A DNA stretch of 64,000 bases, taken from the sequence record MN794232.1; one strand, 5' to 3'. Below are positions 1 through 64,000 of this stretch, piece by piece. The notes under the pieces are model-generated. The model made no database searches and was not told where the DNA came from. It was given only the letters and a program-made list of their open reading frames with translations. The position numbers and the translations under genes were made by a program. How positions within the stretch are numbered: the first letter of the stretch is position 1; the number at the start of each line of letters is the position of its first letter.

Positions 1-28
1 GAAGCATATACAATTTGCGGAAAAGAAT

Positions 29-54
29 AAAAGAGGGGCATTCGCCCCTTTTTT
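29..54. terminator. Bidirectional intrinsic terminator
   Basis: AGGGGC-attc-GCCCCT stem with A-run before and T-run after, at the end of the - strand ORF 53..1108. Confidence 0.8.
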
Positions 55-1108
55 ATGGTCTGTAGATCATGTGATTTGAACCCATTCGTTCCCATGTACC
101 TAGATTCATGCGATTTTTCATTTCAGCGAAGAATGCGGGGTTTGCTCTAATGTCATCAAGTGGCAGTGCAACAACACCTTCAGTTTTATGCGCCAATAGC
201 TCTAGTTTATCAAGCAAATCAGATGTTGTACGACCGTCATATTTGAATTGACTGAACCAATAACCAATCTTACTGAATTTCGTATCTCTTGTGTATTTCA
301 CATCAAAGCCTTTCAGAGCATACGCTAAGTTACTTTCTTTACCGTGAAACGGCTTGCGATATGCGCTATGTTCAGCACCAGCACGAGCAAGCAATCTCTT
401 CTTAGCTGCGTCTGGTAGATTGAACCACCCATCAAAGTTCTTCTTGAAGTTCAACATCCATGCTTCTGGTGTAGCTGGTGAGCCTTTGAAGTATGCTTTC
501 GTATCAGCAATGGCTTGTGCATAGCGTGCGTTAATCTCATGAGAATAGTTCTGATATTCGTCGTGAGACGCTTCGTGACCGCTTTTAGCGTGACGGATGA
601 ACTCTTTATCAATGTATCCGCGTTTACGCCCTGAGTGTTGATACACGCCCTCTGCGTCGCTTGTCTCGAAGTCTTCAATGTCACCAGAACGATAGTTGTC
701 GTAAGCGTGTTGCAGTTCATGTAATGCCGTGCTATACAACTGTGGTTTCTGCAATCTGAATTTCGCCATGATTTGACTAACTGCTGTTACTCCAGTTATA
801 TCCACAACAAGCTTGAGATACCCTGCTTCTGGGATCGAGTCGTCATGTAATTTGCCATTCCAAACACCGAGTTCGGTTGGGTTATTATTGTCTAACTTTA
901 GATATGCTAGAATACCTTCAGCTAGTAATGCATCAAATTCACGTTCACCTGTTCTGATATTGAGAGTTTTGGTGTTTACAGATAATTTGCTAGGATCCCA
1001 TGGTGCTTTACTTAGAGCGCCTTCTAACTGGCGTTCCAATGTATCGACGATGGTTTTTGACGCTTGTTCTAATGCGCGTTGTGATTGTACGTTTTCAAAA
1101 ATAATCAT
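53..1108 (-). CDS. Putative zincin-like metallopeptidase (HExxH), late gene
   Basis: 351 aa; ALHELQHAYD motif plus downstream HEINAR; TAAATA upstream on the - strand. Confidence 0.6.
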   Translation of the reverse strand: MIIFENVQSQRALEQASKTIVDTLERQLEGALSKAPWDPSKLSVNTKTLNIRTGEREFDALLAEGILAYLKLDNNNPTELGVWNGKLHDDSIPEAGYLKLVVDITGVTAVSQIMAKFRLQKPQLYSTALHELQHAYDNYRSGDIEDFETSDAEGVYQHSGRKRGYIDKEFIRHAKSGHEASHDEYQNYSHEINARYAQAIADTKAYFKGSPATPEAWMLNFKKNFDGWFNLPDAAKKRLLARAGAEHSAYRKPFHGKESNLAYALKGFDVKYTRDTKFSKIGYWFSQFKYDGRTTSDLLDKLELLAHKTEGVVALPLDDIRANPAFFAEMKNRMNLGTWERMGSNHMIYRP

Positions 1109-1126
1109 CTTTTTTCTCGAATTCGG

Positions 1127-1188
1127 TTGACTGTATTACTTATTTAGGTTAATATCTCTCTCATCGAAACGAAAGAGAGAACATTATG
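1127..1188 (+). promoter_or_regulatory. Early promoter cassette
   Basis: TTGACT(1127)-17 bp-TAATAT(1150), then ATCGAAACGAAAGAGAGAACATTATG leader. Confidence 0.7.
1141..1146 (-). promoter_or_regulatory. Late promoter core TAAATA
   Basis: TAAATA on the - strand about 33 nt upstream of ORF 53..1108, inside the spacer of the divergent early promoter. Confidence 0.55.
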
Positions 1189-1881
1189 ACTAATGCAGCA
1201 CGCAAATTTGTATACGACATCTTCCACGATGAGCTTCAAAAGCCGGTTGTGAATCTAGACGTATTTAAAATCAAGGGTTCAGATGGTAAGCCGGTGATTA
1301 ACTATCTATCGAACCCGCACATACGCAAACAACGCTTTATTATGTTCGTGAATAAACGACATAACATCAAGTATGGACGTTCTTTTTGGACGCATGATAT
1401 TCGTGATGATTGTGACAAAATCGAAGGTACTTGGTCGAGCGTGGCTAAGGAAATCATCAAACGCAAAGCCGAATACGCAAATTACGTGACTAAGACGTAT
1501 CTTGATTACGACTATGGTGTTGAAGAGCCGACCCTTGCAATTATCGACAAGATGCTGAACAAGCCGAAGCGTTTTCACGTTGCAAAGTACATCAATAATG
1601 AACTGTGTGTCACATCGACGAACAATTCAATTGTGCTAATTGATCGTGATACTGGTGTGAAATTCGTTGCGAAGATGCAAGATTATCGCCATACTAGTGA
1701 TATAATGCGACTTGCAACACCTGAAAAAGTGTTTACCCCTAACGAAGAGAAAGCACTTTGCAGTGCAATTACAAATCTTGTAAATTCTCGCATCAACGAT
1801 ATTCGTGCTAAGAAACGTGCGAAAGAAGAGAAACGCCGCCAAGCAAAACGTCAACAACTAATCGAAGCATACGGGGCATAA
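1186..1881 (+). CDS. Hypothetical protein
   Basis: 231-aa ORF with GAGAG RBS. Confidence 0.8.
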   Translation: MTNAARKFVYDIFHDELQKPVVNLDVFKIKGSDGKPVINYLSNPHIRKQRFIMFVNKRHNIKYGRSFWTHDIRDDCDKIEGTWSSVAKEIIKRKAEYANYVTKTYLDYDYGVEEPTLAIIDKMLNKPKRFHVAKYINNELCVTSTNNSIVLIDRDTGVKFVAKMQDYRHTSDIMRLATPEKVFTPNEEKALCSAITNLVNSRINDIRAKKRAKEEKRRQAKRQQLIEAYGA

Positions 1882-1883
1882 TC

Positions 1884-2276
1884 ATGGCATACGAAGTAAT
1901 CAACGGCAAATTGCGTAAAGTAAAGAAAAACAAGCCACGCGACTATGATAAAGAATGGTCAAAGATGCACGAAACTGCCAAGAAGCAAGTTGAAATCATG
2001 GATCGTATTCATGAACGTGAGCGCATTGACCGTCTAGGTACTCGTGAGCGTCACGAAGCAATGATTGACCTTGCTAAACGCAATGAGCGTAAAGGTAAGA
2101 AAGGCGGTGACTGTAACGTAACTCAGTGTCAAAAGCCAGGCGCAAGCTCTTACAACACTGCAATGAGAGCGTATTACTGCGAGTCTTGTGCTCACGATAT
2201 TTGGCAAGCAGGTCAACGCGACGGTCGTGACTTCATTCGACCAACACCAGATTACACATACAAGTACGAGGGTTAA
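1884..2276 (+). CDS. Hypothetical protein with Cys cluster
   Basis: 130 aa; CNVTQC...YYCESC. Confidence 0.75.
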   Translation: MAYEVINGKLRKVKKNKPRDYDKEWSKMHETAKKQVEIMDRIHERERIDRLGTRERHEAMIDLAKRNERKGKKGGDCNVTQCQKPGASSYNTAMRAYYCESCAHDIWQAGQRDGRDFIRPTPDYTYKYEG

Positions 2277-2280
2277 TCTC

Positions 2281-2520
2281 ATGGGCGAATTTTTATTGGC
2301 AATGTTTATCTTCTCGTTCGCAATGGCAAACATCGGTTCGATTTTCATTTGCTTGTATGCAGCGTTCAATCGCCAATACAACGTACCGATGATCTTAGTT
2401 GCATTGTACGGGTTCATGGGTACGTTTGTTGTCGGCATCGTGTTCTTTCTGCTATTCATCTTTGCCAAAATCGAAGAAACGAAGTTCTGGCAAAAACTGT
2501 CTAAAATGAGGGAATTCTAA
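2281..2520 (+). CDS. Small membrane protein
   Basis: ATG at 2281 after GAGG; two hydrophobic segments. Confidence 0.7.
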   Translation: MGEFLLAMFIFSFAMANIGSIFICLYAAFNRQYNVPMILVALYGFMGTFVVGIVFFLLFIFAKIEETKFWQKLSKMREF

Positions 2521-2852
2521 TGCAACAAACTGTATTATTCATCGACTTCCGCAACCCACACACTGCGATTGTCGCCAACACGACATTACGAGACAAAAAC
2601 TTCGATTTGTCGGGTATGGGATTGCGTCGAGCTTGTCAGTCGAACTATATTGCACTTGAGAAGCAAGGCAAATGGCGTTTAGTGAAATGTCGTTACATGT
2701 TTGGGTTCGAATCTATGGAATTCAACACGCTCGATGGTGTTGTTGCATTCATCAACGCGATTAACATCGACAACAATCAACCATTGATTCGTGAAGTTGT
2801 TGTTGAAGAAGTCGCACCCGTGTACACTAACATTAAAGTACGAGGTTTATAA
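2520..2852 (+). CDS. Hypothetical protein
   Basis: 110 aa; TAATG coupling. Confidence 0.75.
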   Translation: MQQTVLFIDFRNPHTAIVANTTLRDKNFDLSGMGLRRACQSNYIALEKQGKWRLVKCRYMFGFESMEFNTLDGVVAFINAINIDNNQPLIREVVVEEVAPVYTNIKVRGL

Positions 2853-3133
2853 TGGGCTTTGAAACAAAAATTATCTGCTATGCAGCGCACGTAACTGAAT
2901 TCGAGCCAGGATGGGGAACTCGACCAGATGGTTACATCATTGCCAAGACTGAAGCTGATGTTCTGGCAAAAGGCGAGCACATGCGAGAGATCGCTAAACA
3001 ATCCAAACACGGCTATGAGTATATCGGTGAAGTCTTTAAGTTCGAACCGACTCAGAAAGCTATTGATGAATTAACCGACCGTGACTATATCTGGACAGGT
3101 CGAAACTTTGATGAATGGGGTACTGTACTATGA
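2852..3133 (+). CDS. Hypothetical protein
   Basis: 93 aa; TAATG coupling. Confidence 0.75.
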   Translation: MGFETKIICYAAHVTEFEPGWGTRPDGYIIAKTEADVLAKGEHMREIAKQSKHGYEYIGEVFKFEPTQKAIDELTDRDYIWTGRNFDEWGTVL

Positions 3134-3363
3134 CAATCTTTCTGCTTGTATCATTCTTTCTAGGCGCTTATTTCATGAGCGAACTACCACCAGAATTACG
3201 ATACAAAACAACATCGCCTAAGAAACTATGGGCTTCTGCATCACGACTGCAACAAATTGCACTTGTTGTTGGGTTTGTCGGCGTGCTGTTCTTCTACTTG
3301 ATTCTAGGTATCCTAATTGGATGGACTAAAGTTAAAGAATCCGACTGGAATCGTAAGGGGTGA
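3130..3363 (+). CDS. Small membrane protein
   Basis: ATGA overlap; two hydrophobic segments. Confidence 0.7.
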   Translation: MTIFLLVSFFLGAYFMSELPPELRYKTTSPKKLWASASRLQQIALVVGFVGVLFFYLILGILIGWTKVKESDWNRKG

Positions 3364-3366
3364 TAA

Positions 3367-3570
3367 ATGTCTGCTGCTCCTAAAACTCATTTACAGCGAT
3401 TTGATGAACGAGGTAGAACGCTGTACATTCAAGATGCCTTTGCTCATCATTACTTTGAATATGATGACATCAACAAAACTGTGACAATTGAAACGGTTAT
3501 GTTATGTAATAACGAAACTGTCAAGATTGGTGTATATGAACAGAACGAGTTCGGGAGCGTCAAATCATGA
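3367..3570 (+). CDS. Hypothetical protein
   Basis: 67-aa ORF in operon. Confidence 0.65.
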   Translation: MSAAPKTHLQRFDERGRTLYIQDAFAHHYFEYDDINKTVTIETVMLCNNETVKIGVYEQNEFGSVKS

Positions 3571-3737
3571 TAGTTCTTCAGCACGAGACTGACGGGTATA
3601 TCGTCCAAATTGGATGTGACATTTGTTGCACCGATGACATTGACAAAGCATCCATATTCGAAACTGTTGATGTCGCACAAGAATTCAAAGATCAATGGGA
3701 CTTATGGGACTGGGAAGTTAGAGAGGTCGGCTTATGA
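3567..3737 (+). CDS. Hypothetical protein (56 aa, below ORF-track cutoff)
   Basis: MIVLQHETDGY...; ATGA overlaps at both ends. Confidence 0.65.
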   Translation: MIVLQHETDGYIVQIGCDICCTDDIDKASIFETVDVAQEFKDQWDLWDWEVREVGL

Positions 3738-3922
3738 TGCGTAGGCATGAAATTCAAGGACTAGTTGAACGTCGCGGGTTTGAATTTCGCGAAGCAATCA
3801 ATGAATACAGCGAATCACGTTGGCAAGTCATCGACAATGGTAAAGTGGTCTACGAATCATACAATGAATACTGCATTGAAGCATTCTTGCTTGGCGTAGA
3901 TTACATCACAGACGCAATTTAA
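3734..3922 (+). CDS. Hypothetical protein
   Basis: 62 aa; GAGG RBS. Confidence 0.65.
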   Translation: MMRRHEIQGLVERRGFEFREAINEYSESRWQVIDNGKVVYESYNEYCIEAFLLGVDYITDAI

Positions 3923-3942
3923 GCCGCATTTCGCGGCTTTTT
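3921..3942 (+). terminator. Intrinsic terminator
   Basis: AAGCCGC-atttc-GCGGCTT followed by TTT. Confidence 0.7.
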
Positions 3943-3951
3943 GAGGTTCAT

Positions 3952-4254
3952 ATGAAGAAACAAATATTAAACATTCAGCGCGACGATGCGAAATTCGAGC
4001 TATATCGTCAAGGTCAAGCTGCACGTCATGCACGTGCTGAAATCATCCGACACGTTGCGAAGAATCATAACCCATTTCTAGTTGGTCAATACACGCTTTA
4101 CAAAGAGCACGACGTGAAAATCGTTCGTCAATTGCTTCGTTATGCTGAGATCAATGCTGAAGTGCGCGTTGTCCCTACGATTGGTCGTTTGCCAGACTGT
4201 TTGAACGAAATTCACGGAATCGGATTCGAGGTAACGCTAAATAATGATAGTTAA
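3952..4254 (+). CDS. Hypothetical protein
   Basis: 100 aa; GAGG RBS. Confidence 0.7.
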   Translation: MKKQILNIQRDDAKFELYRQGQAARHARAEIIRHVAKNHNPFLVGQYTLYKEHDVKIVRQLLRYAEINAEVRVVPTIGRLPDCLNEIHGIGFEVTLNNDS

Positions 4255-4528
4255 CATTGCTCATCATTCTTTTGATGTGTACATTGGTCGCGGCACACCG
4301 TTCGGAAATCCATTCAAAGCAGGGATCGACGGCACTCGGAGCGAAGTTATTGAGCTTTATCGAGAGTGGTTGCGCATTCAATTACAAGACGACGAATTTA
4401 AAAAGCAGTTTATGCAACTAAAAGGAAAGATTCTCGGCTGTCATTGTAAGCCAAAAGCGTGCCATGGCGATGTAATTCTCGAAGAACTTGATAGATTGAG
4501 CAGCCCACTAAACAATTTTATAGGTTAA
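4244..4528 (+). CDS. DUF4326-like protein
   Basis: VYIGRGTPFGNPF and LGCHCKPKACHGDV motifs. Confidence 0.8.
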   Translation: MIVNIAHHSFDVYIGRGTPFGNPFKAGIDGTRSEVIELYREWLRIQLQDDEFKKQFMQLKGKILGCHCKPKACHGDVILEELDRLSSPLNNFIG

Positions 4529-4531
4529 TCT

Positions 4532-4825
4532 ATGAGAGAAGCAATTGCATTATTAAGCAACACGAGAATGGGATATACTGACATTAGCGCATTTGGCGAT
4601 CCAGTATTATATGTTCATGCGGGGCATGAGACGGTATTAAAAGTGCAATACACTGAAGATTGCTACTCATTTTACGACTACAGAAGCAAGTATCTTTATA
4701 CAGAGCAGTCCATCGACGACTTAGAGATACATTTGAAATCAATAGATGTCGGGTTAGACGATGATCTACCGTTAAATGGGAACATCGACAAAGACACGAT
4801 ACCAGACGGGGAATTTTTAGAATGA
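4532..4825 (+). CDS. Hypothetical acidic protein
   Basis: 97-aa ORF coupled to the next gene. Confidence 0.65.
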   Translation: MREAIALLSNTRMGYTDISAFGDPVLYVHAGHETVLKVQYTEDCYSFYDYRSKYLYTEQSIDDLEIHLKSIDVGLDDDLPLNGNIDKDTIPDGEFLE

Positions 4826-5742
4826 AGTTTAGTGAATATCAAAGAATAAACGAATCTCTAGATCGCCCTGCCAATTATAAACTGGTTAGAGAACTCCCAA
4901 ATTTAAACGTGTATGCGTTTCAAGTTGATGGTGTTTATTATGAAATAGACATCCAGAAATCAAACATACGAGAGCCTAATGGGATGCAGTCAATGAAAGC
5001 TGAAGTCTCATTCAAAGCACTCGACGGTAGTGGTTATCAACTAACCAAAAAAGACGATAAAACGGCACGAATTGTACTATCAACCGTAGTTGATGCTATC
5101 TTCAGCTTCGTACGCGAATACAATCCTGCTCAAATATTATATTCTGCATTCAACGATGCTGATCCGTCAGATGCTGCTAAACGGCTTCGCTTATATCAGA
5201 TCATGACTAAAGCAAAACTGCGTGAATTCCCTGAATATGATTTCCGAAACGTTGGGCGTGATTTCATCGTCTACGATGTCAATTACCAACAACGAGTCGA
5301 GGAATTTTCAAGAAGAGCACGTCGACCAGTGGGGTATGAAGAAAGATCAGACCACGTTGAAGTAAATTTATCACACGCCAACGCTTTTGCGTTTATACGG
5401 GCGTTTGGTGTAAATGATGGCGACTCAAAGAGCGGCGTACTAGGTAAAGGTCGAGCTTTCGTAGGCGCAACAAACGAAATTAAAGCACGTCTAAGAGTAG
5501 ATCGTGTGGTGTATGAAATGTCTGATAGAGAAGGATGGCTTGCGGCTCTTCAGCACCCTATTTTTGACTATGGCGAGGGTCCTGAAGTTGATCGAACATA
5601 TCTAGTCGGGGCATTTAAAAACTTCTATATCGTGTTGACTAGTCAAACAAGTCTAAAAATATACACCGATGATGCTGCGTTTACAAAATATGTGAATGCT
5701 TTCGACGCGCCATGGTTAAACCCAGAAATAATGGAATCTTAA
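4822..5742 (+). CDS. Putative internal head protein, paralogue 1
   Basis: 306 aa; N-terminus MKFSEYQRINES resembles T4 capsid-targeting sequences; N-domain similar to next ORF. Confidence 0.6.
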   Translation: MKFSEYQRINESLDRPANYKLVRELPNLNVYAFQVDGVYYEIDIQKSNIREPNGMQSMKAEVSFKALDGSGYQLTKKDDKTARIVLSTVVDAIFSFVREYNPAQILYSAFNDADPSDAAKRLRLYQIMTKAKLREFPEYDFRNVGRDFIVYDVNYQQRVEEFSRRARRPVGYEERSDHVEVNLSHANAFAFIRAFGVNDGDSKSGVLGKGRAFVGATNEIKARLRVDRVVYEMSDREGWLAALQHPIFDYGEGPEVDRTYLVGAFKNFYIVLTSQTSLKIYTDDAAFTKYVNAFDAPWLNPEIMES

Positions 5743-5744
5743 AA

Positions 5745-6596
5745 ATGAAATTTAGCGAATATCAAAACGAGCTAACAGAAGCATTTGATCGACCAGCACC
5801 GATCACAGCGCGTCGCGGCAATCAGAGTTTTTTCATGATTGGTGACACTGAGTACATGGTCGGGTTGTATTACGACGACTCGAAAAAATCACTCGGAGTT
5901 GACTTCATGCATAAGCCGGGTGATTCAGCAACGTACTACTACAGCTTAGCCAAAGGCAACTCAAAAGACGCAATGACTGTTTTTGCCACAGTGATTGCAG
6001 AAATCAAGCGGCTTATGAAAGACAACCCGGTAAATAAAATCAGCTTTAGCGCGTTTCAAGACTCTGATAGCTCAGATGCTAAAAAGCGTTTCCGTTTGTA
6101 CAAGCGTATGGCAGAACGTTTCAGCAAAGAGCTTGGGTTCAGAATGACCACGTATGGCGATTCTTTCACCATGACACGTATAAATCCTGTTGCAGTCAAT
6201 GTAGAAGAGCCAACTGGTTATGATACAGCGTGGGGTACTGAAATGCTCGATCTGTATGAAGTCAACGACGCTGCAATTGCCAAAGTCACAGAAGGTGATG
6301 GTGAATGGCGTTTGAATAACTGGAACAAGCTGATTGTTCGCAACGGTAAAGTAACACTAACATCGGGTCCAATTCGAATGTCAGACGCTTGGTACGATGC
6401 GTTTTACGACTTAGAATGGTATCACGATGAAGAAGGCGAACAATGGTTCGATGATGAACAGAAGATCGCGATCATCAATGGTAAAGTTTGGGTCATCAAC
6501 GACATGGAAATTACTATTTGGCCAAGTATTGAGAAATTAGAATTGCAAAGTGACTCGGAATTATCAAGCGGGACACGTCAATTGCTTGGATATTAA
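5745..6596 (+). CDS. Putative internal head protein, paralogue 2
   Basis: Start at 5745, MKFSEYQNELTEA; SAFQDSDSSDAKKRFRLY matches SAFNDADPSDAAKRLRLY in the previous ORF. Confidence 0.6.
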   Translation: MKFSEYQNELTEAFDRPAPITARRGNQSFFMIGDTEYMVGLYYDDSKKSLGVDFMHKPGDSATYYYSLAKGNSKDAMTVFATVIAEIKRLMKDNPVNKISFSAFQDSDSSDAKKRFRLYKRMAERFSKELGFRMTTYGDSFTMTRINPVAVNVEEPTGYDTAWGTEMLDLYEVNDAAIAKVTEGDGEWRLNNWNKLIVRNGKVTLTSGPIRMSDAWYDAFYDLEWYHDEEGEQWFDDEQKIAIINGKVWVINDMEITIWPSIEKLELQSDSELSSGTRQLLGY

Positions 6597-6600
6597 TCAG

Positions 6601-6625
6601 AAAGGTAGCTTCGGCTACCTTTTTT
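6601..6625 (+). terminator. Intrinsic terminator with UUCG loop
   Basis: AAAGGTAGC-TTCG-GCTACCTTT followed by a T-run. Confidence 0.85.
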
Positions 6626-6646
6626 CGTTTTCAGAGCAAAAAACGG

Positions 6647-6708
6647 TTGCACGAAATGCTAGAAACCCCTATTATAGCTTCATCGAAACGAAAGAGGAAA
6701 ACGAAATG
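6647..6708 (+). promoter_or_regulatory. Early promoter cassette
   Basis: TTGCAC-17 bp-TATTAT, then ATCGAAACGAAAGAGG leader. Confidence 0.75.
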
Positions 6709-7005
6709 GATGTAACATCAAAACTTGAATTGTCGATGAAAGAGTTCGTTGACGTTCCATATAACGAGCACAAAACTCATTCTCTTGTTGGTCAAGCAAG
6801 TGAGCACATCAACTCGTATTACAATAATCCGGGTGAAATCGTGACTTCAAACGTCATGTACGTTGAAATCAACGGTGGTATTGTGTATGCTGTAACGCAC
6901 TCTAAGAGTCGCTACCAGCTAACCAATGTGTCTCATGATGAGATTGCGCAAATGGTTAAAGCCGCAAGCGAACGCGGGATTAATATTCCGCTTTACAAAA
7001 ACTAG
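6706..7005 (+). CDS. Hypothetical protein
   Basis: ATG at 6706 after GAGG. Confidence 0.75.
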   Translation: MDVTSKLELSMKEFVDVPYNEHKTHSLVGQASEHINSYYNNPGEIVTSNVMYVEINGGIVYAVTHSKSRYQLTNVSHDEIAQMVKAASERGINIPLYKN

Positions 7006-7065
7006 AAAAATTGCTTTAATACAAACTGATTCACTACTTTTGATTACTTTTGAGAGAAATATATT

Positions 7066-7380
7066 ATGACTACTATCGTAAACTTCACTGCTGCAATCGA
7101 ACTAACTACTAAAGCTCTTGTTGAAACTAACCGTATCGAGGGTCGTTTCTACAACTCACGCATCGGTCACGAGCAAGGTGAGCAAGCGAAAACTGACGCA
7201 GTTCGAGCGTTCAAAGTAATCGACAACAAAGTATATGCTGAAACTCGCAACTGCGTGTTCCATCTTCGCAATCTGTCTGCTCTTGCACTAGCTGACTTCA
7301 ACACTATCAACGCACCAGTGTACATGAAGAAAGCTGATGCTGAGTTCGACGAAATGGTTAAAGCAGCCCTGTTCTCGTAA
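7066..7380 (+). CDS. Hypothetical protein
   Basis: 104 aa; GAGAG RBS. Confidence 0.75.
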   Translation: MTTIVNFTAAIELTTKALVETNRIEGRFYNSRIGHEQGEQAKTDAVRAFKVIDNKVYAETRNCVFHLRNLSALALADFNTINAPVYMKKADAEFDEMVKAALFS

Positions 7381-7832
7381 TGTACCCGAAGAATAAAAGC
7401 TATTATGACTTGGTGTATCTTGACATCGCCAAGTCATTTGCTAAGAAAAGCACCTGCAAGCAGAAGCAAGTAGGTGCTGTCATCGTCAAGAATGATCGCA
7501 TTATCTCACACGGTTACAATGGTACGCCGTCAGGTATGCTTCACTGTAAAGATACCGCTGACTTCGGTGATCTAACCCACCGTCAATGGTCAGAAATTCA
7601 CGAGATTCATGCTGAACAAAACGCGATTTGCTACGCTGCACGCGCTGGCATATCTACTGAAGGCGCGACTATGTACGTCACAGCGTCGCCGTGTCATAAC
7701 TGTGCCAAGCTGATAGTCGCGGCTGGTATCAAAATTCTCATTGTAGGTTCGATTTACAGCGGTTCGCAACCCGATTGGTGGCACTGGCTACGTGATCGCG
7801 GTGTGAAAGTTATTATGTTCGAAGACGAATAA
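7380..7832 (+). CDS. cd: dCMP deaminase
   Basis: QVGAVIVK, GYNG, HAEQNA and PCHNC zinc-deaminase motifs. Confidence 0.93.
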   Translation: MYPKNKSYYDLVYLDIAKSFAKKSTCKQKQVGAVIVKNDRIISHGYNGTPSGMLHCKDTADFGDLTHRQWSEIHEIHAEQNAICYAARAGISTEGATMYVTASPCHNCAKLIVAAGIKILIVGSIYSGSQPDWWHWLRDRGVKVIMFEDE

Positions 7833-7886
7833 TGTTTAATATAAGTAATTCGGACTTATAATAGAGCTTTAACAAGAGAGAAACAT

Positions 7887-8813
7887 ATGAAAAGTACAAT
7901 GTTTTTGAACAACATCACATGCATCGACCATGCATGGGTTGATGATATGGGTGAAATGAATGGTAATAGCTACAATCTATGTGTAGAAATTACCGGTGAA
8001 GTTGACGAAACTGAACAAGTCGTTATTGATTTCAGTGGTTGTAAGAAAGCAATCAAACATCTTGTGGATGATTCGGAATTCGCCATTGATCATCGTCTAA
8101 TCGTCGTTGACGGGTTTAGTGATGCAGTTCTTTCTCAAGTCGAAGATCGACTACGCATTCAAATCGACACGCCGGTCTTCCATGCAGTGTCTACGGTTGA
8201 CGACTGGTATCAAGTCATCAAGCCGAGCGAATTGATCGAAGCCGATTTCAAAATCCCTAGCGATTCTCTGTACATGTCGTATGTTACTGAGTATCTTGAA
8301 AATATGCTACTTGAACAGCTACGTAAACAAGGCTATCCTGTTACACACGTCGCTGTAGAGCTTTCAGAGTCGTTTGACTTACCATCTTGGGCAAACAGTC
8401 ACGTTGAATTTAACTACGCTCACGGGCTGCGTTCAAGCACATCATACGGATGTCAGAACATTGCACACGGTCACCGTTCATTCATTGCAGTAGATAAGCA
8501 CTTGAATAGTAACGGTCGCAAGGTACTGAAGCGCATTGCTAAAGAAATGAGCGGTTATATTGCTTGGTCAGAAAACATTCGCAAAGAAGATGAAGTGTCT
8601 TACACTTCAAATCGCGGCAACTTCTACTTGAGACACAGCAATATCAAAGTAATCCCGACTGAAACTACAGTCGAAAATCTAGCCAATTACATTGCAACTA
8701 CATACGAAGAAGAGTTCCAACGAATGGGCGTTCAGCGTGTGTGGGTATCTGAGGGTCTATCAAAAGGCTCGGTTGTAGACATCAAAATCAACAAAGAATT
8801 GCTCTATAAGTAA
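7887..8813 (+). CDS. queD: Two-domain QueD/PTPS-like 6-carboxytetrahydropterin synthase
   Basis: N-domain VIDF...IDHRL; C-domain AHG...C...HGH and TTVENLA; sits next to folE. Confidence 0.75.
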   Translation: MKSTMFLNNITCIDHAWVDDMGEMNGNSYNLCVEITGEVDETEQVVIDFSGCKKAIKHLVDDSEFAIDHRLIVVDGFSDAVLSQVEDRLRIQIDTPVFHAVSTVDDWYQVIKPSELIEADFKIPSDSLYMSYVTEYLENMLLEQLRKQGYPVTHVAVELSESFDLPSWANSHVEFNYAHGLRSSTSYGCQNIAHGHRSFIAVDKHLNSNGRKVLKRIAKEMSGYIAWSENIRKEDEVSYTSNRGNFYLRHSNIKVIPTETTVENLANYIATTYEEEFQRMGVQRVWVSEGLSKGSVVDIKINKELLYK

Positions 8814-8881
8814 TCAACAAATTAATGTTTAGTAGCACGTCTCGGCGTGCTATTATTGTTTTCTATCAATGAGGAAATAGA

Positions 8882-9550
8882 ATGTTAGACAAAAATAAAG
8901 TAGATCCAGTACTTGGACAAAAAGTTGAAGCGCATCTTCGTAAAATCGGGATGCACACGCCGACTGTTGAAAACGGTCTAACTGATGATGAAAAGAAAGC
9001 TATTCTTGAAGATCGTTTCACTGACATCATGCAAGCTCTTGGTCTTGACTTATCAGACGATTCATTAGTTGATACTCCGAAGCGTTGGGCTAAGATGATG
9101 GTGAATGAGCTTATGAGCGGTCTATCGCCAGATATGTTCCCGAAATGCACTGCTGTAGACAACAAGATGAACTACGATCAGATGGTTTGTGAAAAAGGAA
9201 TTACTGTTCTTTCTCAGTGTGAGCATCACATCGTAACAATCGACGGCTTTGCCACTGTCGCATACATTCCGAAGAACAAAGTTCTTGGTCTGTCGAAAAT
9301 GAATCGAATTGTTGAGTACTTCGCTCGTCGTCCGCAGATTCAAGAACGGCTGACTGTTCAAATCGCTGAAGCACTGAAGTTCATTCTTGAAACTGAAGAC
9401 GTAGCGGTATTGATCGACGCCAAACACTATTGTGTCAAAGCACGCGGTGTTGAAGATAACAACTCAAGCACAGTGACTAGCCACTTATCTGGTGCTTTCC
9501 GTAACGAACCAGAGGCTCGCGCTGAGTTTATGTCACTTGCACGAGGGTAA
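8882..9550 (+). CDS. folE: GTP cyclohydrolase I
   Basis: TPKRWAK, SQCEHH, GLSKMNRIVEYFARRPQIQERLT, HYCVKARG. Confidence 0.97.
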   Translation: MLDKNKVDPVLGQKVEAHLRKIGMHTPTVENGLTDDEKKAILEDRFTDIMQALGLDLSDDSLVDTPKRWAKMMVNELMSGLSPDMFPKCTAVDNKMNYDQMVCEKGITVLSQCEHHIVTIDGFATVAYIPKNKVLGLSKMNRIVEYFARRPQIQERLTVQIAEALKFILETEDVAVLIDAKHYCVKARGVEDNNSSTVTSHLSGAFRNEPEARAEFMSLARG

Positions 9551-9553
9551 TTG

Positions 9554-10930
9554 ATGATAATTGAATACGTTATGTCTGCGACGGGTCATGCTCGTCTCGG
9601 TGCAGCACATAAGCTAATGGACGTGGTTGACACGTCCTATTTGCGCGACATTCTAAATGCAGCGCAAGATCTCGACGGGGTTCACAAAATCAGTATGCTG
9701 TACAATGCATATACTGAAAAGAAAGTCGGTCATCAAATCAATGACTTGTTCGGTGATTCTGTATACAAGGTACATGTCGATTCAGGTGGTCTACAGATAG
9801 TCAACTTGGGTTTAGAGAACACGCCCGAACTTCGCAAAGCAGTATACGAGAATCAAGCAGAATCTGGTGATATTGGCATGTGTTTTGACGAAATCCCATT
9901 GCACAACGAAGCAAAGGGTGGTGGCGCTGCTCGTATCAACACGAAAGACAAGGTCTTCATGTATGATCTAGCGTACAAGTACGGCGTCAAAACAGGTAAG
10001 AACATTCGCGCACAAATCGAAACTTATATCGAGAAGGGTAGCAAATGCAAGCCGTATATCATCTTACAAGGCAACTCAGACGACGACTTTAAAGCATTCA
10101 GTGACGGGATTATGTCTCAACTCGAAGGCGTTGAAGATCACATTGCTGGTTGTGCTGCTGCCGATACATGCATTGGTAATGGCGTGCGTGAGTCTATCGA
10201 CATGATGAGCGTCATTCCGAAACTCAACATCCCAGAGAAAGCAAAGAAATCAGTGCATATGCTGGGAGTTGGCTCAGTTAAACGTCTATTGCCTGCTGTA
10301 GCACTTATCAGAAGTGGTTATTTTGGCGATGACTTTCATATCAGCTATGACTCATCAACGCATACTGGATGTCTGACTAACCGAGAATACACAGACAAGC
10401 TTGGTCGTCGTCGTAAAATCTCAGGTCACGGAATTATGAAAGATGGTAAGAAATTGCCTTCTCGTGAGCTTGATGAAATGCTAGATGAAGTGTGGGGTCG
10501 ATTCGGTCATGCTCTACCGCGTAGCAAAGAAGAGTTCAAGGAATTCGCGACACGTCTGTGGTTGAAAGAACTCGACAAAGAAACAATGACTGACGAAGAT
10601 ATTGTGTTTGAAGTTGCTTGCAACTTGTGTATAATCTTATCACAAGTCAACAACTTTCAAGCGATTATATCTGAAACGTTTGACTTGAATACGCCAAAAG
10701 CTGCTGATCTGTCAGCGTTCTTCGGTGGTTCTGTTGAGAAAAAAGAGCCGCAAGAGGGATTCAAGAAGTGGTCAGCGATTCGTCGCCTTGATGTCCTTGA
10801 TAAACTACTTGACGTTAAAACTATCGAAGCATATGACCGCTGGCACAGTAGCTACGTTGATAGATTACCGTCAATGCGCATTCGTCGCGGCACGACTGCT
10901 GAATTCCCGGCTTTCAAAGAACAAGAATAG
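9554..10930 (+). CDS. dpdA: TGT-fold guanine transglycosylase, probably DNA-acting (DpdA2-like)
   Basis: HVDSGG, CFDEIP, ILQG, HMLGVGS and SYDSS motifs of the TGT/DpdA fold; lies between folE and queF. Confidence 0.7.
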   Translation: MIIEYVMSATGHARLGAAHKLMDVVDTSYLRDILNAAQDLDGVHKISMLYNAYTEKKVGHQINDLFGDSVYKVHVDSGGLQIVNLGLENTPELRKAVYENQAESGDIGMCFDEIPLHNEAKGGGAARINTKDKVFMYDLAYKYGVKTGKNIRAQIETYIEKGSKCKPYIILQGNSDDDFKAFSDGIMSQLEGVEDHIAGCAAADTCIGNGVRESIDMMSVIPKLNIPEKAKKSVHMLGVGSVKRLLPAVALIRSGYFGDDFHISYDSSTHTGCLTNREYTDKLGRRRKISGHGIMKDGKKLPSRELDEMLDEVWGRFGHALPRSKEEFKEFATRLWLKELDKETMTDEDIVFEVACNLCIILSQVNNFQAIISETFDLNTPKAADLSAFFGGSVEKKEPQEGFKKWSAIRRLDVLDKLLDVKTIEAYDRWHSSYVDRLPSMRIRRGTTAEFPAFKEQE

Positions 10931-10948
10931 CGCCTACGGGCGCTCTTT
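10929..10948 (+). terminator. UACG-loop hairpin, weak terminator or stabiliser
   Basis: AGCGCC-TACG-GGCGCT followed by CTTT; same hairpin at 28541. Confidence 0.5.
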
Positions 10949-10959
10949 ATGAGGTAAAC

Positions 10960-11868
10960 ATGAGCAATTATGATCAAGTTTCAGCTATTGCTGCTGAACA
11001 TTTAGGTAAAAAAGCTGGCGATTACAGCGATTTCGTTGACATCGTAGAAGTTCGCCCTGATTTACTCGTGCCAATCCCGCGTGAACTGAATCGAACTGAC
11101 TACGGTATCACAAATGAAGACTTTGCAGGGTTTGATACGTGGCATGGCTTCGAAGTTTCTGCACTGACTGAACAAGGTCTGCCTGTATCAGGCATGGCTA
11201 AAGTAGTGTATCCGAGTGATTCACCGAACATCGTTGAAAGTAAATCAATGAAACTGTACTGGAATAGCTTCAACATGGCTAAAGTCGCTGCGACTCGTGC
11301 TGAAGTGAAAGATGCAATTGAAGCAATCGCGTCGCGTGATCTATCTGAAGTCATCGGTGCGCCTGTTCAAGTGAGTTTCTTCACTGAAAAGCTAACTCAA
11401 CCTCATGGTATGACTGGCTTTGCTGAACTCGACAAATATGTTTCTGAATCGACTGTGTTTGACTCTGAGAGTGGTGCTGACACCGAGCTATTGCAAGAGT
11501 CGCACATCAAGAAACTGAAAGTGTTCACGCCTAATCTGCGTTCAAACTGTCGCGTTACACACCAACCCGACTTCGGTGATTTGTACGTATACATGAGCGG
11601 CGAAAAGACTCCGACTGTTGATAGTCTGATGCAATACATCGTTTCTTTCCGCAAAGAGAATCATTTCCATGAAGAATGCGTTGAAATGATTTACAAAGCG
11701 TTGCTTGACAAGTTCGACCCGACTGAACTGATGGTCACAGCGTTATACACACGTCGCGGTGGATGGAATATCTGTCCAGCACGAGCGACACACGAAGAGC
11801 TATTGCCAGAAGCACTTGGTAGTAAATCTGTCTCGCACACTAACGGAAGTTGTTTATTCCGTCAGTAA
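10960..11868 (+). CDS. queF: NADPH-dependent preQ0 reductase (bimodular QueF)
   Basis: LLVPIPR, QueF motif ESKSMKLYWNSF, catalytic SNCRVTHQPD, FHEECVE, YTRRGG. Confidence 0.93.
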   Translation: MSNYDQVSAIAAEHLGKKAGDYSDFVDIVEVRPDLLVPIPRELNRTDYGITNEDFAGFDTWHGFEVSALTEQGLPVSGMAKVVYPSDSPNIVESKSMKLYWNSFNMAKVAATRAEVKDAIEAIASRDLSEVIGAPVQVSFFTEKLTQPHGMTGFAELDKYVSESTVFDSESGADTELLQESHIKKLKVFTPNLRSNCRVTHQPDFGDLYVYMSGEKTPTVDSLMQYIVSFRKENHFHEECVEMIYKALLDKFDPTELMVTALYTRRGGWNICPARATHEELLPEALGSKSVSHTNGSCLFRQ

Positions 11869-11923
11869 TAAGAGCTATGATGAGTGTTCAATTGTGAGCA
11901 CTCATATACTTGAGAGGTTAAAA

Positions 11924-12640
11924 ATGAAAGTAGTATCTGTTCTAAGCGGTGGCTTGGACTCAACAATCCTTACGTACAAACTAGTTGACGAATTCGGCAA
12001 AGACAATGTGTTTGCATTATCGTTCTACTACGGTCAAAAACAGTCGATTGAGCTAGAAAAAGCTAAATTGACTTGTCAAAAGCTCGGCATCGAGCATCGT
12101 CTAATTGACATTTCATTCTTAGGTGAAGTCGTCGCGCCAGTCTGTGCGAATATCGCTGGTTCAGATGTTGCTATGCCAACTATTCAAGATGTTCTCGGTG
12201 ATCCTCAGCCACCAACTGAAGTTCCATATCGTAACATGCTATTGAACACAATCGCGTTCTCATTCGCACAAGCAAATGATTGTTCAGCGGTGTTTACTGG
12301 CATTCAAGTGCATGACGCATATGGTTATTGGGACTGCACGCAAGATTTTCTTGACGGTATGAACAAAATTTCAGCACTGAATCGTCAACACGAAATTTTG
12401 TTACTTGCGCCATTCGCTCAAATGTCAAAAGCAGATGAAATAGAAATCGGCGTTCAGCTTGGTGTGCCGTTCGAGGATAGTCTGACTTGTTACGACCCGA
12501 ACGAAGCTGGCGAAAGCTGTGGTAAATGTCCGTCGTGTGCTGAACGCATCATGAACTTCGGCAAAGCTGGTATAGTCGATCCTGCGCCTTACTCAATTGA
12601 CATCCCGTGGGAGCAAGTATTTGCTAAGGCAGGTCATTAA
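11924..12640 (+). CDS. queC: 7-cyano-7-deazaguanine synthase
   Basis: SGGLDS, YGQKQ..E, VPYRN, CYD...CGKCPSC..R; start at 11924 after GAGAGG. Confidence 0.95.
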   Translation: MKVVSVLSGGLDSTILTYKLVDEFGKDNVFALSFYYGQKQSIELEKAKLTCQKLGIEHRLIDISFLGEVVAPVCANIAGSDVAMPTIQDVLGDPQPPTEVPYRNMLLNTIAFSFAQANDCSAVFTGIQVHDAYGYWDCTQDFLDGMNKISALNRQHEILLLAPFAQMSKADEIEIGVQLGVPFEDSLTCYDPNEAGESCGKCPSCAERIMNFGKAGIVDPAPYSIDIPWEQVFAKAGH

Positions 12641-13248
12641 TGTGTGGATTATTTGCTGCTAGAAGCAAGCAAGAGCTTATTGAATTGTCAAAAAGCAACA
12701 TTCATCGTGGTTCGCGTACTCACTCTGTGAGTACGTTTAAGAACGGTCACGTGACGATTCATAAGTTTACAGGCGCGTTTGACGCGACGAATGTTCCCGA
12801 TAGTGCAGATTTTTATATCTGTCACGTACAAGCACCAACGGGAACAAGTGCTCAAGCACATCCCGCTATTGTGACAATCGAAGAGAATGGTCAGTTACAC
12901 GATTCACACGTGTGGCACAATGGCATTCTTAAAGATCATTACATGAAAAAGCAGTCTCAAGATTGGGATACTGCACACATTGCCGAAGCAATTTGCTACG
13001 GAAAACTAAACGAACTTGACGGTACATTTGCTTGTTTTCACTTCATAAACGGTCATTTGCGTGTATTTCGCAATGAAATCAGCCCGCTGTTCATGAGTGA
13101 AGACGGGACATCGTTTAGCAGCACGCGAACGATTCTGACACCAGAGCATGTTGAGCCGAATAAAGTGTTTAACATCGACTTGAAGACGTTTAAAATGTCA
13201 ATCGTAAACGAGTTCAAGACTCTAGAAAACCCCTATTTCTTTATGTGA
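12640..13248 (+). CDS. Class II (Ntn) glutamine amidotransferase, stand-alone
   Basis: MCG N-terminus (Cys2 nucleophile), HRGS, HVQAPT, WHNGIL; TAATG-coupled to queC. Confidence 0.8.
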   Translation: MCGLFAARSKQELIELSKSNIHRGSRTHSVSTFKNGHVTIHKFTGAFDATNVPDSADFYICHVQAPTGTSAQAHPAIVTIEENGQLHDSHVWHNGILKDHYMKKQSQDWDTAHIAEAICYGKLNELDGTFACFHFINGHLRVFRNEISPLFMSEDGTSFSSTRTILTPEHVEPNKVFNIDLKTFKMSIVNEFKTLENPYFFM

Positions 13249-13256
13249 GGTAAAAC

Positions 13257-13532
13257 ATGATTGAAGTGAATATCGACGACTTGCTTAAAAACGGCAAAGT
13301 CACATTTGAATTTGAGAAAGCAGACGGCACTATCAAGACAGTGACCGGTACGCGCAATCTCGATTTCATCCCAATTGAGTTTCATCCGAAAGACAAGCCT
13401 TTAGCTGAAGGTGAGACGAAGCCAGAGAAAACAGAAAAGCAAAAAGCAACATGCGGTTACTTCGATCTCGAAGCTAATGGCTGGCGCTCATTCAAACGTG
13501 CGAATCTTCGCGAAGTAAAATCGTTTGTATAA
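13257..13532 (+). CDS. SH3/Sm-like beta-barrel protein (WYL_2/DUF2693-like)
   Basis: FEFEKADGTIKTVTGT...YFDLEANGWRSF. Confidence 0.65.
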   Translation: MIEVNIDDLLKNGKVTFEFEKADGTIKTVTGTRNLDFIPIEFHPKDKPLAEGETKPEKTEKQKATCGYFDLEANGWRSFKRANLREVKSFV

Positions 13533-13725
13533 CGACCCGTTTGCTGAACAATTGCGCGTCGGACAGTGGATTCTTCACAAGAAGACGGGTAACGTGTATA
13601 CAGTAACGAGTAAAGGCAAACTCAAGTTCGACGGTAAATGGTATAATTCTGTCACTTACACGAGCGAACTAGGCGACGTATATACAAGAACATACGACGA
13701 CTTCCGCGGGTTTGAACTAGCATAA
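13525..13725 (+). CDS. DUF1653-like small protein
   Basis: HKKTGNVYTV...VTY...VYTRTYDDF; TTG start. Confidence 0.55.
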   Translation: MYNDPFAEQLRVGQWILHKKTGNVYTVTSKGKLKFDGKWYNSVTYTSELGDVYTRTYDDFRGFELA

Positions 13726-13830
13726 GTCCGCACTGAGAGACGGTCGCAGTGCGCTGATAAAACAGCGATCAACAAATAGGAGTGATGGGCCCTAACTCAT
13801 CAATTCATCAACTTTCGTGAGATCTATATA

Positions 13831-14037
13831 ATGGCTACAGATAAAGAATTACTCAATGACGTAAACAACTTCTGGATTGGTTGGGATCAACGCGGTCCCG
13901 AGAGTCGAGATTACGATGTTGAGCACGGTAATATGCGCAAGAAATGTCGTGAGTTTGAAGAGCGTAAGAAAGCTACAGACGAACGCATTGCAGCATTTGA
14001 AGAAACACGAAACAAATACAAAAGACGAGAGAAATAA
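13831..14037 (+). CDS. Hypothetical protein
   Basis: 68 aa; coupled to gp31. Confidence 0.7.
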   Translation: MATDKELLNDVNNFWIGWDQRGPESRDYDVEHGNMRKKCREFEERKKATDERIAAFEETRNKYKRREK

Positions 14038-14375
14038 TGACACTTAAAGCATACGCAATGGGCGAACAAATCATCATCGACACAAAAGCTGTTAAAGAAG
14101 GTGAAGAAATCAAATCCGAAGGCGGCATCGTTCTAGGACGTGCAACACAAGGTGAAGTTCCGCTACACGGTATCGTAATTTCTGTCGGTGAAGACGTTGA
14201 CCAAAACGTCATCAAAGTCGGTGATAAAGTTCTATTACCACAAGGCAATATGAAAAACGTTCCAGATCCACGCATTATCGCAGGTATCATGAAGCCAGAT
14301 GATCAAGACCGCGCACTCTGGGTACACACTCACTACAAAAATATCGCGGCTGTGTATCGCGACGACGAGGAATAA
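14037..14375 (+). CDS. gp31: GroES-like co-chaperonin for capsid folding (T4 gp31 family)
   Basis: KSEGGIVLG mobile loop, VISVG, KVGDKVLLP, HYKNIAAVY. Confidence 0.9.
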   Translation: MTLKAYAMGEQIIIDTKAVKEGEEIKSEGGIVLGRATQGEVPLHGIVISVGEDVDQNVIKVGDKVLLPQGNMKNVPDPRIIAGIMKPDDQDRALWVHTHYKNIAAVYRDDEE

Positions 14376-14376
14376 G

Positions 14377-14766
14377 ATGAACGACAACTTACGAATGATT
14401 GAAGTTTCAGCAACTGGTTACTACAGCAACGCTACTGCTGCACATACGTGCTGGGTGACTGCTGAATTCGTTGAGAAGTACGAAGACGAAATCAAGAAGT
14501 TCGATTTCTACTTCAGCGACCTTGATGGTAAGCATTCTGAAACTCATGCTGATATTGAAATCTACTCTGACCAGCGTGATATGGCATTGGCGTGGAGCGA
14601 ATCTCAAGGTGAAGATTGGTCAATTACTGAAATCATGTTCGACCAAGATGTGTTTGAAGATGCTGATATTGAAGAAATGATCAGCTTGAACGAAGACATG
14701 AACAACACGATTGAAGTCAAGACACAAACAGTCATCACAATCGGTACTGAAACTATCGTTGTATAA
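14377..14766 (+). CDS. Hypothetical acidic protein
   Basis: ATG at 14377 after GAGG. Confidence 0.7.
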   Translation: MNDNLRMIEVSATGYYSNATAAHTCWVTAEFVEKYEDEIKKFDFYFSDLDGKHSETHADIEIYSDQRDMALAWSESQGEDWSITEIMFDQDVFEDADIEEMISLNEDMNNTIEVKTQTVITIGTETIVV

Positions 14767-14795
14767 TTCAGCGAAACGTGAAAGTATAGTTACAC

Positions 14796-14821
14796 AAAAG
14801 GGAGCTAATTGCTCCCTTTTT
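14796..14821. terminator. Bidirectional terminator between convergent genes
   Basis: AAAAGGGAGC-taatt-GCTCCCTTTT. Confidence 0.85.
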
Positions 14822-14822
14822 G

Positions 14823-15332
14823 CTATTCATCATCTTCGGCGTAACCATACTTGTTGTTATCAAAGTCACAACGGGGGTTATGCAAGAAACTCTTTCTATA
14901 AATCTTCTCTAAATCACTCTTCTTAGCGTTGTCTGGGTACTTAATACCAAGACTGTCCAAATGTTCCTTTTGCTCTTGTAGCTTCAAACGACTGAAGATC
15001 TTAGTTTGGTCTTTCGGATGTTGTGGATGATAATCATTATCTGAGTAATCAGCTTCTAGGTAATCAACGAGATTACGCAACCACTGAACGTAATTGATTC
15101 CACGACCCTTCAAACCAGAGCGAGTGAACTTGTGAATAACAACACCTTCGTAAGTGTTGCACGCACGACAAAGAACGCCACGAATATGACCAGTATTATG
15201 GTCATGATCAGTATGCGGTGTGCTTTTCTCTTCACTCAGTTTCGTCCCACATAACACACATCGGTCAAGTTGGCTCATGATGAGTTCGTTGCGGCATTCG
15301 GTCAGTTCTGATTGTTTTAATTGCTTGCTCAT
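14823..15332 (-). CDS. Recombination endonuclease VII homologue (T4 gp49-like resolvase)
   Basis: CVLC...DHDH..GHIRGVLCRACN..EG...HKFTRSGLKG...WL.NL..YL..DY...HP, matching Endo VII along its length. Confidence 0.88.
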   Translation of the reverse strand: MSKQLKQSELTECRNELIMSQLDRCVLCGTKLSEEKSTPHTDHDHNTGHIRGVLCRACNTYEGVVIHKFTRSGLKGRGINYVQWLRNLVDYLEADYSDNDYHPQHPKDQTKIFSRLKLQEQKEHLDSLGIKYPDNAKKSDLEKIYRKSFLHNPRCDFDNNKYGYAEDDE

Positions 15333-15352
15333 GTATTTTTCTCAAAAAGTTA

Positions 15353-15381
15353 TTGACTATACTCTTGTTTATATGTACAAT
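15353..15381 (+). promoter_or_regulatory. Early promoter, with a divergent late-like TATAAACA (15366-15373, - strand) in its spacer
   Basis: TTGACT-17 bp-TACAAT. Confidence 0.7.
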
Positions 15382-15411
15382 GAGAAGGCAAATTCGTATA
15401 AGGAATATAAC

Positions 15412-15666
15412 ATGGCAGCAAGACTATTAAGACAACGACTTGAAACACTCGCGTTGTGTGAGTTTAGTCAAGTTGAAGTGCGATACTTCGAAAACGGTAG
15501 CGAACGCTACAAAACACCCGAACTGACATTCGATGTAGATGCGAATTCAGCAATCATTGTAATGTCAGACTCAGCCGGTCGAGTTGAATACTCAGACACT
15601 GAGATTGAAAAACAAATTGCGAGTCTTGAAGAACTCGCACATCGTGAACGCTTTTTAGGAATTTAA
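15412..15666 (+). CDS. Hypothetical protein
   Basis: ATG at 15412 after AAGGA. Confidence 0.7.
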   Translation: MAARLLRQRLETLALCEFSQVEVRYFENGSERYKTPELTFDVDANSAIIVMSDSAGRVEYSDTEIEKQIASLEELAHRERFLGI

Positions 15667-15675
15667 GGTAAATTT

Positions 15676-16683
15676 ATGAGCTTTGTGAAATACACATCAT
15701 TAGAAAACAGCTACCGTCAAGCATTCGTAGACAAATGCGACATGCTTGGCGTTCGCGAGTGGGTAGCACTTGAGAAGATTCACGGTGCTAACTTCAGTTT
15801 CATCGTCGAGTTCAAGCCGAATAAAGCACAAGACGGCGCAGAATTCACTGTAACGCCCGCTAAACGCACTTCTACTATCGGTGCTAACGTTATGGGCGAT
15901 TACGACTTCTACGGCTGTACGAGCGTTGTAGAAGCTCACACAGCGAAGATGGAAGCAATCTCAAACTGGCTGTGGGCGCGTGGGATCATCAATGTAGGTG
16001 AAACAATCATCGTCTACGGTGAACTTGCAGGCAAAGGCGTTCAGAAAGAAGTGAACTACGGTGATAAAGACTTCTGGGCTTACGACATCTTGCTGCCTGA
16101 AACAGGCAAGTTTCTAGATTGGGATGTCGTGCTCGAAGCGTGTGAGTTTGCAAAAGTCAAGACGACTCACGAAATTGCTCGTGGCACACTCGATGAACTA
16201 CTTCGAATTGACCCCCTCTTCAGAAGCTTTCACACGCCCGCTGACGTTGACGGTGAAAATGTAGCAGAAGGGTTCGTTGTTAAGCAATTACGCAATGAGA
16301 AACGCTTACACAACGGTTCTCGTGCAATTCTGAAGGTCAAGAACGATAAGTTCAAAGAGAAAAAGAACAAAGCAGGTAAAACTCCTCGTGCTGCTGTTGT
16401 TCTTACTGAAGAGCAAGAGAAACTACACGCTGCGTTTAGCTGCTACTTAACTGAAAACCGTTTACGTAACGTGCTAAGTAAGCTTGAGACTGTGACACAA
16501 AAGCAGTTCGGGATGATCAGCGGTTTATTCATCAAAGACGCCAAAGATGAGTTTGAGCGTGACGAACTCAACGAAACGGCAATTGCTCGTGATGATTGGG
16601 ACGTGATCAAGCGTTCACTGACGAATATCGCCAATGAAATTTTACGCAAGAACTGGCTGGATATTCTAGACGGGAATTTCTAA
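15676..16683 (+). CDS. rnlB: RNA ligase 2
   Basis: FVKYTSLENSY, motif I EKIHGANFS, GEL, EGFVVK, ILKVKNDKFKE; 335 aa. Confidence 0.93.
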   Translation: MSFVKYTSLENSYRQAFVDKCDMLGVREWVALEKIHGANFSFIVEFKPNKAQDGAEFTVTPAKRTSTIGANVMGDYDFYGCTSVVEAHTAKMEAISNWLWARGIINVGETIIVYGELAGKGVQKEVNYGDKDFWAYDILLPETGKFLDWDVVLEACEFAKVKTTHEIARGTLDELLRIDPLFRSFHTPADVDGENVAEGFVVKQLRNEKRLHNGSRAILKVKNDKFKEKKNKAGKTPRAAVVLTEEQEKLHAAFSCYLTENRLRNVLSKLETVTQKQFGMISGLFIKDAKDEFERDELNETAIARDDWDVIKRSLTNIANEILRKNWLDILDGNF

Positions 16684-16685
16684 AC

Positions 16686-16880
16686 TTGAAAAAGCGTGCG
16701 TGGTTCTTTGTATTTTGCGGAATCGGTGCTATAAGCTACTTCGGTGGCTTATTCTTAGCGTCGCTGCTTATCTCGAAGTCAATCGAAGCATCTATAATGT
16801 TCATCGGAATCGTGTTTCTAGCCCTCTTAAATACAATCAGAGCGGGCATCGAAGAAGATGAAAACAACAAAGCCCCTTAA
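16686..16880 (+). CDS. Small membrane protein
   Basis: 64 aa; two hydrophobic helices. Confidence 0.6.
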   Translation: MKKRAWFFVFCGIGAISYFGGLFLASLLISKSIEASIMFIGIVFLALLNTIRAGIEEDENNKAP

Positions 16881-16893
16881 TTGGGGCTTTTTT
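16869..16893 (+). terminator. Intrinsic terminator
   Basis: AAAGCCCC-ttaatt-GGGGCTTT followed by TTT; identical copy at 46069. Confidence 0.85.
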
Positions 16894-16907
16894 ATGGGTG
16901 AAAGAAA

Positions 16908-17456
16908 ATGGCATTTATGAAAAAAGAGAAAGACGCAAAAGACATTACCGAAGCAGATATGCAGTACGCAATTGCAGTACAAAGCGTATGGATTCACAAA
17001 CGCTACACAGCGATTATTCCAAACTGTTACACCAAATGGGATAATGAAGCTGATCTGTTTGCTATTCGTCCAAGTGGTCTTTGTGATGAGATTGAAATCA
17101 AAGTATCCAAAGCTGATTTTCGAATTGATGAACAAAAATCCGTTAAGGTCATCGACGAAAGTACGCCAAATTTACGTTGGCATCGTTATGAAGACGTTCC
17201 AAAACGCACAGCATTGCAAGATGGTAAAATGTCGAACTACTTCTGGTATGCATTCCCTAAAGGGCTTGTAGACCACTCTGAAGTCCCAGAATGGGCTGGT
17301 ATAATCGAAGTGGATGGATTTCTGAACGCCAGAGAAGTAAGAATGCCTAAACGTCTGCATGGCGGTAAGATGACAATCGAAGAACAGCTAAAGCAAATCA
17401 AGAAACTTGGATATCGCTTCTGGAATCTGGTTAAAAAGAACAAAAAGGAACAGTGA
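16908..17456 (+). CDS. PD-(D/E)xK nuclease-like protein (MmcB-like)
   Basis: ADL...EIEIKVSKADF, NYFWYAFP, VPEWAGII. Confidence 0.7.
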   Translation: MAFMKKEKDAKDITEADMQYAIAVQSVWIHKRYTAIIPNCYTKWDNEADLFAIRPSGLCDEIEIKVSKADFRIDEQKSVKVIDESTPNLRWHRYEDVPKRTALQDGKMSNYFWYAFPKGLVDHSEVPEWAGIIEVDGFLNAREVRMPKRLHGGKMTIEEQLKQIKKLGYRFWNLVKKNKKEQ

Positions 17457-17478
17457 GGCGGAAAAATTCCGCATCATC

Positions 17479-17532
17479 TTAGTAGAATTAGTAGTTTTAG
17501 TGAAGTTAGAGATATTAGTAGTATTAGGAGAT
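17479..17532. repeat. Six tandem 9-bp units, each starting TTAG
   Basis: ttagtagaa ttagtagtt ttagtgaag ttagagata ttagtagta ttaggagat. Confidence 0.8.
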
Positions 17533-17554
17533 TGAAAATGACTTGAAAAAGTTG

Positions 17555-17583
17555 TTGACAGTCTCCTTTTTTGATCGTACTAT
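17555..17583 (+). promoter_or_regulatory. Early promoter
   Basis: TTGACA-17 bp-TACTAT. Confidence 0.75.
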
Positions 17584-17617
17584 ACAGTCCTTGAAACAAA
17601 TTATGTGAGTGAAGACT

Positions 17618-18145
17618 ATGAGCTTGAGTGAACGTGAAGAAGAGCTAAAAGCATTAGCGATTGACCATGTGTGTGACGATGAAGTTGCTGTCACCGTTTC
17701 ATGCGCTGGTATGAGTAATTACTACACTGTTTGCCCGTCAGAGTTCAAAGACTTTTTGGACAACCATGAGGGAACATCTTATGTAGCATTTGAATGGCAC
17801 AACATCCCAGATGATTTACAAGATGAAGAACTAGACTTCGATGGTCTACTTGCTTGGTTCAATCTAGATGAACATGAGCGTGAAATCTGCGAAGCATTGT
17901 ATGATAATAACGTTTGTATGTCATACGAAGATGCAGCCGAGAAAGTTGCTGACTGTTGGGTTTTTGAAGGCACGAGCGAAGACTATGCAAGACATGTAAC
18001 GTCTGAATTAATGGGCATTCGCTTAGAAGATATGCCTGTCATTGTAAGCAGCAACATCAACTGGGGTGATGTATTCATCGACCTTGACGCAGAAGGTAGT
18101 ATCTACGAAATTGGTCGCGACAAATACTTAACAGTACACGGTTAA
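17618..18145 (+). CDS. Acidic ArdA-like antirestriction protein (tentative)
   Basis: About 24% D/E; C-terminal EDYAR...MP...INW..V..DL..EG pattern resembles ArdA. Confidence 0.5.
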   Translation: MSLSEREEELKALAIDHVCDDEVAVTVSCAGMSNYYTVCPSEFKDFLDNHEGTSYVAFEWHNIPDDLQDEELDFDGLLAWFNLDEHEREICEALYDNNVCMSYEDAAEKVADCWVFEGTSEDYARHVTSELMGIRLEDMPVIVSSNINWGDVFIDLDAEGSIYEIGRDKYLTVHG

Positions 18146-18147
18146 AA

Positions 18148-18726
18148 ATGAGTAGCACAAAAGGTAACGTTAACAAAGACGATTACTACGCTACGCCAGA
18201 CTGGATTGTTGAAGAGTTTCTTGAAAATTTCGAGAGACGGATACACACAACTCATCATTTGAGTATGTCTGCTATGTATGTTCTTGACCCATCATGTGGT
18301 GGTTGTTCTGAACACAAAGCAGCATATCCAGTAGCTTACAAGAAATTGTATCATGTCGATATTGACACAATGGATATTCGTGAAGACAGTCACGCGCAAA
18401 TTATCGCGAACTATCTCGAAACTGATGTTCAGAAGAATCATTACGACATGATCATGACGAACCCGCCGTTCAGCTTATCAGTTGATTTTGCTGAGAAAGC
18501 ATTGAGTGAAATCAAGAACGGTGGTTATGTCGTCATGCTACAGCGTCTGAACTGGCTAGGTAGTATCAAAAGAAAGCCTTTCTGGGACACAATGCCCCTG
18601 AGAGCAGTGATGGTTCACCATCGTCGACCATCATTCCATGGTACAAAAGGCACAGACTCGATTGAGTACGCGCACTTTGTATTTCAAAAAGGTTACGCAG
18701 GTAAAGCAGAGATTATAGTAATATGA
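18148..18726 (+). CDS. Amino-DNA methyltransferase (N6-adenine type)
   Basis: DYYATP, VLDPSCGG (SAM site), MTNPPF (catalytic), LQRLNWL. Confidence 0.8.
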   Translation: MSSTKGNVNKDDYYATPDWIVEEFLENFERRIHTTHHLSMSAMYVLDPSCGGCSEHKAAYPVAYKKLYHVDIDTMDIREDSHAQIIANYLETDVQKNHYDMIMTNPPFSLSVDFAEKALSEIKNGGYVVMLQRLNWLGSIKRKPFWDTMPLRAVMVHHRRPSFHGTKGTDSIEYAHFVFQKGYAGKAEIIVI

Positions 18727-18932
18727 TTACTTCAGTTGAAACTTATGAAGGTCTACTAGACACATTCGATAAACCACAACCAATGAAAATTGTGACTGGT
18801 GAGATTCACTATTCATTATTTGGCATTCCGTTGCTTCGTCGCAAATGCGAACTATTGCTAGAGACTTACTTGGTTTCAACTGACTCTATGCTCGGTGATG
18901 TTTACATGTGGGACGTGGCAAAACGTTTATGA
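18723..18932 (+). CDS. Hypothetical protein
   Basis: 69 aa; ATGA overlap. Confidence 0.6.
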   Translation: MITSVETYEGLLDTFDKPQPMKIVTGEIHYSLFGIPLLRRKCELLLETYLVSTDSMLGDVYMWDVAKRL

Positions 18933-19306
18933 GAAAATTATTAAGGGAACTTATGTCCAATTTCAAAGCAAATCTAAAAAGTCGCAGTACAATTAAGATC
19001 AATGGTACTGAGTATCACGGTACGAGCGTGACTATCAAAAACGGCAAAGTCGTCGTTGACGGTCGTTTGCAAGGTGACATTGATGATCGCGTGGTGAACG
19101 TGTACATTGATGGTGACTGTACGCTTGTTCAGAACGAGAACGGCAATATTGCATGTCGTAACGTACAAGGTGACGTGTCAACGACTAATGGCGATATTGA
19201 ATGTGACGATGTTAACGGTTCAGTATCATCAACGAACGGCGACATTAAATGCTGTGATGTTGGCGGTAACGTAAGCACAACCAACGGGGATATTATCCGA
19301 AAATGA
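18929..19306 (+). CDS. Beta-solenoid repeat protein (DUF4097-like)
   Basis: Repeats of V.GDVSTTNGDI.C. Confidence 0.7.
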   Translation: MRKLLRELMSNFKANLKSRSTIKINGTEYHGTSVTIKNGKVVVDGRLQGDIDDRVVNVYIDGDCTLVQNENGNIACRNVQGDVSTTNGDIECDDVNGSVSSTNGDIKCCDVGGNVSTTNGDIIRK

Positions 19307-19575
19307 AAGAACAAACTCGAATCAAAGAAGTAATTGACGGCGCGATTGAGAAAATTGAATCACAATCGACACAAAGTTTCAGCGTGCAAGAATTTACGCC
19401 ATGTGATGTTGTCAATTACTTGCAGGAAATCGGCTACAAAGCTCATGATCTTGAGACAAACGGTTGGCAAGTTGACTTCTGGCAAGATTTCAGCAAAGAC
19501 GGCTGCAAGACACTCACCTTTTCAGGTAGCTGGTACTTTGGTCAAGCTACATTGAGTGAGGCATACAATGACTAA
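19303..19575 (+). CDS. Hypothetical protein
   Basis: 90 aa; ATGA overlap. Confidence 0.7.
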   Translation: MKEQTRIKEVIDGAIEKIESQSTQSFSVQEFTPCDVVNYLQEIGYKAHDLETNGWQVDFWQDFSKDGCKTLTFSGSWYFGQATLSEAYND

Positions 19576-19870
19576 GCAAACAGATTTCTTTGATCGCGAA
19601 ATCAAAGATGGTGACTTTGTTCTGCGTGCTAAGAACTCAGGTCGTACATATACCATGAGCGTGCTTCATGTTGTTGACTTGCCAGACGGTAAGCGCAAGT
19701 ATCTTGAGCTAAGTCGTTGGGGTGGTAGCGGTATCAGTCGTAATGCTAAATTGCCTTGCGGTAGTTCATCTACTATCGTTGAAGCGTCACTTATTGAAAG
19801 CAAATACCCTGATGCGTATCGCGCTGCATTACAAGAAGCTGAACTTCTGCGCATGCCAATCCCGCAATAA
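19568..19870 (+). CDS. Hypothetical protein
   Basis: DFFDREIKDGDFV start; GAGG RBS. Confidence 0.7.
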   Translation: MTKQTDFFDREIKDGDFVLRAKNSGRTYTMSVLHVVDLPDGKRKYLELSRWGGSGISRNAKLPCGSSSTIVEASLIESKYPDAYRAALQEAELLRMPIPQ

Positions 19871-19873
19871 TGC

Positions 19874-19901
19874 TTGACACGTGTTGTCAGTCGTGTATAA
19901 T
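19874..19901 (+). promoter_or_regulatory. Early promoter for the rII operon
   Basis: TTGACA-16 bp-TATAAT; -35 inside TGACA..TGTCA inverted repeat. Confidence 0.7.
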
Positions 19902-19925
19902 TCTCTGTAAACATAGGAGAGCAAT

Positions 19926-20063
19926 ATGATTGACAACATGATAAAAGACATGATCGAGTCAGAAATTGATGTTAATGACATCGTTGATTGTCTAGTTAAC
20001 CAGTACAACGTATCTCACGATGAAGCACTTGAAGCGATTCACGAGGTACTTAACGAAATGTGA
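19926..20063 (+). CDS. Small acidic protein (45 aa)
   Basis: MIDNMIKDMIESE...; AGGAG RBS. Confidence 0.65.
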   Translation: MIDNMIKDMIESEIDVNDIVDCLVNQYNVSHDEALEAIHEVLNEM

Positions 20064-20070
20064 GAAATAT

Positions 20071-22140
20071 ATGATTATCCATACCCCTGATAGCACAGTA
20101 CAAACATCTGGCAAGATGCGCACTGCTGGATTTAATATGAAAGCAAGCGCAAAAGGCTTTCGTATTATCTCGACTACACTATACAAAGACCCAATTCTAG
20201 CTATTGTACGCGAATTGACGTGTAATGGTTGGGATGCGCATCAAATGAACAAAAATCTCGATACTCCGATTCAAGTACACTTACCGAATCAGTTCGAGCC
20301 GTGGTTTAGTGTGAAAGACTTCGGTTGTGGCATGAGCGACGATGAGATCTTTGGCGTGTACACGACTGTGTTTGATTCAACGAAAGATGACTCAAACGAC
20401 GTGATTGGTGCAATGGGTCTAGGTTCAAAAACGCCATTTAGCTACAACAACGGTCAATCGTTCACTGTTAAGTCAACGAAGAATGGTCTGAAAGCTGTTT
20501 ACTCGGCGTATCTAGACAAAGGTGAACCTGCAATCACGTGTATGTCAGAGCCTGCCCCGACTGATGAACCAGACGGGGTTGAAGTCATCGTGCCAGTGCG
20601 TAAAGAAGACTTCAGTCGCTTTAAAGAAGCTGCAAATCAAGTAATGCCGTACTTTAAAGCACCTGCTGTTGAGACGAACATCACGCTTTCTGAGCGTAAA
20701 TTCACTCACATGGACGGTTATTTCACTGAAAATAAGAAGAATTCATGGCGTTCTGGTGATGTCTATGCAGTAATGGGCAACGTTTGTTATCCGTTGAGCG
20801 AAAGTCACATCAAAGACATTCAGCTTGTGCGTAATTACTTCAAGAACTCTGACCTATTCATTGAGTTTCCGATTGGTGAGCTAGATGTAAGTGCGTCTCG
20901 TGAAGAACTTCACTATGACGATTACACAATTGAAAACATCAACAAGCGTGTGAACTTAATCAACACAAAGTTCCTCGATGAAGCACAGAAATGGGTAGAT
21001 GACCAGAAATTCTCGCACATCGGTGATGCGTACCGCGCTTGTGACAATCGCTTCAATGATGTTGTAATGAAGAAGCTGACATTTAATGGCGTGTCTGTAA
21101 TGTCTTACTCGCAAAATATGCTGAAAGATTTTGCGATTCTAGGTAAAGTTGTTCAACTTCGCCCTGAATACAGCAACAAAGAAGGTGTTCAGCGTCGTAC
21201 TAACTTTGCTCGTCCGTATGATCTTGTGAACCCTCGCAATGAATACGCGAAAAGTCCAATTCATATTATTGTCGATGATATGAAATCAGGTGGTGTTGCT
21301 ATCGCGAAAGAATACGTTCGTGAAGAAGGTCAAGTGGTGTTTTATCATCACGACGATAAGCCGTCAACGACTGCTGCTCTTGCATTCTTCAAAGAACGTC
21401 TGCGCGATTGCGAATACAAAGTGTTGAAGACTTCTGAACTGAAAGCTAATTACACGCCACAGAAGAAGACTGTCAAGAAAAAGCCAGTATCACCGACTAT
21501 TCGCTTGTATGAAATGCGAATCAACGAAGACGGTGTTCGTACAGTTCAAGCGTCTGACGTGAAGCGCGAAGTGCTGAAGAACGACGAACTGTATTACGTG
21601 AGTTTGTTCCGCGATTACATTGAGAAAACGCCAGAGTGTGGTCATGGTCTAGATTACCATCGTTCTCTTGGAATGATCGAAGAGATTATGCGTATCAAAG
21701 GTCTTGATGTTGTGTACATTGCACGTCGTCCAGAGTACGTACACATCAAAGACAATAAAAACGCTGTGAATATCTTCGATATTAAGTTTAACAAGCGTGA
21801 GTTGCGTAGTAAAATTGACTGGAAATCATACACAGTTGATAACAATCTGTACGGCTATCGCAGTTCGCTAGAGAACACGTGGGCTAACACTGCTGTTCGT
21901 GACCATTTCGGTTACTCGCAGTCTCGTAATACGTGCTGCCAGACGATTGATCGTCTATGTGATAACTTCCCTGCTGTTCGTGAAATTCGCAAAGCAGAGC
22001 AAGAAAAGCACTTGGAAAAGTTACAAACTATCCAAACTGCTCCGAAATACAAGTTGCTGTTTGATTTGGTAAGTTCAAACACCAACACTGAATCAACGCA
22101 AAAACTAATTAAACTCTTGAGAGGAAAACGCAATGGTTAA
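20071..22140 (+). CDS. rIIA: rIIA protein
   Basis: GHKL motifs IVRELTCNGWDAH, DFGCGMS, GAMGLGSK; precedes rIIB. Confidence 0.92.
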   Translation: MIIHTPDSTVQTSGKMRTAGFNMKASAKGFRIISTTLYKDPILAIVRELTCNGWDAHQMNKNLDTPIQVHLPNQFEPWFSVKDFGCGMSDDEIFGVYTTVFDSTKDDSNDVIGAMGLGSKTPFSYNNGQSFTVKSTKNGLKAVYSAYLDKGEPAITCMSEPAPTDEPDGVEVIVPVRKEDFSRFKEAANQVMPYFKAPAVETNITLSERKFTHMDGYFTENKKNSWRSGDVYAVMGNVCYPLSESHIKDIQLVRNYFKNSDLFIEFPIGELDVSASREELHYDDYTIENINKRVNLINTKFLDEAQKWVDDQKFSHIGDAYRACDNRFNDVVMKKLTFNGVSVMSYSQNMLKDFAILGKVVQLRPEYSNKEGVQRRTNFARPYDLVNPRNEYAKSPIHIIVDDMKSGGVAIAKEYVREEGQVVFYHHDDKPSTTAALAFFKERLRDCEYKVLKTSELKANYTPQKKTVKKKPVSPTIRLYEMRINEDGVRTVQASDVKREVLKNDELYYVSLFRDYIEKTPECGHGLDYHRSLGMIEEIMRIKGLDVVYIARRPEYVHIKDNKNAVNIFDIKFNKRELRSKIDWKSYTVDNNLYGYRSSLENTWANTAVRDHFGYSQSRNTCCQTIDRLCDNFPAVREIRKAEQEKHLEKLQTIQTAPKYKLLFDLVSSNTNTESTQKLIKLLRGKRNG

Positions 22141-23170
22141 TTTGCCACTCGAAACAAAACAGTCAATCGTTAAAGCATCTGCAAACGGCATGACACAGAA
22201 AGACAACGCGGCGAAGCATGGGACTTCGCCAACCACCCTGCGCCGTGTGCTTGCTGAACACCGTGAAGGCAAATTCAGCTTAAACACTGCCAAGCAAGTA
22301 GTTAAGCGCCCAGCTAAAGTGAAATCACTTTCGACCGACTTCAAAGCGAATCTAGACGAGTTGCTAGACGCTACTGGCACTAAAGAAGAGCCAAAGACGA
22401 AAGCGCCTGAGCCTGAAAAGACTCTTGACCAGAAGCTAGACGAAGCGATTGAAGATTTCGCTTACGTGATTACGCCAGTTAACGTGTCATTCACGTTCAA
22501 AGGTCAGGCATTTTCTGCTGACATCACAGCTCCGAACTACAGCAAAATCGTTGCTGCATTGCTAGACAACGACGGCGAGCTTGCAGTTTCATTGCTTGAT
22601 GTTGCGAAAGGCATCGAAGAATTCATGCTTGGCAATGTAGTTGTTAAGGGTGGCGTGGTTAAGTACAAAGATCTTGACATCGACGGTGGTATGACTGGTC
22701 GTATTCTTGAAGCAATGGAAGCAGGTGACAAGTCTCAAGTGACTAAGCTTGTTAAGTTCTTCGAAAATCTCATTGAGAACCCATCACGTCGCGCTGTTGA
22801 AGAGCTTTACGGCTTCTTGGAAGCTGCTGACATCGAACTTACCGATGACGGTCACTTCCTAGCGTACAAAAAGATTCGCGACAACTACAAAGACATTCAC
22901 AGTAACACTATGTGCAACAAGCCAGGCACTCGTGTGTGGATGCTACGTCACCAAGTGAACGACGACAAAGATCAAACGTGTTCTGCTGGTCTTCATGTAT
23001 GTTCGAAAGGCTACTTGCCACACTTCGGTGGTGCAGCGGGTACTCGCATCGTGCTTTGTAAAGTGAACCCACGTGATGTTGTGTCGGTACCCTCCGATTA
23101 CAACAATACAAAATTAAGATGTAGCGAGTATCTAGTCTTGAAAGAACTAGACCGCAATACTCTAAAATGA
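22133..23170 (+). CDS. rIIB: rIIB protein
   Basis: N-terminal HTH; FLAYKKIR, CSAGLHVCS, KVNPRDVVSVPSDYN...KLR. Confidence 0.92.
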   Translation: MVNLPLETKQSIVKASANGMTQKDNAAKHGTSPTTLRRVLAEHREGKFSLNTAKQVVKRPAKVKSLSTDFKANLDELLDATGTKEEPKTKAPEPEKTLDQKLDEAIEDFAYVITPVNVSFTFKGQAFSADITAPNYSKIVAALLDNDGELAVSLLDVAKGIEEFMLGNVVVKGGVVKYKDLDIDGGMTGRILEAMEAGDKSQVTKLVKFFENLIENPSRRAVEELYGFLEAADIELTDDGHFLAYKKIRDNYKDIHSNTMCNKPGTRVWMLRHQVNDDKDQTCSAGLHVCSKGYLPHFGGAAGTRIVLCKVNPRDVVSVPSDYNNTKLRCSEYLVLKELDRNTLK

Positions 23171-23322
23171 TTAGTCAAGAACTTATTCGAGTCATTATGT
23201 TCATGCGCGAGAACAATAGTAATCGCGCTGACTACTATAATGATGAGACTGGTGAGATTCATGTGGTAACCCGTCGAGAAGACGGGTTCTACATTGGAAA
23301 GACTAAGATATGTGAACTATGA
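23167..23322 (+). CDS. Hypothetical protein (51 aa)
   Basis: ATGA overlap with rIIB. Confidence 0.55.
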   Translation: MISQELIRVIMFMRENNSNRADYYNDETGEIHVVTRREDGFYIGKTKICEL

Positions 23323-24012
23323 TTTATGTTTGCAGTTATCAAAATGCCAGCGTTTCGATGCTGGCAATGTTGTTTCTTTACCACAATGCGGACACGTTAC
23401 TTTTATGTTGTTTGGGTTATTCTTCTTCATTCGTTCTCGTTTTTGTTCGCGCTCTTCGTCTGACATGTTTTCTGCACGTTTTCTACTTGCTTCCGAAATC
23501 TTTCGACGTGCTTCCTCACTATGAGTCTTGCCATACATGCCGTGATTCTCGCCTGAGTTGGCTTGTGATAACTTAGATTTCGTTTCATCTGACATAGCAC
23601 CTCTTTTCTTACCACGCTTTGCATCTGCCATTTTTCTGCGAGATTCTAATGATGCCTTCTTTCCTTTGTTGTGCGGTGTTGTTCCTTTCTTAGCCGCTGA
23701 CATCTTTCTCTTTGATTCATCTGTGTGTTTATACCCGTTTATTCTCCCTATGCCACCGGGTACTAGATTGTAATTGCTTTCCGATAGTACATACTCTTCA
23801 GTCACAATTTTTGATTCAAGTTCGTACATTTCTTCTTCTGTGCCTGACGCAATAACTTCCATATCTTCAAATGTGATACCATACTTGCGTATTGCTTGAC
23901 CGATTGCGTAATCTTTACGAGCGTGTTCGCTGAATCGACGCTTCAAGTCGATAGTTACTCCGATGTACTCTTTGCCGTTAACCGGATTTGTTATTTTGTA
24001 GAGATAAGCCAT
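23317..24012 (-). CDS. Free-standing GIY-YIG homing endonuclease with NUMOD3-like repeats
   Basis: YLYKITN...YIGVT...RRF.EH; HTDESKRKMS and HSEEARRKIS repeats; C-terminal CPHC...WHFDNCK. Confidence 0.9.
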   Translation of the reverse strand: MAYLYKITNPVNGKEYIGVTIDLKRRFSEHARKDYAIGQAIRKYGITFEDMEVIASGTEEEMYELESKIVTEEYVLSESNYNLVPGGIGRINGYKHTDESKRKMSAAKKGTTPHNKGKKASLESRRKMADAKRGKKRGAMSDETKSKLSQANSGENHGMYGKTHSEEARRKISEASRKRAENMSDEEREQKRERMKKNNPNNIKVTCPHCGKETTLPASKRWHFDNCKHKS

Positions 24013-24043
24013 GTTATGCCCTTTTTCAATTCTTTATACCATG

Positions 24044-24051
24044 TATTTATA
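24044..24051 (-). promoter_or_regulatory. T4-type late promoter
   Basis: Exact TATAAATA on the - strand upstream of the endonuclease. Confidence 0.8.
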
Positions 24052-24098
24052 ATAAGACGACGTGTGTTTGCATACTTATAACCAAAATAATTGTAAAA

Positions 24099-24174
24099 AA
24101 AGGGTTGACTACGGTCAGCCCTTTCTTGTATTATTCTCATATCGAAACGAAACACCGAAAGAGAGAATAATATG
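24099..24174 (+). promoter_or_regulatory. Early promoter stem-loop cassette
   Basis: AAAGGGTTGAC-TACG-GTCAGCCCTTT hairpin holding TTGACT, then TATTAT and ATCGAAACGA...GAGAG leader; first 36 nt identical to 59910-59945. Confidence 0.8.
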
Positions 24175-24486
24175 AAATCTGACCTACGCACTATCCAAAC
24201 TCTAGTAGAACAAAAAGATGTAGCAATCGTTGTTAAAGAACAGTATCGAAATGCACTTGCATTCGCATACGGCTGCATGACTGGCGTTCAGCGTCAAGTA
24301 TACCGAGACTACCACATGAGCGTGCTGGTTGAGAGATTTGACCTTGAATTCTGTGAAGCAAACGAAGTTGTCTTACCTTACGGTGAGTTGAAGTCTGCAA
24401 TCAAATTCATCAAAGATAGCTTGAGCGCGTCTGACTATGACGAACTGAAAGCACTATTTCAATTCAACATTAAACTGCCAGAGTAA
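24172..24486 (+). CDS. Hypothetical protein
   Basis: 104 aa behind promoter cassette. Confidence 0.75.
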   Translation: MKSDLRTIQTLVEQKDVAIVVKEQYRNALAFAYGCMTGVQRQVYRDYHMSVLVERFDLEFCEANEVVLPYGELKSAIKFIKDSLSASDYDELKALFQFNIKLPE

Positions 24487-24491
24487 GAAGC

Positions 24492-25178
24492 ATGAAACGA
24501 TTTAAGAAACACATTAAAAAGTATGACGAGCATGGCGTAGTTCAGTATAATATGCTGATGATATTCGCTTTGATAGTCACAATATCAATGTCAATCGCAC
24601 TTGTTGCGTCAAATATTCTGTTTGCATTTGAGCTTTCAGCTAGTAACGCTAACATCAAAACACCCGGTGATGCATTCTGGACGGTTTGGATGGCTATGAG
24701 CACAATTGGATTTGGTGATCATTATCCCGTAACGACTGGTGGTAGATTTGTTATTGGTTCTATGTTTGTCGTTGGTGCGTCGCTGATTGGTCTTAACATC
24801 GGTATCGCGAATGCGTGGATTACATCTAAGTTCGACAAAAGCATACAGAATCGCGTGTTGAAGAGTCAAAACGATGCTCTATTGCAGAAATTAGATCGTC
24901 TTGAGACACATCTAGGCATCGGTCAAGAGGTGTTGTTTTCGAAAGATGCTCATGGTATAGATACAATGATTGACCAGTATTTTGACAGCAACGACAAAGC
25001 AGAGAGATTTGTTACACTCGGTCAAGATGATAGCGGTCGATATGTCGTGGCAATAAATCAGCAAATCATCGAAACACAAAAGACATCATTGAAATGGCAC
25101 ACGTTCATTAAAGAAGATGATGCGACGAAATTCTACAAAGACACAAGTGAACTATTCCACACGGAGCTATTCATATGA
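24492..25178 (+). CDS. Two-TM potassium-channel-like protein
   Basis: TM1, pore helix DAFWTVW, filter STIGFGDHYP, TM2. Confidence 0.85.
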   Translation: MKRFKKHIKKYDEHGVVQYNMLMIFALIVTISMSIALVASNILFAFELSASNANIKTPGDAFWTVWMAMSTIGFGDHYPVTTGGRFVIGSMFVVGASLIGLNIGIANAWITSKFDKSIQNRVLKSQNDALLQKLDRLETHLGIGQEVLFSKDAHGIDTMIDQYFDSNDKAERFVTLGQDDSGRYVVAINQQIIETQKTSLKWHTFIKEDDATKFYKDTSELFHTELFI

Positions 25179-25684
25179 TTCGTAATATCTTATTTGCTGC
25201 TCTTGCAGCTATGACACTTGCAGCATGTGATAACAATTCTGCGACATTAGACACAAATGCTTACTATGCTGAACAAGAACAGATATTAGTTGAAGCACCG
25301 ACGACTGAAATGTTTGATACACAGCCACCAGTTGTTCAACCTGTACAACAACCTGTACAACAACCTGTACAACAACCGGTGATTATTCAGCAAGACGACG
25401 GGTTTGATCTAGGTGACGCAGCGATTGGTTTTGTTGCTGCTGAATTGATAGATGAAGTTGGTGATGCTTTCGAATCGAAGCATAAGAAGACTTACGTCGC
25501 GCCAGTGAAACAGCCTGTAATTAAGAAAGTTACACCGTATCAAGCGCCTAAAAAGCCTGTAGTAGTTAAGCCAACTGTAGTCAAACCGAGCACAGTTGAG
25601 ACGAAACCTGAGAAAAAAGAGGGTTTTTTCAAGAAAGCAGTCAAAAAGGTTAAAAAAGTTAAGCGTAGTAAACGCAGAAAATAA
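25175..25684 (+). CDS. Putative lipoprotein with VQQP repeats and Lys-rich tail
   Basis: Signal peptide with lipobox LAAC at Cys18. Confidence 0.7.
   Translation: MIRNILFAALAAMTLAACDNNSATLDTNAYYAEQEQILVEAPTTEMFDTQPPVVQPVQQPVQQPVQQPVIIQQDDGFDLGDAAIGFVAAELIDEVGDAFESKHKKTYVAPVKQPVIKKVTPYQAPKKPVVVKPTVVKPSTVETKPEKKEGFFKKAVKKVKKVKRSKRRK
25337..25378 (+). repeat. 12-bp in-frame tandem repeat (CAACCTGTACAA, about 3.5 units)
   Basis: Encodes QPVQQPVQQPVQQP. Confidence 0.85.
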
Positions 25685-25709
25685 AAAAGGGAGCAATCGC
25701 TCCCTTTTT
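25684..25709. terminator. Bidirectional terminator
   Basis: AAAAAGGGAGC-aatc-GCTCCCTTTTT between convergent genes. Confidence 0.85.
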
Positions 25710-25710
25710 G

Positions 25711-26253
25711 CTATTTGTTTTTCGATAAAACATCGAGAATTCTAGCTAATTCAGATTCGATGTGCTCAAGCTCCATTAGATATTCATCTGATTGCTTGAT
25801 GTCACTACGTAGAAGACCTTTTGAAGTCGCAATATCAACGTCGCTATCTAGACTACCACGCAATTTACGTACCAAGAACAACGCACGATTCAAATCACGA
25901 GTGAATACGTTCACTGTCTTGTCAGTGATCTTGTCTTCTGGTATACTCTGATATTTGTTCAGTTTTCTCATGGTTTTCTTCAGTTCTTTGAAGTCTTTAC
26001 GCGCTTGACCGCCAGCGAATAACACGCCACCAATCAAACCATTAAGTCCCATTGAGATACCAGCCCATGCCGCTAATGGCAATGCGATAGAAAGCCCTGC
26101 TGTACCCGGTGCTGCTGCAATTGAAGCACTTGCCATACCTACAAAGCCACCCACTGCTGCGCCGATTGCAGCACTATTCTTAGCCCATTGACCGATAGTT
26201 GCTTCTTTCAACTCATCTGAATTCTTGAATTCATCAAATGTCTTTAGTTCCAT
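25711..26253 (-). CDS. Putative internal head or ejected protein with Gly/Ala hydrophobic hairpin
   Basis: MELKTFDEF...LKEA N-terminus; Gly/Ala-rich hydrophobic segments; TAAATA upstream. Confidence 0.6.
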   Translation of the reverse strand: MELKTFDEFKNSDELKEATIGQWAKNSAAIGAAVGGFVGMASASIAAAPGTAGLSIALPLAAWAGISMGLNGLIGGVLFAGGQARKDFKELKKTMRKLNKYQSIPEDKITDKTVNVFTRDLNRALFLVRKLRGSLDSDVDIATSKGLLRSDIKQSDEYLMELEHIESELARILDVLSKNK

Positions 26254-26278
26254 TCTGTTCACCTTGATTCATGCTCAT

Positions 26279-26351
26279 AAAAAACGAGGGAGCGACTATA
26301 AGTGGAACCAATACTCGCAGTGACCAATGCGATACATAGTCACTACCCTCG
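26279..26351 (-). ncRNA. Candidate structured late leader or small RNA
   Basis: 15-bp outer stem (26285-26299 with 26336-26351, one bulge, one G-U on the - strand), inner UCGCA/UGCGA hairpin, then U6. Confidence 0.4.
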
Positions 26352-26377
26352 AAACTGAGAAAAATGTTTATATGTTA

Positions 26378-26383
26378 TATTTA
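26378..26383 (-). promoter_or_regulatory. Late promoter core TAAATA
   Basis: On the - strand upstream of the structured leader and ORF 25711..26253. Confidence 0.5.
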
Positions 26384-26437
26384 GTGTTAGCTAGACACTC
26401 GTATAGCAATTATCTCTAAGAAAAGTAGAAAAAAATG

Positions 26438-26466
26438 TTGACTAAAGTGTAAAATATCCTTATCAT
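26438..26466 (+). promoter_or_regulatory. Early promoter
   Basis: TTGACT-17 bp-TATCAT. Confidence 0.7.
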
Positions 26467-26514
26467 AGTGTATATTCTAATGAAACGTACAAAAATACAA
26501 CAAAAGAGGTTAAC

Positions 26515-26931
26515 ATGACTCCAAAATCAATCATTCGTGCAGCAAATACTCGCGTGTCCGAGCTTCAAATCTTCAGTGGCGAGAACAGTACAGTCGTAGT
26601 TGGTGCACCGGGTAGTGGTAAAAACGCTATGCTGATGGGAATGCTCATGCAACGTGGTGTTGCTGACTGTACAATGATCGTTACAGAAATGCGTGCTGGT
26701 GACATGGCAGAGAAGCTAGGCACAGGTGCTCTTGTGGTCAATGGCGGTCTTGACCTCGAATCTCTTGTTGGTGCAGTTGCATTTGCGTGTACACAACCAC
26801 GTTCTGACATCTTTATCGAACAAGTGTCACCGATTCTCGGTCACAATATCGTTGAGATTCTAGAGTCAATCGCTAAGCCATTCAACAAGCGTATCTACGT
26901 CGGTATGCAAGCGTCACGTGGTGCTCTATGA
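26515..26931 (+). CDS. Small P-loop-containing protein
   Basis: VVVGAPGSGKN Walker-A-like motif; only 138 aa. Confidence 0.6.
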   Translation: MTPKSIIRAANTRVSELQIFSGENSTVVVGAPGSGKNAMLMGMLMQRGVADCTMIVTEMRAGDMAEKLGTGALVVNGGLDLESLVGAVAFACTQPRSDIFIEQVSPILGHNIVEILESIAKPFNKRIYVGMQASRGAL

Positions 26932-27203
26932 ACTTCTTTCAAATAAGCATGAATCTAGCGACTGATTCATCAATTAATCCAGACGAAGCGTGGGCTGATA
27001 AGCAATTGATTATTGCTTCTAGTCATGAAATGGCTCGAAAACTTGCCGACGCACGCGAGAAAGGTCGTCATGGTTGGCATGACCCTGATGTGTGCTCTAT
27101 CGACTATCTCTATGAGTTGCGCGATAAAGCACTTGAAGACAATGATCATGTCAGTGTGATGAACTACACTGCAATGATCGCTATGCGGGAGAGTGTACAA
27201 TGA
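26928..27203 (+). CDS. Hypothetical helical protein
   Basis: KLADAREKGRHGW...CS...DHVSVMNYTAM. Confidence 0.65.
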   Translation: MNFFQISMNLATDSSINPDEAWADKQLIIASSHEMARKLADAREKGRHGWHDPDVCSIDYLYELRDKALEDNDHVSVMNYTAMIAMRESVQ

Positions 27204-28240
27204 ACGTACTATTCACGAGTCTATTTGGCTCGAAACTATATGGCACAGACACGCCAGAGTCAGACACTGACTATAAAGCAGTCTATCTACCTGAGTTGCG
27301 AACGCTACTTCGTGGTGTTGCAATAAAGAACTCAGTGCATTCAACTGGCAAATCGTTCGAGAAGAACGGCGCAGACGATGAAGACTTCGAATACATCCCT
27401 GTTCAAGTGTTCATGCGCGACTTTCTCGGTGGTCAGTCATATGCAATCGAGTTAGCATTCAATGCACTACAGAACCCTGATGACTGTAAGCCAGAGTTCT
27501 ACAACATGTGTAAAGAAATGACTAGCAAGTATTTGACATCAAACGTCAAAGCAATGACTGGTTATGCGCTTAACCAAGCACAGAAGTACGGCATCAAAGG
27601 GACGCGACTGAACAGCCTTATGCAATTTGCACGTGCTATAGAGACGCACAACGTCGATTCTAAAGCGAAGTTAGGTTCAAGCCCTGAGTTGTGTAAGCAA
27701 CTATGGGAACTGTGTGCAGAAGACGCTCACGTGCGTTTTCAGTGGTATCATGGACCCAAGACTAAAGACGCAAGCGACTTGAAAGACCCTGCGTTCAGTG
27801 TGCTTGAGAAAGTATTCGGTCTTGAGATCACGTTTGAAGAAGCTGCCGGTCGTCTTGAGAAGATGATGAGCAAATACGGCGCTCGTGCATACCAAGCGCG
27901 TGCTGCAAGCGGCTCAGACTGGAAAGCAATCTCTCATGCTATGCGCGTGATCGATCAAGCAATCGACATACTGACAGTTGGTAAGCTTGAGTTTCCGTTG
28001 AAGCACGCTGCGTTCTATCGTGACGTGAAACAAGGTAAATACAAGTGGGAATACGTGTCTGAAGTGCTGCAAGAGCGCCTTGAATTGCTCGAAAAAGCAA
28101 AAGATACAACGTCACTTCCACATCACACGCCTGATTTGGTTGCGAGATTTTACATCTGGTACGATGATTACCTTGATGAGTTTTATTTCCCTTGTGAAAT
28201 GACTGATGAAGAAGTCAAACAAATGCTAGGCGCGTACTAG
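27200..28240 (+). CDS. Pol-beta-superfamily nucleotidyltransferase (RlaP/T4 NrdC.11-like)
   Basis: FGSKLYGTDTPESDTDYKAV (GS...DxD); DWKAISHAMRV. Confidence 0.8.
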   Translation: MNVLFTSLFGSKLYGTDTPESDTDYKAVYLPELRTLLRGVAIKNSVHSTGKSFEKNGADDEDFEYIPVQVFMRDFLGGQSYAIELAFNALQNPDDCKPEFYNMCKEMTSKYLTSNVKAMTGYALNQAQKYGIKGTRLNSLMQFARAIETHNVDSKAKLGSSPELCKQLWELCAEDAHVRFQWYHGPKTKDASDLKDPAFSVLEKVFGLEITFEEAAGRLEKMMSKYGARAYQARAASGSDWKAISHAMRVIDQAIDILTVGKLEFPLKHAAFYRDVKQGKYKWEYVSEVLQERLELLEKAKDTTSLPHHTPDLVARFYIWYDDYLDEFYFPCEMTDEEVKQMLGAY

Positions 28241-28241
28241 T

Positions 28242-28249
28242 TATAAATA
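28242..28249 (+). promoter_or_regulatory. T4-type late promoter
   Basis: Exact TATAAATA 25 nt upstream of 28275. Confidence 0.8.
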
Positions 28250-28274
28250 CGTTAAACAAACAAAGAGGTTTAAC

Positions 28275-28526
28275 ATGCAAGGTTTTAACGATTATTTCAA
28301 GAAAGGTGAAGTCAAGCTGCAAGAAACTGAACAAGAGTTTCACGAGCGCGTTGTCAAGCATCGTAAAGTAGATGACAAACGTTATCCAGACTTATCTAAG
28401 GCTGGACTAGAGGGTCCATACACTGACCTCAATGGGAAAGTGTATTACTATGACCCACGTGAAGGCATGTACTACGATCCAGACACTGACATTTACATCA
28501 CTGCAAAAGATTTACGTTTACCGTAA
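28275..28526 (+). CDS. Small late protein, possibly head-associated
   Basis: MQGFNDYF...LQE; GLEGPY...YYYDPREGMYYDPDTD. Confidence 0.7.
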   Translation: MQGFNDYFKKGEVKLQETEQEFHERVVKHRKVDDKRYPDLSKAGLEGPYTDLNGKVYYYDPREGMYYDPDTDIYITAKDLRLP

Positions 28527-28538
28527 CACAACGAACAC

Positions 28539-28562
28539 AAAGCGCCTACGGGCGCTTTTTTT
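28539..28562 (+). terminator. Intrinsic terminator with UACG loop
   Basis: AAAGCGCC-TACG-GGCGCTTT followed by a T-run. Confidence 0.85.
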
Positions 28563-28583
28563 ATGCACGGAAGGTTATTAACA

Positions 28584-28958
28584 ATGATGTCACCGAGAGT
28601 ACTCGTTTGCGGCGGTCGCAAATTTAATGATCGAAAACTTGTTTATGCTGCGCTCGACAAGCTATACAATAGCAATTATATCGGTCGAATGACTATTATC
28701 GAGGGCGGCGCATTAGGCGCGGATCGACTTGCGCAAGATTGGGCGAATCAAGCGCACATCGACGTTGACTTAATAACATGCGAAGCTGAATGGGAAAAGT
28801 ATGGCGACTCTGCGGGCTATCGACGCAACAAAGACATGGCTGATCTCAGACCAGACATTTGTTTGGCATTTAAAGGTGGTCGTGGCACTCAGAACATGAT
28901 AGACATCTGTCGAGAACGTTCAATCAAAGTGCATACAATCAATTGGAAATATAGATGA
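28584..28958 (+). CDS. SLOG-family protein (DUF2493/YspA-like)
   Basis: VLVCGGRKF, IEGGALGAD, AGYRRN, AFKGGRGT..M. Confidence 0.8.
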   Translation: MMSPRVLVCGGRKFNDRKLVYAALDKLYNSNYIGRMTIIEGGALGADRLAQDWANQAHIDVDLITCEAEWEKYGDSAGYRRNKDMADLRPDICLAFKGGRGTQNMIDICRERSIKVHTINWKYR

Positions 28959-28969
28959 GGAAAAGATAA

Positions 28970-30235
28970 GTGGGTTTAACTAATTGCCAACAAGGCGCTA
29001 TGGATGCATTTCTTGAATCAGACGGTCACATGACTATCTCTGGTCCCGCTGGCTCTGGTAAGACATTCTTGATGAAATCAATTCTCGAAGCTCTTGAGTC
29101 GAAAGGGAAGAATGTCACAATGGTGACACCAACTCACCAAGCAAAGAACGTACTGCATAAAGCAACTGGTCAAGAAGTCTCGACTATTCACAGTTTGCTG
29201 AAGATTCACCCAGACACATACGAAGATCAAAAGCACTTCACACAATCAGGCGAAGTTGAAGGCCTAGACGAAATCGACGTGCTTGTTGTCGAAGAAGCAA
29301 GTATGGTTGATGAAGAGCTATTTCAAATCACTGGTAGAACAATGCCACGCAAGTGTCGCATTCTAGCAGTTGGTGACAAATATCAGCTTCAGCCAGTTAA
29401 GCACGACCCTGGTGTTATCTCACCATTCTTCACTAAGTTCACTACGTTTGAAATGAATGAAGTCGTGCGACAAGCGAAAGACAATCCGTTGATTCAAGTC
29501 GCAACTGAAGTACGAAACGGTCAATGGCTACGCACTAACTGGTCGAAAGAACGTCGTCAAGGTGTGCTGCACGTGCCTAACGTGAACAAAATGCTAGACA
29601 CATACTTGAGCAAAGTGAACAGCCCTGAAGATCTGCTTGACTATCGCATTCTCGCGTACACAAACGATTGTGTTGATACGTTCAACGGCATCATTCGTGA
29701 ACACGTGTACAACACGTCAGAGCCATTCATTCCCGGTGAATATCTTGTGACTCAAATGCCAGTAATGGTTTCAAACGGCAAATATCCTGTTTGTGTCATT
29801 GAAAATGGTGAAGTTGTGAAAATTCTAGACGTTCGCCAGAAGACTATCGACGGGATGCTACCAAAAGTAGACAATGAAGCGTTTGATGTTGCTGTGCTGA
29901 CTGTTGAGAAAGAAGATGGCAACGTGTATGAGTTCACAGTACTGTGGGATGATCTACAGAAAGAGCGTTTCGCTCGTTACTTGTCTGTTGCTGCTGGTAC
30001 TTACAAGTCAATGCGTGGTAATACAAAGCGTTACTGGCGTGCTTTCTGGGGTTTGAAAGAGCAAATGATTGAAACTAAGTCTCTTGGTGCGTCAACTGTT
30101 CACAAATCGCAAGGTACAACTGTCAAAGGTGTGTGCTTGTACACTCAAGACATGGGATACGCTGAGCCAGAGATTCTACAGCAATTGGTCTACGTTGGGT
30201 TGACTCGACCTACTGATTGGGCATTATACAATTAA
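28970..30235 (+). CDS. dda: Dda-like SF1B DNA helicase
   Basis: GPAGSGKT, TPTHQA, VEEASM, VGDKYQLQPV, TVHKSQGTT, YVGLTR. Confidence 0.92.
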   Translation: MGLTNCQQGAMDAFLESDGHMTISGPAGSGKTFLMKSILEALESKGKNVTMVTPTHQAKNVLHKATGQEVSTIHSLLKIHPDTYEDQKHFTQSGEVEGLDEIDVLVVEEASMVDEELFQITGRTMPRKCRILAVGDKYQLQPVKHDPGVISPFFTKFTTFEMNEVVRQAKDNPLIQVATEVRNGQWLRTNWSKERRQGVLHVPNVNKMLDTYLSKVNSPEDLLDYRILAYTNDCVDTFNGIIREHVYNTSEPFIPGEYLVTQMPVMVSNGKYPVCVIENGEVVKILDVRQKTIDGMLPKVDNEAFDVAVLTVEKEDGNVYEFTVLWDDLQKERFARYLSVAAGTYKSMRGNTKRYWRAFWGLKEQMIETKSLGASTVHKSQGTTVKGVCLYTQDMGYAEPEILQQLVYVGLTRPTDWALYN

Positions 30236-30248
30236 TTTCAAAAAGTAG

Positions 30249-30277
30249 TTGACAGAGCGTGTGAGTGGCTGTAATAT
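30249..30277 (+). promoter_or_regulatory. Early promoter
   Basis: TTGACA-17 bp-TAATAT. Confidence 0.65.
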
Positions 30278-30313
30278 GTCACTCAACGCCTAACAAAACA
30301 AGAGAACAAAATC

Positions 30314-30643
30314 ATGAAATTTAAACTACCGACGTTTACACGACCTAACTGGCTCGACAACACAATCATTCTTGCTGAAGAAGCAAAATCACATCCGCGC
30401 ATCACTGCTGCTGTTCTTGTTGCTGTATTAGCAATGGGTTATGTGACTTACACTCGTGTGCCTGCAATTGCATCGTGTACGTGGACTGCTGTTGTTGATC
30501 AATCAGTGCCGTGGGACTTGTGGCGTCATAACATGTGGAACAACAACTGTCAGTACTACAATGGTACACGTTGGATTGCACTTGAAAAAGTCATGGACGT
30601 TGGTGCAGGTCACACTGAAGAGCTTGAGGATCTAGCACAATGA
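30314..30643 (+). CDS. Hypothetical membrane-anchored protein
   Basis: 109 aa; one TM segment. Confidence 0.7.
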   Translation: MKFKLPTFTRPNWLDNTIILAEEAKSHPRITAAVLVAVLAMGYVTYTRVPAIASCTWTAVVDQSVPWDLWRHNMWNNNCQYYNGTRWIALEKVMDVGAGHTEELEDLAQ

Positions 30644-30819
30644 TCTTAGCAACGGCTGAAGAAGTGCAAGAATACTTAGACAAAGCGCGTGCATGGTTAT
30701 GCACGCCGTCTGGTAGAATGTTCAATGATTGTAAGTCTGTTGCTCGTACTGCATACGCTGAAGCACTAGCAAATGTAGACGGTAAAACTATCTACAATCT
30801 GAGACAAACAGAAAATTAA
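30640..30819 (+). CDS. Hypothetical protein (59 aa)
   Basis: ATGA overlap; GAGG RBS. Confidence 0.6.
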   Translation: MILATAEEVQEYLDKARAWLCTPSGRMFNDCKSVARTAYAEALANVDGKTIYNLRQTEN

Positions 30820-30823
30820 CAAC

Positions 30824-30870
30824 ATATTCATATTATATTAATGAATATTATATTAATGAATATTATATAA
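30824..30870. repeat. AT-rich 15-bp tandem repeat with inverted repeat
   Basis: TATTATATTAATGAA x2 plus a partial unit; ATATTCAT...ATGAATAT inverted pair. Confidence 0.75.
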
Positions 30871-30901
30871 CATTTCGATAAATACAAGTGAGTGAAATAT
30901 A

Positions 30902-31663
30902 ATGAGTATTGCAACTACATCTGGTCATCGCTTTGGTATGCTTGTTGAATCAATTGCAACGGGCTTACGTGGTACTGTAATTGGTATCACACAATGTATC
31001 GCGGGGTGCGAACTGCTTGAAGTTCAGTCAAAAGACAACAAAGGCATCGCCCGAACACACGTTTTTAGCTCAAAACTGGTTGAAATTATCAATTCTGACC
31101 GTGTAGATGAGTACGAAGCTATCTTTGCCGAGACTAATACGACTATGCCGATTCGTCTTGGTGATGAAGTAGAAGACACAGTTTCAGAAGCGAAAGGGAT
31201 CGTAACTGAAATTCAATACTCAGTGAATGCAGCACCGAATGTGCTTTTGATCAAGCCATACTCAGAGCATGAAACGAATATTTATGCATCTGCGCGGGTC
31301 ATTAGCTGTAAGAAAACGGGTCACTCGATTCACGATAAGATCATCAACAATCGTTTAAAACGTGAGCGTGATGAGCTTAAAGTGGAGCTGCTGCAAAAAG
31401 CTCGATGCATGGCAACTGGCGCGACTGGCTTAGTCACTGCCATTTTCAATCAAGCTAGTGGAACAATCTCAGTTGGCATTCAGCCCGTGAGTAAAGAGGG
31501 ACGACTACTCGATACTCATTATACTGACATTGAATTAGTCGAAATCATCACTGAAGAAGCAAAGCAAATCGTTCAACCGAAAGAGACAAAGCTGAAGAAA
31601 AGTGGCTCACTGCGCTCTCATGAACTGTCTTCGCTGAAACGCAGTGGTATGCATACAGTGTAA
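30902..31663 (+). CDS. Protein with three tandem SH3/KOW-like repeats
   Basis: Three G..V....TG..G.V..I units; TAAATA at 30879. Confidence 0.65.
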   Translation: MSIATTSGHRFGMLVESIATGLRGTVIGITQCIAGCELLEVQSKDNKGIARTHVFSSKLVEIINSDRVDEYEAIFAETNTTMPIRLGDEVEDTVSEAKGIVTEIQYSVNAAPNVLLIKPYSEHETNIYASARVISCKKTGHSIHDKIINNRLKRERDELKVELLQKARCMATGATGLVTAIFNQASGTISVGIQPVSKEGRLLDTHYTDIELVEIITEEAKQIVQPKETKLKKSGSLRSHELSSLKRSGMHTV

Positions 31664-31726
31664 GAAAACAAACTCGCGTTACATATGTTGCACGTGTGCA
31701 GGTAATTTAGCACAAGGAAGCACATT

Positions 31727-32194
31727 ATGAAAATCGCATTGTTATTATTGACTGTGGCTTTACTGCCACAAATAGCGAACGCTCACGTTCATGACGATTG
31801 GATGACAGTTCACCGCGTGGATGTTCGCACTCATGAGCTAATACATACAGCAAGTACGACCTCAACCAATCATCTTGCTGTCCTCACAATTGACTGTGAT
31901 AAGTCAGTCACGTTATATGAAGCAAGAGACTATTTGATTGCCTCGAATCCGGATGACGTTTGGTATTCTATCGACGGGAATCCATATGTGCGAATCAAAA
32001 ACGATCAGCTTAAACATCAAGCGTCTGTTACTACCTTTGTCGGTAGTATCAAAGCGATTGAGACACTTAAAACAGGCAATGAACTCGAATATGTTGTTAA
32101 CAACAACGTTCGAGGAGTGAAATATTCGTATCACTTCAGTCTGAAAGGAATGAATGATGCATACGAAGCATTAGGTGAATTATGTAAGTGGTAA
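31727..32194 (+). CDS. Putative periplasmic protein
   Basis: Signal peptide ending ANA; 155 aa. Confidence 0.7.
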   Translation: MKIALLLLTVALLPQIANAHVHDDWMTVHRVDVRTHELIHTASTTSTNHLAVLTIDCDKSVTLYEARDYLIASNPDDVWYSIDGNPYVRIKNDQLKHQASVTTFVGSIKAIETLKTGNELEYVVNNNVRGVKYSYHFSLKGMNDAYEALGELCKW

Positions 32195-32198
32195 CACT

Positions 32199-32717
32199 AT
32201 GAAAATTATATTCTTGGATATTGACGGCGTTCTAAACAATGCTTTAGAAGCCGATGAGCACAAGGACGTGCTACTTAATGGTGAGTATCAGGGGATTTAT
32301 TCTCCTCGATGCGTAGACCGCTTAAACGATCTCGTTGAAATGACTGACGCACACATTGTCCTTACCAGTGTGTGGCGTTGTGGTCTGTCAATTGATGAGA
32401 TCAACACAATGCTTCGAGCCATGGGAGTCAACGCTGAATGCATTGGTAAAACCGATATGCTCGATCACAAATACTCATGGGCGTTTCGTGGCAATGAGAT
32501 TCTTAAATGGATTCATGACAACGAAGAGCTTATTGGTAAACGTAGATACGAGTATCGAAGCTATGTCATCTTAGATGATGACACTGATATGCTGTTATGG
32601 CAACGTCATAACTATGTAAACTGCGACCCTGAGATTGGCATGACTGATCGCGTGGTCGCAAAAGCTGCTGCAATACTGAATAACGCACCTTGTACCGATA
32701 CTGGTCAAGAGTTTTAA
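32199..32717 (+). CDS. HAD-family phosphatase (HAD_SAK_2-like)
   Basis: IFLDIDGVLN, IVLTSVWR, RGNEI, YVILDDD. Confidence 0.82.
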   Translation: MKIIFLDIDGVLNNALEADEHKDVLLNGEYQGIYSPRCVDRLNDLVEMTDAHIVLTSVWRCGLSIDEINTMLRAMGVNAECIGKTDMLDHKYSWAFRGNEILKWIHDNEELIGKRRYEYRSYVILDDDTDMLLWQRHNYVNCDPEIGMTDRVVAKAAAILNNAPCTDTGQEF

Positions 32718-32790
32718 AAGTAGTTGACACGCACAATAAAAGATGTAATAATCTAATCTCAATCAACAATGACAAAATGGGGAGCCCAAC

Positions 32791-33816
32791 ATGTCACACG
32801 CAATCTTTATCGGACGTTTTCGTCCATTCCACAACGGTCATCTATCTGCAATCACTCAAGCATTCGACGCGCTTGACTTAGATAAGATGACTATCCTAAT
32901 CGGTAGCTCTAACCGACATCGTTCAGTTAAAAACCCATTCGTGTTCGAAGAAGTACGCGATATGATGGGTGTTGCATTGCCTGATCACATTCGAGGCAAA
33001 GTTCGCTTTGTACCGCTTGGTGATTACGCGAAAGACGACGTTTGGCAGTCAAATGTTCGTTCTCGTGCAAGAGGCGCAACTCACATCGTTGGTTACGACA
33101 AAGACGAAAGCAGCTACTACCTCAAGCTATTCCCTGAGCTAAAGCTATTTCAACCTGAACCAGTGAAGATGTATAACAAAGTTATCTCTGCAACTGACTT
33201 CAGAGAACTGTACTTCAGCGAGATTTTACTGAATCACCCTGTAATGTCTGGTCTTATCCCTAAAGAAACGATGATGTTTCTTGATAACTGGAGCAAAACA
33301 GAGTTTTTCACTGAAATGAAAGCTGAATACGATAGCTCAGTGCGCGAAATCGAGAAGTTTAAAGACTATCCTTACCAAGGTCACTTGAATATCGCGTGTG
33401 CTGATAACGTTGTTACGTGTGCAGGTCATGTTCTTCTTGTTGAGCGTAAGTTCAACCCAGGCAAAGGCTGTTTAGCACTACCTGGCGGGCATAAGCATGA
33501 GAAAGAAACATTCTTAGATGCTGCGATTCGTGAACTGCAAGAAGAAACTAATATCAAAGTACCTGAAAAAGTACTGCGTGGCTCGCTTGTGGGTGGAAAG
33601 ATGTTCGATAATCCAAATCGCTCTTACCCTCACACTCGCATCACAATGGCATATCACTTGAAAGTGCAGCCAAACCCAGACAACACTTTCCCGAAAGTGA
33701 AACCTGCTGATGATGCTGTATCAGCGAAATGGTATCCACTGAGTGAAGTGCGCGACATGCAAGAACGTTTGTATGACGATCACTACCAAATCATTCAGTA
33801 TTTCACTGGCATCTAA
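32791..33816 (+). CDS. natV: Bifunctional NMN adenylyltransferase / Nudix hydrolase
   Basis: IGRFRPFHNGH; Nudix box GGHKHEKETFLDAAIRELQEET; DDA...W; 341 aa. Confidence 0.93.
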   Translation: MSHAIFIGRFRPFHNGHLSAITQAFDALDLDKMTILIGSSNRHRSVKNPFVFEEVRDMMGVALPDHIRGKVRFVPLGDYAKDDVWQSNVRSRARGATHIVGYDKDESSYYLKLFPELKLFQPEPVKMYNKVISATDFRELYFSEILLNHPVMSGLIPKETMMFLDNWSKTEFFTEMKAEYDSSVREIEKFKDYPYQGHLNIACADNVVTCAGHVLLVERKFNPGKGCLALPGGHKHEKETFLDAAIRELQEETNIKVPEKVLRGSLVGGKMFDNPNRSYPHTRITMAYHLKVQPNPDNTFPKVKPADDAVSAKWYPLSEVRDMQERLYDDHYQIIQYFTGI

Positions 33817-33821
33817 CTAAC

Positions 33822-33840
33822 GGGGCAGCAATGCCCCTTT
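33822..33840 (+). terminator. Hairpin terminator with GCAA loop
   Basis: GGGGCA-GCAA-TGCCCC followed by TTT. Confidence 0.65.
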
Positions 33841-33851
33841 GAGGAAATATT

Positions 33852-34127
33852 ATGAACATCAATCTGCTTATTCGCAATGAAGTGAAGAACAACACGAGTC
33901 GTTATGCTACGGCATACGACATCATGAACGACATGCTTGAGAAGTTCCCTCAAGCGCGTGCCTCTGCTGCGAAAAACGATGGAACAATGAAGAACAGCAC
34001 ACTGCGACGTGAAATCGCTCGTGCTCTTGATAACTCAAGCAACTGGAAAGCAATCGGCAAGACCGAGACTGGTCGTAAACTATACGAACGCTTACCTAAT
34101 GGCAATTCACTAGAGAACTTTGTATGA
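33852..34127 (+). CDS. Hypothetical protein
   Basis: 91 aa; GAGG RBS. Confidence 0.7.
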   Translation: MNINLLIRNEVKNNTSRYATAYDIMNDMLEKFPQARASAAKNDGTMKNSTLRREIARALDNSSNWKAIGKTETGRKLYERLPNGNSLENFV

Positions 34128-34750
34128 ACGCATATGACTTAGTAAGAAAAATGCAAAAGGTTGTTAACTCTTGCGAGACAATTGAACAACTACGTAATGC
34201 AAGAAAGTATCTCATGCGCTGTCAAGACTATGCACTAGATGGTGGCAATGACAATTACATCACTACTATCATGGTAGAAGTTGATGACTTAGATGAACGC
34301 ATTACCAATAAGATCGTTGAGTTGTCTGATACTCGTGGGATGATGGCTATCGAAACTGGCATTATCAAAGTCGGCATTGATATTCATGGCGTAATTGATC
34401 AATCACCAGAGTTCTTCGCGCTGTTAAGCAAACTACCAGTTGAAGTGCATATCATCACTGGCATTAAAGAAGAACTCGACACTGATGTACCAGATGACTT
34501 AGAGTACGATCACTGGTTCTCGATCCATCAAGAGTGTGAAGACCGCGGCGTTGAAATCAAATACGACGAGAAAGGTCGCCCATGGGTCGATGATGAAATC
34601 TGGAACAACATGAAAGCTGAATACTGTCAAGAGAACAACATCAATATCATGATTGATGACTCACCAACGTATGCTAAAACATTCGAAGGTCTTGATACTT
34701 TCTATCTACAACTAACCAATACTGTTCGTGATGAATGGAGACGCAAATGA
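34124..34750 (+). CDS. HAD-like protein with N-terminal extension
   Basis: VGIDIHGVID, IITG, K...C, IMIDDSP. Confidence 0.6.
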   Translation: MNAYDLVRKMQKVVNSCETIEQLRNARKYLMRCQDYALDGGNDNYITTIMVEVDDLDERITNKIVELSDTRGMMAIETGIIKVGIDIHGVIDQSPEFFALLSKLPVEVHIITGIKEELDTDVPDDLEYDHWFSIHQECEDRGVEIKYDEKGRPWVDDEIWNNMKAEYCQENNINIMIDDSPTYAKTFEGLDTFYLQLTNTVRDEWRRK

Positions 34751-34932
34751 AATCATTCGGCATTATAGACCGTGAAGGCAGACATCTACTTGAACTCGAT
34801 GTTGACAATGAACTAAAAGTCATGGCAATCTTCTCTGAAATTGAAGATGCTCATCGTGTGCTGTACAAATTTGGCTTTGATAAGCAAGGCTTTCGCGTAA
34901 TCGAACTTAAACCACTTGAGAAGAAAGTATGA
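34747..34932 (+). CDS. Hypothetical protein
   Basis: ATGA overlap. Confidence 0.6.
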   Translation: MKSFGIIDREGRHLLELDVDNELKVMAIFSEIEDAHRVLYKFGFDKQGFRVIELKPLEKKV

Positions 34933-35138
34933 ACGTAGCACATGTAATGTCACAACACGCATCAATCCAATATGCGCTGATTGAATATCTCAATGCAGAA
35001 TACGACGGCGAAGGTCATATCGAATATGCTGAATACTTCGAAGACATTCAAGCGTGGGAAGTTCAATACTATGATGGTGAATTCCTACACGAGCTAACCG
35101 TTACTGCACAAGCAATTGAGCAATGGATGAACAAATGA
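34929..35138 (+). CDS. Small acidic protein (paralogue set A)
   Basis: VMSQHASIQYALIEYL. Confidence 0.7.
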   Translation: MNVAHVMSQHASIQYALIEYLNAEYDGEGHIEYAEYFEDIQAWEVQYYDGEFLHELTVTAQAIEQWMNK

Positions 35139-35341
35139 TTGACCAAACAATGTCAGACTACAGTCGCATCATGAATGCAATCGAAGAATATTTGGACTTA
35201 CGTTCTTATCAATACACTGATGTCATTCAATATGATAAAGAACGTAAAGGCTTTGATGTCGCGATTGTTGAAGAAACTGAAAACGGATCCGAATACCTAG
35301 ATGTATTCGTGCCAAACGAAAGGCTAGAAACATTCCTATGA
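35135..35341 (+). CDS. Small acidic protein (paralogue set A)
   Basis: TMSDYSRIMNAIEEYL. Confidence 0.7.
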   Translation: MIDQTMSDYSRIMNAIEEYLDLRSYQYTDVIQYDKERKGFDVAIVEETENGSEYLDVFVPNERLETFL

Positions 35342-35571
35342 ATATAAACGATGTAATGATCTCGCACGAGCAAATCATGAAGTCATTGCATCGTGTCATA
35401 GAAAGTCGCACTGATAATCGCGTTGTCGAAATCACTTACGATAAAGACAAACTGTATTTCATTGTGACTCTAAGCTCATCCGATGCCGTTGCTGATGAAA
35501 TCTATCAATGGAACATGAAAGTCACCAACGAAACAATAGACAATCAAATGCACATGGAGAAGTTCAGATGA
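35338..35571 (+). CDS. Small protein (paralogue set A)
   Basis: VMISHEQIMKSLHRVI. Confidence 0.7.
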   Translation: MNINDVMISHEQIMKSLHRVIESRTDNRVVEITYDKDKLYFIVTLSSSDAVADEIYQWNMKVTNETIDNQMHMEKFR

Positions 35572-35741
35572 AACTACCAGAATACTTGAGCCACGTTACT
35601 GTAAAAGAAAACGTAATCACTATCGACTCAGCGCGAGATAAAGCATTGGTCGTCGATTATCTAACATCAATCAAAGCACGCTTCCATATTGTCCAAACAA
35701 CTGTTAGCCGCTGCGAAATCCACGTGAAGAGAACATCATGA
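35568..35741 (+). CDS. Hypothetical protein
   Basis: ATGA overlaps at both ends. Confidence 0.6.
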   Translation: MKLPEYLSHVTVKENVITIDSARDKALVVDYLTSIKARFHIVQTTVSRCEIHVKRTS

Positions 35742-36067
35742 AAGAACTACTGAACACACTATCTAAAACTGAAATCGAAATCGCTAAACAGTTCGGTCTC
35801 GACCATCTATGGCACGGACTAGTAGACTGTACTAATAGCGTATTCGCTGCCGATAACGAAGATCTACTAAAAGCACGTGACTTCCAATACGCTGATACAG
35901 AGAAAGCAATCACAGAAGGCGACTGTTATGGCATTGAAGTATACGGCACGAGCGTATGGCTATCAACTGATGGCAAATACGTATTGACTGTAGCTGATGA
36001 CGGCTGTGGCAATCGAGACTTCTATATCTTCGATGCGTCTAAGCACTCAGATTGCGAAATGTACTAA
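35738..36067 (+). CDS. Hypothetical protein
   Basis: 109 aa. Confidence 0.7.
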   Translation: MKELLNTLSKTEIEIAKQFGLDHLWHGLVDCTNSVFAADNEDLLKARDFQYADTEKAITEGDCYGIEVYGTSVWLSTDGKYVLTVADDGCGNRDFYIFDASKHSDCEMY

Positions 36068-36076
36068 AAACAAATA

Positions 36077-36148
36077 AAAAGGGTTGACAGATGTCAGCCC
36101 TTTTCTGTATTATACAACTACTGAAACGAAACAAGGAAAATCATTATG
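36077..36148 (+). promoter_or_regulatory. Early promoter stem-loop cassette
   Basis: AAAAGGGTTGAC...GTCAGCCCTTTT hairpin holding TTGACA; TATTAT; GAAACGAAACAAGGA leader. Confidence 0.75.
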
Positions 36149-36337
36149 ACTACAGTAATTCTATTAGGCGCAGTAATGTTCATCATTCTATTACTCGTGC
36201 TCGTAAACGAAATGCGCCCGTTCATGTCAGAAGAAAACAAAACTATGATGCTGACGTTCGCCGTAGCTATCAGCTTAATCAATCTGTCCTTTATCGTGAA
36301 GTACGCAAGCTTCTTCCAATTACTACTGGAGAAATAA
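36146..36337 (+). CDS. Small membrane protein
   Basis: Two hydrophobic helices. Confidence 0.65.
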   Translation: MTTVILLGAVMFIILLLVLVNEMRPFMSEENKTMMLTFAVAISLINLSFIVKYASFFQLLLEK

Positions 36338-36340
36338 ATC

Positions 36341-36496
36341 ATGACACTAACCGCTATGCTATTGACATTACTATGCTGTGCAATACTAACTGGCATTAGT
36401 ATCTTCAGCTTCATCAACAAACCCGGATTCTTTAGCTTACTGTTCGCATTAGTATTCGGCACTGTCTCTTATGTTATGCTAATGGCTATCGTATGA
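36341..36496 (+). CDS. Small membrane protein (51 aa)
   Basis: GGAG RBS; two hydrophobic helices. Confidence 0.6.
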   Translation: MTLTAMLLTLLCCAILTGISIFSFINKPGFFSLLFALVFGTVSYVMLMAIV

Positions 36497-36828
36497 GCGC
36501 AATACTATTAATGAAAATCGGTATATCTCTAATGATATTCGGCATTGCGCTACTCGTGCTCGGCAATATCACTATATGGTATCTTAAACGTAGAGAGAAA
36601 ACTATGACACAAACAACTCAATCAATCCGCGCTGTCTGTATCGACAATCAATCAAATCGTATAGACAAGCCAGAACCACCTACTGGCTTAACAGAAGGCA
36701 AAGAGTATGTCGTTCACATGTATAACGTAAACGAACATATCAACAAACCACCTATGATTCGTATCACTAACGATCTAGGTCAACGCGCAAGCTATGTCGC
36801 TTCTCGATTCAATCTAATAGTAGGATAA
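36493..36828 (+). CDS. Membrane-anchored protein (an internal start at about 36604 is possible)
   Basis: N-terminal TM; C-part VCIDN...GLTEGKEY.V. Confidence 0.6.
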   Translation: MSAILLMKIGISLMIFGIALLVLGNITIWYLKRREKTMTQTTQSIRAVCIDNQSNRIDKPEPPTGLTEGKEYVVHMYNVNEHINKPPMIRITNDLGQRASYVASRFNLIVG

Positions 36829-36831
36829 AAC

Positions 36832-36999
36832 ATGTTCGCACTATCACTCTTAATGCTTATTCTCGTTGTATATCTGTTTGTAACCGATAAAACAAAACGC
36901 ACAGTTCCTTTCATGATACTGCTAACAGCAACTGCGTTTAACTCTATCATACAGTATTACCTCATGGATATTCTCTCATTGAGCGTTAGTCTATCGTAA
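36832..36999 (+). CDS. Small membrane protein (55 aa)
   Basis: AGGA RBS; two hydrophobic helices. Confidence 0.55.
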   Translation: MFALSLLMLILVVYLFVTDKTKRTVPFMILLTATAFNSIIQYYLMDILSLSVSLS

Positions 37000-37396
37000 T
37001 AGCTTCTATCAGATAGTAGCTCAAAACCGCTTAGAATGCGATTCAGAGCGTGTCAGAGCATAGTGCAGATACAACTGTTTTTAATATATCGTACCATGCC
37101 TCGTTAAAATCATCTTGGTAAGGAAAACCGTGTAAAAAGCCAGTTGGTCAGATACGGTAAGTTACTGAAAAAACTTCGGAAATACACGTTTTTAAGCGGT
37201 TGAAAGACTATGCTGCAACACGTGTGTAATATAGTGAAAAAATCGGTGAACCCTCATCGGCTCCTGTGTAGTAAAATGCAGTTGCGGATGGTACTCGCCT
37301 TATGAAAATCTTAATCGCTTCGCATCTTTCCGATTGACAGCCAATGCCATCCTGTGAGAGAATGAGAAGAGATTTGAACCGCCGACGGAGGTAATT
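37000..37396. other. Gene-free gap at a G/C skew inversion; candidate replication origin
   Basis: Largest non-coding stretch in the window; C>G to the left and G>C to the right with the same coding strand; 9-bp inverted pair at 37025 and 37193. Confidence 0.5.
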
Positions 37397-37543
37397 GTGA
37401 TTACATTGGCGTTATTTTATATGAGTCGCGACATGCAATACAGTGAGCGACCAAGTGACTTGTATCTCGGTACATGTATTTTAGACTTTGCATTAATCAT
37501 TACGTTGTTCTGTGGTGTAATGATGTTCACGGGGAATTGGTAA
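37397..37543 (+). CDS. Small membrane protein (48 aa, GTG start)
   Basis: GGAGG RBS; TTGACA at 37334 upstream. Confidence 0.55.
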   Translation: MITLALFYMSRDMQYSERPSDLYLGTCILDFALIITLFCGVMMFTGNW

Positions 37544-37851
37544 TGAGACGATTTAAACTTGGTAATCTCTTACGTGGTGGCTTTGCTGGTGAGTTTGAGA
37601 CGATAGAAGAAGCATGGGAGCAGCTTGGTTCACGCTTTCTACTGTCATTTCCGTGTGATGCATGGTCAAAAGAGCGTGGTGTTTACATCAATGAAGACGG
37701 TGGTCGCCATGTTTACATGTATGTAAAAGAAGAGAACAAGTATGGTCAGCTTGATTGGGCTCTGTGTAAAGGTGATGTGTTTTATATGAAAGACCGTGTG
37801 CCGGTTACTGCTGACGATTATGAATACTGTCGTGATGCTGAATTTTTCTAA
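37543..37851 (+). CDS. Hypothetical protein
   Basis: TAATG coupling; starts MRRFKLG. Confidence 0.7.
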   Translation: MRRFKLGNLLRGGFAGEFETIEEAWEQLGSRFLLSFPCDAWSKERGVYINEDGGRHVYMYVKEENKYGQLDWALCKGDVFYMKDRVPVTADDYEYCRDAEFF

Positions 37852-37860
37852 GGGTTAAAG

Positions 37861-38466
37861 ATGAAAAGAGTTGAGTTACACAAGAAAGTGGTAGACAAGC
37901 AAGCTGTTCTGCCAGATCATTCCCATGTACAAGTTGAGACGTATTACCACACGTACAAGGGTTACATGAATTATCTAACTGGTTTGCGTGGTGTAGAAGG
38001 TGATCAGTATCTACTTGTTACAGATGATGGTCGTTTTGTTCGAGTAGAAGAGAAACATCTAAACGGTCAAGAGCAGAAACAGCGCAAGATCAGTGGTGGT
38101 TTAATTGATGTACGAGCGCGACTGGGGTTGAGTGGTAAAGATCCAGATTGGTATGACTGTATCTGGCGTAATGGTAAGATTGTTTACAAGTACCGCGAGA
38201 CAGATTTCGTTACTGAAGAACATGAGCTAGTGGTTGGTGAGATAGTAGACATTTATGAGTCTAACGACTTTAATGGTGATTATCCGCATGATGCTACAGT
38301 GGTGTTATCTCGACCGAAGCAGATGGTGCTTGAAGCGTATGGTAAACTAGTAGTGTTTACAGTGCCGAAAGAGCCATGTGGTGATAGTTTAGTCTCTGAC
38401 TGTGGTGATTATCGTATTGCTGGTAATTACGCCGCGAGTGAATACGACGAAGAACTGCATTCGTAG
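37861..38466 (+). CDS. Hypothetical protein
   Basis: 201 aa. Confidence 0.75.
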   Translation: MKRVELHKKVVDKQAVLPDHSHVQVETYYHTYKGYMNYLTGLRGVEGDQYLLVTDDGRFVRVEEKHLNGQEQKQRKISGGLIDVRARLGLSGKDPDWYDCIWRNGKIVYKYRETDFVTEEHELVVGEIVDIYESNDFNGDYPHDATVVLSRPKQMVLEAYGKLVVFTVPKEPCGDSLVSDCGDYRIAGNYAASEYDEELHS

Positions 38467-38469
38467 TAG

Positions 38470-38505
38470 AAAGGGTTGACGCTTGTCAGCCCTTTTTTGT
38501 ATCAT
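38470..38505 (+). promoter_or_regulatory. Early promoter stem-loop cassette
   Basis: AAAGGGTTGAC-gctt-GTCAGCCCTTT with TTGACG and TATCAT. Confidence 0.75.
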
Positions 38506-38525
38506 ACGGGTTTTAGGAGAAGATT

Positions 38526-39569
38526 ATGGCTAGAATTAAATGGACACTTGAGTTAATAAAAGAAGACGCTTTAAAGTACAAGACTCGTGGTGAATGGCAG
38601 AAGAAGTCCATTAGTGGTTATACTGCTGCTCGACGACGTGATGTGATTGATGAGTGTTGTGCTCATATGACAGATGTAAAGAAGCCGAGTGGTTATTGGA
38701 CAATCGAACGTCTTAAAGAAGATGCATTGAAATACAAGACTCGCAGTGAATGGTTCGAGAAATCTAGTGGTTATTTGACTGCTCGTTCGCGTGGATTGAT
38801 TGATGAGTGTTGTGCTCATATGACAGAACATACAAAGCCGAATGGTTATTGGACAATCGAACGTCTTAAAGAAGATGCATTGAAATACAAGACTCGTAGT
38901 GAATGGGCCAAGAAATCTAGTGGCGCTTATGATGCTGCCCTACGTCATGATATGCTTGATGACTGTTGTGGTCATATGAAGACAGATGTCAAGAATTTAT
39001 CAAAGCGTTGCATATACCGTATCTATTCTGGTAATGAGATTTACATTGGGTTGACGTATAACGCGGATAGACGATTCGACGAGCATCGTAAGGGGACGCC
39101 ACAGATTGTAGATTTAATAGAGCGAGTTGGTATTGAGAATGTGATTTTCGAGCGATTGACTGACTACATAGAACCAGTACTTGCTCAGATTGCAGAGAAA
39201 GAACACATCGAGCACTATGAAAGTGAAGGTTGGGTTATTTTGAATCGTGCCAAGGGTGGTAGTCTTGGTGGTGATAGATTGCATTGGACAACTGAACGTA
39301 TTAAAGAAGATGCGTTGAAGTACAAGACTCGTAATGAATGGAAGAATAAATCTAGTGGTTATGGTGCTGCCGGAAGACGTGGTATAATTGATGAATGTTG
39401 TTCTCATATGCCCGCAAAGTATAAATGGACACTTGAGTTAATAAAAGAAGACGCTTTAAAGTACAATACTCACAATGAATGGCAGAAGAACTCTGGTGGT
39501 TATGATGCTGCTCGAAGACGTGGTATACTTGATGAGTGTTGTGCTCATATGCCAAAACGAGCCAAGTGA
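38526..39569 (+). CDS. GIY-YIG endonuclease flanked by five ~47-51-aa repeats
   Basis: Central CIYRI...IYIGLT...RRFDEH; WT.E..KEDALKY.T..EW...DECC.HM three times before and twice after. Confidence 0.82.
   Translation: MARIKWTLELIKEDALKYKTRGEWQKKSISGYTAARRRDVIDECCAHMTDVKKPSGYWTIERLKEDALKYKTRSEWFEKSSGYLTARSRGLIDECCAHMTEHTKPNGYWTIERLKEDALKYKTRSEWAKKSSGAYDAALRHDMLDDCCGHMKTDVKNLSKRCIYRIYSGNEIYIGLTYNADRRFDEHRKGTPQIVDLIERVGIENVIFERLTDYIEPVLAQIAEKEHIEHYESEGWVILNRAKGGSLGGDRLHWTTERIKEDALKYKTRNEWKNKSSGYGAAGRRGIIDECCSHMPAKYKWTLELIKEDALKYNTHNEWQKNSGGYDAARRRGILDECCAHMPKRAK
38691..38896 (+). repeat. 53-bp identical direct repeats 153 bp apart inside the endonuclease gene
   Basis: 38691-38743 equals 38844-38896; also 45 bp at 38537-38581 equals 39422-39466. 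Confidence 0.85.
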
Positions 39570-39582
39570 AAATAATTGAAGA

Positions 39583-39659
39583 AAGTGGTTGCACGGGGTA
39601 GCCACTTACTGTATTATCTCTATATCGAAACGACATCGACTAACAGAGAGAACATTATG
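39583..39659 (+). promoter_or_regulatory. Early promoter cassette
   Basis: TTGCAC-17 bp-TATTAT inside an AAGTGGTT/AGCCACTT hairpin; 35 nt identical to 40377-40411. Confidence 0.78.
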
Positions 39660-39938
39660 TTTAACCAAGTAGAAAGCAAAATCTGTGAATTCAAGACACG
39701 CATCGAAGCTAACGAAGAGCCGACTATCGTATGGCCCGAGTTAGCCGAGTACATCGAATCGCTATTGAAATTCGCTGGTGTTACTATTGGTTGGGGTGAT
39801 TTCAATGAAATGATTATTGAACATATCTCTAGCTGGGAAGATGTATCGTGGGAATACACTGAAGCGCGTTACCAGCCAAACAACATTGAGCTTGTGAAGT
39901 CTATTCTATTGCCATTTGCAGTGTTCAAAAACTACTAA
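39657..39938 (+). CDS. Hypothetical early protein
   Basis: GAGAGAACATTATG start. Confidence 0.75.
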   Translation: MFNQVESKICEFKTRIEANEEPTIVWPELAEYIESLLKFAGVTIGWGDFNEMIIEHISSWEDVSWEYTEARYQPNNIELVKSILLPFAVFKNY

Positions 39939-39961
39939 TTCGCCAAAAAAGAGAGAAAATT

Positions 39962-40351
39962 ATGCAAAATAACACCGAAATTCGCCGTGTAATCAGCGAA
40001 AAAGCACTTGAATTACGTCAAAACACCGAGATTTTGAGTGATGACGACTCTTACACGTGTCATATTCTTGAAGATCACGTTGCTGACACGCTTGGCGAGC
40101 ATTGTCGCTTAGAAAGTATGCTTCTCATTCATGAGCTAGGTATTGCTTTTTGTAAGCATGTACGCGCTGAGCCAGAAGCTGTTTTCGGTCGTGAATTGAA
40201 CTCAACCGTGCTTGAATACATCGACGAGATACTTACACACAAGCTTACTGCATTTGTACATAGCATTTCGCGTGCATTTGGCGATGACGAAGGTATTGAG
40301 TTTGCAGATGTGCGTAAAGCATGGTTAAAATTCTTGATTAATTCACTATAA
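39962..40351 (+). CDS. Hypothetical protein (paralogue set B)
   Basis: C-terminal FVHSISR...RKAWLKFL. Confidence 0.75.
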   Translation: MQNNTEIRRVISEKALELRQNTEILSDDDSYTCHILEDHVADTLGEHCRLESMLLIHELGIAFCKHVRAEPEAVFGRELNSTVLEYIDEILTHKLTAFVHSISRAFGDDEGIEFADVRKAWLKFLINSL

Positions 40352-40360
40352 AGTGCAAAA

Positions 40361-40430
40361 AAGTGGTTGCGTGCTGTAGCCACTTACTGTATTATCTCTA
40401 TATCGAAACGAGATAAGAGAGAACATTATG
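40361..40430 (+). promoter_or_regulatory. Early promoter cassette
   Basis: TTGCGT-17 bp-TATTAT, then ATCGAAACGA...GAGAGAACATTATG. Confidence 0.78.
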
Positions 40431-40676
40431 AACTTAATCACACGCAGCAAAATCAACCACGATTCACTTTGGCTTAAAATCATTGCTGCCGACAAGAGCG
40501 AAGTAAAGCTTTTCATCGGTCGTACTGGTGTAAAAATCAGTCACAAAACGACTGCTGCTTCAGCTACTGTTATTCGTGATGTTGCGAACAACGTCAACAA
40601 AATGTTCAATGAGCTATACAAGAGTGGTTTGCCTTACGGTCAAATCATTGAGAAAATCGAAGCCGCTTACAAATAA
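40428..40676 (+). CDS. Hypothetical early protein
   Basis: 82 aa. Confidence 0.75.
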   Translation: MNLITRSKINHDSLWLKIIAADKSEVKLFIGRTGVKISHKTTAASATVIRDVANNVNKMFNELYKSGLPYGQIIEKIEAAYK

Positions 40677-40687
40677 GGGATAAAAAT

Positions 40688-41101
40688 ATGTCTTACAATA
40701 TCGTGCCAGTTATTAAGAAAACAGCTCTAGCCATGTCTGAAGACGATTCACTCTTACGTGACACGTTCGCGTATAGCTGCTGTGTCGTCTGTGATAAAGC
40801 AGCACTTGAAATCGACGATGAACTGGCAGAGAGTGATTATGCCGTAATCTGGACAAAGTGCAATCGCTTTGTTGAAAAAGCAGGTGAAGCGTTCTTGCGT
40901 CGAGTAATTGCCGATACCAAGTCTGTCCTTGGCTTTGATATACCGCAATTGGTTAAAAACGAGATTCTAGAAGATCTTGAATACGATATGGTTGGTGCTT
41001 TTGTTCATACACTAGCGCGTTCATACGAGCCGTTGAATGAAGAGCATTTTGTACTTGCTCGTAAAGCATGGCTGACATTCTTGGCAAACTACGAGGGTTA
41101 G
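40688..41101 (+). CDS. Hypothetical protein (paralogue set B)
   Basis: C-terminal FVHTLAR...RKAWLTFL. Confidence 0.75.
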   Translation: MSYNIVPVIKKTALAMSEDDSLLRDTFAYSCCVVCDKAALEIDDELAESDYAVIWTKCNRFVEKAGEAFLRRVIADTKSVLGFDIPQLVKNEILEDLEYDMVGAFVHTLARSYEPLNEEHFVLARKAWLTFLANYEG

Positions 41102-41104
41102 AAA

Positions 41105-41452
41105 ATGACTTTAGAAGAATTAGCAGTAGACCATCCGTATTACTGTGCTGACTGTAATTACTACAGTAACGAAGCTGGTGCAACTTACGACACAATGAAA
41201 GAGTTTTTAGACGAGTTCGAAGACGCTGACGTTGACTACAACCTTGTTTTTCGTTGGGATGTAAAGCCGATTCTAGACGACAACGACAAGCCAACTGGTG
41301 AGTTTTACGCTGAAGTCTTTATCATGCAGCAACGCAAAGGTATTTTCGCGCCGTTTTACATTCGTTCTATTACGGAAGATGACGTGCCGCGTTTTGTCGA
41401 GTACTTGAAGCCGCATAAAGAACGCCTTGAAGAAATCTGGATGCCGCTATGA
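41105..41452 (+). CDS. Hypothetical protein
   Basis: 115 aa; HPYYC...DYNLVFRWD. Confidence 0.75.
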   Translation: MTLEELAVDHPYYCADCNYYSNEAGATYDTMKEFLDEFEDADVDYNLVFRWDVKPILDDNDKPTGEFYAEVFIMQQRKGIFAPFYIRSITEDDVPRFVEYLKPHKERLEEIWMPL

Positions 41453-41697
41453 TTCTGAATATCTTAATGTGGTACTTCGGGATTGCACTTGTGTACTTTC
41501 TTTACTGTGAAGCACACGACTGGATTTTGTACTTCAAGAACGGTCGTCGTGCAGACAACAAGTTCCCGATTACACACTCTGGCACTCATACGCTTTATTT
41601 GTTTATGGGTTTATTATGGTTCCCTTTGATGTTACTCTTGTTAAAGTGTGAACTTGAACAGCGTTTTAAAATGGTGAAACTATGGCTGAAGAAGTAA
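41449..41697 (+). CDS. Small membrane protein
   Basis: Two hydrophobic segments. Confidence 0.65.
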   Translation: MILNILMWYFGIALVYFLYCEAHDWILYFKNGRRADNKFPITHSGTHTLYLFMGLLWFPLMLLLLKCELEQRFKMVKLWLKK

Positions 41698-41993
41698 AAG
41701 ACTATGATCGCGCTGTTGTCGTGATCAACTATAAGAGTGGTAGAGCCGTTGCTTTTTGGGTTTATCGCTTTGAATACGAACAAGCTATGCGCGGTGCGTC
41801 TCTTACATGGCAAGGCGCGCATGATCCGCTTGATTCAGAAGAGAGTAATGAACTACGTGAGCGTTTAGCACGTCAGAACATTGCATTGTTAGAAGACCCG
41901 GTTAAACTCGCTACCGACGTTTCAGACATTGAAAGCGTATGGGTAGCAGAGCGTTATCTAGGTCAAGATGGGGAAATTCCAGAAGATGAGTGA
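41682..41993 (+). CDS. Hypothetical protein
   Basis: 103 aa. Confidence 0.7.
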   Translation: MAEEVKDYDRAVVVINYKSGRAVAFWVYRFEYEQAMRGASLTWQGAHDPLDSEESNELRERLARQNIALLEDPVKLATDVSDIESVWVAERYLGQDGEIPEDE

Positions 41994-42216
41994 TTTCATT
42001 GCAGGTATTGTCGGCGTTTTCGTCGTACTTTTCATGGCAATTGTCGGTCTAGTGTGGTCGATTATTGAGTTTATCATCGGTGTGCTTGTGCTACTAGGGG
42101 CAGTAGTAGTGGGTATTATCGCGACTGTACTAGGCGCTGCAATTGCAACGATTGCATGGCCATTTGTAGAAGCGCGAAAAGCTTACAAAGAACACCGTCG
42201 CAAGAAAGATGATTAA
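41986..42216 (+). CDS. Small membrane protein
   Basis: Long hydrophobic stretch and basic tail. Confidence 0.65.
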   Translation: MSDFIAGIVGVFVVLFMAIVGLVWSIIEFIIGVLVLLGAVVVGIIATVLGAAIATIAWPFVEARKAYKEHRRKKDD

Positions 42217-42529
42217 TCTAAGATCATTGCTTGCCAGAGTCAAACAAGAACGTGATGGTCCCGTAATGGATGAATGTCGCTGTACTGTATGTCATAAAGA
42301 CTTTGCAGTTGCAGATTGTATTCATGATTACGGGCATCATGACGGTTGGGAAATGCCGCCTTATACTGAAATTCAATGTCCCGAATGTGAATGTGGCGGT
42401 TGTATTGAAGATTTCTGGTCTAGCGATAAAGCCGTTCTTGAATACGGTGAATATCTACAAGAGCACGAGCCAACGCGATTTGAAGAATACAAGTCGTATT
42501 TCCCCGATGTGTATGGAGAGACAAAATGA
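42209..42529 (+). CDS. Zn-ribbon-like protein
   Basis: CTVC...CPEC. Confidence 0.65.
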   Translation: MINLRSLLARVKQERDGPVMDECRCTVCHKDFAVADCIHDYGHHDGWEMPPYTEIQCPECECGGCIEDFWSSDKAVLEYGEYLQEHEPTRFEEYKSYFPDVYGETK

Positions 42530-42960
42530 TTTACCGTTTCTGGAAAACACCCGATAATATCTGTCTTATTGAAATGACAGACGACCGCGCCAACGAAGGC
42601 ACACGAGCTTACATGACTGATATGCATGATCTGTACGAAGAAGAACACGGTCGTTATATGCTGCTCGGTCACGTTCATTCTTGGGGTACGGTTGATTTCA
42701 CTACTTACGATATTCGTGAGTTACGTTGTCTCGGCTCGATTGAAACTGAAGAACTGACGCTTTCGGCACAAGATAAATCGGTCTTGTCTCGAACGGTTGG
42801 TAAAGAAGGGTTCGATTACGCCATGTTGCATTACAGCGATTATCAGTCTGTAGAGTATAATGTCGTCGAGTCAAGAGAGTTTCACGCATTGAGAAACAAC
42901 TTGATTAACGCACGAACTGAACTCGAAACGTGGTTACAGCTACAAGGGATAGTAGAATGA
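42526..42960 (+). CDS. Hypothetical protein
   Basis: 144 aa. Confidence 0.7.
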   Translation: MIYRFWKTPDNICLIEMTDDRANEGTRAYMTDMHDLYEEEHGRYMLLGHVHSWGTVDFTTYDIRELRCLGSIETEELTLSAQDKSVLSRTVGKEGFDYAMLHYSDYQSVEYNVVESREFHALRNNLINARTELETWLQLQGIVE

Positions 42961-43142
42961 ACGTAGGTGATGTTGTTAAAGTCACTGCTGCGCCAGCTAG
43001 TCGTTATCACAATATCGACGGTCAGCCAGTGACTATAATCGCCATTACTGAACATGACAACAAGCCGTTGTACGTGTTCTTTCATGGTGGTCAGAACGGC
43101 ACTGGTTATGGTGCAATGCAAGAACACGGGTTTAAACGATGA
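42957..43142 (+). CDS. Small KOW/SH3-like protein
   Basis: MNVGDVVKV...G..VTI. Confidence 0.6.
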   Translation: MNVGDVVKVTAAPASRYHNIDGQPVTIIAITEHDNKPLYVFFHGGQNGTGYGAMQEHGFKR

Positions 43143-43294
43143 ACAAAATGTACGCCGTCCGTTCTTCTCTATACGGGTTGTTATGGAAAGTCGTTATCTT
43201 CGCGGACAACTACGACCGCAGAACTGTTTCATATCATTTCACTTACAACGGGGCTTATGAGCTTTGTCGTAAGCTAAACGAGGGTAGACAATGA
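43139..43294 (+). CDS. Hypothetical protein (51 aa)
   Basis: ATGA overlaps at both ends. Confidence 0.55.
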   Translation: MNKMYAVRSSLYGLLWKVVIFADNYDRRTVSYHFTYNGAYELCRKLNEGRQ

Positions 43295-43758
43295 TACGAG
43301 CACAGCAAGTTTCTCTAGACATTGACCAATGGCTTGAATATGCTTTGCAGAAATTCGAAGACGCGAAATCGCAATATCTCAAAGCCGTTGCTAAAGCGAA
43401 TGCATTCTCATGGGAGAAAGAAGAACCAGTTCTGGTGAAAACGTTCTTCATGGAATACGGCGGTGAAAGCGATCCTCGTTATCTGCTTGAGTTCTGGTCT
43501 GAAGTCAATGCATATATTGACGAGCACACGAGCGACAACTGGCAGTTTTGCTATATTGAAGAAAACGAGTATGACGCCAACGATGACCCGTATGAAGATT
43601 ATGAAATGCTATCGACTTCTATTGCAGTATATGCAACGGTCAAAGGCGACGATTACACGCAGTCTGAAGAGTATCGAGCATTGAAAGATGACGTTGATCT
43701 CTGTCTAGAGCATCTATTAGAATGCAAGGAAAATTTCAAACGGGAGTTTAACAAATGA
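43291..43758 (+). CDS. Hypothetical acidic protein
   Basis: 155 aa; GAGG RBS. Confidence 0.7.
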   Translation: MIRAQQVSLDIDQWLEYALQKFEDAKSQYLKAVAKANAFSWEKEEPVLVKTFFMEYGGESDPRYLLEFWSEVNAYIDEHTSDNWQFCYIEENEYDANDDPYEDYEMLSTSIAVYATVKGDDYTQSEEYRALKDDVDLCLEHLLECKENFKREFNK

Positions 43759-44081
43759 GCCAAATGGAATACAATAAAGGCGTATTGCATCCAACTAGCA
43801 AGTCGATTGAAGAACTGGCTGAAGAGCTTGTGACAGATTTACCAAGCTATTACGATTCTAAAGTCGAATATCTCTTGGATAATCACGTCGATTATGGGCT
43901 AGTTTTGGTTTGTGACAAGCCTTACACTGTCACTTTTGAAGCCGAACGCGAAGACCTATATCATCTTGCACGTGCTGACGTTCAAGAAAACGGTGATATT
44001 CATTTCGAGACGTATCACTATAACGGTGGTGCTCATTGGACTGAAGTAGTAGAAGATGCATTACGTGAGGTTAAGCAATGA
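43755..44081 (+). CDS. Hypothetical protein
   Basis: 108 aa; YNGG..WTE. Confidence 0.72.
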   Translation: MSQMEYNKGVLHPTSKSIEELAEELVTDLPSYYDSKVEYLLDNHVDYGLVLVCDKPYTVTFEAEREDLYHLARADVQENGDIHFETYHYNGGAHWTEVVEDALREVKQ

Positions 44082-44251
44082 TCATTCTTGAGTTTATTTT
44101 TACGCTATTAGCCGCATACGCAGGGAACTACATCGGTCGTTATATCTCGGTGAATAATGGTACATACACGAAGGCAGATCCATTTGCGTTTGAAAATCTC
44201 AATCACGAAGTCAATTGGGTTCTGGCGATTGTACTAATGGTGATTATCTAA
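44078..44251 (+). CDS. Small membrane protein (57 aa)
   Basis: ATGA overlap at start; TAATG coupling to tk. Confidence 0.6.
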   Translation: MIILEFIFTLLAAYAGNYIGRYISVNNGTYTKADPFAFENLNHEVNWVLAIVLMVII

Positions 44252-44835
44252 TGGCAAAACTTTACTACAATTATTCCGCTATGAACGCGGGTAAATCTGC
44301 ACAGTTGTTACAAGCTGCTCATAACTACGAACAGACTGGTTCTACTGTGTGGTATTTTAACTACTATCAAGACGACCGTTTTGGTGGTGTCGGCAAGATC
44401 TCTAGTCGTATTGGGCTTGAGCATGACGCTGTGCTATACAGTGAAGAGTTCGATTTCGTAGACTATGCTTTATTCGAGCGAGTTCCAGCCGCGATTTTCG
44501 TCGATGAATGTCAGTTCCTTACTGAGAAACAAGTACTTCAGCTTGCTACGCTGGTGGATCAGTACAACATACCAGTGCTTTGTTACGGTATACGCAATGA
44601 TTACATGGGTAATTTGTTTGCGGGTTCTGCTGCGTTGATGTGTCATGCCGATGAGATTCGCGAAATCAAAGCCATGTGCTCAGTCGAGGGTTGTCATAAG
44701 AAAGCAACTCATATCGGCTTGTATATTGGTGGTGAGCGTGTAACACAAGGTGAACAGACATATATTGGTGATACTGATTATCGTAGTATGTGTCGTAAGC
44801 ATTTTCTAAGGGATGCAAATGAACAGAGTACTTGA
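44251..44835 (+). CDS. tk: Thymidine kinase (type II)
   Basis: YSAMNAGKS, VDECQFL, CYGIRNDY...F.GS, zinc C..C / C..H sites. Confidence 0.95.
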   Translation: MAKLYYNYSAMNAGKSAQLLQAAHNYEQTGSTVWYFNYYQDDRFGGVGKISSRIGLEHDAVLYSEEFDFVDYALFERVPAAIFVDECQFLTEKQVLQLATLVDQYNIPVLCYGIRNDYMGNLFAGSAALMCHADEIREIKAMCSVEGCHKKATHIGLYIGGERVTQGEQTYIGDTDYRSMCRKHFLRDANEQST

Positions 44836-45121
44836 ATTAGAGTCGCAGATTGCGGCTCTCCAACGGGAATTACAAGACGAGCGTAACCGATGTCGTCATA
44901 CTCGCGTTACATATGAGTTCAAGTCGAATACGGGTAATTACGATCCGCATTCGGATTGCTACTGGAATGAAGTGCAGTGCATTGACTGCGGTTCTCGTAT
45001 GCACTTCGACTCCGATGATGACAATGTGAATTATCGTCTTGCTGGTGTAATCGGTTCTGAAGGTAAAGTTGAGAAACACGATTACGAGACATATTTGAAA
45101 GTGAAAAAGGAACTAGAATGA
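44819..45121 (+). CDS. Hypothetical protein with Cys motifs
   Basis: CRH...GNYDP.SD..W...CIDCG. Confidence 0.68.
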   Translation: MNRVLELESQIAALQRELQDERNRCRHTRVTYEFKSNTGNYDPHSDCYWNEVQCIDCGSRMHFDSDDDNVNYRLAGVIGSEGKVEKHDYETYLKVKKELE

Positions 45122-45467
45122 AGTACGTACGTTATACTGAATTCAATGACAACGAAGGCGAGACATGGCATCGTTTTATCCCGATGACTGATCCGTGTTT
45201 AGACAAGTTTCTAGATGTCATGAAGCTAGTTGAAGATGACCCTGAAGAAGCGTATTCGATTGAAGTCGATGCCAACGGAAAGGTTGTTCAATACGATGAA
45301 TCATACGTAAAGTGCTAGTAGACGAAGCAGCCATGTATATGAGCGGTTACATGGACATGTATGCCGTATGTAATATTAACGAAAAGCTATTCGAATGGGT
45401 TGCCGATGTCGAAAATGACGTTGAAGCAGTTTGCGAAATGCTATACAAAATGGGGTGGGCGAAATGA
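45118..45467 (+). pseudogene. ORF interrupted by a -1 frameshift at about 45309 (programmed, mutation or sequencing error)
   Basis: Frame 1 stops at 45318; the -1 frame continues KVLVDEAAMYMSGYM...MGWAK to a TGA overlapping the next ATG (45464). Confidence 0.6.
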
Positions 45468-45787
45468 GCCAAGCACTATATGACGCAGTAAAAGCGTACA
45501 ACGACGAACATGGTTATTCAAACGAGCCGGATTCGATGTACGAGACGTTTGTAGAATGTCTAAGCAAACGCATTGTACAAGAAGAAACTGAATCTGAGCA
45601 TCGTTGGTATGATGTTCGTTCTGTGGTACATGCTGTTGACATCGACGGCGTAGAGCGATACTTCGCTACGTTTGATTATCACATTACTGGTGATAACTGT
45701 GCCAGAGACATGGATTTAGACATGCCGACGCTTGACGATGTAACAGAAGTGCATCCGCATCAAGTAACAATGACTGTCTACAAGTAA
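45464..45787 (+). CDS. Hypothetical acidic protein
   Basis: EHRWY..R.VV. Confidence 0.7.
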   Translation: MSQALYDAVKAYNDEHGYSNEPDSMYETFVECLSKRIVQEETESEHRWYDVRSVVHAVDIDGVERYFATFDYHITGDNCARDMDLDMPTLDDVTEVHPHQVTMTVYK

Positions 45788-46080
45788 TGGACATCGGTAC
45801 ATTAACTGCGTTATGTGAGCGGGCAGCGTTGTTGTCTGTTCACTTACCCGTTGAGAAGCGTGATCGTTGTCTATCTATGATTGATGTGCTTCTAGCGAAT
45901 TCACAATGGCCCGATCTGAAGATTGGTGGTTGGTTAGAGCATATTATCACAGTGTGCATTGAAAACGGTATAACGACTATCGACGCAGAGCGTGAATTCA
46001 GTCGTCCGATAAAACATGCGTATTACAGAAGTATAGGTATTGAACCGCCAGTTACTATTGACTTGTCTAAAGCCCCTTAA
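45787..46080 (+). CDS. Hypothetical protein
   Basis: 97 aa; TAATG coupling. Confidence 0.7.
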   Translation: MDIGTLTALCERAALLSVHLPVEKRDRCLSMIDVLLANSQWPDLKIGGWLEHIITVCIENGITTIDAEREFSRPIKHAYYRSIGIEPPVTIDLSKAP

Positions 46081-46093
46081 TTGGGGCTTTTTT
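46069..46093 (+). terminator. Intrinsic terminator identical to 16869-16893
   Basis: AAAGCCCCTTAATTGGGGCTTTTTT. Confidence 0.85.
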
Positions 46094-46144
46094 AGGTCTG
46101 AAGAAAATAAAAGAAAAAAGTTTAAGTTTTTTTGCAAAAAGTGG

Positions 46145-46231
46145 TTGCATGGCGAATGGTAATTTCCTATTATAGCTACATCGAAACGAGATACACAATC
46201 TTAAACGACTTAACTAAGAGAGAACATTATG
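46145..46231 (+). promoter_or_regulatory. Early promoter cassette
   Basis: TTGCAT-17 bp-TATTAT; ATCGAAACGA...GAGAGAACATTATG. Confidence 0.78.
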
Positions 46232-46828
46232 CCAAGCAATCTAAACAACATCAAAATCAAAGACATTCGCGAATTCGGTATCAGCACTATCTCATACAAA
46301 GATTTCACTATCTTTGCTACTGAAGAAGCTGACGAGATTGTTCTACGCGCTGCTGTAGAATACGACGAGAACTCAGACGCTCACGTATCAGTAACTGAAG
46401 TATGTGGTGACACATTGAAAGAAGCGAAAGCTTACTTGCAAGCTGAATTGAACGACGTTGAGCACACTGCTGGTCAGATTGCTGAAATGGCGATTGCTCT
46501 TGACTTCACTGGTCAATACGACGTTCTAGTTGAGAAATTCAACGCGCCGAAAGCGAAGCCAGTTGCAGTAGTCGCTCCTGTAGCTAAAGCATCTGCTCCA
46601 GTAGAAGAGACTAAGCCAGCGCCTAAGAAAACTAACGCACGCGGTGCTGCTGCACGTGAGCTAGTCGCTGAGAAAGCAACTGAAGTTCTTGGTCTGACTG
46701 ACATCACTTTCGAGCAGCGTGGCAAATACAAAGACTGGTACATCATGAGTACTGACGCTGAAGGCGAAGCATTTGAGCAACGTCTAGACGTATTCAAGAA
46801 AAAACTAGTAGTAATGGGAGCATTGTAA
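46229..46828 (+). CDS. Hypothetical early protein with Ala/Pro/Lys linker
   Basis: 199 aa. Confidence 0.8.
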   Translation: MPSNLNNIKIKDIREFGISTISYKDFTIFATEEADEIVLRAAVEYDENSDAHVSVTEVCGDTLKEAKAYLQAELNDVEHTAGQIAEMAIALDFTGQYDVLVEKFNAPKAKPVAVVAPVAKASAPVEETKPAPKKTNARGAAARELVAEKATEVLGLTDITFEQRGKYKDWYIMSTDAEGEAFEQRLDVFKKKLVVMGAL

Positions 46829-46998
46829 TGGTTAATCAAGTACGACGTATCAACGGTGATGATTACATTGTCAAGTCTCACCGTGACAACAAGTGTGAGG
46901 TACAAAAACTTTCACATGCTGAATTAGTTCTTGACACGTACGACGTTCACGAGCTAGAATCTTTCGAACTTATTACAACACTATCTGATACTTTTTAA
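46828..46998 (+). CDS. Hypothetical protein (56 aa)
   Basis: TAATG coupling. Confidence 0.55.
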   Translation: MVNQVRRINGDDYIVKSHRDNKCEVQKLSHAELVLDTYDVHELESFELITTLSDTF

Positions 46999-47007
46999 GG
47001 ACATATT

Positions 47008-47589
47008 ATGAACATCAAAGCAGGTCAAATCGTAGTTTCAACAGCAACATCACACAAGTCAGTTGCCAAGAATGGCGAGTACGGATTGGTTATGCACGCC
47101 AACAACACTCTAGCAATCGTATATTGGCCAAACGCAGGTCGTTGTGTCAAACAGTTCTTCAAAAATGCGACTATCTCACGTGTAGAATCTCCTGACAGTT
47201 GCCTTGTAGATATTAATTCAGACGAAGCCAGAGCTGCGTACGCGAAATACAAAACAGACATGGCAGACAAAGTAAAAGCAAAGAAAGAAAATCGCGCACC
47301 TACTGTGAAACTTGGTACGGCTGATAATGTTCTTGATGTAGTGAATACAGAAATGGGTGCGGTATCTGCTATCATGAGTGATGTGCAATACAGCCCACTT
47401 CAAGAAGCTGTAATCATGAACAATCTAATGAAGCTAGTTGAACGTTGTCGAGTGAAGTTCGGGATGAAAGAGCTAATGCTAATGGGTGACGGTGTTGACA
47501 AAGCTGAAGAAACAATGCAATCCATCAATGACATTCGCACCAAGATGGAAACTCTAGGCGCATCATTCGAAGACTTACTAAAACTTTAA
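47008..47589 (+). CDS. Hypothetical protein
   Basis: 193 aa; AAGGA RBS. Confidence 0.75.
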   Translation: MNIKAGQIVVSTATSHKSVAKNGEYGLVMHANNTLAIVYWPNAGRCVKQFFKNATISRVESPDSCLVDINSDEARAAYAKYKTDMADKVKAKKENRAPTVKLGTADNVLDVVNTEMGAVSAIMSDVQYSPLQEAVIMNNLMKLVERCRVKFGMKELMLMGDGVDKAEETMQSINDIRTKMETLGASFEDLLKL

Positions 47590-47637
47590 TACAACTTTAA
47601 GCATTCACATACATTTAACAATTGAGAGAATTACATT

Positions 47638-48195
47638 ATGAATAAATCAGTACAATTAGCAATCGCATTCGCTGGCACACACATGGTAACTGCATACGAG
47701 CTTGCTCAGAACTTCTATGACGAAAGCAAAAGCAAGACATATATTGACTCAGTGCGTCGTCAATGTGCTAAAGAACTTGAAGAAGGCGTGAAAGCGGGAT
47801 TGCTGACTCGTGTTAACGGTAAGAAGTATGCAGGTTCAACTAAGTTTGCGCATCGTTACACATGTCGTAAGTACGCTGACAAGATTGGTCTGAAGAACGT
47901 ACCTTACCGTGACGGTCGTAATGCTCCACCACGCACTGGCATTATTGCACTGATTGAAAAATGCGTTGCTGAAATGATCATTGACAAAACGTACCGTCAC
48001 AAGAAGTTCACTTCAAACGAAGTTGGTATCGCTACTGTTATTCAATACATTCGCGAAGGAAAAACACCTGCTGCACGCAAGATCTTGAGCAGTCACGCGA
48101 ACACATATGAAAAGAACGTGAAGTACGTTGTTCGCAACCATCGTGGTGTCCTTGATGACAAAGGGCTTAACTTACGCGACTTAGTGAAAGCATAA
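47638..48195 (+). CDS. Basic protein, possible winged-helix DNA binder
   Basis: 185 aa; TAYELA...L...V.AGLL.R. Confidence 0.6.
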   Translation: MNKSVQLAIAFAGTHMVTAYELAQNFYDESKSKTYIDSVRRQCAKELEEGVKAGLLTRVNGKKYAGSTKFAHRYTCRKYADKIGLKNVPYRDGRNAPPRTGIIALIEKCVAEMIIDKTYRHKKFTSNEVGIATVIQYIREGKTPAARKILSSHANTYEKNVKYVVRNHRGVLDDKGLNLRDLVKA

Positions 48196-48241
48196 TGCAA
48201 CCAATAGACGTAAGAGATAGATTTGAACATGAGGCTACCAA

Positions 48242-48835
48242 ATGCACAAAATGACAGTTCATGTATGTGACTACTGCGACTTCCAAAGCATATTACCAAA
48301 AGAAGTTGAAGCGCATGAAAAGCGTTGCGCTCAACACAACATGTTTTTAAAAGTGAAAGGTATTCAGCAAGCTCAAGCTCATGCCTATCTCGACACGATT
48401 CGATTGCGTGCATGTTCGTTCAAGCACTTGTTTGAAATCATTCAAGACGAAGAAGATATGATCATCGAAGCGGTTCAGGTGTTGCACTTCTACGGCGAAG
48501 AGCGTAAAGCACCGCGTATGATGAACTTCAAATGGAAATACTGTCATTTCTGTCATGAGTACGAGCAGTTTCGCGAACAGCGTAAGACACACAGCGCGCC
48601 AGTTGGAGAGAAAACTTGCCCGATGTGGTCAGAAAACAAAGAAGACATCAAGAGCGGTCTTGCTTGTGCAATTGAATGCATTTGGGAACATCAAGGTAGT
48701 CGTAAATCAGTTGACCGCTATCGTAATTATCTTGGTTACATCCCGGGTGTGAATACAGGTTCAGGTGGTGGCGTTGATAAAGTGCATTACTACCTGACAC
48801 TTTGGAAAGATGATTTCCCATTAATTCAAAAATAA
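48242..48835 (+). CDS. Hypothetical protein with N-terminal zinc-finger-like motif
   Basis: CDYC...HEKRC. Confidence 0.7.
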   Translation: MHKMTVHVCDYCDFQSILPKEVEAHEKRCAQHNMFLKVKGIQQAQAHAYLDTIRLRACSFKHLFEIIQDEEDMIIEAVQVLHFYGEERKAPRMMNFKWKYCHFCHEYEQFREQRKTHSAPVGEKTCPMWSENKEDIKSGLACAIECIWEHQGSRKSVDRYRNYLGYIPGVNTGSGGGVDKVHYYLTLWKDDFPLIQK

Positions 48836-48840
48836 CCAAA

Positions 48841-48915
48841 AAAAGGGTTGCTTCGGCAGCCCTTTTCTCGTATTATAGCTTTATCGAAACGAGATACGAA
48901 AGAGAGAACATTATG
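48841..48915 (+). promoter_or_regulatory. Early promoter stem-loop cassette with UUCG loop
   Basis: AAAAGGGTTGC-TTCG-GCAGCCCTTTT; TTGCTT-17 bp-TATTAT; conserved leader. Confidence 0.78.
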
Positions 48916-49155
48916 ACTTCAGTAATCAACGAAAAATTCCTAGCAGTGATTCACGCAGCACAAGACGCAGTTGTTGCTGAAAATGCTTCTTTCGATTACG
49001 TAGCATCTAACGCTGAGATCGCAACTGACATTTGGCACAATCACATGACTCCATTCGAGCGTCTAGAGTTTGTTCAGTTGTTCACTAACGAGTCTCTAGT
49101 GATTGAACGTCGTTACGACCTTGCGCTTTGGTTAATTGAAAATTCTTTGAAATAA
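48913..49155 (+). CDS. Hypothetical early protein
   Basis: 80 aa. Confidence 0.75.
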   Translation: MTSVINEKFLAVIHAAQDAVVAENASFDYVASNAEIATDIWHNHMTPFERLEFVQLFTNESLVIERRYDLALWLIENSLK

Positions 49156-49158
49156 TGC

Positions 49159-49187
49159 TTGACGAGTTTCACCAAAAAGCCGATAAT
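49159..49187 (+). promoter_or_regulatory. Early promoter
   Basis: TTGACG-17 bp-GATAAT. Confidence 0.6.
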
Positions 49188-49213
49188 AGCTACATCAAAA
49201 CGAGGAGAACATT

Positions 49214-49504
49214 ATGAACTACACAACTGAAACAATCAAAGCATGTCTTGAACTAGTTGCAACTTTGAAATCAGACAAGATTACAAAAGGCAACGTAGAG
49301 AAGCTACGCGCTGCATATCGTGCGCAAGCTGACCAAGAAGTGTCTATTGCTATGTCTTCTATCTGTTCTATTGCAGAGCGTCATTTAGACCGCAAAGCAG
49401 CGAATCGTCCTGCAATGAGCAAGTGTGCTGAGTCCTACTTGAACTTTGATTGGCGTACAATCCCGGGTTGTGTTGGTTTTTCACGTGAAGTACTAGAGGT
49501 TTAA
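49214..49504 (+). CDS. Hypothetical protein
   Basis: 96 aa; GAGGAG RBS. Confidence 0.75.
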   Translation: MNYTTETIKACLELVATLKSDKITKGNVEKLRAAYRAQADQEVSIAMSSICSIAERHLDRKAANRPAMSKCAESYLNFDWRTIPGCVGFSREVLEV

Positions 49505-49505
49505 C

Positions 49506-49616
49506 ATGAGCAAGATTGACGAAGCGTTTTTCTGCATTTTATTTTATCTGTGTGTGTTTGTATACAAAACACGTTGGTTTCTAATTGGTATGGGTGTAGC
49601 ATGGTTAGTCTTTTAA
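49506..49616 (+). CDS. Small membrane peptide (36 aa)
   Basis: GAGG RBS; MSKIDEAFFCILFYLCVFVYKTRWFLIGMGVAWLVF. Confidence 0.5.
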   Translation: MSKIDEAFFCILFYLCVFVYKTRWFLIGMGVAWLVF

Positions 49617-49885
49617 AAGCAGTTAATAGCGAGTTCACGAGTTATACAGACCGTGTACTGCCTGATGAGATTGCAAGTAAAGTCGCTCGTACATGTGAGC
49701 AAGAATATTGGGCTACGTTTTACCATCACGATTGCACGTCACTAGACACCGCTGATCGTGATGTAGCTTTCGACCTCATTGCAAATGAGCTTGGTCTCGA
49801 AGATGGTTGGCCAATGTACGGATCTTCTGACGAGTACAAAGCAAAGTTTCAACAAGAACTTGAGAAATTGGATAAAGCAGAATGA
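49601..49885 (+). CDS. Hypothetical protein (start uncertain)
   Basis: Fills the gap before denV; acidic. Confidence 0.55.
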   Translation: MVSLLKAVNSEFTSYTDRVLPDEIASKVARTCEQEYWATFYHHDCTSLDTADRDVAFDLIANELGLEDGWPMYGSSDEYKAKFQQELEKLDKAE

Positions 49886-50298
49886 CACGAATCAATTGTA
49901 TGCCGGTTGAAACGCTCTCAGACAAGCATTTGCTTGCAGAGTACAAAGAGATAACCAGACCGTTTAACAAGGTTGAGAAGCGCATACAAGCGCGTACAAT
50001 GGGTGATGTGAGCATTCCTGAGCACTACGTACTTGGTACAGGTCACGAAACGTTCTTTTTTGATAAGTTGCATTATCTTTACGTTCGTTATCGTGACTTG
50101 TGTGAAGAACTATTGCACCGCGGTGTGAATATCAATGTTGAACAGTTCGATGAAATCTGCGAATGGATTGAGAACACGTTTGTTGATACTCCGTATTGGA
50201 ACTATTGGACACCGCGCCCAGAAGACATGTATTTGAACATGGCGCGACTTGTAAAGCGCAGCAACTTTGATGCTGCAAAAGCTGAAGCACTAAACTGA
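49882..50298 (+). CDS. denV: Endonuclease V, pyrimidine-dimer DNA glycosylase
   Basis: MTRIN, HLLAEYKEITR, YVLGTGHETFFFDKL.YL..RY; 138 aa. Confidence 0.95.
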   Translation: MTRINCMPVETLSDKHLLAEYKEITRPFNKVEKRIQARTMGDVSIPEHYVLGTGHETFFFDKLHYLYVRYRDLCEELLHRGVNINVEQFDEICEWIENTFVDTPYWNYWTPRPEDMYLNMARLVKRSNFDAAKAEALN

Positions 50299-50308
50299 GG
50301 AAATTATT

Positions 50309-50740
50309 ATGACACTAGCACACTTTCCACAAGACGAATTGCCTGAGCGTTCTGATTTTAAAATGCCGAAAGAGCCTGAAACTCGCAAGACTCATTGCAA
50401 AGTAACTGAAGAGAAAGACAAGAACATCTTCAAAATCATCATGTTCTGGTTCTTCATGTCGGTATTTGCAATCGGTGTTGCGGCGTTCTTTGGTTTTTTC
50501 AGTAAGGTAGAAATTGGGGATCGTTATTACCTTCTGCAAGACGTGGGATGGGAACGCTCTCAGAGTGTATTATTCGGTATTGAAATCACTGACGTGAATT
50601 ACTCAGCCGAGCGAGTACGTTACAAGTACATCAACTTAGATGCCGTGGAAGAAAAAGAAATGCCATTTAGTGCTTTGAAACGTTCTTACGTACCTGCTGA
50701 CGATGTTGAAATCAATCAATCTATGGAGAAAACAAAATGA
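50309..50740 (+). CDS. Single-TM protein (paralogue set C)
   Basis: TM then EIGDRY...VRYKY. Confidence 0.68.
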   Translation: MTLAHFPQDELPERSDFKMPKEPETRKTHCKVTEEKDKNIFKIIMFWFFMSVFAIGVAAFFGFFSKVEIGDRYYLLQDVGWERSQSVLFGIEITDVNYSAERVRYKYINLDAVEEKEMPFSALKRSYVPADDVEINQSMEKTK

Positions 50741-51093
50741 CAGCGACAAAATTCGTAGGTTCAATCGTAGCTGTATGGCTTGGTATTATATTTTTCTTTG
50801 CCATGAACATCACTGGGTATTCGTTATTCAAGCCAGACATTAAAGTTGGTGACGTATACCAGTCTGTCAAAGAAGCAGAATTCGCCAGTGACCCCGACGA
50901 AGTAACGATCATCGAAATCACTGAAATCAGCAAAGACGGCGATGACGTTCGTTACATTTACAAAATGATAGACAACAAGGCATATGAAGACACCGGCGAA
51001 CAACATCAATGGAAAATGAAAAAGCGTTACATTTACCGTTACTACGAGAAACTTGATTATGAAAGCAACGCAAAAACAGATCGAACTATGTAA
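50737..51093 (+). CDS. Single-TM protein (paralogue set C)
   Basis: TM then KVGDVY...VRYIY. Confidence 0.68.
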   Translation: MTATKFVGSIVAVWLGIIFFFAMNITGYSLFKPDIKVGDVYQSVKEAEFASDPDEVTIIEITEISKDGDDVRYIYKMIDNKAYEDTGEQHQWKMKKRYIYRYYEKLDYESNAKTDRTM

Positions 51094-51283
51094 CTTACTC
51101 ATCGACAACGGTGCGCCGTTTGAGCTAAAGCACCCGCACGAAGATTCGATTGAAGCTGCTGATCAGTTCATCAAAGCGAATCGGCATTATCTACAGCGTG
51201 GTATCGTCAAGCACGAGAACTATTATCACAAAGCAGTTGAGAACGGTTTGATGCCTGAAGACATCGGTGTATGGAATATGTAA
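51059..51283 (+). CDS. Hypothetical protein
   Basis: MKATQKQI start. Confidence 0.6.
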   Translation: MKATQKQIELCNLLIDNGAPFELKHPHEDSIEAADQFIKANRHYLQRGIVKHENYYHKAVENGLMPEDIGVWNM

Positions 51284-51290
51284 AAAGTGG

Positions 51291-51318
51291 TTGCAATGCC
51301 GAATCAGATGCGTATAAT
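51291..51318 (+). promoter_or_regulatory. Early promoter
   Basis: AAAAGTGG-TTGCAA-16 bp-TATAAT. Confidence 0.6.
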
Positions 51319-51563
51319 GAACTCATCAACTAAAGAGACGTGAGGAAAAGAAATGAGCTTTAAAACACGAGTACAAATCTGGCGCGTATCACGAGTCATT
51401 GTGATGTTCACTTATAATATTTCGGTCGCTATCTCGCGTAGCTTCTAAAACACGAGGGATGGTATGCAGTTCACGCTATCCCTAAACGACTTATCACCAA
51501 TGGGATTCGACGAGTTCAACAAAGCCGTCGATAAAGTCAGGGAAGAATCAGAGGAAGAAAATT

Positions 51564-51788
51564 ATGAAAGTAGTATACGAAAATGCGACAAAGCACGAGA
51601 AAGGTCTGCTTGTTTACTTGCATTTCAATGACGAGACTGAATATCGTGTTGGTAAGAACGGCGCTGTTCAGCGTGGTAAGTCGTTTCACGGCAAAGTAAA
51701 ACGCGGTGAAAAGGTCTACGCAAACGAGCATGTTGTCGGTCACAAAAGCAACACGCTTGAAGAAGCGAACAAGCGAGTATTCAAATGA
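51564..51788 (+). CDS. Hypothetical protein
   Basis: 74 aa; GAGG RBS. Confidence 0.65.
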   Translation: MKVVYENATKHEKGLLVYLHFNDETEYRVGKNGAVQRGKSFHGKVKRGEKVYANEHVVGHKSNTLEEANKRVFK

Positions 51789-52168
51789 ACGATAACGAAC
51801 TAAAAGGATTACCGACTGACATCGACTTGCTAGAAACAGCAATTCACTTGCTCAAAGCAAAGCCGTATGATCAGCGACGTTTAGAGCATTTAGCAAATGT
51901 CATGTCTCGCGTTCAGCCTCAAGTACTCAAGCGAAAAGCTGAACTTGACTGCTGGGCAGTGAAGCCATTCACTAGAATGGACATGAAAAAGCTACAAATC
52001 GTACCAACGAATGGCGTGTTTTATCAAGATCAATTGATTCACACGTACGACAAAGACGCTCAAGCGTTTCACATGCTTGATTATTTCAAAGAGAACGACA
52101 TCAAATCATACGGTGAGTTCCTTGACCATCTTAGCGAATTGGAGAATAAAGTATGCACGCAGGTGTAA
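51785..52168 (+). CDS. Hypothetical protein
   Basis: 127 aa. Confidence 0.7.
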   Translation: MNDNELKGLPTDIDLLETAIHLLKAKPYDQRRLEHLANVMSRVQPQVLKRKAELDCWAVKPFTRMDMKKLQIVPTNGVFYQDQLIHTYDKDAQAFHMLDYFKENDIKSYGEFLDHLSELENKVCTQV

Positions 52169-53133
52169 TTGGCAAGTTCAACAACTACCATCAAGGTCAT
52201 TTCAAGCTGATCAAGTTCGCGCTATCGCTTGCAGACAAAGTAACTGTTTTGCTTTGCACTGAAGACAACGATCCGATTCCAGTTGAAACACGCATGAAGT
52301 GGATGCACCAAGACTTCGGTAATCGCATTCGAATTAGTGTAATCTGTCCGAGTGATGAGAATCTATCGAACAAATCCGAGTCAGACCGCGAAGTATCGAA
52401 GCAGTGGGCTGCTTTCATCGACGAGCGTTACCCAGAGATTGATGCATTCGTTGGTTCAGAGCAGTACATCAATTACTGTGCTGAGTACGGTAACTTTGAT
52501 GGAATCATCTACGACGAAGCACGTGAAATCACGCCTTGCTCAAGCACATCGGTTCGCGAGAACAATTCACACGAGTTCTACAGCCCGAGCGCACAGCAAG
52601 ACCGAGTACGTCGAATTGCATTCATCGGTCCCGAGTCTTGTGGTAAGTCTTGGAACGCAGCATCAATCGCAGCCGCTAACGGGTATGAACTCGTACTCGA
52701 AGCAGCACGCGACATCATGAGCGACAATCACTACACTGAACACGATGTTCTTGAGTTCGCGATTGCCCAAACTGCACGAATTGAAGCAACTGGTAAAGAA
52801 AGTGACACTGTAATCGTTGATTCTTCAGCTATTACGTCGGCAGTTTACAGTCAGTTTCAATTCAATCAATCATCGGTTCTTCTGAATGCATTAGCTGCTT
52901 TTGAAAACATTGATGCTTATGTACTCTTCCGACCAAACTGTGAGTTTGTTCAAGATGGTACACGCACACAGACGCAAGAAGACCGCGAACGCTGGTTTGA
53001 ACTTGCAAAGTCTATGCTTCTTCGATTGAACAAGCCATTCTTGATTGTTCAGAAAGGGCAGAATTGGGAAGAACGTTTACACGAAACGGCAAGTCATGTT
53101 TCACTACTGAGAGATAAAGTAAAATGGGTATAA
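52153..53133 (+). CDS. nadR: NadR-like NMN adenylyltransferase / ribosylnicotinamide kinase (no HTH)
   Basis: GKFNNYHQGH; Walker A IGPESCGKS; EAAR, VIVDS, FVQDGTR. Confidence 0.88.
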   Translation: MHAGVIGKFNNYHQGHFKLIKFALSLADKVTVLLCTEDNDPIPVETRMKWMHQDFGNRIRISVICPSDENLSNKSESDREVSKQWAAFIDERYPEIDAFVGSEQYINYCAEYGNFDGIIYDEAREITPCSSTSVRENNSHEFYSPSAQQDRVRRIAFIGPESCGKSWNAASIAAANGYELVLEAARDIMSDNHYTEHDVLEFAIAQTARIEATGKESDTVIVDSSAITSAVYSQFQFNQSSVLLNALAAFENIDAYVLFRPNCEFVQDGTRTQTQEDRERWFELAKSMLLRLNKPFLIVQKGQNWEERLHETASHVSLLRDKVKWV

Positions 53134-53462
53134 TATGGATTTCAAATATTGCGATTGTCGTCGCGACGTTACTTGTGACATTCATCATCAAGTGTGTGTT
53201 CATGGTCGACATTGGATGGGAACGTTACTTAGACAAACTGCAACGCTTTAAGTATGCCCATTTGTTCACTCGTGAAGTGCATGAATATTTCGAAGATCAC
53301 AAACACGACGATATGCCATTCTGGTGTTTTTCGTTCATCATTATTGATATAGTCTGTTTGGGAGTATTGTGGTTAATCGCACACTTCGCGCCAGTTGTTG
53401 CAGTGATTGTATTGCTGCTTGCTCTAATTCGAATCATTGTGATTAAGGTGAAAAAATGTTAG
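53124..53462 (+). CDS. Membrane protein (paralogue set D)
   Basis: TM, FKY..LF...DD, TM, TM. Confidence 0.68.
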   Translation: MGIIWISNIAIVVATLLVTFIIKCVFMVDIGWERYLDKLQRFKYAHLFTREVHEYFEDHKHDDMPFWCFSFIIIDIVCLGVLWLIAHFAPVVAVIVLLLALIRIIVIKVKKC

Positions 53463-53800
53463 TCAAGACGATTTCTTCAATTCTTCTACTGGCGTGGTTA
53501 ATCAACTTAGCCATACCGGTTATTCTATCACTTGGCGGGATGTTGATAAACTTCATGTTCCGCAGTGAAATCCCATTTGTTAAATGGGCTGAAAAATACC
53601 AAGAGTTCAAATATGACTGGCTATTTGGGCCATACATGCAAGGCGACGATCACGCAGTCGCGTATTTTTTCCTTGACTTGATTGTTGGATTCCTAGTAAC
53701 ATTATTCAGCTTGTGGCTGATTGAGCAAAGCATCGTCGTGTGGTTGATTATCGCCATGCCATTCATTGTCCGATTTATTACAGGGTTGATTAAAAAATGA
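53456..53800 (+). CDS. Membrane protein (paralogue set D)
   Basis: TM, FKY..LF...DD, TM, TM. Confidence 0.68.
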   Translation: MLVKTISSILLLAWLINLAIPVILSLGGMLINFMFRSEIPFVKWAEKYQEFKYDWLFGPYMQGDDHAVAYFFLDLIVGFLVTLFSLWLIEQSIVVWLIIAMPFIVRFITGLIKK

Positions 53801-54063
53801 GTTTAGCAAATTACACCGAGAACGCTCTCCGCGAAGAACTGAAACGTCGCGAAGCTGAACGCGAACTACTTGGTAGCATTCAAGTAGTGATCGACAAGAC
53901 ACCAGTTCAAGAAGTTGAATCACGACTAGTCAATTTGGCTAAATCGTATCTTGAAGATGAATTGCAAGATCGAGAAATCGACACGCAATATGCATATGAA
54001 GAGATTATGATGCTCGTATACGGTAAAGACGTGTTTGATAAACTGAATCGTCTTCGTCGCTAA
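53797..54063 (+). CDS. Hypothetical protein
   Basis: 88 aa. Confidence 0.72.
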   Translation: MSLANYTENALREELKRREAERELLGSIQVVIDKTPVQEVESRLVNLAKSYLEDELQDREIDTQYAYEEIMMLVYGKDVFDKLNRLRR

Positions 54064-54087
54064 CAATTACTTTGAGAGAAATATATC

Positions 54088-54753
54088 ATGTTTGATTTAC
54101 TGTTTAACATTAACCACACTGTGTTTTCAATTGGTGATTATGCAGTGTCTGGTCTAGAACTCTGGGCAACTCTTACTGGTTTGATTTGTGTCATCATGGC
54201 ACGAATGAATATGAAGCACAACTTCACAGTCGGCATTGTGAACTGTATCGGATTCGCAATTCTGTTCTTCCAGATTCAGTTGTATAGTGACGTGCTCTTG
54301 CAAGGATTCTTCATTGCAATGTCGATCTTCGGCTTCTATCAATGGAACAAACAAGGTACAGATGAAGTCAAAATCCGTTACTTGAAGATGCGTAAATTCG
54401 CAGGTTCGATTGTAGCGACGTTGATTGGTACTGCGGCACTCGCGTACTTCATCGACCCGATTATGAACTTCAGTGGTTCACTGCTTGTTACCGATTACGT
54501 ACACGCCCCTGCTGAACTCGCTGTGCAAGATGCATTCACGACTGTAGCAAGTATCATGGCATTTATGCTCATGATTCAGCGTAAAGTCGAAGCATGGTGG
54601 TACTGGGTTGCAGTAAACGTAGTGTGCATTGTTAACTACAGCACGCAAGGCGTAATTGTAGTTGCGGCTGAATACTGCATTTTCCTAGCAAACGCGCTTT
54701 ATGCAATCGTAATCTGGCATAAAGAAGGCATGAAAAACGAGGCACAAGCATGA
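54088..54753 (+). CDS. pnuC: Nicotinamide riboside transporter
   Basis: Multi-TM; LE.WAT..G, DAFTT..S, RKVEAW.YW...N. Confidence 0.92.
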   Translation: MFDLLFNINHTVFSIGDYAVSGLELWATLTGLICVIMARMNMKHNFTVGIVNCIGFAILFFQIQLYSDVLLQGFFIAMSIFGFYQWNKQGTDEVKIRYLKMRKFAGSIVATLIGTAALAYFIDPIMNFSGSLLVTDYVHAPAELAVQDAFTTVASIMAFMLMIQRKVEAWWYWVAVNVVCIVNYSTQGVIVVAAEYCIFLANALYAIVIWHKEGMKNEAQA

Positions 54754-54998
54754 GTACATGGGACGAAGTGAAAGACGCTGTAAACGGCGTCTTCAAAACA
54801 ACAGGCGAATTTACAAAACGTTTCCCAGACACTGACGTTGTAGCAGTTGTCTTTGATAACGCACTACCGCAAGCACTAGACAAAGCGTTGCAGCTTGCAT
54901 TCATTCACAATCTCGACCGTAACAGCGTTGATTGTCAAGTCATGCTAAACGGCTACGAGCAACTAAAAACAAAAGGTTGGATTGGCGATGGTTGTTAA
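54750..54998 (+). CDS. Hypothetical protein
   Basis: 82 aa. Confidence 0.7.
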   Translation: MSTWDEVKDAVNGVFKTTGEFTKRFPDTDVVAVVFDNALPQALDKALQLAFIHNLDRNSVDCQVMLNGYEQLKTKGWIGDGC

Positions 54999-55275
54999 AG
55001 GGTTACCTGTTTATCTAGTCGGCGCACCGGTCATCATGATCGATGCGCAAACTAAAGCTCCACTAAATGGCACGGAAGGCGATGTCGAAAAGCAAGTATT
55101 GGAAATGCGAAGCTTCTTGAGCAAGCCGAACTGGTGGCTTGAGAAAGTACTTGAAGAACTCGCTGACGGTGCGATTCAAGAAGGCGCAACTGCCCTGTAC
55201 TTGTATGACGTTGATCATCACGCAGAAATCCCGGGTACTGGTATCATTTACAAGCTTCGCGGGGCGTGGGCATGA
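54988..55275 (+). CDS. Hypothetical protein
   Basis: Overlaps its neighbours in the operon. Confidence 0.65.
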   Translation: MVVKGLPVYLVGAPVIMIDAQTKAPLNGTEGDVEKQVLEMRSFLSKPNWWLEKVLEELADGAIQEGATALYLYDVDHHAEIPGTGIIYKLRGAWA

Positions 55276-55769
55276 CATATCGAAAGTTCAACTTACGTGA
55301 GAACTTCGAACACTGTACTGAAGAGCAAATGACCGATTTACATTTCGTCTTTGATAAAGTCGAACCTTATTGGCGAGATTGCAAAATGCTAACCGAAGAG
55401 CAACGTTTTCGTTTAGCTCAGTGTCATGCAATGGCGGTTGTTCGAACGTTGAAGAACGCGATTATCGACGGCAAGCGTAATCGTATTATGAATCGACTAC
55501 GACAAGAAGAAGCGGATCGACTATACAATGGCGATCAATCAAAGCTATACTTGTACTACCCGCACCACTTAGTTGATGAAGAGTATCCGTTTCGCGCTGA
55601 ATGGTGGGTAAGCTATTGCGAACAAGATATTGAAAACATCGAAATCGCGCTTCAGAAAAGTCGCTATAGTGAAGGTCGCTTTATGAGCCGTGACCGTTAT
55701 CACCTTGAAACGATGATGGAAGTTTTTGATGTAGTACGTGAAAAACTTGAAAGAAGATTCTTGATGTAG
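55272..55769 (+). CDS. Hypothetical protein
   Basis: 165 aa. Confidence 0.7.
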   Translation: MTYRKFNLRENFEHCTEEQMTDLHFVFDKVEPYWRDCKMLTEEQRFRLAQCHAMAVVRTLKNAIIDGKRNRIMNRLRQEEADRLYNGDQSKLYLYYPHHLVDEEYPFRAEWWVSYCEQDIENIEIALQKSRYSEGRFMSRDRYHLETMMEVFDVVREKLERRFLM

Positions 55770-55789
55770 CGATTTGATTCGTGTATACT
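55761..55789 (+). promoter_or_regulatory. Promoter overlapping an RBS-sequestering hairpin
   Basis: TTGATG-17 bp-TATACT; ATACTC (55785) can pair with GAGTAT (55801). Confidence 0.45.
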
Positions 55790-55809
55790 CTTAAAAAAAG
55801 GAGTATCAC

Positions 55810-56004
55810 ATGAACCAAGTACCAGATTTAATCTTCCATCTAATGAACGACAATGAAATCATCACAATGTGTTTCATTGTCGTTCTAACACTCGTGATAA
55901 TGCACGCGATTACGTTTAAGAATTGCGCTGTGTTATTCATTTCATCATTCATTCACGGCATCATGACGTTTGTTGCCTTGTTCTATACGCCTATGGGAGG
56001 CTAA
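55810..56004 (+). CDS. Small membrane protein
   Basis: AAGGAG RBS; two TM. Confidence 0.65.
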   Translation: MNQVPDLIFHLMNDNEIITMCFIVVLTLVIMHAITFKNCAVLFISSFIHGIMTFVALFYTPMGG

Positions 56005-56005
56005 T

Positions 56006-56275
56006 ATGAGCGCACCTAGTACTGCACATTTCTTCGCTGTTCATGAGAATGGTGAGCGAGAACATTTAGGTCATATTTTCTGCAACTGTGGTTGGTTCTT
56101 TCATGAAGAACACTTCTTGGCTGATATTGCAGACGACATCGAACGCAGTCAGATTCTAAACGGCACTATGAAGAAAGGGGTTGAATGGGATTATGTCGTT
56201 GCATACGGTATGGCATGGTCAAAAGAAACTGTCATGAGCCACTTACCAGAACTCGCACCCGTGAGAGGTGAGTAA
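56006..56275 (+). CDS. Hypothetical protein
   Basis: GGAGG RBS. Confidence 0.68.
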   Translation: MSAPSTAHFFAVHENGEREHLGHIFCNCGWFFHEEHFLADIADDIERSQILNGTMKKGVEWDYVVAYGMAWSKETVMSHLPELAPVRGE

Positions 56276-56493
56276 TGTTAGATGCATTGCATTTCACTAT
56301 CATCAAATCGCCATTGTTATTCACCATCATTGCGATTGTTCTAGGCGCGCTCATCATGGGAATTTGTGAATCGCTAGATGAGATTGTTTACAACGAAGAT
56401 GCTGGTATTGTCATCCCTATCTTATTGGCGTTCATGGTCGCATTCGGTTCTATCGTGTATTGCGGCATTTTCTATGAACCATCATACTTCTAA
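56275..56493 (+). CDS. Small membrane protein
   Basis: Two TM; TAATG coupling. Confidence 0.68.
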   Translation: MLDALHFTIIKSPLLFTIIAIVLGALIMGICESLDEIVYNEDAGIVIPILLAFMVAFGSIVYCGIFYEPSYF

Positions 56494-56514
56494 GACGCTT
56501 CGGCGTCTTTTTTT
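56492..56514 (+). terminator. Intrinsic terminator with UUCG loop
   Basis: AAGACGC-TTCG-GCGTCTT followed by a T-run. Confidence 0.85.
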
Positions 56515-56543
56515 GTATCTGAGAAAAATATTTGAAAAAGTGG

Positions 56544-56609
56544 TTGCATTGCATGTCGTTTATGCCTAATATAGCTTCATCGAAACGAGATACGAAAGAG
56601 AACATTATG
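56544..56609 (+). promoter_or_regulatory. Early promoter cassette
   Basis: TTGCAT-17 bp-TAATAT; ATCGAAACGAGATACGAAAGAGAACATTATG. Confidence 0.78.
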
Positions 56610-56969
56610 AAAACTCATCTACGCGACAATGCAGTAACAAGCACAACTCACATTGAACTTGAAATCACGACACCTGTTCTTGGTTGGTTCAACAATGAAT
56701 TCAATCAAGCTGACGGTTGGGTGATTGTTGCACTTGACGAGTTCGAAAAAACGTTTCTTGAGAATGCATCAATCGATCACTCTCGCGTGTATCGTGTAAT
56801 GAACGATGACCGCACCAGCTTGTGTCGCATCGACGTTGAAAAAGAGACATATGCGTTTCTGGACAACGCTGAACTAATGGAAACTGGCATGTACAAGTTC
56901 GAGCGTCCTGCGAAATACCGCTCACTGTACATTGACAGCAAGAATGAACTATTCAACCAAGGGAAATAA
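56607..56969 (+). CDS. Hypothetical early protein
   Basis: Cassette start codon. Confidence 0.75.
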   Translation: MKTHLRDNAVTSTTHIELEITTPVLGWFNNEFNQADGWVIVALDEFEKTFLENASIDHSRVYRVMNDDRTSLCRIDVEKETYAFLDNAELMETGMYKFERPAKYRSLYIDSKNELFNQGK

Positions 56970-56970
56970 C

Positions 56971-57201
56971 ATGTTAAAGTTAACTGTATTTGATATTGAA
57001 ACAATTGTACAGGTCGGTATGCCGATTCGAGTGCAGAATGTGCGCACCGAAGAAGTATTTACGACGCATGTCGGCTTGATTCGCGGTCACTTCGTTGCAG
57101 TGTATGACGATGACAGCATTTACATTTTCACTGACGGCACTCGCTTAGATGAAACTGAGCTATTTCGTCTAGCTGACAACGCAACCCTAACACACATTTA
57201 A
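56971..57201 (+). CDS. Hypothetical protein
   Basis: 76 aa. Confidence 0.68.
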   Translation: MLKLTVFDIETIVQVGMPIRVQNVRTEEVFTTHVGLIRGHFVAVYDDDSIYIFTDGTRLDETELFRLADNATLTHI

Positions 57202-57211
57202 GGAAAACATC

Positions 57212-57451
57212 ATGTTTGGTTTTGTAGAAGATATTTTTGACAGCGCAGTTAACACAGTAGACGACTTCATCAACGATCCGATTGGTCAGACTGTGCATCA
57301 TGCAACTTCACATATTCGCGACGCTGCCGAGATCATCGACGGTCTAACTGAAGGCGAAATCAGAGGCATGGCTATTGCACGACTAGGGGCAGATGTCGCG
57401 GCTGGCATGGCAATTTCTGAAATCATCGAAGTACTTGAGTTGGGAGAATAA
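57212..57451 (+). CDS. Hypothetical acidic protein
   Basis: 79 aa; AAGGA RBS. Confidence 0.72.
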   Translation: MFGFVEDIFDSAVNTVDDFINDPIGQTVHHATSHIRDAAEIIDGLTEGEIRGMAIARLGADVAAGMAISEIIEVLELGE

Positions 57452-57452
57452 T

Positions 57453-57722
57453 ATGAAACAAAGTATCTGGCTACCACATGTAACGTTAACTTACTTTCAT
57501 GCATTCTTATTATTAGTCAACTTGTGGACTGCTTCGGGAATCTACGAACATTCTGTACCAATGCTAATCGGTCTAATACCTGGCATGGCTATCGGTCTGA
57601 GCGTCATGCTTGTAGTGAATCTGTATGAAAAGAACTCAGAAACGTTTATCGCAGACGTTAAAAAGCCAATTCAACTACTGCTTACCAAGATTCGCGGTAA
57701 GATAGGTAAGAAAGATGTCTAA
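57453..57722 (+). CDS. Small membrane protein
   Basis: GGAG RBS; two TM. Confidence 0.65.
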   Translation: MKQSIWLPHVTLTYFHAFLLLVNLWTASGIYEHSVPMLIGLIPGMAIGLSVMLVVNLYEKNSETFIADVKKPIQLLLTKIRGKIGKKDV

Positions 57723-57885
57723 AGCAATCTTCACGCTATTTCGAATAGTATCAATCTACGGGGTTGGTGTGGTGACACCGACTCTATATGCAAGCAACCC
57801 GTTGACAGTTATCGCGCCAGCTATGGTAGTTATCGGATTTGGAATTTCACTAATCTCGGATGTAGTATCAAATGAAAAAAACTAA
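57715..57885 (+). CDS. Small membrane protein (56 aa)
   Basis: Two hydrophobic segments. Confidence 0.55.
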   Translation: MSKAIFTLFRIVSIYGVGVVTPTLYASNPLTVIAPAMVVIGFGISLISDVVSNEKN

Positions 57886-58609
57886 AATCACAGCACAAGT
57901 CGGTATGATGTCTCTTTGTGGTGTATCAGGTTCATTCCCATTCTCACACGGTAATTACTGTAGCAACACACAAGGCTATTACTTTGTCAATCTATGGGCA
58001 GAGAATCTTAAACATCTAGTAGCTAACGATTATTTGCCCGACGGGCAAATCGAAGTGCTACTGTTTAGAGATAATAAGCGCCAGAACTACGTTTATGCCT
58101 ACGTTATTGACGAGCGTGTGCCGAAAGAAGCACTCCATGCGCCATACTTCTGTGGTATTGCGACCTCAGTTGAGATCATGCGCTACCATCATCAAACGCC
58201 AGACGATAAATGTCTATGCTATTCTGAAGACCACAGATTGCTTAGTATGCGTTCGCAAGACATGAAAGGTCGTTCAGTACGTCATTGCCCTGAGTGTGAC
58301 ACTCGCTACACGATTCAGCTACCAAGGCGCAACGATGTCTTTCGTGTTCAGACGTTCTCCGAGGATGGTTGGCACAATTGGAATCTGTTCTATCACAAAG
58401 ACGGTGTTTTCTACACAATTCCCGAAAACGAGCCGGTAGCTGCCGAAGACATCATCAAGGTCGACGCGAAACCTGTCAGTAACTTCGGTACTGGCGAAGA
58501 ACAGCAAGCGGCAATATCGCTTGAAGAGTTCAACTTCAGCGGCGTTGTTGAGAAAGCTGTCCCGAAAATCGAGAATGGTCAGACTCGATATGAAGTTGTA
58601 CAAAAATAG
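57872..58609 (+). CDS. Hypothetical protein with Cys motifs
   Basis: 245 aa; CLC...CPEC. Confidence 0.72.
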   Translation: MKKTKITAQVGMMSLCGVSGSFPFSHGNYCSNTQGYYFVNLWAENLKHLVANDYLPDGQIEVLLFRDNKRQNYVYAYVIDERVPKEALHAPYFCGIATSVEIMRYHHQTPDDKCLCYSEDHRLLSMRSQDMKGRSVRHCPECDTRYTIQLPRRNDVFRVQTFSEDGWHNWNLFYHKDGVFYTIPENEPVAAEDIIKVDAKPVSNFGTGEEQQAAISLEEFNFSGVVEKAVPKIENGQTRYEVVQK

Positions 58610-58682
58610 TACAAAAATCGGCGTTCCTGCGGAGCTGAGTGTCTGGCGACACTGTATCAGCTCCTTGGGTATTGAGGTACTT

Positions 58683-59000
58683 ATGGTATTCACTGAAGAG
58701 CAGCTTGTTCAAATCGAGCACAACTACTCGCATATTGATACTGTCAATCTTGCAGATAGAAAGGGCGTGCCACAAGCGAAGTATGTCATAGAGATACGAC
58801 AAGGCACGTATACTAAATTCAAAACATCTTGGTTAAGTCAAGATTCATGCGAAGAACGAGATATTGACCCAGAGCTAGTCGGCTACTGGATTCTATCTCA
58901 CGAAATCGACCCTTATTGGTACTCAGTTCAAGAATGTTTGAAAGAGTATGAGTGGGAACGAGCACACGAAGTAACAGTCACAACATGGGAAGCAATTTAA
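58683..59000 (+). CDS. Hypothetical protein
   Basis: GAGG RBS; ATG at 58683. Confidence 0.68.
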   Translation: MVFTEEQLVQIEHNYSHIDTVNLADRKGVPQAKYVIEIRQGTYTKFKTSWLSQDSCEERDIDPELVGYWILSHEIDPYWYSVQECLKEYEWERAHEVTVTTWEAI

Positions 59001-59374
59001 TGAGCACAAATTCAAGCATTAGCATTACACAAGAAAACGGTCATGTTCGTTCAATCTACTGTCACTGGGATGGTGGTATGTGGACGGGTGGCGTAGCTGA
59101 AACCCTGATCGAGAACTATCGTACCGAAGCTGAAGTCAATGCACTGATCGACCAAGGTGGATGTAGCTCACTTGGCGGTACAATCGAAGATAGCGTTTTC
59201 TACGCACGTGACCGCAGCGAAGAACTTGAAATCTACATCGACAACATCCCAGAACAAGAATACAACTACATGTTCCGCGACGGAAAGTGGTTTGTATGTT
59301 GCCCTGAAACGAATTGGGAAGATGTCGTTCTAACAAATGAACTTCGTGTTGAACTTGAAAACTGTGAAGAGTAG
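59000..59374 (+). CDS. Conserved phage-type hypothetical protein
   Basis: MST.S.I...SIYCHWDG. Confidence 0.75.
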   Translation: MSTNSSISITQENGHVRSIYCHWDGGMWTGGVAETLIENYRTEAEVNALIDQGGCSSLGGTIEDSVFYARDRSEELEIYIDNIPEQEYNYMFRDGKWFVCCPETNWEDVVLTNELRVELENCEE

Positions 59375-59376
59375 TC

Positions 59377-59739
59377 ATGCCAGAATATAAACCCGCAGAA
59401 ACAATCAAAGACCCTTCAGGTCGAGAATATCAGATCGGCGCGTATTATAAAGTGCGCTGCACTGACAATGGGCCGTTCGGTTATGGTGAAACTAAAATCG
59501 TCCCAATGACTGAAAATTTTGATTTTGCATATCACGAAGTCGAAGAAGTCCACGGCGTGTTTGGTACAATTCGCAAGCCGCCACCGAAACTAATCGAAGG
59601 TAGAGCATATATGTTCTACATGTGCGATTCTAACGAGCGTAGCGTGGGTATATGGGGCGGAATCGACAAAGGCTTTATATGCGGTCCCGTTAATCTTAAA
59701 ATGTCTCAAATCGACGCACAGACGCTCTCAGAGGTATAG
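59377..59739 (+). CDS. Hypothetical protein
   Basis: 120 aa. Confidence 0.68.
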   Translation: MPEYKPAETIKDPSGREYQIGAYYKVRCTDNGPFGYGETKIVPMTENFDFAYHEVEEVHGVFGTIRKPPPKLIEGRAYMFYMCDSNERSVGIWGGIDKGFICGPVNLKMSQIDAQTLSEV

Positions 59740-59919
59740 ATGAAATGTGAAATCTGTGGACACCCCGACGGGTACAGTGACGGTGTTGGTATGATTCTGT
59801 GCAATGACTGCTACAGTGTAGCAAGAAAGCCATTAATCGGTTACACTGAAGACAATCAGCCAGTTATCGTGCCACCGTCACTTGTAGACAAAATCAAAAA
59901 ACTTTTCGAAAAGGGTTGA
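59740..59919 (+). CDS. Small zinc-finger-like protein (59 aa)
   Basis: CEIC...CNDC; GAGG RBS. Confidence 0.6.
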   Translation: MKCEICGHPDGYSDGVGMILCNDCYSVARKPLIGYTEDNQPVIVPPSLVDKIKKLFEKG

Positions 59920-59983
59920 CTACGGTCAGCCCTTTCTTGTATTATAGCTACATCGAAACGAAACACGAAAAGAGAACATTATG
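59910..59983 (+). promoter_or_regulatory. Early promoter stem-loop cassette
   Basis: 59910-59945 identical to 24099-24134; conserved leader. Confidence 0.8.
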
Positions 59984-60271
59984 ATTACACTATCTACTAA
60001 CAAAGAACAACTAGCTATCTTCTGCGTACTTGATTCAGCACTTAGTGCTCCAATCATGAACTTCGTTGAAACGAAGACAGTTCTAGACATGACTGTGTAT
60101 CATCTTGTATTATCTCGCGAAGATGTTCTTGCACTAGCAAAAGCAGTTGAAGCAAGTGACTTTGATCACGAAGATGAGTTCGGTCTTATCTTTAACGAAA
60201 CAATGTCAGAACTGCTTTTTGAAATCTACGAAGAAAACGACACAGAATCTGTTCACGGTATCGCACTATAA
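59981..60271 (+). CDS. Hypothetical acidic early protein
   Basis: 96 aa. Confidence 0.75.
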   Translation: MITLSTNKEQLAIFCVLDSALSAPIMNFVETKTVLDMTVYHLVLSREDVLALAKAVEASDFDHEDEFGLIFNETMSELLFEIYEENDTESVHGIAL

Positions 60272-60281
60272 GGAGCGCATT

Positions 60282-60734
60282 ATGATTTACCCATTATCAC
60301 CTGTACTTTGGTCTTTTCAAGATGTTGAACGCGAAACAGGTCTTCGCATTTGGGAAGAAATGATCCCTAACGTCGAAGGTACTGGCATTCGTCTGTTTGC
60401 TGCGAAGTACAATCAATTTGTTTTCGACGCCGTTCACCCTAAAGTACCGCTGTGCGATCACTTTAACGTACTGCCGCCTCTTGATGCAACAATCAACTTT
60501 CATAGCAATAGCTATACGATTGTTATCATCACTGAAGATTCATTCGATGTGCTCTTCTCAGAGCGTGCAAGCGAACGCACAATCGCAGACGTTGTACGTA
60601 TCATTAATGATGCCGCAGAGAGTTGGAACGAACATCGTCTTTGTACTCACGAGCAGCGTTATACAATCGAGTGGTGCAGTGCTATTCAAGACTACATCAT
60701 CAATACAGTCACGTTTGATCGCAAGTGGAGCTAA
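60282..60734 (+). CDS. Hypothetical protein
   Basis: AAGGAG RBS; ATG at 60282. Confidence 0.7.
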   Translation: MIYPLSPVLWSFQDVERETGLRIWEEMIPNVEGTGIRLFAAKYNQFVFDAVHPKVPLCDHFNVLPPLDATINFHSNSYTIVIITEDSFDVLFSERASERTIADVVRIINDAAESWNEHRLCTHEQRYTIEWCSAIQDYIINTVTFDRKWS

Positions 60735-60736
60735 TC

Positions 60737-61003
60737 ATGGAATACATGTCTTTCATTGCGTTTATTGGTTTTGTTGCATATGCAATATACATTCTAGTGA
60801 GAAAAGAACCTTGCAAGCACGACTGGATTACTATCAAAGACGAGACGACAAAATCTCGCGGTGAAATATACGGCGAAATGACGGGCAAAGTTCCGTCACC
60901 TCGTAACTCGTATCACATGGAAGAGCTTACAAAGCGCAAACGTATCATCATTTTAAGCTGCTGCAAGTGCGGTAAGCTAGACAAAACAGTGGAGCATATC
61001 TAA
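60737..61003 (+). CDS. Membrane-anchored Cys/His protein
   Basis: TM then CKHDW...CCKCGK. Confidence 0.65.
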   Translation: MEYMSFIAFIGFVAYAIYILVRKEPCKHDWITIKDETTKSRGEIYGEMTGKVPSPRNSYHMEELTKRKRIIILSCCKCGKLDKTVEHI

Positions 61004-61281
61004 TGCAGTATACACTTGATTTACTCAATGAAAAGCTTGAATCTCTCAAGTCAGAACAATTCGGTTGGGTTGTTGCATTACCTAAAAAACAAGGTGATGA
61101 CATTGCAACTGTTCAGAAAATCATTACTGACATTGCAGTTCAGATTACATCAATCGAGCACGATATTAAACTAATCGAAGCAGCACGCGGTCTAAATGCA
61201 AGAGTAGTTAAGCAAATCGTTGATGAGCATTACCGCGAACATTACAAACTTGACGAAAACGACAACTTCATCGGAGATTAA
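61003..61281 (+). CDS. Hypothetical coiled-coil protein
   Basis: 92 aa; TAATG coupling. Confidence 0.68.
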   Translation: MQYTLDLLNEKLESLKSEQFGWVVALPKKQGDDIATVQKIITDIAVQITSIEHDIKLIEAARGLNARVVKQIVDEHYREHYKLDENDNFIGD

Positions 61282-61282
61282 C

Positions 61283-62107
61283 ATGGAAATTGAAATCGAG
61301 CGCAAATGGCTAGTTACTGCTGAACAGTATCGTGAATTCGTAAACTGGATGCATTATCGCGATAACGGCGCCACTTCAATGAACATCTTTCAGCGTTATT
61401 TCAAGAAAGATGAGATCTCATTCGTCGATGGCTCGTTTTACATCAACAGTCGAGTGAAAGAAGGTCGCGGTTATTTGATTAAAGCACCGAAAGACTGTCC
61501 TGATCTAACTGGCGTGAATCTACGCAAGCTAGGTGCGCGTATGCGACTAACCACGTCTGAGATCTTCTTTGACAAGCTTGAATTCACAATCAAGATCCCA
61601 CACGGTGACGGCATTGCCAAGCGTGAAATCAACATCCCGCTTGAGTCTGGTTATGCAGACTTGATCACAGATTCGATTGAGAAAGATGACAAGCTAAATC
61701 GCAATACAACCGAAGTCGTCCCGACGGGATTGATTAAAAAGGTTCGTTGGTCGGGTGAAGTTGACGACGTACATTACGATGCTGACCGTTTCACGAATCG
61801 ACCTTTTTACATCATCGAAGCTGAATTCAAAGATGAAGCTGAAGCTGAAGCATTCGTTACACCGTTTGAGTTCATTCGCGAGGTGACGGAAGACAAGCGA
61901 TTCAGCAACAAGCGAATGGCATGGAATCACGATGCCGCAGACGGGTTGGCTAGTAATATACGCCTGTATATCGAGAAGCTTGAGAAAGAAGCGGATGCAT
62001 TGCGAAGTGACACGCTCGTATCAATGCGCGAAAGCGTAACGAACGAAATCATGGCAGAACGTTACGAGAAAATTGCTCGTGACTTAAAACACATTGTAGG
62101 TGCGTAA
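61283..62107 (+). CDS. CYTH-domain (triphosphate tunnel metalloenzyme) protein
   Basis: EIERKWL, RMR, TIK...KREINI, KKVR, IIEAEF, EVTED.RFSN. Confidence 0.85.
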   Translation: MEIEIERKWLVTAEQYREFVNWMHYRDNGATSMNIFQRYFKKDEISFVDGSFYINSRVKEGRGYLIKAPKDCPDLTGVNLRKLGARMRLTTSEIFFDKLEFTIKIPHGDGIAKREINIPLESGYADLITDSIEKDDKLNRNTTEVVPTGLIKKVRWSGEVDDVHYDADRFTNRPFYIIEAEFKDEAEAEAFVTPFEFIREVTEDKRFSNKRMAWNHDAADGLASNIRLYIEKLEKEADALRSDTLVSMRESVTNEIMAERYEKIARDLKHIVGA

Positions 62108-62589
62108 TGAAAGTAATTGCAATTCACATTAACAACTTAACAACCGGTATGATGTGCGGGTCGCCACTCGCACAAGGTTCTTTCAATCTAATCGTTGATC
62201 GTCTACCTAGCGAAGCAGTGTATGAACGACACGGGAGATTTCTGATCAGCAACACAGACGGTGTTTGGCGTCACTTTACAATCGGCGAACAAGGCGGATT
62301 TGCAGGTCGTACGTTCAAACTACGCATGAAGGGTGGTACTGTATTCAAGAACAAAGGTTATCATTATGAAGAATTCAAAGGTAATCTGTGGGATACTGCT
62401 GCGGGATTGCAAAAGTGTATGGAACTTGCTGGCGGTCCCTTGATGAGCGTTTCATTGCGTAGTTGTCGAGACAATGGCTGTTTCATTGGTGGATATTACT
62501 TCAGTCAAGAAGAAGTTCTTTTGAAGTTCAGTCACTTGATTCGTTTTGCACCATCGACTCAAAACAGCGCGATTACATTCGGTGAGTAA
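62107..62589 (+). CDS. Hypothetical protein
   Basis: 160 aa; TAATG coupling. Confidence 0.72.
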   Translation: MKVIAIHINNLTTGMMCGSPLAQGSFNLIVDRLPSEAVYERHGRFLISNTDGVWRHFTIGEQGGFAGRTFKLRMKGGTVFKNKGYHYEEFKGNLWDTAAGLQKCMELAGGPLMSVSLRSCRDNGCFIGGYYFSQEEVLLKFSHLIRFAPSTQNSAITFGE

Positions 62590-62590
62590 T

Positions 62591-63223
62591 ATGAAGATCA
62601 ACAAGTTTCAAGTAGACGGCAAGCCGTTCTTGATGATTGATGACTTTCTACCTAGTGAAGTTGTTGATGAAATCGAGAACACGTTAAAATCAATTAACGA
62701 TTGGGATCACGCCGACAACATCTTTGACTTCAATACGATTGTCAAAGACAAAACCGCGATACTGCAAGGTGACCAATATCGTTTGCGAACGGGTGTGTTA
62801 GCTGAACTCGCAGAATCGACGCTCGACCGAATTCTTGAAATACTCGAAATTGAATTCGGGTGCAAGTATGACAAGTCAGAACTTCGCAAAATAAACGAAT
62901 GGGAATATGCGTTTCGTTTTAATACATCGTATTATGAAAAAGTAAACGATGAAATGTTGTTTCATTATGACAGCAAAGGCGTAACATTCATGTATATGCC
63001 ATGTGAACAACACGACGACGGTACGTATTTCTTCGCTGACGGTGATCGTGACAAGCACGTATACACACTGAAACATAAGCGCGGGTCAGTTGCGATATTC
63101 AATGCAAGCGATATTATGCATTGTAGCGCAAAACCGTCGCCGCTTGATGACTACCGATACACTATGGTATGGCAGTTTGTGTTCCCGTCTCATCTTAAAC
63201 CAATTAGAGAAGTAATCGCATGA
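62591..63223 (+). CDS. 2OG-Fe(II) oxygenase, paralogue 1
   Basis: IDDFLP, HYD, GTYF, RGSVAIF...H, RYTMVWQF. Confidence 0.8.
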   Translation: MKINKFQVDGKPFLMIDDFLPSEVVDEIENTLKSINDWDHADNIFDFNTIVKDKTAILQGDQYRLRTGVLAELAESTLDRILEILEIEFGCKYDKSELRKINEWEYAFRFNTSYYEKVNDEMLFHYDSKGVTFMYMPCEQHDDGTYFFADGDRDKHVYTLKHKRGSVAIFNASDIMHCSAKPSPLDDYRYTMVWQFVFPSHLKPIREVIA

Positions 63224-63834
63224 AATACGACAAATTTCAAATCGACGGGTGCGCGTTTGTATTGATTGAAGACCTATTGCCAGAAGATTTAGTTGAAAAA
63301 CTCGACAAAGCAATGAAGAAAGAACTTGCATGGCAACACGACGACAACATTTTTAAGTTTTGTCATTACGTTAAAGACCGTTCTGCAACGCTTCAAGGTG
63401 ACATGTTCGAACTTGCCGATGACCAAGAGTTGACTGAACTTTCAAATCAACTTTTACAGCATGTTCTGAATTTCATCAAATCCGAGTTCAATCACGAGTT
63501 CACGATTGAAGAACTAAAGCCAATATTTTCACGTGAACGAATTCACCGATACAAGCCGCATTACTACGACAATGCAAAAGGTAACCTGCTGTATCATAAA
63601 GATGCATGGATGACTATTTTCTACATGCCAGATGCGTATGCAGATGAAGGCACTCATTTTTATGCAAATGAAGACCCAGAGCAGCTTGTGTACACGCTGA
63701 AGCACAAACGTGGTATGATCGCATTATTCAACGGTGACATTCTACACGCACCAGCTAAGATGTCAGAAACAGACACGAATCGAATTGTGTTGACTATGCA
63801 GTATCATACCCACATTCAAGACATAATCTCATAG
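63220..63834 (+). CDS. 2OG-Fe(II) oxygenase, paralogue 2
   Basis: IEDLLP, HKD, GTHF, RGMIALF...H, RIVLTMQY. Confidence 0.8.
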   Translation: MKYDKFQIDGCAFVLIEDLLPEDLVEKLDKAMKKELAWQHDDNIFKFCHYVKDRSATLQGDMFELADDQELTELSNQLLQHVLNFIKSEFNHEFTIEELKPIFSRERIHRYKPHYYDNAKGNLLYHKDAWMTIFYMPDAYADEGTHFYANEDPEQLVYTLKHKRGMIALFNGDILHAPAKMSETDTNRIVLTMQYHTHIQDIIS

Positions 63835-63841
63835 GTGATAC

Positions 63842-64000
63842 ATGAACAGCCACAGAGCAGAGATCATCCAATTGAAACGACGTGTTTCTAAGCTAGAAGA
63901 ATTGGTGAAAACTCTCATAAATCGTGACGTTACACCCCGTAACGTTTTCGATGAAGAAGACGAGCACATTTCATTACATCCCGTTGATGACACATTCGAT
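63842..64000 (+). CDS. Hypothetical protein, truncated by the window edge
   Basis: AGGTG RBS; open to the end of the window. Confidence 0.55.
   Translation, partial: MNSHRAEIIQLKRRVSKLEELVKTLINRDVTPRNVFDEEDEHISLHPVDDTFD

What the first reader, a model, noticed from the sequence alone, without database searches (positions are those of the whole stretch)
4822..6596. Tandem paralogues with capsid-targeting-like N-termini and unrelated C-terminal domains
Seen: both start MKFSEYQ, then INES or LTEA, and share about 150 aa (F..DRP, TV...I, SAF.D.D.SDA.KR.RLY..M). Their C-halves are unrelated. Known: T4 internal proteins start MKT(Y/F)xEF and are cut by the gp21 protease after (I/L)xE. Inference: head-packaged, injected proteins built as a shared module plus a variable effector, like T4 IPI, which inhibits a host nuclease.
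Basis: partly seen in the sequence, partly recalled or inferred. Interest (0 to 1): 0.65.

Follow-up and report, generated by a model that had tools for sequence, protein, structure and literature searches.

The report
Virion-packaged phage proteins with T4-like leader
Two neighbouring genes of a KVP40-type Vibrio phage encode sister proteins with a short T4-style head-loading leader on an acetyltransferase-like domain; a close relative's copy has been found in phage particles, so they are probably delivered into the host with the DNA, though their target is unknown.

Summary
ORF A (4822-5742) and ORF B are tandem paralogues (28% identity, E 3e-14) that both begin MKFSEYQ. ORF B really starts at 5745, not at the 5712 ATG used for KVP40.0116. 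The C-halves are not unrelated: profile comparison shows distant homology.

The window is Vibrio phage VH1_2019, a KVP40-like T4 relative. The shared module is Pfam DUF6934, an almost purely viral family with a GNAT-like fold. It occurs alone, at either end of proteins, and in tandem arrays.

- The leaders end in I-x-E and L-x-E, the cleavage motif of the T4-type prohead protease, which KVP40 encodes.
- The following residues match the site where T4 Alt is known to be cut.
- In a published particle proteome of Schizotequatrovirus 6E351A, the ORF B orthologue (53% identical, same leader) gives 37 and 51 counts. Its operon neighbours are absent.

Still untested: N-terminal processing, a location inside the head, injection, and any IPI-like inhibitor role. 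ORF A has no orthologue in that proteome.

Other notes of this scan had flagged similar leaders on other genes of this genome. I class this as a new member of a known kind.

The parts
4822..5742 (+). ORF A, 306 aa (orthologue of KVP40.0115). Its start overlaps the stop of the upstream ORF (ATGA).
4822..4854 (+). Leader of ORF A, 11 codons, MKFSEYQ then R-I-N-E. The predicted prohead-protease cut is after E11.
   Evidence: T4 precedent
4855..5277 (+). N-domain of ORF A, DUF6934 type with a GNAT-like fold by homology to ORF B.
5278..5739 (+). C-domain of ORF A (cluster A), distantly homologous to the C-domains of ORF B and of paralogue 3.
5745..6596 (+). ORF B, 283 aa from the MKFSEYQ start (orthologue of KVP40.0116, which is annotated from an ATG 33 nt upstream).
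5745..5780 (+). Leader of ORF B, 12 codons, MKFSEYQ then N-E-L-T-E. The predicted cut is after E12.
5781..6188 (+). N-domain of ORF B, DUF6934 type. The AlphaFold model has a GNAT-like fold, and the domain is basic (pI 9.5).
6189..6593 (+). C-domain of ORF B: a confident alpha/beta model with no solved-structure match, very acidic (pI 4.1). The same fold appears in other phage proteins.
6599..6624 (+). Terminator-like hairpin with a T-run that closes the operon.
1127..1155 (+). Sigma-70-like promoter candidate ahead of the tightly packed + strand gene run that ends with ORFs A and B (a consensus match only).

Best explanation
ORFs A and B encode about 33 kDa two-domain proteins that are built into the phage particle, most likely into the prohead core, through a short N-terminal leader that works like the T4 capsid-targeting sequence.

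Proposed sequence of events:
- The leader (MK, two aromatic residues three apart, then [LI]-x-E) brings the protein into the scaffold core.
- The S77 prohead protease cuts after the Glu (E11 in A, E12 in B), leaving mature proteins that start S-L-D-R-P and A-F-D-R-P.
- The mature proteins stay in the head with the DNA and enter the host at infection.

The mature protein is a basic GNAT-like DUF6934 domain followed by a fast-evolving acidic alpha/beta domain.

What is shown:
- paralogy of the two ORFs;
- family membership and fold;
- protease-site context;
- presence of the ORF B orthologue in particles of a congener.

What is inferred:
- a location inside the head;
- cleavage of the leader;
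- ejection into the host;
- that ORF A behaves like ORF B.

The activity in the host is a guess. It may be binding or acylation of a host factor by the GNAT-like domain, with the variable C-domain giving specificity.
For: Context. The window is VH1_2019, a KVP40-like T4 relative. KVP40 has an S77 protease (E 1.7e-105), and the gp23 cleavage site ends L-N-E followed by A.

T4 precedents.
- IPII and IPIII leaders are ten residues ending I-A-E; the IPI leader ends I-T-E.
- In the T4 leader, residues 4 and 7 (aromatic) direct targeting and residues 8 and 10 direct processing (PMC9026906).
- Alt is cut at ITE-6, before L-F-D (PMC5694885; sequence).

Family-wide leader pattern.
- 98 N-terminal copies have L or I at P3 in 89%, and an aromatic residue at P7 in 41%.
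- 183 internal copies lack the aromatics.
- 5 of the 19 ten-residue leaders are 7-8/10 identical to the T4 leader.

Direct particle evidence. VP6E351A_0154 (53% identical to ORF B, same leader, same locus upstream of cd) gives 37 and 51 counts in particles. For comparison, the tail tube gives 47/58, the protease 17/28, ligase 0/2 and ThyA 1/3. Its operon neighbours are absent.

Other family members.
- The paralogue-3 orthologue VP6E351A_0094 gives 16/61, next to the Alt-like ART at 122/233.
- KVP40 paralogue 3 has a perfect TATAAATA 31 nt upstream.
- PA5oct gp135, a family member (E 1e-33), is annotated as a structural protein by ESI-MS/MS, and that phage also has an S77 protease.
- P0146, with three copies of the domain, lies directly behind terminase and portal genes.
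Against: - No N-terminal peptide data exist, so cleavage is unproven.
- The [LIV]-x-E is also conserved at internal domain copies together with F-D-x-P-Y, and the Glu is invariant. It may therefore be a structural or catalytic part of the domain rather than a cut site.
- The aromatic residues sit at positions 3 and 6, not 4 and 7, and the leaders are 11-12 rather than 10 residues long.
- No T4-type late promoter lies within one mismatch upstream, and the genes sit at the end of an early-looking operon. The particle-borne 6E351A orthologue lacks one too, so this point is weak.
- The 6E351A particles were PEG-precipitated, not gradient-purified, and some enzymes appear at up to about 20 counts.
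- The proteins are acidic overall, unlike the basic T4 IPs.
- ORF A has no orthologue in 6E351A, so it has no proteomic support.
Confidence: 0.6

Rival explanations
1. Virion-associated, but not through a cleaved head-targeting leader. The proteins sit elsewhere in the particle (tail, baseplate or capsid surface), or enter the head through the domain itself. On this view the N-terminal helix and the [LIV]-x-E-x-F-D motif are simply part of the DUF6934 fold.
For: The boundary motif is kept at internal copies that cannot act as N-terminal signals. PA5oct gp135 is in particles with only a five-residue leader. Mass spectrometry cannot say where in the particle a protein lies.
Against: N-terminal copies carry extra T4-leader-like aromatic residues that internal copies lack, and they show a stronger L/I preference at P3. 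The identical I-T-E before L-F-D context is cut in T4 Alt. No tail or baseplate homology was found.
Confidence: 0.2
2. Ordinary early cytoplasmic proteins: GNAT-like enzymes or binders used in host takeover. On this view they are not packaged, and the particle signal in 6E351A is carry-over from lysate.
For: They sit in an early-type operon with no late promoter. Tandem stand-alone copies occur in non-structural regions of other phages. The particles were PEG-precipitated, and some metabolic enzymes were also detected.
Against: Counts of 37 and 51 exceed those of every recognisable enzyme in the table, and the proteins co-transcribed from the same operon are undetected. A second paralogue and a PA5oct member are also particle-borne.
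Confidence: 0.12
3. Active injected acetyltransferases. The DUF6934 domain binds acyl-CoA and modifies a host protein on entry, much as T4 Alt ADP-ribosylates RNA polymerase or AcrVA5 acetylates Cas12a. This refines the best explanation rather than excluding it.
For: GNAT fold: nearly all of the top 50 VIA matches are GNATs, at Z 6.5-7.6. AcrVA5 and PanZ are among the Foldseek hits. The family consensus has a T-G-x-G-D loop before helix 3 and an invariant R-x-x-L-Y in helix 4.
Against: The glycine loop is degenerate in ORFs A and B and in paralogue 3. There is no sequence match to any GNAT Pfam family or PDB chain. Arrays of up to five copies are unusual for enzymes. The Z scores are in the range where only the fold is shared.
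Confidence: 0.2

Closest known systems
[quoted passage not shown]
   Same: T4-type phage with an S77 protease. Short N-terminal leader starting MK, with two aromatic residues three apart and ending [LI]-x-E. A paralogous, fast-diverging family. An orthologue is present in particles.
   Different: About 33 kDa, two domains and acidic overall, against 8-20 kDa basic proteins. No sequence similarity beyond the leader. The leader is 11-12 residues with the aromatics one position earlier. Processing and injection have not been shown.
T4 Alt (head-packaged ADP-ribosyltransferase, cut at ITE-6)
   Same: The mature N-terminus context I-T-E then L-F-D is the boundary motif of the DUF6934 family. KVP40 paralogue 3 occupies the alt position behind DNA ligase, next to an Alt-like ART. 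Both are abundant in 6E351A particles.
   Different: No detectable profile similarity between the Alt N-terminal region and DUF6934. ORFs A and B have no ART domain.
Pfam DUF6934 (PF22028), function unknown
   Same: The shared N-module belongs here. Profile hits include arrays scoring far above Pfam's cut-off.
   Different: ORFs A and B themselves score 20-22 bits, below the 27-bit cut-off. Pfam gives no fold, function or virion link.
GNAT acetyltransferases, including the phage anti-CRISPR AcrVA5
   Same: The core beta-alpha-beta fold of the N-domain.
   Different: Helices 1-2 are missing, there is no sequence-level match, and the CoA loop is degenerate in these two proteins. No activity is known.
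Polyvalent head-packaged effector proteins of phages (Iyer, Burroughs, Aravind)
   Same: Relatives with several DUF6934 copies are giant multidomain proteins, one of them directly behind the portal gene.
   Different: ORFs A and B are small two-domain proteins that are not fused to MuF or portal and do not lie in the head module.

Membership tests
T4-type capsid-targeted internal head proteins | N-terminal leader of about 10-20 residues with aromatic targeting residues (T4 positions 4 and 7) | tested here: inconclusive
   F3 and Y6 have the same i, i+3 spacing but sit one position earlier, in leaders of 11 and 12 residues. Many family members have the exact T4 register.
T4-type capsid-targeted internal head proteins | Leader ends in the gp21 site [LI]-x-E | tested here: met
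   I-N-E at residues 9-11 of ORF A and L-T-E at residues 10-12 of ORF B. The same context is cut in T4 Alt.
T4-type capsid-targeted internal head proteins | The phage encodes an S77 (gp21) prohead protease | tested here: met
   PF03420 hit at E 1.7e-105 in KVP40, the nearest held genome. The gp23 site is conserved. The window's own assembly is not held.
T4-type capsid-targeted internal head proteins | Present in purified virions | tested here: met
   Literature only, and only for the ORF B orthologue (53% identity): 37 and 51 counts in PEG-precipitated 6E351A particles. ORF A is not covered.
T4-type capsid-targeted internal head proteins | Leader removed in the mature virion, and protein ejected with the DNA | not testable with these tools
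   No peptide-level data are held.
T4-type capsid-targeted internal head proteins | Late transcription (TATAAATA promoter) | tested here: not met
   None within one mismatch upstream. The particle-borne orthologue lacks one as well, so this feature is not decisive. Paralogue 3 has one.
Pfam DUF6934 (PF22028) | Score above Pfam's gathering cut-off (27 bits) | tested here: not met
   21.9 and 20.4 bits.
Pfam DUF6934 (PF22028) | Significant profile-level homology to undoubted members | tested here: met
   The profile of the three paralogues finds 809 proteins. Among them, arrays score 58-163 bits on PF22028.
GNAT superfamily | GNAT core fold | tested here: met
   Model pLDDT is 92. Residues 17-148 align to about 100 residues of many GNATs at Z 6.5-7.6 and rmsd about 3.2.
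GNAT superfamily | Q/R-x-x-G-x-G/A CoA pyrophosphate loop | tested here: inconclusive
   The family consensus T-G-x-G-D fits the motif. ORF B has an insertion there and ORF A has no glycine.
GNAT superfamily | Acyl transfer activity | not testable with these tools
   Needs biochemistry.

The most novel reading that the evidence does not exclude
DUF6934 is the ancestral internal-head-protein module of T4-like and related large phages. On this reading, its N-terminal helix is the evolutionary source of the T4 capsid-targeting sequence and of the Alt propeptide. The giant proteins with three to five abutting DUF6934 copies, each starting [LIV]-x-E then A/L-F/L-D, would be polyproteins that the prohead protease cuts into many separate internal proteins inside the head.
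Probability: 0.2. Interest if true: 0.8.

Novelty: new member of a known kind. Interest (0 to 1): 0.55.

Why it matters
Proteins injected with phage DNA act before any phage gene is expressed, so they are prime candidates for counter-defence and host takeover. Outside T4 itself, few such proteins are known.

This work links an uncharacterised viral family of hundreds of members (DUF6934) to three things: a fold (GNAT-like), a T4-style loading and processing signal, and published particle proteomics. It also gives KVP40-type phages, which are used against aquaculture vibrios, two concrete candidates. The predicted mature N-termini can be checked directly.

Tried and rejected
- Homology of the T4 Alt N-terminal region to DUF6934: hmmsearch and hhalign were negative. 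An Alt homologue search returned only near-identical sequences, so no better profile could be built. Alt could not be folded here.
- T4 IPs versus the domain profile: no similarity.
- RNA-seq timing: no RNA run holds the region.
- Word-based homologue search: found only close Vibrio phage relatives.
- The search for related loci with the paralogue profile: found only KVP40-type contigs.
- Solved-structure sequence search: nothing.
- C-domain fold: best Z is 4.5 (CorC_HlyC), which I do not accept as a match.
- The idea that all family units are basic, IP-like DNA binders: rejected. Units inside arrays are often acidic.
- Papers on phi-pp2 and PVA8: these hold no particle proteome.
- The KVP40 genome paper: not held.
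It was rewritten to read the string from files.

Full report
**What is there.**
The window matches Vibrio phage VH1_2019 at 100% and KVP40 at 98%. This is a Schizotequatrovirus, a large T4 relative.

ORF A (4822-5742, 306 aa) is the KVP40.0115 orthologue. ORF B is the KVP40.0116 orthologue. ORF B's longest frame starts at 5712, but the MKFSEYQ methionine is at 5745. The paralogue, all orthologues and the cluster representative start there. I therefore take 5745-6596 (283 aa) as the gene.

ORF A's ATG overlaps the stop of the upstream ORF. ORF B starts five bases after the first base of ORF A's stop codon (two bases lie between). A hairpin terminator follows at 6599-6624.

**The observation.**
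- BLASTP between the two proteins gives 28% identity over about 200 residues, E 3e-14.
- The shared motifs are real.
- The C-halves show no BLAST similarity to each other. However, homologues fall into three C-half clusters: 0115-like, 0116-like and a third paralogue. These clusters are joined by weak links. hhalign gives E 2e-6 (prob 89%) for cluster A against cluster C, and E 4e-4 for A against B, with a visible P-x-G-Y ... N-x-x-A ... W pattern.
- PHROG 6387 also spans both proteins completely.

The two proteins are thus full-length paralogues whose C-domains have diverged almost beyond recognition.

**More copies in the genome.**
- KVP40 has a third paralogue at 31688-32569. It lies directly behind DNA ligase and is convergent with an Alt-like ADP-ribosyltransferase. 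This is the position of alt in T4.
- A fourth protein, KVP40.0371, sits next to the head genes and carries the domain at its C-terminus.
- Only ORFs A and B lie in the window.

**What the shared module is.**
A profile of the three paralogues found 809 proteins at E up to 0.001 among 1.84 billion representatives. These include:
- stand-alone proteins of 140-170 residues;
- N-terminal, internal and C-terminal copies;
- abutting arrays of three to five copies in proteins of 1100-1600 residues.

The arrays score far above the cut-off on Pfam DUF6934. ORFs A and B and paralogue 3 each give sub-threshold hits to the same family. Atlas clusters are 94-100% viral.

An AlphaFold model of ORF B has mean pLDDT 92. 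Residues 17-148 match GNAT acetyltransferases almost exclusively (Z 6.5-7.6, about 100 residues, rmsd about 3.2). The weak Foldseek hits include AcrVA5 and PanZ. No solved structure is related by sequence.

Family-wide invariant residues are the Glu that ends the leader and an Arg and a Tyr in the last helix. A T-G-x-G-D loop precedes helix 3 in most members, but it is degenerate in ORFs A and B.

The C-domain, modelled alone, has pLDDT 93. It has no convincing solved-structure match; the best Z is 4.5. It does resemble uncharacterised proteins of phi-pp2, an Erwinia phage and a Dickeya phage. It is very acidic (pI 4.1), while the N-domain is basic (pI 9.5).

**The leader.**
T4 IPII and IPIII begin with the same ten residues, ending I-A-E. 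IPI's leader ends I-T-E. In T4, residues 4 and 7 (aromatic) carry targeting and residues 8 and 10 carry processing (PMC9026906).

T4 Alt loses six residues at ITE-6 (PMC5694885). Its sequence continues L-F-D. This is exactly the DUF6934 boundary motif.

I compared 98 N-terminal and 183 internal domain copies:

| Feature | N-terminal copies | Internal copies |
|---|---|---|
| Glu at P1 | required by the way copies were located (invariant in A2, A4) | required likewise |
| P3 residue | L or I in 89% | L 43%, V 24%, I 21%, T 7% |
| Aromatic at P7 | 41% | none |
| Phe at P4 | 18% | none |

Of the 19 leaders that are exactly ten residues long, 5 share 7-8 residues with the T4 leader.

So part of the motif ([LIV]-x-E, then A/L-F/L-D-x-P) belongs to the domain itself. 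The N-terminal extension looks like a true T4-type targeting peptide.

ORFs A and B carry a variant. The aromatic residues are at positions 3 and 6, and the leaders are 11 and 12 residues long. The variant is strongly conserved among orthologues down to about 40% identity.

KVP40 encodes an S77 protease, and its gp23 site is conserved.

**Direct evidence from a particle proteome.**
A study of Schizotequatroviruses (PMC12028318) analysed PEG-precipitated 6E351A particles by tandem mass spectrometry.

The single gene at the syntenic locus upstream of cd and queD is VP6E351A_0154 (QZI87329.1, 288 aa, PHROG 6387). It is 53% identical to ORF B over the full length and has the same leader.

Spectral counts from Table S4:

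| Protein | Replicate 1 | Replicate 2 |
|---|---|---|
| VP6E351A_0154 (ORF B orthologue) | 37 | 51 |
| Tail tube | 47 | 58 |
| Head-tail adaptor | 36 | 32 |
| Prohead protease | 17 | 28 |
| VP6E351A_0094 (paralogue-3 orthologue) | 16 | 61 |
| Alt-like ART next to it | 122 | 233 |
| DNA ligase | 0 | 2 |
| Thymidylate synthase | 1 | 3 |
| SSB | 4 | 2 |
| FolE | 13 | 7 |

The genes flanking 0154 in the same operon, including cd, are absent from the table.

Independent support:
- PA5oct gp135 is a strong family member (E 1e-33). It is annotated as a structural protein found by ESI-MS/MS, in a cluster with two other particle proteins. PA5oct also has an S77 protease.
- A 2215-residue relative lies directly behind terminase, a portal-2H fusion and two GNAT genes.

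**Points against.**
- No T4-type late promoter lies upstream. The genes end a tightly packed early-looking operon.
- However, the particle-borne 6E351A orthologue has none either, so this argument is weak. Paralogue 3 does have a perfect TATAAATA 31 nt upstream, spaced as at gp22 and gp23.
- Cleavage, a head-interior location and ejection have not been shown.
- The particles were not gradient-purified.
- ORF A has no orthologue in 6E351A.

**Verdict.**
- The paralogy is real.
- The 'unrelated C-halves' claim is superficial.
- The head-packaging inference is substantially supported for ORF B and plausible for ORF A.
- The function after delivery is unknown.

I rate this a new member of the known class of T4-type packaged internal proteins. 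It comes with a family-level link (DUF6934, GNAT-like fold, built-in protease-site motif) that I did not find described; a full-text search for DUF6934 found one unrelated paper.

Other notes of this scan (s1-160690, s1-156887) had already flagged T4-like leaders on other genes of this genome.

Noticed in passing
window 5712-5744: KVP40.0116 and several relatives are annotated from an ATG 33 nt upstream of the conserved MKFSEYQ start. That makes the annotated gene overlap ORF A by 31 nt. The annotated start is probably wrong.
   Followed up: partly
L003:1486-2367 (KVP40 31688-32569), outside the window: A third paralogue with a different leader (M-I-I-F-E ... L-x-E). It has a perfect T4-type late promoter 31 nt upstream. 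It sits behind DNA ligase and is convergent with an Alt-like ART, which is the T4 alt position.
   Followed up: partly
L030:1462-2421 minus strand (KVP40.0371): A fourth DUF6934 protein. It has an unknown 160-residue N-terminal part, and the domain at its C-terminus is preceded by L-T-E. It lies beside the head gene cluster.
   Followed up: partly
L020:13458-15503 minus strand (T4 alt): The T4 Alt propeptide site (I-T-E then L-F-D) is identical to the DUF6934 boundary motif. By eye, the Alt N-terminal region resembles the last two helices of the domain, but profile searches do not confirm this. A precomputed Pfam family, PF26846, covers that region; my local Pfam scan did not return it.
   Followed up: partly
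L038:10001-16648: A 2215-residue protein with three DUF6934 copies lies directly after split terminase genes, a portal fused to a 2H phosphoesterase, and two canonical GNAT genes. This is a layout typical of head-packaged polyvalent effectors.
   Followed up: no
L021:10001-11789: In a T4-like metagenomic contig, a two-copy DUF6934 protein is followed by a 284-residue protein. That protein does not match the domain profile, yet it begins with a similar leader ending I-E-E before A-F.
   Followed up: no
L007:18233-19684 and L006:19187-19831 (KVP40): Two unrelated KVP40 proteins begin with ten-residue leaders in the exact T4 register: a HEAT-repeat protein and a methyltransferase. Table S4 of PMC12028318 lists hypothetical particle proteins of similar size (64 kDa and 24 kDa), but I did not verify that they are the same proteins.
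   Followed up: partly
BFVD I6W6Y6 (phi-pp2, 179 aa): The C-domain fold of ORF B recurs as a stand-alone protein in KVP40-type phages, and in Erwinia and Dickeya phage proteins. The C-domain is therefore itself a mobile phage module.
   Followed up: no
window 7887-13248: Downstream of cd lies the 7-deazaguanine (preQ1) DNA-modification cluster, which another note of this scan has already described.
   Followed up: no

Follow-up and report, generated by a model that had tools for sequence, protein, structure and literature searches.

Deazaguanine DNA modification in related phages

Replacement of guanine by 7-deazaguanines has been described in several phages whose genes resemble those studied here. 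In the closest group, the Vibrio phages VH7D, phi-Grn1 and phi-ST2, the genes are ordered QueD-FolE-DpdA2-QueF-QueC-Gat with QueE at a distal site, DpdA2 and QueF have been validated experimentally, and dPreQ1 has been found in virions (Hutinet et al. 2023, PMC10516641). Expressed in E. coli, the VH7D transglycosylase DpdA2 modified DNA with preQ1 (2765 per 10^6 nt) ahead of preQ0 (~700) and 7-carboxy-7-deazaguanine (CDG, ~70), whereas DpdA2 of phage nt-1, assayed in the same study, inserted preQ0 and not preQ1 (PMC10516641). Virion DNA of phi-Grn1 and phi-ST2 contained 816 and 668 dPreQ1 and 35 and 44 mdPreQ1 per 10^6 nt, respectively, with 0 dG+, 0 dPreQ0 and 0 dADG (PMC10516641, Table 1). 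Phage nt-1, unlike these two, carries dPreQ0, dADG and dG+ in its DNA, and in Enterobacteria phage 9g a fused Gat-QueC protein gives dG+ (PMC6884629). Deazaguanine genes have been termed a core cluster of the Schizotequatroviruses, and in one of these phages, 6E351A, dPreQ1 replaces 15% of dG (PMC12028318).

The DNA analysed here, a stretch of 64,000 nucleotides from record MN794232.1 (the window), is that of Vibrio phage VH1_2019 of the species Schizotequatrovirus KVP40 (100% identity), and KVP40 itself shares 98.4% DNA identity with the window across the cluster. The cluster is the already published set of preQ1 DNA-modification genes of KVP40-type Vibrio phages, directed against host restriction enzymes; KVP40 entries in PMC6884629 Suppl. 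Data 1, PMC8056088 and PMC12028318 include DpdA2, FolE, QueD, QueE, QueC and QueF. An earlier note, made from the sequence alone, had seen here a cluster for 7-deazaguanine modification of DNA with a DpdA2-type enzyme as in nt-1, and this core reading was right. We consider it likely that the cluster serves as a self-modification pathway of a KVP40-type, T4-like phage, in which the glutamine amidotransferase-like protein (Gat) feeds QueC and dPreQ1 is the product.

The gene set and the route to preQ1

All six genes called beforehand (queD, folE, a TGT-fold gene, queF, queC and a Gat gene) were confirmed in place, contiguous and on the + strand. QueD (6-carboxytetrahydropterin synthase, 7887..8813, 308 aa) matches Pfam PTPS with 41.9 bits in two stretches, the better one at 173-291, and TIGR03367 at 23-73 under the cut-off. 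It consists of two T-fold modules: the N-terminal one is degenerate, with Met, Asn and Asn replacing Cys27, His31 and His33 in the alignment to E. coli QueD (4ntk), and the C-terminal one has the AH..C..HGH catalytic and zinc motif (FNYAHGL...GCQNIAHGH). PMC6884629 Suppl. Data 1 gives the KVP40 orthologue of this two-module protein the name QueD. FolE (GTP cyclohydrolase I, 8882..9550, 222 aa) scores 206 bits on PF01227 and 301 bits on NF006824, for which the cut-off is 202. Downstream of the transglycosylase gene lies a two-module QueF (NADPH-dependent preQ0 reductase, 10960..11868, 302 aa) with QueF_N and QueF domains (PF14819, PF14489), the motifs ESKSMKLY, NCRVTHQPD (C..QPD) and HFHEE, and a match to TIGR03138 across its full length (223 bits, below the cut-off of 293). 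It is 93% identical to VH7D QueF. QueC (preQ0 synthase, 11924..12640, 238 aa) scores 178.6 bits on PF06508 and 170.4 bits on TIGR00364 (cut-off 150.3), carries an SGGLDS P-loop and C-x9-CxxCxxC, and has weak Pfam matches to Asn_synthase and NAD_synthase. A GAGAGG ribosome-binding site precedes its ATG at 11924; a start at 11759, in a longer GTG open reading frame, is unlikely and would overlap QueF.

Of the four enzymes of the preQ0 route named beforehand (FolE, QueD, QueE and QueC), three are encoded in the cluster, QueE being encoded outside both cluster and window: its orthologue lies at 153866-154747 of the VH1_2019 record, ~79 kb from the cluster, and tblastn found no QueE, ArcS2 or DpdM in the window. 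QueE, QueD and QueF all score under the NCBIfam equivalog cut-offs. In the proposed pathway, dihydroneopterin triphosphate would be formed from GTP by FolE, CPH4 by the two-module QueD and CDG by the distal QueE. QueC, which takes CDG by way of the amide ADG to preQ0 at the expense of ATP and ammonia, would be followed by QueF, predicted to reduce preQ0 to preQ1 with NADPH. DpdA2 would then exchange guanines of replicated phage DNA for preQ1, and the resulting dPreQ1 may hinder host restriction.

DpdA2, its substrate and the predicted product

The TGT-fold gene (9554..10930, 458 aa) encodes DpdA2, a DNA guanine transglycosylase, and the motifs noted previously are indeed present in its translation as HVDSGGLQ, VHMLGVG and ISYDSS. 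It had no Pfam or NCBIfam match and no detectable sequence-profile similarity to bacterial Dpd or TGT proteins. The AF2 model (pLDDT 90.2), on the other hand, retrieved as its top three Foldseek matches two entries of QTRT1 and the bacterial DNA preQ0 insertase DpdA (7ui4), with E ~2e-7 and VIA Z of 17.3, 16.7 and 13.7 over ~305 residues. Residues D76-S-G-G-L-Q, D112, H235-x-L-G-x-G and D266 are invariant in the family alignment. DpdA2 shares with the bacterial Dpd system (DpdA/DpdB/DpdC) and the tRNA-guanine transglycosylases the TIM-barrel TGT fold, the catalytic aspartates of DSGG and x-D-S/C and, presumably, the base-exchange mechanism. It differs from them in its helical C-terminal region and, from bacterial Dpd, in that no DpdB partner was identified for the window protein. 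A zinc site is canonical in TGT; the DpdA2 alignment holds no invariant Cys or His cluster, so that such a site is not evident here.

DpdA2 of the window is 92.8% identical to the VH7D enzyme and only 61.7% identical to that of nt-1, and it is predicted to swap guanine of phage DNA for preQ1. Position 204 (codon 10163..10165, in the motif AAADTCIGNG) is Asp in all 15 distinct QueF-linked DpdA2 sequences, whereas the 84 sequences not linked to QueF have Ser, Ala or Gly there and none has Asp, nt-1 having Gly. Three or more independent contrasts on the tree support this association, suggesting Asp204 as a candidate determinant of the preference for preQ1 over preQ0.

Proteins of the VH7D group are 76-97% identical to those of the window, and phi-Grn1 and phi-ST2 have the same six genes. 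The VH7D group differs in having DpdM, which leads to mdPreQ1, ~33 kb downstream. This one known extra branch of the lineage is missing here: tblastn gave no match to dpdM in phages of the KVP40 species, and the syntenic site measures ~183 bp in the window against 1.25 kb in VH7D. As the window lacks dpdM, ArcS2 and QueE, dPreQ1 alone is expected as the product of VH1_2019, accompanied, if at all, by traces of dPreQ0 owing to the known promiscuity of DpdA2. Modification levels in relatives are 100-fold apart (about 0.2-0.3% of G against the 15% of 6E351A), so the level in VH1_2019 is not predictable from them.

We also asked whether the genes might serve tRNA rather than DNA, with preQ1 feeding the host TGT to keep queuosine-34 in the tRNA-His, -Asp and -Asn of both host and phage while infection proceeds, and DNA modification being incidental. 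VH7D QueF complements E. coli delta-queF and brings back Q in tRNA, DNA modification in phi-Grn1 and phi-ST2 is low (<0.3% of G) (PMC10516641), and genes for these three tRNAs are present in KVP40. Against this, the cluster has at its centre a transglycosylase dedicated to DNA, the VH7D orthologue of which modifies plasmid DNA (PMC10516641), and in 6E351A 15% of dG is replaced. The full Q pathway is, moreover, already present in the hosts of DpdA2 phages, and the virus set examined in PMC6884629 yielded no homologues of QueA, QueG or QueH. We regard a tRNA function as very improbable, although spill-over of the phage-made product into tRNA, akin to the split between DNA and tRNA use raised in the earlier note, is plausible.

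Gat and its linkage to QueC

The sixth gene encodes a free-standing class II (Ntn) glutamine amidotransferase of 202 aa (12640..13248). A Gat gene had been noted correctly, and it specifies a separate polypeptide downstream of QueC rather than a Gat-QueC fusion. The protein begins MCGLF and has no direct Pfam GATase match; its homologues carry GATase_6/7 (PF13522/PF13537), and the family profile aligns with the Gat domains of GlmS and PurF from Cys1 (E 3e-5). The AF2 model (pLDDT 93.5) has PurF, GlmS and EgtC as its best Foldseek matches. The nucleophile Cys2 (codon 12643-12645), the HNG oxyanion hole and a WDT motif are invariant in the family, as is Gln64 (codon 12829-12831), which replaces the Arg that binds the alpha-carboxylate in GlmS, PurF and the 9g Gat-QueC protein.

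The Gat gene tracks QueC rather than QueF. Its ATG overlaps the QueC stop codon by one base (TAATG), and QueC lies directly upstream of Gat in 80/80 diverse IMG/VR phage loci (27 clusters at 70% identity) and on 5/5 other contigs; in 74 of the 80 loci, -16 to +3 nt separate the two genes. Among these 80 loci QueF is present in 62, ArcS2 in 3 and neither in 15. Phage nt-1 likewise has QueD, FolE, DpdA2, QueC and Gat in similar order (QueC 92% and Gat 90% identical to those of the window) with ArcS2 and no QueF. The family occurs almost exclusively in phages, and no QueC-Gat fusion occurs among its best 150 representatives. Stenotrophomonas DpdA2 phages have the same cluster with no Gat match, indicating that QueC is able to work without Gat.

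This distribution bears on the suggestion of the earlier note that QueF and Gat together allow a branched output of dPreQ0, dPreQ1, dG+ or dADG. In such a scheme QueC and Gat would be a split form of the archaeosine synthase of phage 9g and Crenarchaeota, turning preQ0 into G+ beside preQ1, so that several deazaguanines arise. Both a class II Gat and QueC are indeed in the window, the QueC portions can be aligned at 24% identity (E 8e-16), DpdA2 enzymes are promiscuous (PMC10516641), and some dG+ and dADG is present in nt-1, which has this Gat too (PMC6884629). Yet phi-Grn1 and phi-ST2, with the same QueF and QueC and a Gat 96% identical, show only dPreQ1 and a little mdPreQ1, and the dG+ of nt-1 is explained by ArcS2, which is sufficient together with DpdA2 in E. 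coli (PMC10516641). In 9g, furthermore, Gat is fused N-terminally to QueC, and its domain is barely alignable with the window Gat and retains the substrate-binding Arg. That Gat is retained whether QueF, ArcS2 or neither accompanies it is consistent with a step ahead of the branch point. The branched scheme thus appears highly unlikely; some promiscuity is real, but it is located in the transglycosylase.

The only ammonia-consuming step common to all Gat contexts is that of QueC. Gat, translated directly after QueC, most likely acts as its glutaminase partner, hydrolysing glutamine and passing the ammonia on. In asparagine synthetase B and other glutamine-dependent PP-loop amidotransferases, a carboxylate is adenylated by a PP-loop ATPase, which receives its ammonia from a class II glutaminase with an N-terminal Cys, and the first half-reaction of QueC (CDG to ADG) is the same kind of amidation. 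QueC and Gat may therefore resemble a split enzyme of this type, although they are two polypeptides where asparagine synthetase B is one, and their complex and ammonia tunnel are putative. If Gat feeds QueC, preQ0 could be made without dependence on free ammonium.

The invariant Gln in place of the substrate-binding Arg means that the substrate of Gat may not be free glutamine. Gat might instead be an Ntn amidohydrolase whose substrate is, for example, a gamma-glutamyl compound, another amide or ADG, with no channelling of ammonia to QueC; its structural matches include EgtC, an Ntn hydrolase that is not an amidotransferase, and the missing Pfam match would agree with this. We consider it unlikely, given the conserved catalytic residues, and the absolute, translationally coupled linkage argues that Gat takes part in the reaction of QueC, irrespective of which compound donates the nitrogen.

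In the papers searched we found no report of a small class II Gat always directly behind the QueC gene, of the near-restriction of this family to phages or of the correlation between DpdA2 Asp204 and QueF, and Gat (KVP40.0125) is absent from the KVP40 lists in the three sources cited above. As the QueC of KVP40, the 2019 table (PMC6884629 Suppl. Data 1) enters NP_899504; this distal paralogue reaches only 28.7 bits on TIGR00364, compared with 170 bits for the QueC of the cluster.

The modification cluster and its expected product

Modification with 7-deazaguanines aids phage resistance to restriction enzymes and complicates the sequencing and cloning of phage DNA. The region at 7887-13248 carries six plus-strand genes arranged head to tail, encoding QueD, FolE, DpdA2, QueF, QueC and Gat, a free-standing class II glutamine amidotransferase-like protein. 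Its sequence matches Vibrio phage VH1_2019, a member of Schizotequatrovirus KVP40 in the family Straboviridae, at 100% identity (record MN794232.1, in which window base 1 falls at about base 62001) and Vibrio phage KVP40 at 98.4%. Identity is ~86% to the VH7D group (VH7D, phi-Grn1, phi-ST2 and ValKK3) and ~78% to oyster-derived phages including 6E35.1a. The six contiguous genes of the earlier note are indeed present and its basic reading, a 7-deazaguanine DNA-modification cluster, is correct but already published. DpdA2 was defined in Vibrio phage nt-1 by Hutinet et al. 2019 (PMC6884629), whose Supplementary Data 1 gives DpdA2, FolE, QueD, QueE, QueC and QueF(-L) for KVP40; KVP40.0120, folE, KVP40.0122, KVP40.0123, KVP40.0124 and KVP40.0284 are listed in PMC8056088, and the cluster is named as a core cluster of Schizotequatroviruses in PMC12028318. 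Both the cluster and its chemistry are already described for the KVP40 species and sister phages and, as the likely product is also documented for the KVP40 species, the finding as given adds little. This is an ordinary known system; the by-products that can be put to the test and may be of use to specialists are the QueC-Gat pair and Asp204 of DpdA2.

The probable QueD (7887-8813, + strand; 308 aa) consists of two PTPS (T-fold) modules, scoring above the Pfam PTPS cut-off and reaching 36 with TIGR03367 against a cut-off of 89. Alignment with E. coli QueD (4ntk) places Met, Asn and Asn of the N-terminal module opposite Cys27, His31 and His33, a loss of the catalytic Cys and two zinc-binding His, while the C-terminal module retains AH..C..HGH and is the only one with the Cys and His-triad motif; judged by these residues, the product resembles a QueD of two modules, one of them active. 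FolE (GTP cyclohydrolase I; 8882-9550, +) exceeds the cut-offs of two equivalog HMMs (NF006824, 301.4 versus 202; TIGR00063, 236.5 versus 181.6). QueF (10960-11868, +) is a two-module protein with QueF_N and QueF domains, an architecture paralleled by the tandem T-fold fusion of the neighbouring QueD. [quoted passage not shown] QueC (preQ0 synthase; 11924-12640, +) scores 170.4 bits with TIGR00364 (cut-off 150.3) and has an SGGLDS P-loop and a Zn-type cysteine cluster, C-x9-CxxCxxC. The distal "QueC-like" gene KVP40.0258, given as KVP40's QueC in the 2019 supplementary table (PMC6884629), was rejected as the pathway QueC on its HMM score (TIGR00364, only 28.7 bits). Its divergent PP-loop product belongs to a second cluster outside the window (KVP40 133498-137161; VH1_2019 134040-137700), which also encodes two radical SAM proteins and a NAPRTase-like protein and bears the Prokka labels queC_1 and queE_1.

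The TGT-fold gene at 9554-10930 (+) has HVDSGGLQ, VHMLGVG and ISYDSS in its translation, which shares 92.8% identity with VH7D DpdA2 and 61.7% with the founding nt-1 DpdA2 (YP_008125322). Across 41 aligned homologues D76-S-G-G-L-Q, D112, H235-x-L-G-x-G and D266 are invariant, D76 and D266 lying in the DSGG-type and x-D-S-type catalytic aspartate motifs. Direct sequence searches of Pfam (including TGT), NCBIfam and the PDB gave no match and, since a 41-sequence profile reached no TGT in the PDB, the fold was tested on models. The best three Foldseek matches of the AlphaFold2 model (pLDDT 90.2) were two entries of murine QTRT1 and DpdA (7ui4), the bacterial enzyme that inserts preQ0 into DNA, at E ~2e-7 compared to >1e-3 for other barrels, four orders of magnitude better. 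VIA-align gave Z scores of 17.3, 16.7 and 13.7, with ~305 aligned residues compared to ~215 for other barrels. A 9g DpdA1 query had no tblastn match in the window, and no ORF in 80 Gat loci carried a DpdA1 label. The product of 9554-10930 is DpdA2, with a predicted TGT-like TIM-barrel, and its VH7D and nt-1 orthologues have been shown to exchange guanine in DNA for 7-deazaguanine in E. coli (PMC10516641).

From the co-occurrence of QueF and Gat it had been proposed that dPreQ0, dG+ or dADG could be made besides dPreQ1. On plasmid DNA the VH7D DpdA2 gave, per 10^6 nt, 2765 preQ1, ~700 preQ0 and ~70 CDG (Hutinet et al. 2023, PMC10516641). Virion DNA of phi-Grn1 and phi-ST2 contained 816 and 668 dPreQ1 per 10^6 nt, respectively, together with DpdM-dependent mdPreQ1 (35 and 44) and zero dG+, dPreQ0 and dADG (PMC10516641), which does not support the proposed branching. 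The earlier note also raised a split between DNA and tRNA use, and some of the pathway's output may spill over to tRNA. In phage 6E351A, dPreQ1 replaces 15% of dG (PMC12028318).

The window has no ORF with the Cx3Cx2C motif of QueE and was negative by tblastn; the orthologue, VH12019_00136 (record 153866-154747, outside the window), corresponds to KVP40.0284. Likewise, no CxxxCxxCC motif of DpdM (the dPreQ1 methyltransferase, DUF3109) occurred in the window ORFs and tblastn found no match there. DpdM homologues are carried by the VH7D group and some other Vibrio phages and by none of the KVP40-species records. At 44068-44251, just before the thymidine kinase gene, ~183 bp with a short ORF replaces 1.25 kb of VH7D holding gp081 (dpdM) and gp082, a 109-aa ORF. 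A homologue of ArcS2 (dG+ formation; DUF5591 core), represented by the DUF5591-carrying nt-1 protein VPFG_00169, was not found in the window by tblastn. With neither DpdM nor ArcS2 in the window, the predicted product is dPreQ1 without its methylated derivative. A 192-aa protein at 18148-18726 (+) has weak MTS and Dam methyltransferase matches (E 1e-3 to 6e-3), and nt-1 VPFG_00186, annotated 'DNA methyltransferase', lies at a similar distance downstream of the nt-1 cluster.

Several minor features surround these genes. Directly upstream, at 7380-7832 (+), is a T4 cd-like dCMP deaminase gene (PF00383, phrog_174), which looks mis-annotated in the VH1_2019 GenBank record as tadA, 'tRNA-specific adenosine deaminase'; the equivalent position in nt-1 has no annotated gene. 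In some sister phages (phi-pp2, where it is on the opposite strand, TCU-VP03-AIR1 and others) a homing endonuclease insertion separates folE from dpdA2, at a place equivalent to ~9550; the window lacks it. Terminator-like hairpins of 11 pairs with T-rich tails occur on the + strand at 8830-8855 (QueD/FolE gap) and at 6599-6624 (upstream of the deaminase region), their number in the region being that expected from shuffling.

Gat and its linkage to QueC

The assignment of Gat (12640-13248, +) comes from its homologues, a profile and an AF2 model, as direct sequence searches of Pfam, NCBIfam and the PDB returned no match. Homologues at 33-40% identity carry GATase_6/GATase_7, and a 27-sequence profile aligns, starting at Cys1, with the GlmS and PurF glutaminase domains (E ~3e-5). 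For the model (pLDDT 93.5), Foldseek ranks PurF, GlmS and EgtC first (E 5e-9 to 1e-5), in keeping with the four layers of an Ntn fold, and the invariant HNG matches the Asn-Gly oxyanion hole. The protein begins MCGLF, placing the presumed catalytic Cys directly after the initiator Met, and this M1-C2 pair is invariant in the 27 aligned sequences and in 80/80 loci; other invariants besides Cys2 include Arg23-Gly24, His93-Asn94-Gly95, Trp109-Asp110 and a C-terminal ENPYFF tail. The Arg that binds the glutamine alpha-carboxylate (Arg73 in GlmS/PurF) is replaced by Gln64 of the motif HVQAPT, itself invariant, so that the nitrogen may come from something other than ordinary glutamine; the fused archaeosine synthase Gat-QueC of phage 9g retains this Arg. 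At E <= 1e-30 the family counts 322 representatives, and it occurs almost exclusively in phages: a scan of 185,579 species genomes with strict patterns found two contigs only, both from MAGs (Acidimicrobiaceae and Mycoplasmataceae), which are probably phage sequence binned into them. No mention of the family was found in the literature searched.

Of 306 confirmed IMG/VR loci with Gat we examined 80, which group into 27 clusters at 70% identity. In 80/80, QueC immediately precedes Gat in the same orientation, at a spacing of -16 to +3 nt in 74, and the arrangement was repeated in 5 further contigs from other assemblies; in the window, the QueC stop and the Gat ATG overlap by one base (TAATG). 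The nearby partners were more varied, with QueF in 62 loci, ArcS2 in three and neither in 15. The branched chemistry suggested in the earlier note is not supported by this linkage. Were Gat to open a dG+ branch, dG+ might be expected in phi-Grn1 and phi-ST2, which have QueF, QueC and a 96% identical Gat yet contain none, and the TAATG overlap also counts against it. Also against a dG+ branch through Gat, nt-1 makes its dG+ through ArcS2 (PMC10516641) and is without QueF, yet still carries Gat at 90% identity.

What all Gat contexts share is QueC, and QueC is the sole ammonia-consuming step common to them, so we read Gat as a glutamine hydrolase serving QueC. In this obvious reading, Gat would hydrolyse glutamine for QueC, and the two phage proteins would together form a glutamine-dependent preQ0 synthase with an atypical glutamine site, a split version of an AsnB-like enzyme; in asparagine synthetase B a class II domain likewise serves a PP-loop domain. 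As a caution, the Stenotrophomonas DpdA2 phages had no Gat match. A QueC-Gat fusion would prove the partnership, and none was seen among the best 150 of 3384 representatives, where two longer Gat proteins had no detectable QueC domain, one of them carrying a C-terminal DUF3310. That the pair is simply a split 9g-type enzyme was rejected, since the Gat family and 9g Gat-QueC, compared profile to profile, were only faintly similar, around HNG. In 9g and Crenarchaeota Gat is fused N-terminally to QueC, whereas the window has separate genes with QueC first, and the product of the archaeosine synthase is G+, whereas relatives with the QueC and Gat pair show no dG+.

Gat, on our reading that it serves QueC, would be an overlooked seventh pathway gene with a testable explanation, namely that it provides QueC with ammonia drawn from glutamine. 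Hundreds of uncultured T4-like phages conserve the gene, which would mark such clusters for annotation and, if the role is true, might explain sustained preQ0 synthesis under scarce ammonium.

A 91-aa WYL_2 (Sm-like SH3) protein is encoded at 13257-13532 (+), 9 nt after Gat, and is 93-96% conserved in VH7D and nt-1; it was dropped as a system member, as in five distant phage contexts it is not the gene behind Gat. A large uncultured T4-like group (locus L036, 1-10500; also, for example, L032, L034, L037 and L046) has the order QueE, FolE, two unknown ORFs, a Formyl_trans_N-like protein, AAA_28, QueF, QueC, Gat, a dCTP deaminase-like protein and QueD. The formyltransferase-like gene recalls DpdN (fdPreQ1). 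These loci had no match to the DpdA2 profile, and a different type of DpdA might be encoded by their unknown ORF of 269 aa.

Position 204 of DpdA2

Between the window and nt-1, QueC, Gat and QueD are ~90% identical compared to 72% for FolE and 62% for DpdA2, so the transglycosylase has diverged along with the tailoring enzyme. One residue tracks linkage to QueF. Position 204, an Asp in the window (codon 10163-10165, motif AAADTCIGNG), is Asp in 15/15 distinct QueF-linked DpdA2 sequences with known neighbours, and Ser, Ala or Gly in the other 84/84 with known neighbours, nt-1 having Gly. The DpdA2 tree contains at least three independent contrasts at this position, and a loop nearby ends in the near-invariant Glu213. 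An acidic side chain here, if it lies in the pocket as presumed, would match the protonated aminomethyl group that preQ1 carries. The joint proposal, that Gat is a dedicated glutaminase subunit of QueC and that Asp204, in the ADTCIGNG loop, alone switches DpdA2 from preQ0 to preQ1, is a tentative one, to which we give slightly less than an even chance; neither claim was found in the literature searched. As a candidate position that would predict preQ1 versus preQ0 specificity from sequence alone, residue 204 may be of use to specialists. In 75/80 IMG/VR DpdA2 loci, QueC, QueF and Gat were all absent within 8 kb.

Follow-up and report, generated by a model that had tools for sequence, protein, structure and literature searches.

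The replication origins of phage T4 offer the closest described systems to compare with a candidate origin in its relatives among the vibriophages. In T4, oriF and oriG need MotA, and KVP40-type phages encode asiA without a recognisable motA (PMC2988021). The design of oriF and oriG does not transfer directly to KVP40-type phages, because these have no recognisable motA. The origin oriE consists of an early promoter and evenly spaced repeats, and no single T4 origin is indispensable (PMC3016281). When the skew of two relatives was analysed in a published study, the "origins" came out elsewhere than at the locus described below, in agreement with the direction of transcription (PMC5107563). Our literature search returned no account of an origin or of DnaA boxes for KVP40-type phages. 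With no origin mapped in these phages in the searchable literature, the locus could tell whether T4-like vibriophages start replication here.

We analysed a stretch of 64,000 nt (the window, to which all positions refer unless a record position is given) that matches positions 62,001-126,000 of the record of Vibrio phage VH1_2019 (MN794232.1) at 100%. VH1_2019, VH1 for short, is a T4-like Schizotequatrovirus of the KVP40 species with a genome of 246,059 bp. A preliminary description of this DNA had proposed an origin firing in both directions at a sharp inversion of the G/C skew, in a gap without genes at 37000-37396. The gap lies in a long plus-strand block of early-type genes that runs from the NMN adenylyltransferase gene to tk. 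It measures 397 bp, holds no ORF of at least 40 aa in any frame and is probably, as proposed, the longest gene-free gap of the window. Skew was analysed on the full record by comparing adjacent windows. The gap itself was compared in an alignment of 11 genomes and in nt-1, whose sequence was fetched via its homologue of g2, one of the four genes (g0 to g3) that follow the gap. Public runs were examined as Logan assembled contigs, and none of the runs holding the locus was an RNA run.

The base counts that had drawn attention to the gap are exact (17 C and 7 G at 36601-36660, 22 G and 7 C at 37561-37620), and the flanking genes on both sides are indeed on the plus strand. When adjacent windows of 1-2 kb were compared along all 246,059 bp, no positive skew step in the genome exceeded the one at record positions 99,120-99,360, i.e. 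at 37,120-37,360. The step amounts to +0.38 to +0.40, and the runner-up is about half of this (0.18-0.22 at windows of at least 1 kb). The most G-skewed 2-kb window of the genome starts at 37,401 (skew of 0.30, about 4 SD). This G-skewed island stops abruptly around 39,600, at the second-largest negative skew step in the genome. The cumulative G-C curve has a local minimum at 37,028 (flat between 36,963 and 37,129) with a depth of 70, which is regained by 37,822, within 800 bp. This dip ties for the deepest in the 160-kb block of plus-strand genes, the other one lying over a minus-strand gene. At the scale of the genome, the cumulative skew tracks gene strand: it climbs steadily over 160 kb of plus-strand genes, falls where genes turn to the minus strand, and has its maximum at record position 227,732. 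The minimum that had been expected near 37.2 kb is present as a local inflection, but the genome-scale minimum lies at record position 23. The skew at the gap fades within 2-3 kb, and we found no replication-scale switch of strand composition there, only the local dip of 70 counts. The skew switch is a local and gene-bounded signal, not a replication-scale one. This calls for caution: even where a phage genome has its sharpest skew switch, the signal can be local and bound to genes, without any replication meaning.

We then asked what distinguishes the two arms of the step. The left arm (33852-36999, plus strand) consists of small early-type genes in which, at synonymous sites, C exceeds G and A exceeds T. 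Between 33852 and 36067 the four-fold GC skew is the lowest of the genome (-0.325, z around -3.7; the next lowest is -0.116). The four-fold composition of this block is A.38, C.20, G.08 and T.34, to be compared with A.29, C.13, G.18 and T.40 genome-wide. At the level of single genes of the left arm, third-position GC skew ranges from -0.32 to -0.51 in five genes and is milder in the others. On the other side, g1, g2 and g3 have the 2nd, 3rd and 5th highest GC skew among 383 ORFs, with a G excess at codon positions 2 and 3 and not at position 1, and the four-fold composition of the right arm is A.24, C.07, G.15 and T.54. The third-position skew of g2 lies between +0.30 and +0.39 in all clades, with four-fold sites 52-66% identical to those of VH1. 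Hence, the flip is visible at synonymous (four-fold) sites in both arms, and its polarity is the one that an origin would produce. Eight of ten genomes show it, VH1 counted, despite varying gene content on the left-hand side; VS1 and nt-1 have no negative left arm. Some relatives have one more gene next to the gap, and there the negative block lies further outward.

We considered whether the right arm is coded like highly expressed genes, since its four-fold composition (T.54, C.07) matches that of the stretch holding the major head protein. We dropped this reading because the codon-adaptation scores of g1-g3 lie only between the 24th and 55th percentiles. Genome-wide, third-position skew is correlated with codon adaptation (rho of -0.32), and codon-adaptation scores single out neither arm cleanly. 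As a separate observation, 33852-36067 shows the strongest C-over-G four-fold usage of the genome (G at 8-10%), yet its codon-adaptation scores are average to high. To look at recent changes, we polarised substitutions by their frequency in eight KVP40-species genomes. The left arm revealed no strand asymmetry (34 C>T and 34 G>A, with per-base rates of 0.045 and 0.048), and the counts in the right arm (5 and 4) are too small to judge asymmetry. Genes of the right arm are rich in Gly, Arg, Trp and Cys and use G- and T-ending codons, while those of the left arm use C- and A-ending codons. We infer that the step results from abutting gene blocks with different codon and amino-acid habits, and not from a replication-fork footprint. 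That the arms meet exactly at a conserved element still speaks for a local process.

BLAST found this element in each of the 28 related records, where it is mostly unannotated; its identity in other species is about 70%. The conserved motifs of the gap occur nowhere else in the genome, and the gap is a single-copy non-coding element with genus-wide conservation. Following a variable tail after the stop codon of the upstream gene (37000-37022), a left conserved module (37023-37110) contains a TCAGAGC direct pair, a short AT-rich tract and a ATCGCACCATGCCTCG core. It is unique within the genome, recognisable in nt-1, and 75-84% identical between VH1 and the other species, to be compared with only 52-66% at the four-fold sites of the neighbouring g2. 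Next comes a centre of 123 bp (37111-37233), to which we return below. The right module (37234-37396) includes the promoter and a GGAGG ribosome-binding site. Its pre-promoter part (37234-37333, plus strand) is made of an A-tract, an invariant 17-mer found once in the genome (CTCATCGGCTCCTGTGT, 37253-37269) and an A/T-rich stretch before the -35, and the module has invariant columns in the 11-genome alignment. Such conservation, well above that of synonymous sites, indicates that these segments are probably selected as DNA or as predicted protein-binding sequence. A structured RNA was sought as well. An Rfam scan of 36500-38000 returned nothing near threshold, and RNAalifold gave the left module a consensus fold of -3.4 kcal/mol with zero compensatory pairs and no covariation. 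Scans of viral and metagenome data with the gap motifs retrieved just KVP40 and VH7D themselves or chance matches. One feature highlighted by the preliminary description, the inverted pair AACCGCTTA/TAAGCGGTT, is present at the places given (9 nt each, 37025-37033 and 37193-37201) but is not conserved. We take it for a chance occurrence because its right arm is altered (37196, 37198) in seven of the eight KVP40-species genomes; by our own arithmetic, about 0.3 such pairs are expected in 400 bp.

The promoter is the best defined component of the gap. The TTGACA reported at 37334 is there, as part of a sigma-70-type early promoter that is invariant across the genus (37334-37363, plus strand). 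It combines TTGACA, an 18-nt spacer and a TG-extended GAGAAT, so that 10 of the 12 hexamer positions agree with the consensus in addition to the TG. Across the 11 aligned genomes, neither the hexamers nor the extended -10 vary, save for one base of the -10 in phi-ST2, and the promoter of nt-1 is near-identical. From these elements, host RNA polymerase would be predicted to start around 37,370, and the transcript would cover g0 and then g1-g3. The gene g0 (37397-37543, plus strand), unannotated in MN794232.1, encodes a hydrophobic protein of 48 aa from a GTG start that lies 4 nt past GGAGG; in the VS/QD01 clade an ATG takes the same place. Its product matches phrog_16778 (E-value of 8e-33) and is 81-100% identical genus-wide, nt-1 included, with zero variable sites in the eight KVP40-species genomes. 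It is followed by g1 (102 aa) and g2 (201 aa), two genus-restricted genes with extreme skew of G over C (37543-38466, plus strand). Homologues of g2 were restricted to Schizotequatrovirus and nt-1 in a homologue search. Pfam and PHROGs gave no function for g0-g2, and the structure of g2 provided no lead (pLDDT of 42 for the AlphaFold model, best ESM Atlas score of 0.78). A scan of nine neighbouring ORFs matched no family of known function and revealed no candidate for an initiator like RepEA or RepEB.

The surroundings of the gap carry another type of promoter. Arbiol, Comeau and Krisch reportedly described in 2010 promoter-early stem-loop (PeSL) cassettes in the hyperplastic regions of T4-type phages. 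We found a PeSL-like cassette at 36076-36115 (plus strand), with TTGACA in the stem followed by TATTAT, from a family with copies at no fewer than seven other sites of the genome. Another lies between g2 and g3 (38467-38507, plus strand), and a PeSL-like stem-loop with a promoter closes the G-skewed island (39567-39659, plus strand). Logan contigs branch at these repeats. The gene g3 (38526-39569, plus strand) translates into a GIY-YIG-like core flanked by repeats, five in all and about 50 aa long, which end in Cys-Cys-x-His-Met. The Pfam match to GIY-YIG is weak (E-value of 0.0015), and the repeats are also present in the DNA. Flanked by PeSL repeats, g3 is present or absent depending on the strain: KVP40 lacks it, and the contigs of two public runs skip it exactly, joining 38497 to 39610. 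The gene looks like a mobile cassette.

The centre of the gap is where the species differ. The other genomes, VH7D, phi-Grn1, Va3, XZ1, phi-ST2, VS1, VS2, QD01, R11Z and nt-1, each carry seven DnaA boxes (at most one mismatch) at this place. The boxes are all on the same strand and phased, with spacings of 12, 23, 21, 23, 12 and 9 that are kept from nt-1 to VH7D. In VH7D, the array accounts for 7 of just 25 such 9-mers in 247 kb. In VH1, by contrast, a scan of 401 nt (37000-37400) found no 9-mer within two mismatches of TGTGGATAA, when 1.1 are expected per 400 bp. The gap of VH1 consequently has no cluster of TTATCCACA-type 9-mers of the kind that marks an oriC-like origin. The gaps of KVP40, phi-pp2 and PVA8 have no DnaA box within one mismatch either. 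In the whole VH1 genome, we counted 8 scattered TGTGNATAA in 246 kb, without any cluster, and 9 occurrences of the reversed-pattern control. Identity between the KVP40-type centre and the boxed centres is 41-45%, compared with 78-81% among the boxed centres, but the length of the centre is kept (123 nt and 120-121 nt in the boxed genomes). No motif is repeated beyond chance between 37100 and 37245 (P of 0.35-0.8), whereas the centre of VH7D has 8-9 copies (P < 0.005). We had considered an initiator swap, i.e. replacement iterons in the KVP40-type centre, and rejected it in view of this lack of repeats. The centre is not unusually variable within the species (0.14 variable sites per nt, compared with 0.10-0.11 in neighbouring genes).

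These comparisons show that the ancestral DnaA array was lost in the KVP40 species, the centre having either been replaced or diverged past recognition, so that a non-repetitive sequence now fills the same length. Recruitment of DnaA would thus be lost in VH1, because its centre has no boxes, while the promoter and both modules are kept. This box-less allele of a conserved element is the new point of our analysis. The alleles do not sort by host, as both the box-less VH1 and the boxed QD01 come from isolation on V. natriegens. The same element with seven boxes (QD01, nt-1) and without any (VH1_2019) provides a ready-made comparison of what DnaA contributes. Viral contigs often contain pairs of DnaA boxes 3 nt apart. 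A scan of bacterial genomes for such a pair with a third box 12-16 nt further on gave at least 120 loci, and the one match that we checked, in the dnaA-dnaN spacer of Thermus arciformis, has the same tandem phasing. Besides the main array, the VS/QD01 clade, and no other, has a second tandem pair of consensus boxes with the same 3-nt distance, some 5 kb further downstream (record positions 102,409-102,429 in QD01 and 198,879-198,899 in VS1).

Other origin hallmarks were scarce in the gap. Its least stable 30-100 bp (37060-37090) reach the 95th-99th percentile of the window and fall outside the 12 least stable places of the window; by eye, the duplex just downstream of the promoter is not exceptionally unstable. 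There is no GATC in the gap (3.0 per kb in the genome), and the IHF consensus WATCAANNNNTTR is absent from the gaps of VH1, VH7D and nt-1. We also considered whether the G skew of the island would make an R-loop. In a nearest-neighbour estimate, the stability of the RNA-DNA relative to the DNA-DNA duplex in the island gave percentiles of 8-81 depending on window size (z of -0.1 to -1.1). We rejected the idea on the strength of this estimate, in which the favourability of the island is ordinary. Overall, the VH1 gap lacks DnaA boxes, iterons, GATC and IHF sites, has no stretch that stands out as an unwinding element, and keeps the promoter as its sole clear origin hallmark.

How should the gap be interpreted? 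We give about an even chance to the reading that it is a control region with an early promoter, placed where two gene blocks of unlike codon usage meet. The gap would then be the KVP40-species form of a genus-wide single-copy control region, whose demonstrable content is a strong early promoter. Upstream of this promoter are two conserved modules, predicted to bind protein, at a fixed distance of 120-123 bp, and the skew step would arise where gene blocks with opposite compositional habits abut at the promoter. This implies that the step does not come from replication forks, and against it stands the recurrence of the flip in eight of the ten genomes, which is unlikely to be pure coincidence of juxtaposition. 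A plain promoter also fits poorly with the fact that the most negative four-fold block and three of the five most G-skewed genes flank the same element. The ancestral phased DnaA array, together with the precedent of oriE, may point to more than a plain promoter. The origin proposed by the preliminary description survives in part: the locus is special (a conserved single-copy element, a strong promoter, relatives with boxes), but the skew is local, the inverted pair is not conserved, the left arm has no substitution asymmetry and hallmarks are missing. We regard as a tentative alternative an origin of the T4 kind, in which the early-promoter transcript would prime the rightward leading strand, with a delayed leftward fork, and which in the KVP40 species would work without DnaA. 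On this less likely reading, the opening or regulation of the origin in the sister species would be assisted by a filament of DnaA on the seven boxes. The local four-fold flip would record deamination of whichever strand stays single-stranded on either side. These proposals draw on a single-copy conserved element with an invariant promoter, on the conserved spacing of the orthologous DnaA array (with the same phasing in the T. arciformis dnaA-dnaN spacer), and on a flip of origin polarity that is the most extreme of the genome and is found in eight of ten genomes. They also find a parallel in oriE, with its early promoter and even repeats, and in the individual dispensability of T4 origins (PMC3016281). 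They have to contend with a skew that is gone within 2-3 kb without genome-scale inflection, with symmetric recent substitutions, and with nt-1 and VS1, which are boxed yet have no negative left arm. Moreover, the gap of VH1 shows neither boxes nor iterons, neither GATC nor IHF sites and no clear unwinding element, the estimated favourability of the hybrid is ordinary (z of -0.1 to -1.1), and KVP40 has no recognisable MotA, which oriF and oriG need in T4 (PMC2988021). It is rather unlikely that the gap is a working origin that survived the loss of its DnaA array, which would make the KVP40 species a natural DnaA-independent mutant. If this were true, T4-like vibriophages would ancestrally have coupled a promoter-primed origin to a filament of host DnaA. 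The kilobase-scale four-fold flip would then be the deamination footprint of a strand-displacement-type initiation on either side.

Two further readings account for part of the observations. The ancestral element might have bound host DnaA, either as a sponge against host initiation or to control the promoter, and this role might have been lost in the KVP40 species, leaving a spacer. The seven boxes of high-affinity type per copy in all other species agree with this, as do the absence of a cluster in VH1 and the non-repetitive KVP40-type centre. Yet the length of the centre is kept and its variability within the species is near that of its neighbours, which argues against free decay, and both alleles are found in phages isolated on one host, V. 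natriegens (VH1 and QD01). We consider this reading improbable. The other concerns the assemblies themselves. Record ends or contig breaks of five or six assemblies fall within 37056-37323, spread over 270 bp, when by our own arithmetic about 0.03 would be expected by chance for some 20 assemblies. PVA8 and PVA23, assembled with SOAPdenovo defaults and without any described reorientation, have record ends around 37,293, and R10Z and R11Z end around 37,322. The partial record TCU_VP02_YC ends at 37,056, the alignment of V05 stops at 37,220, and in run X5 the Logan contigs break off at 37,119 and resume at 37,167. We found no genome-internal repeat in the gap to account for such breaks. Two contigs of run X1 differ twofold in depth, a difference to which we attach no meaning. 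PVA8 also has a T, 17 nt from its record start, where all 11 genomes of the alignment have a G; this may be an end-of-contig error. Independent assemblies breaking inside the gap, as seen in records and contigs only, could indicate a physical peculiarity of the virion DNA, such as a pac-like packaging start, a nick or a poorly sequenced stretch. We find this very improbable: the contigs of three other runs cross the gap unbroken, the break points span 270 bp, and the terminase genes, placed by synteny with T4, are about 120 kb away. T4-type phages package by headful and have no known pac site.

The cassettes that flank the gap resemble the PeSL of T4-type hyperplastic regions, in that dispersed repeats with a promoter in a hairpin (here at 36076, 38467 and 39567) enclose small genes as well as g3, which not every strain has. 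The gap differs from them by being ten times longer, single-copy and without a hairpin around the -35. Bacterial oriC regions and other clusters of DnaA boxes share with the sister phages the tandem consensus boxes 3 nt apart and a third box 12-16 nt further on. VH1_2019 departs from them by having no box at two mismatches, no clustering of GATC, no IHF site and no genome-scale skew switch. The gap has in common with oriF and oriG, the R-loop model on which the preliminary description drew, a promoter (37334-37363) whose transcript could prime leading-strand synthesis and which would read into the proposed origin. In T4, however, this is a MotA-dependent middle promoter accompanied by a downstream AT-rich unwinding element, whereas the VH1 promoter is early-type and no segment near it is exceptionally unstable. 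The hexamers, their spacing, their conservation and the translatable gene that follows are those of a host-sigma early promoter region. The locus and oriE both belong to T4-type phages and share a host-sigma early promoter, to which the sister species add an adjacent, evenly spaced cluster of same-strand repeats in a syntenic non-coding stretch. The repeats of the relatives are host DnaA boxes and not phage-specific 12-mers, and VH1_2019 has none at all, its centre (37100-37245) showing no oriE-type repeat cluster next to the early promoter. VH1 matches oriE in the promoter alone, and among the systems compared here oriE is the closest precedent for this locus.
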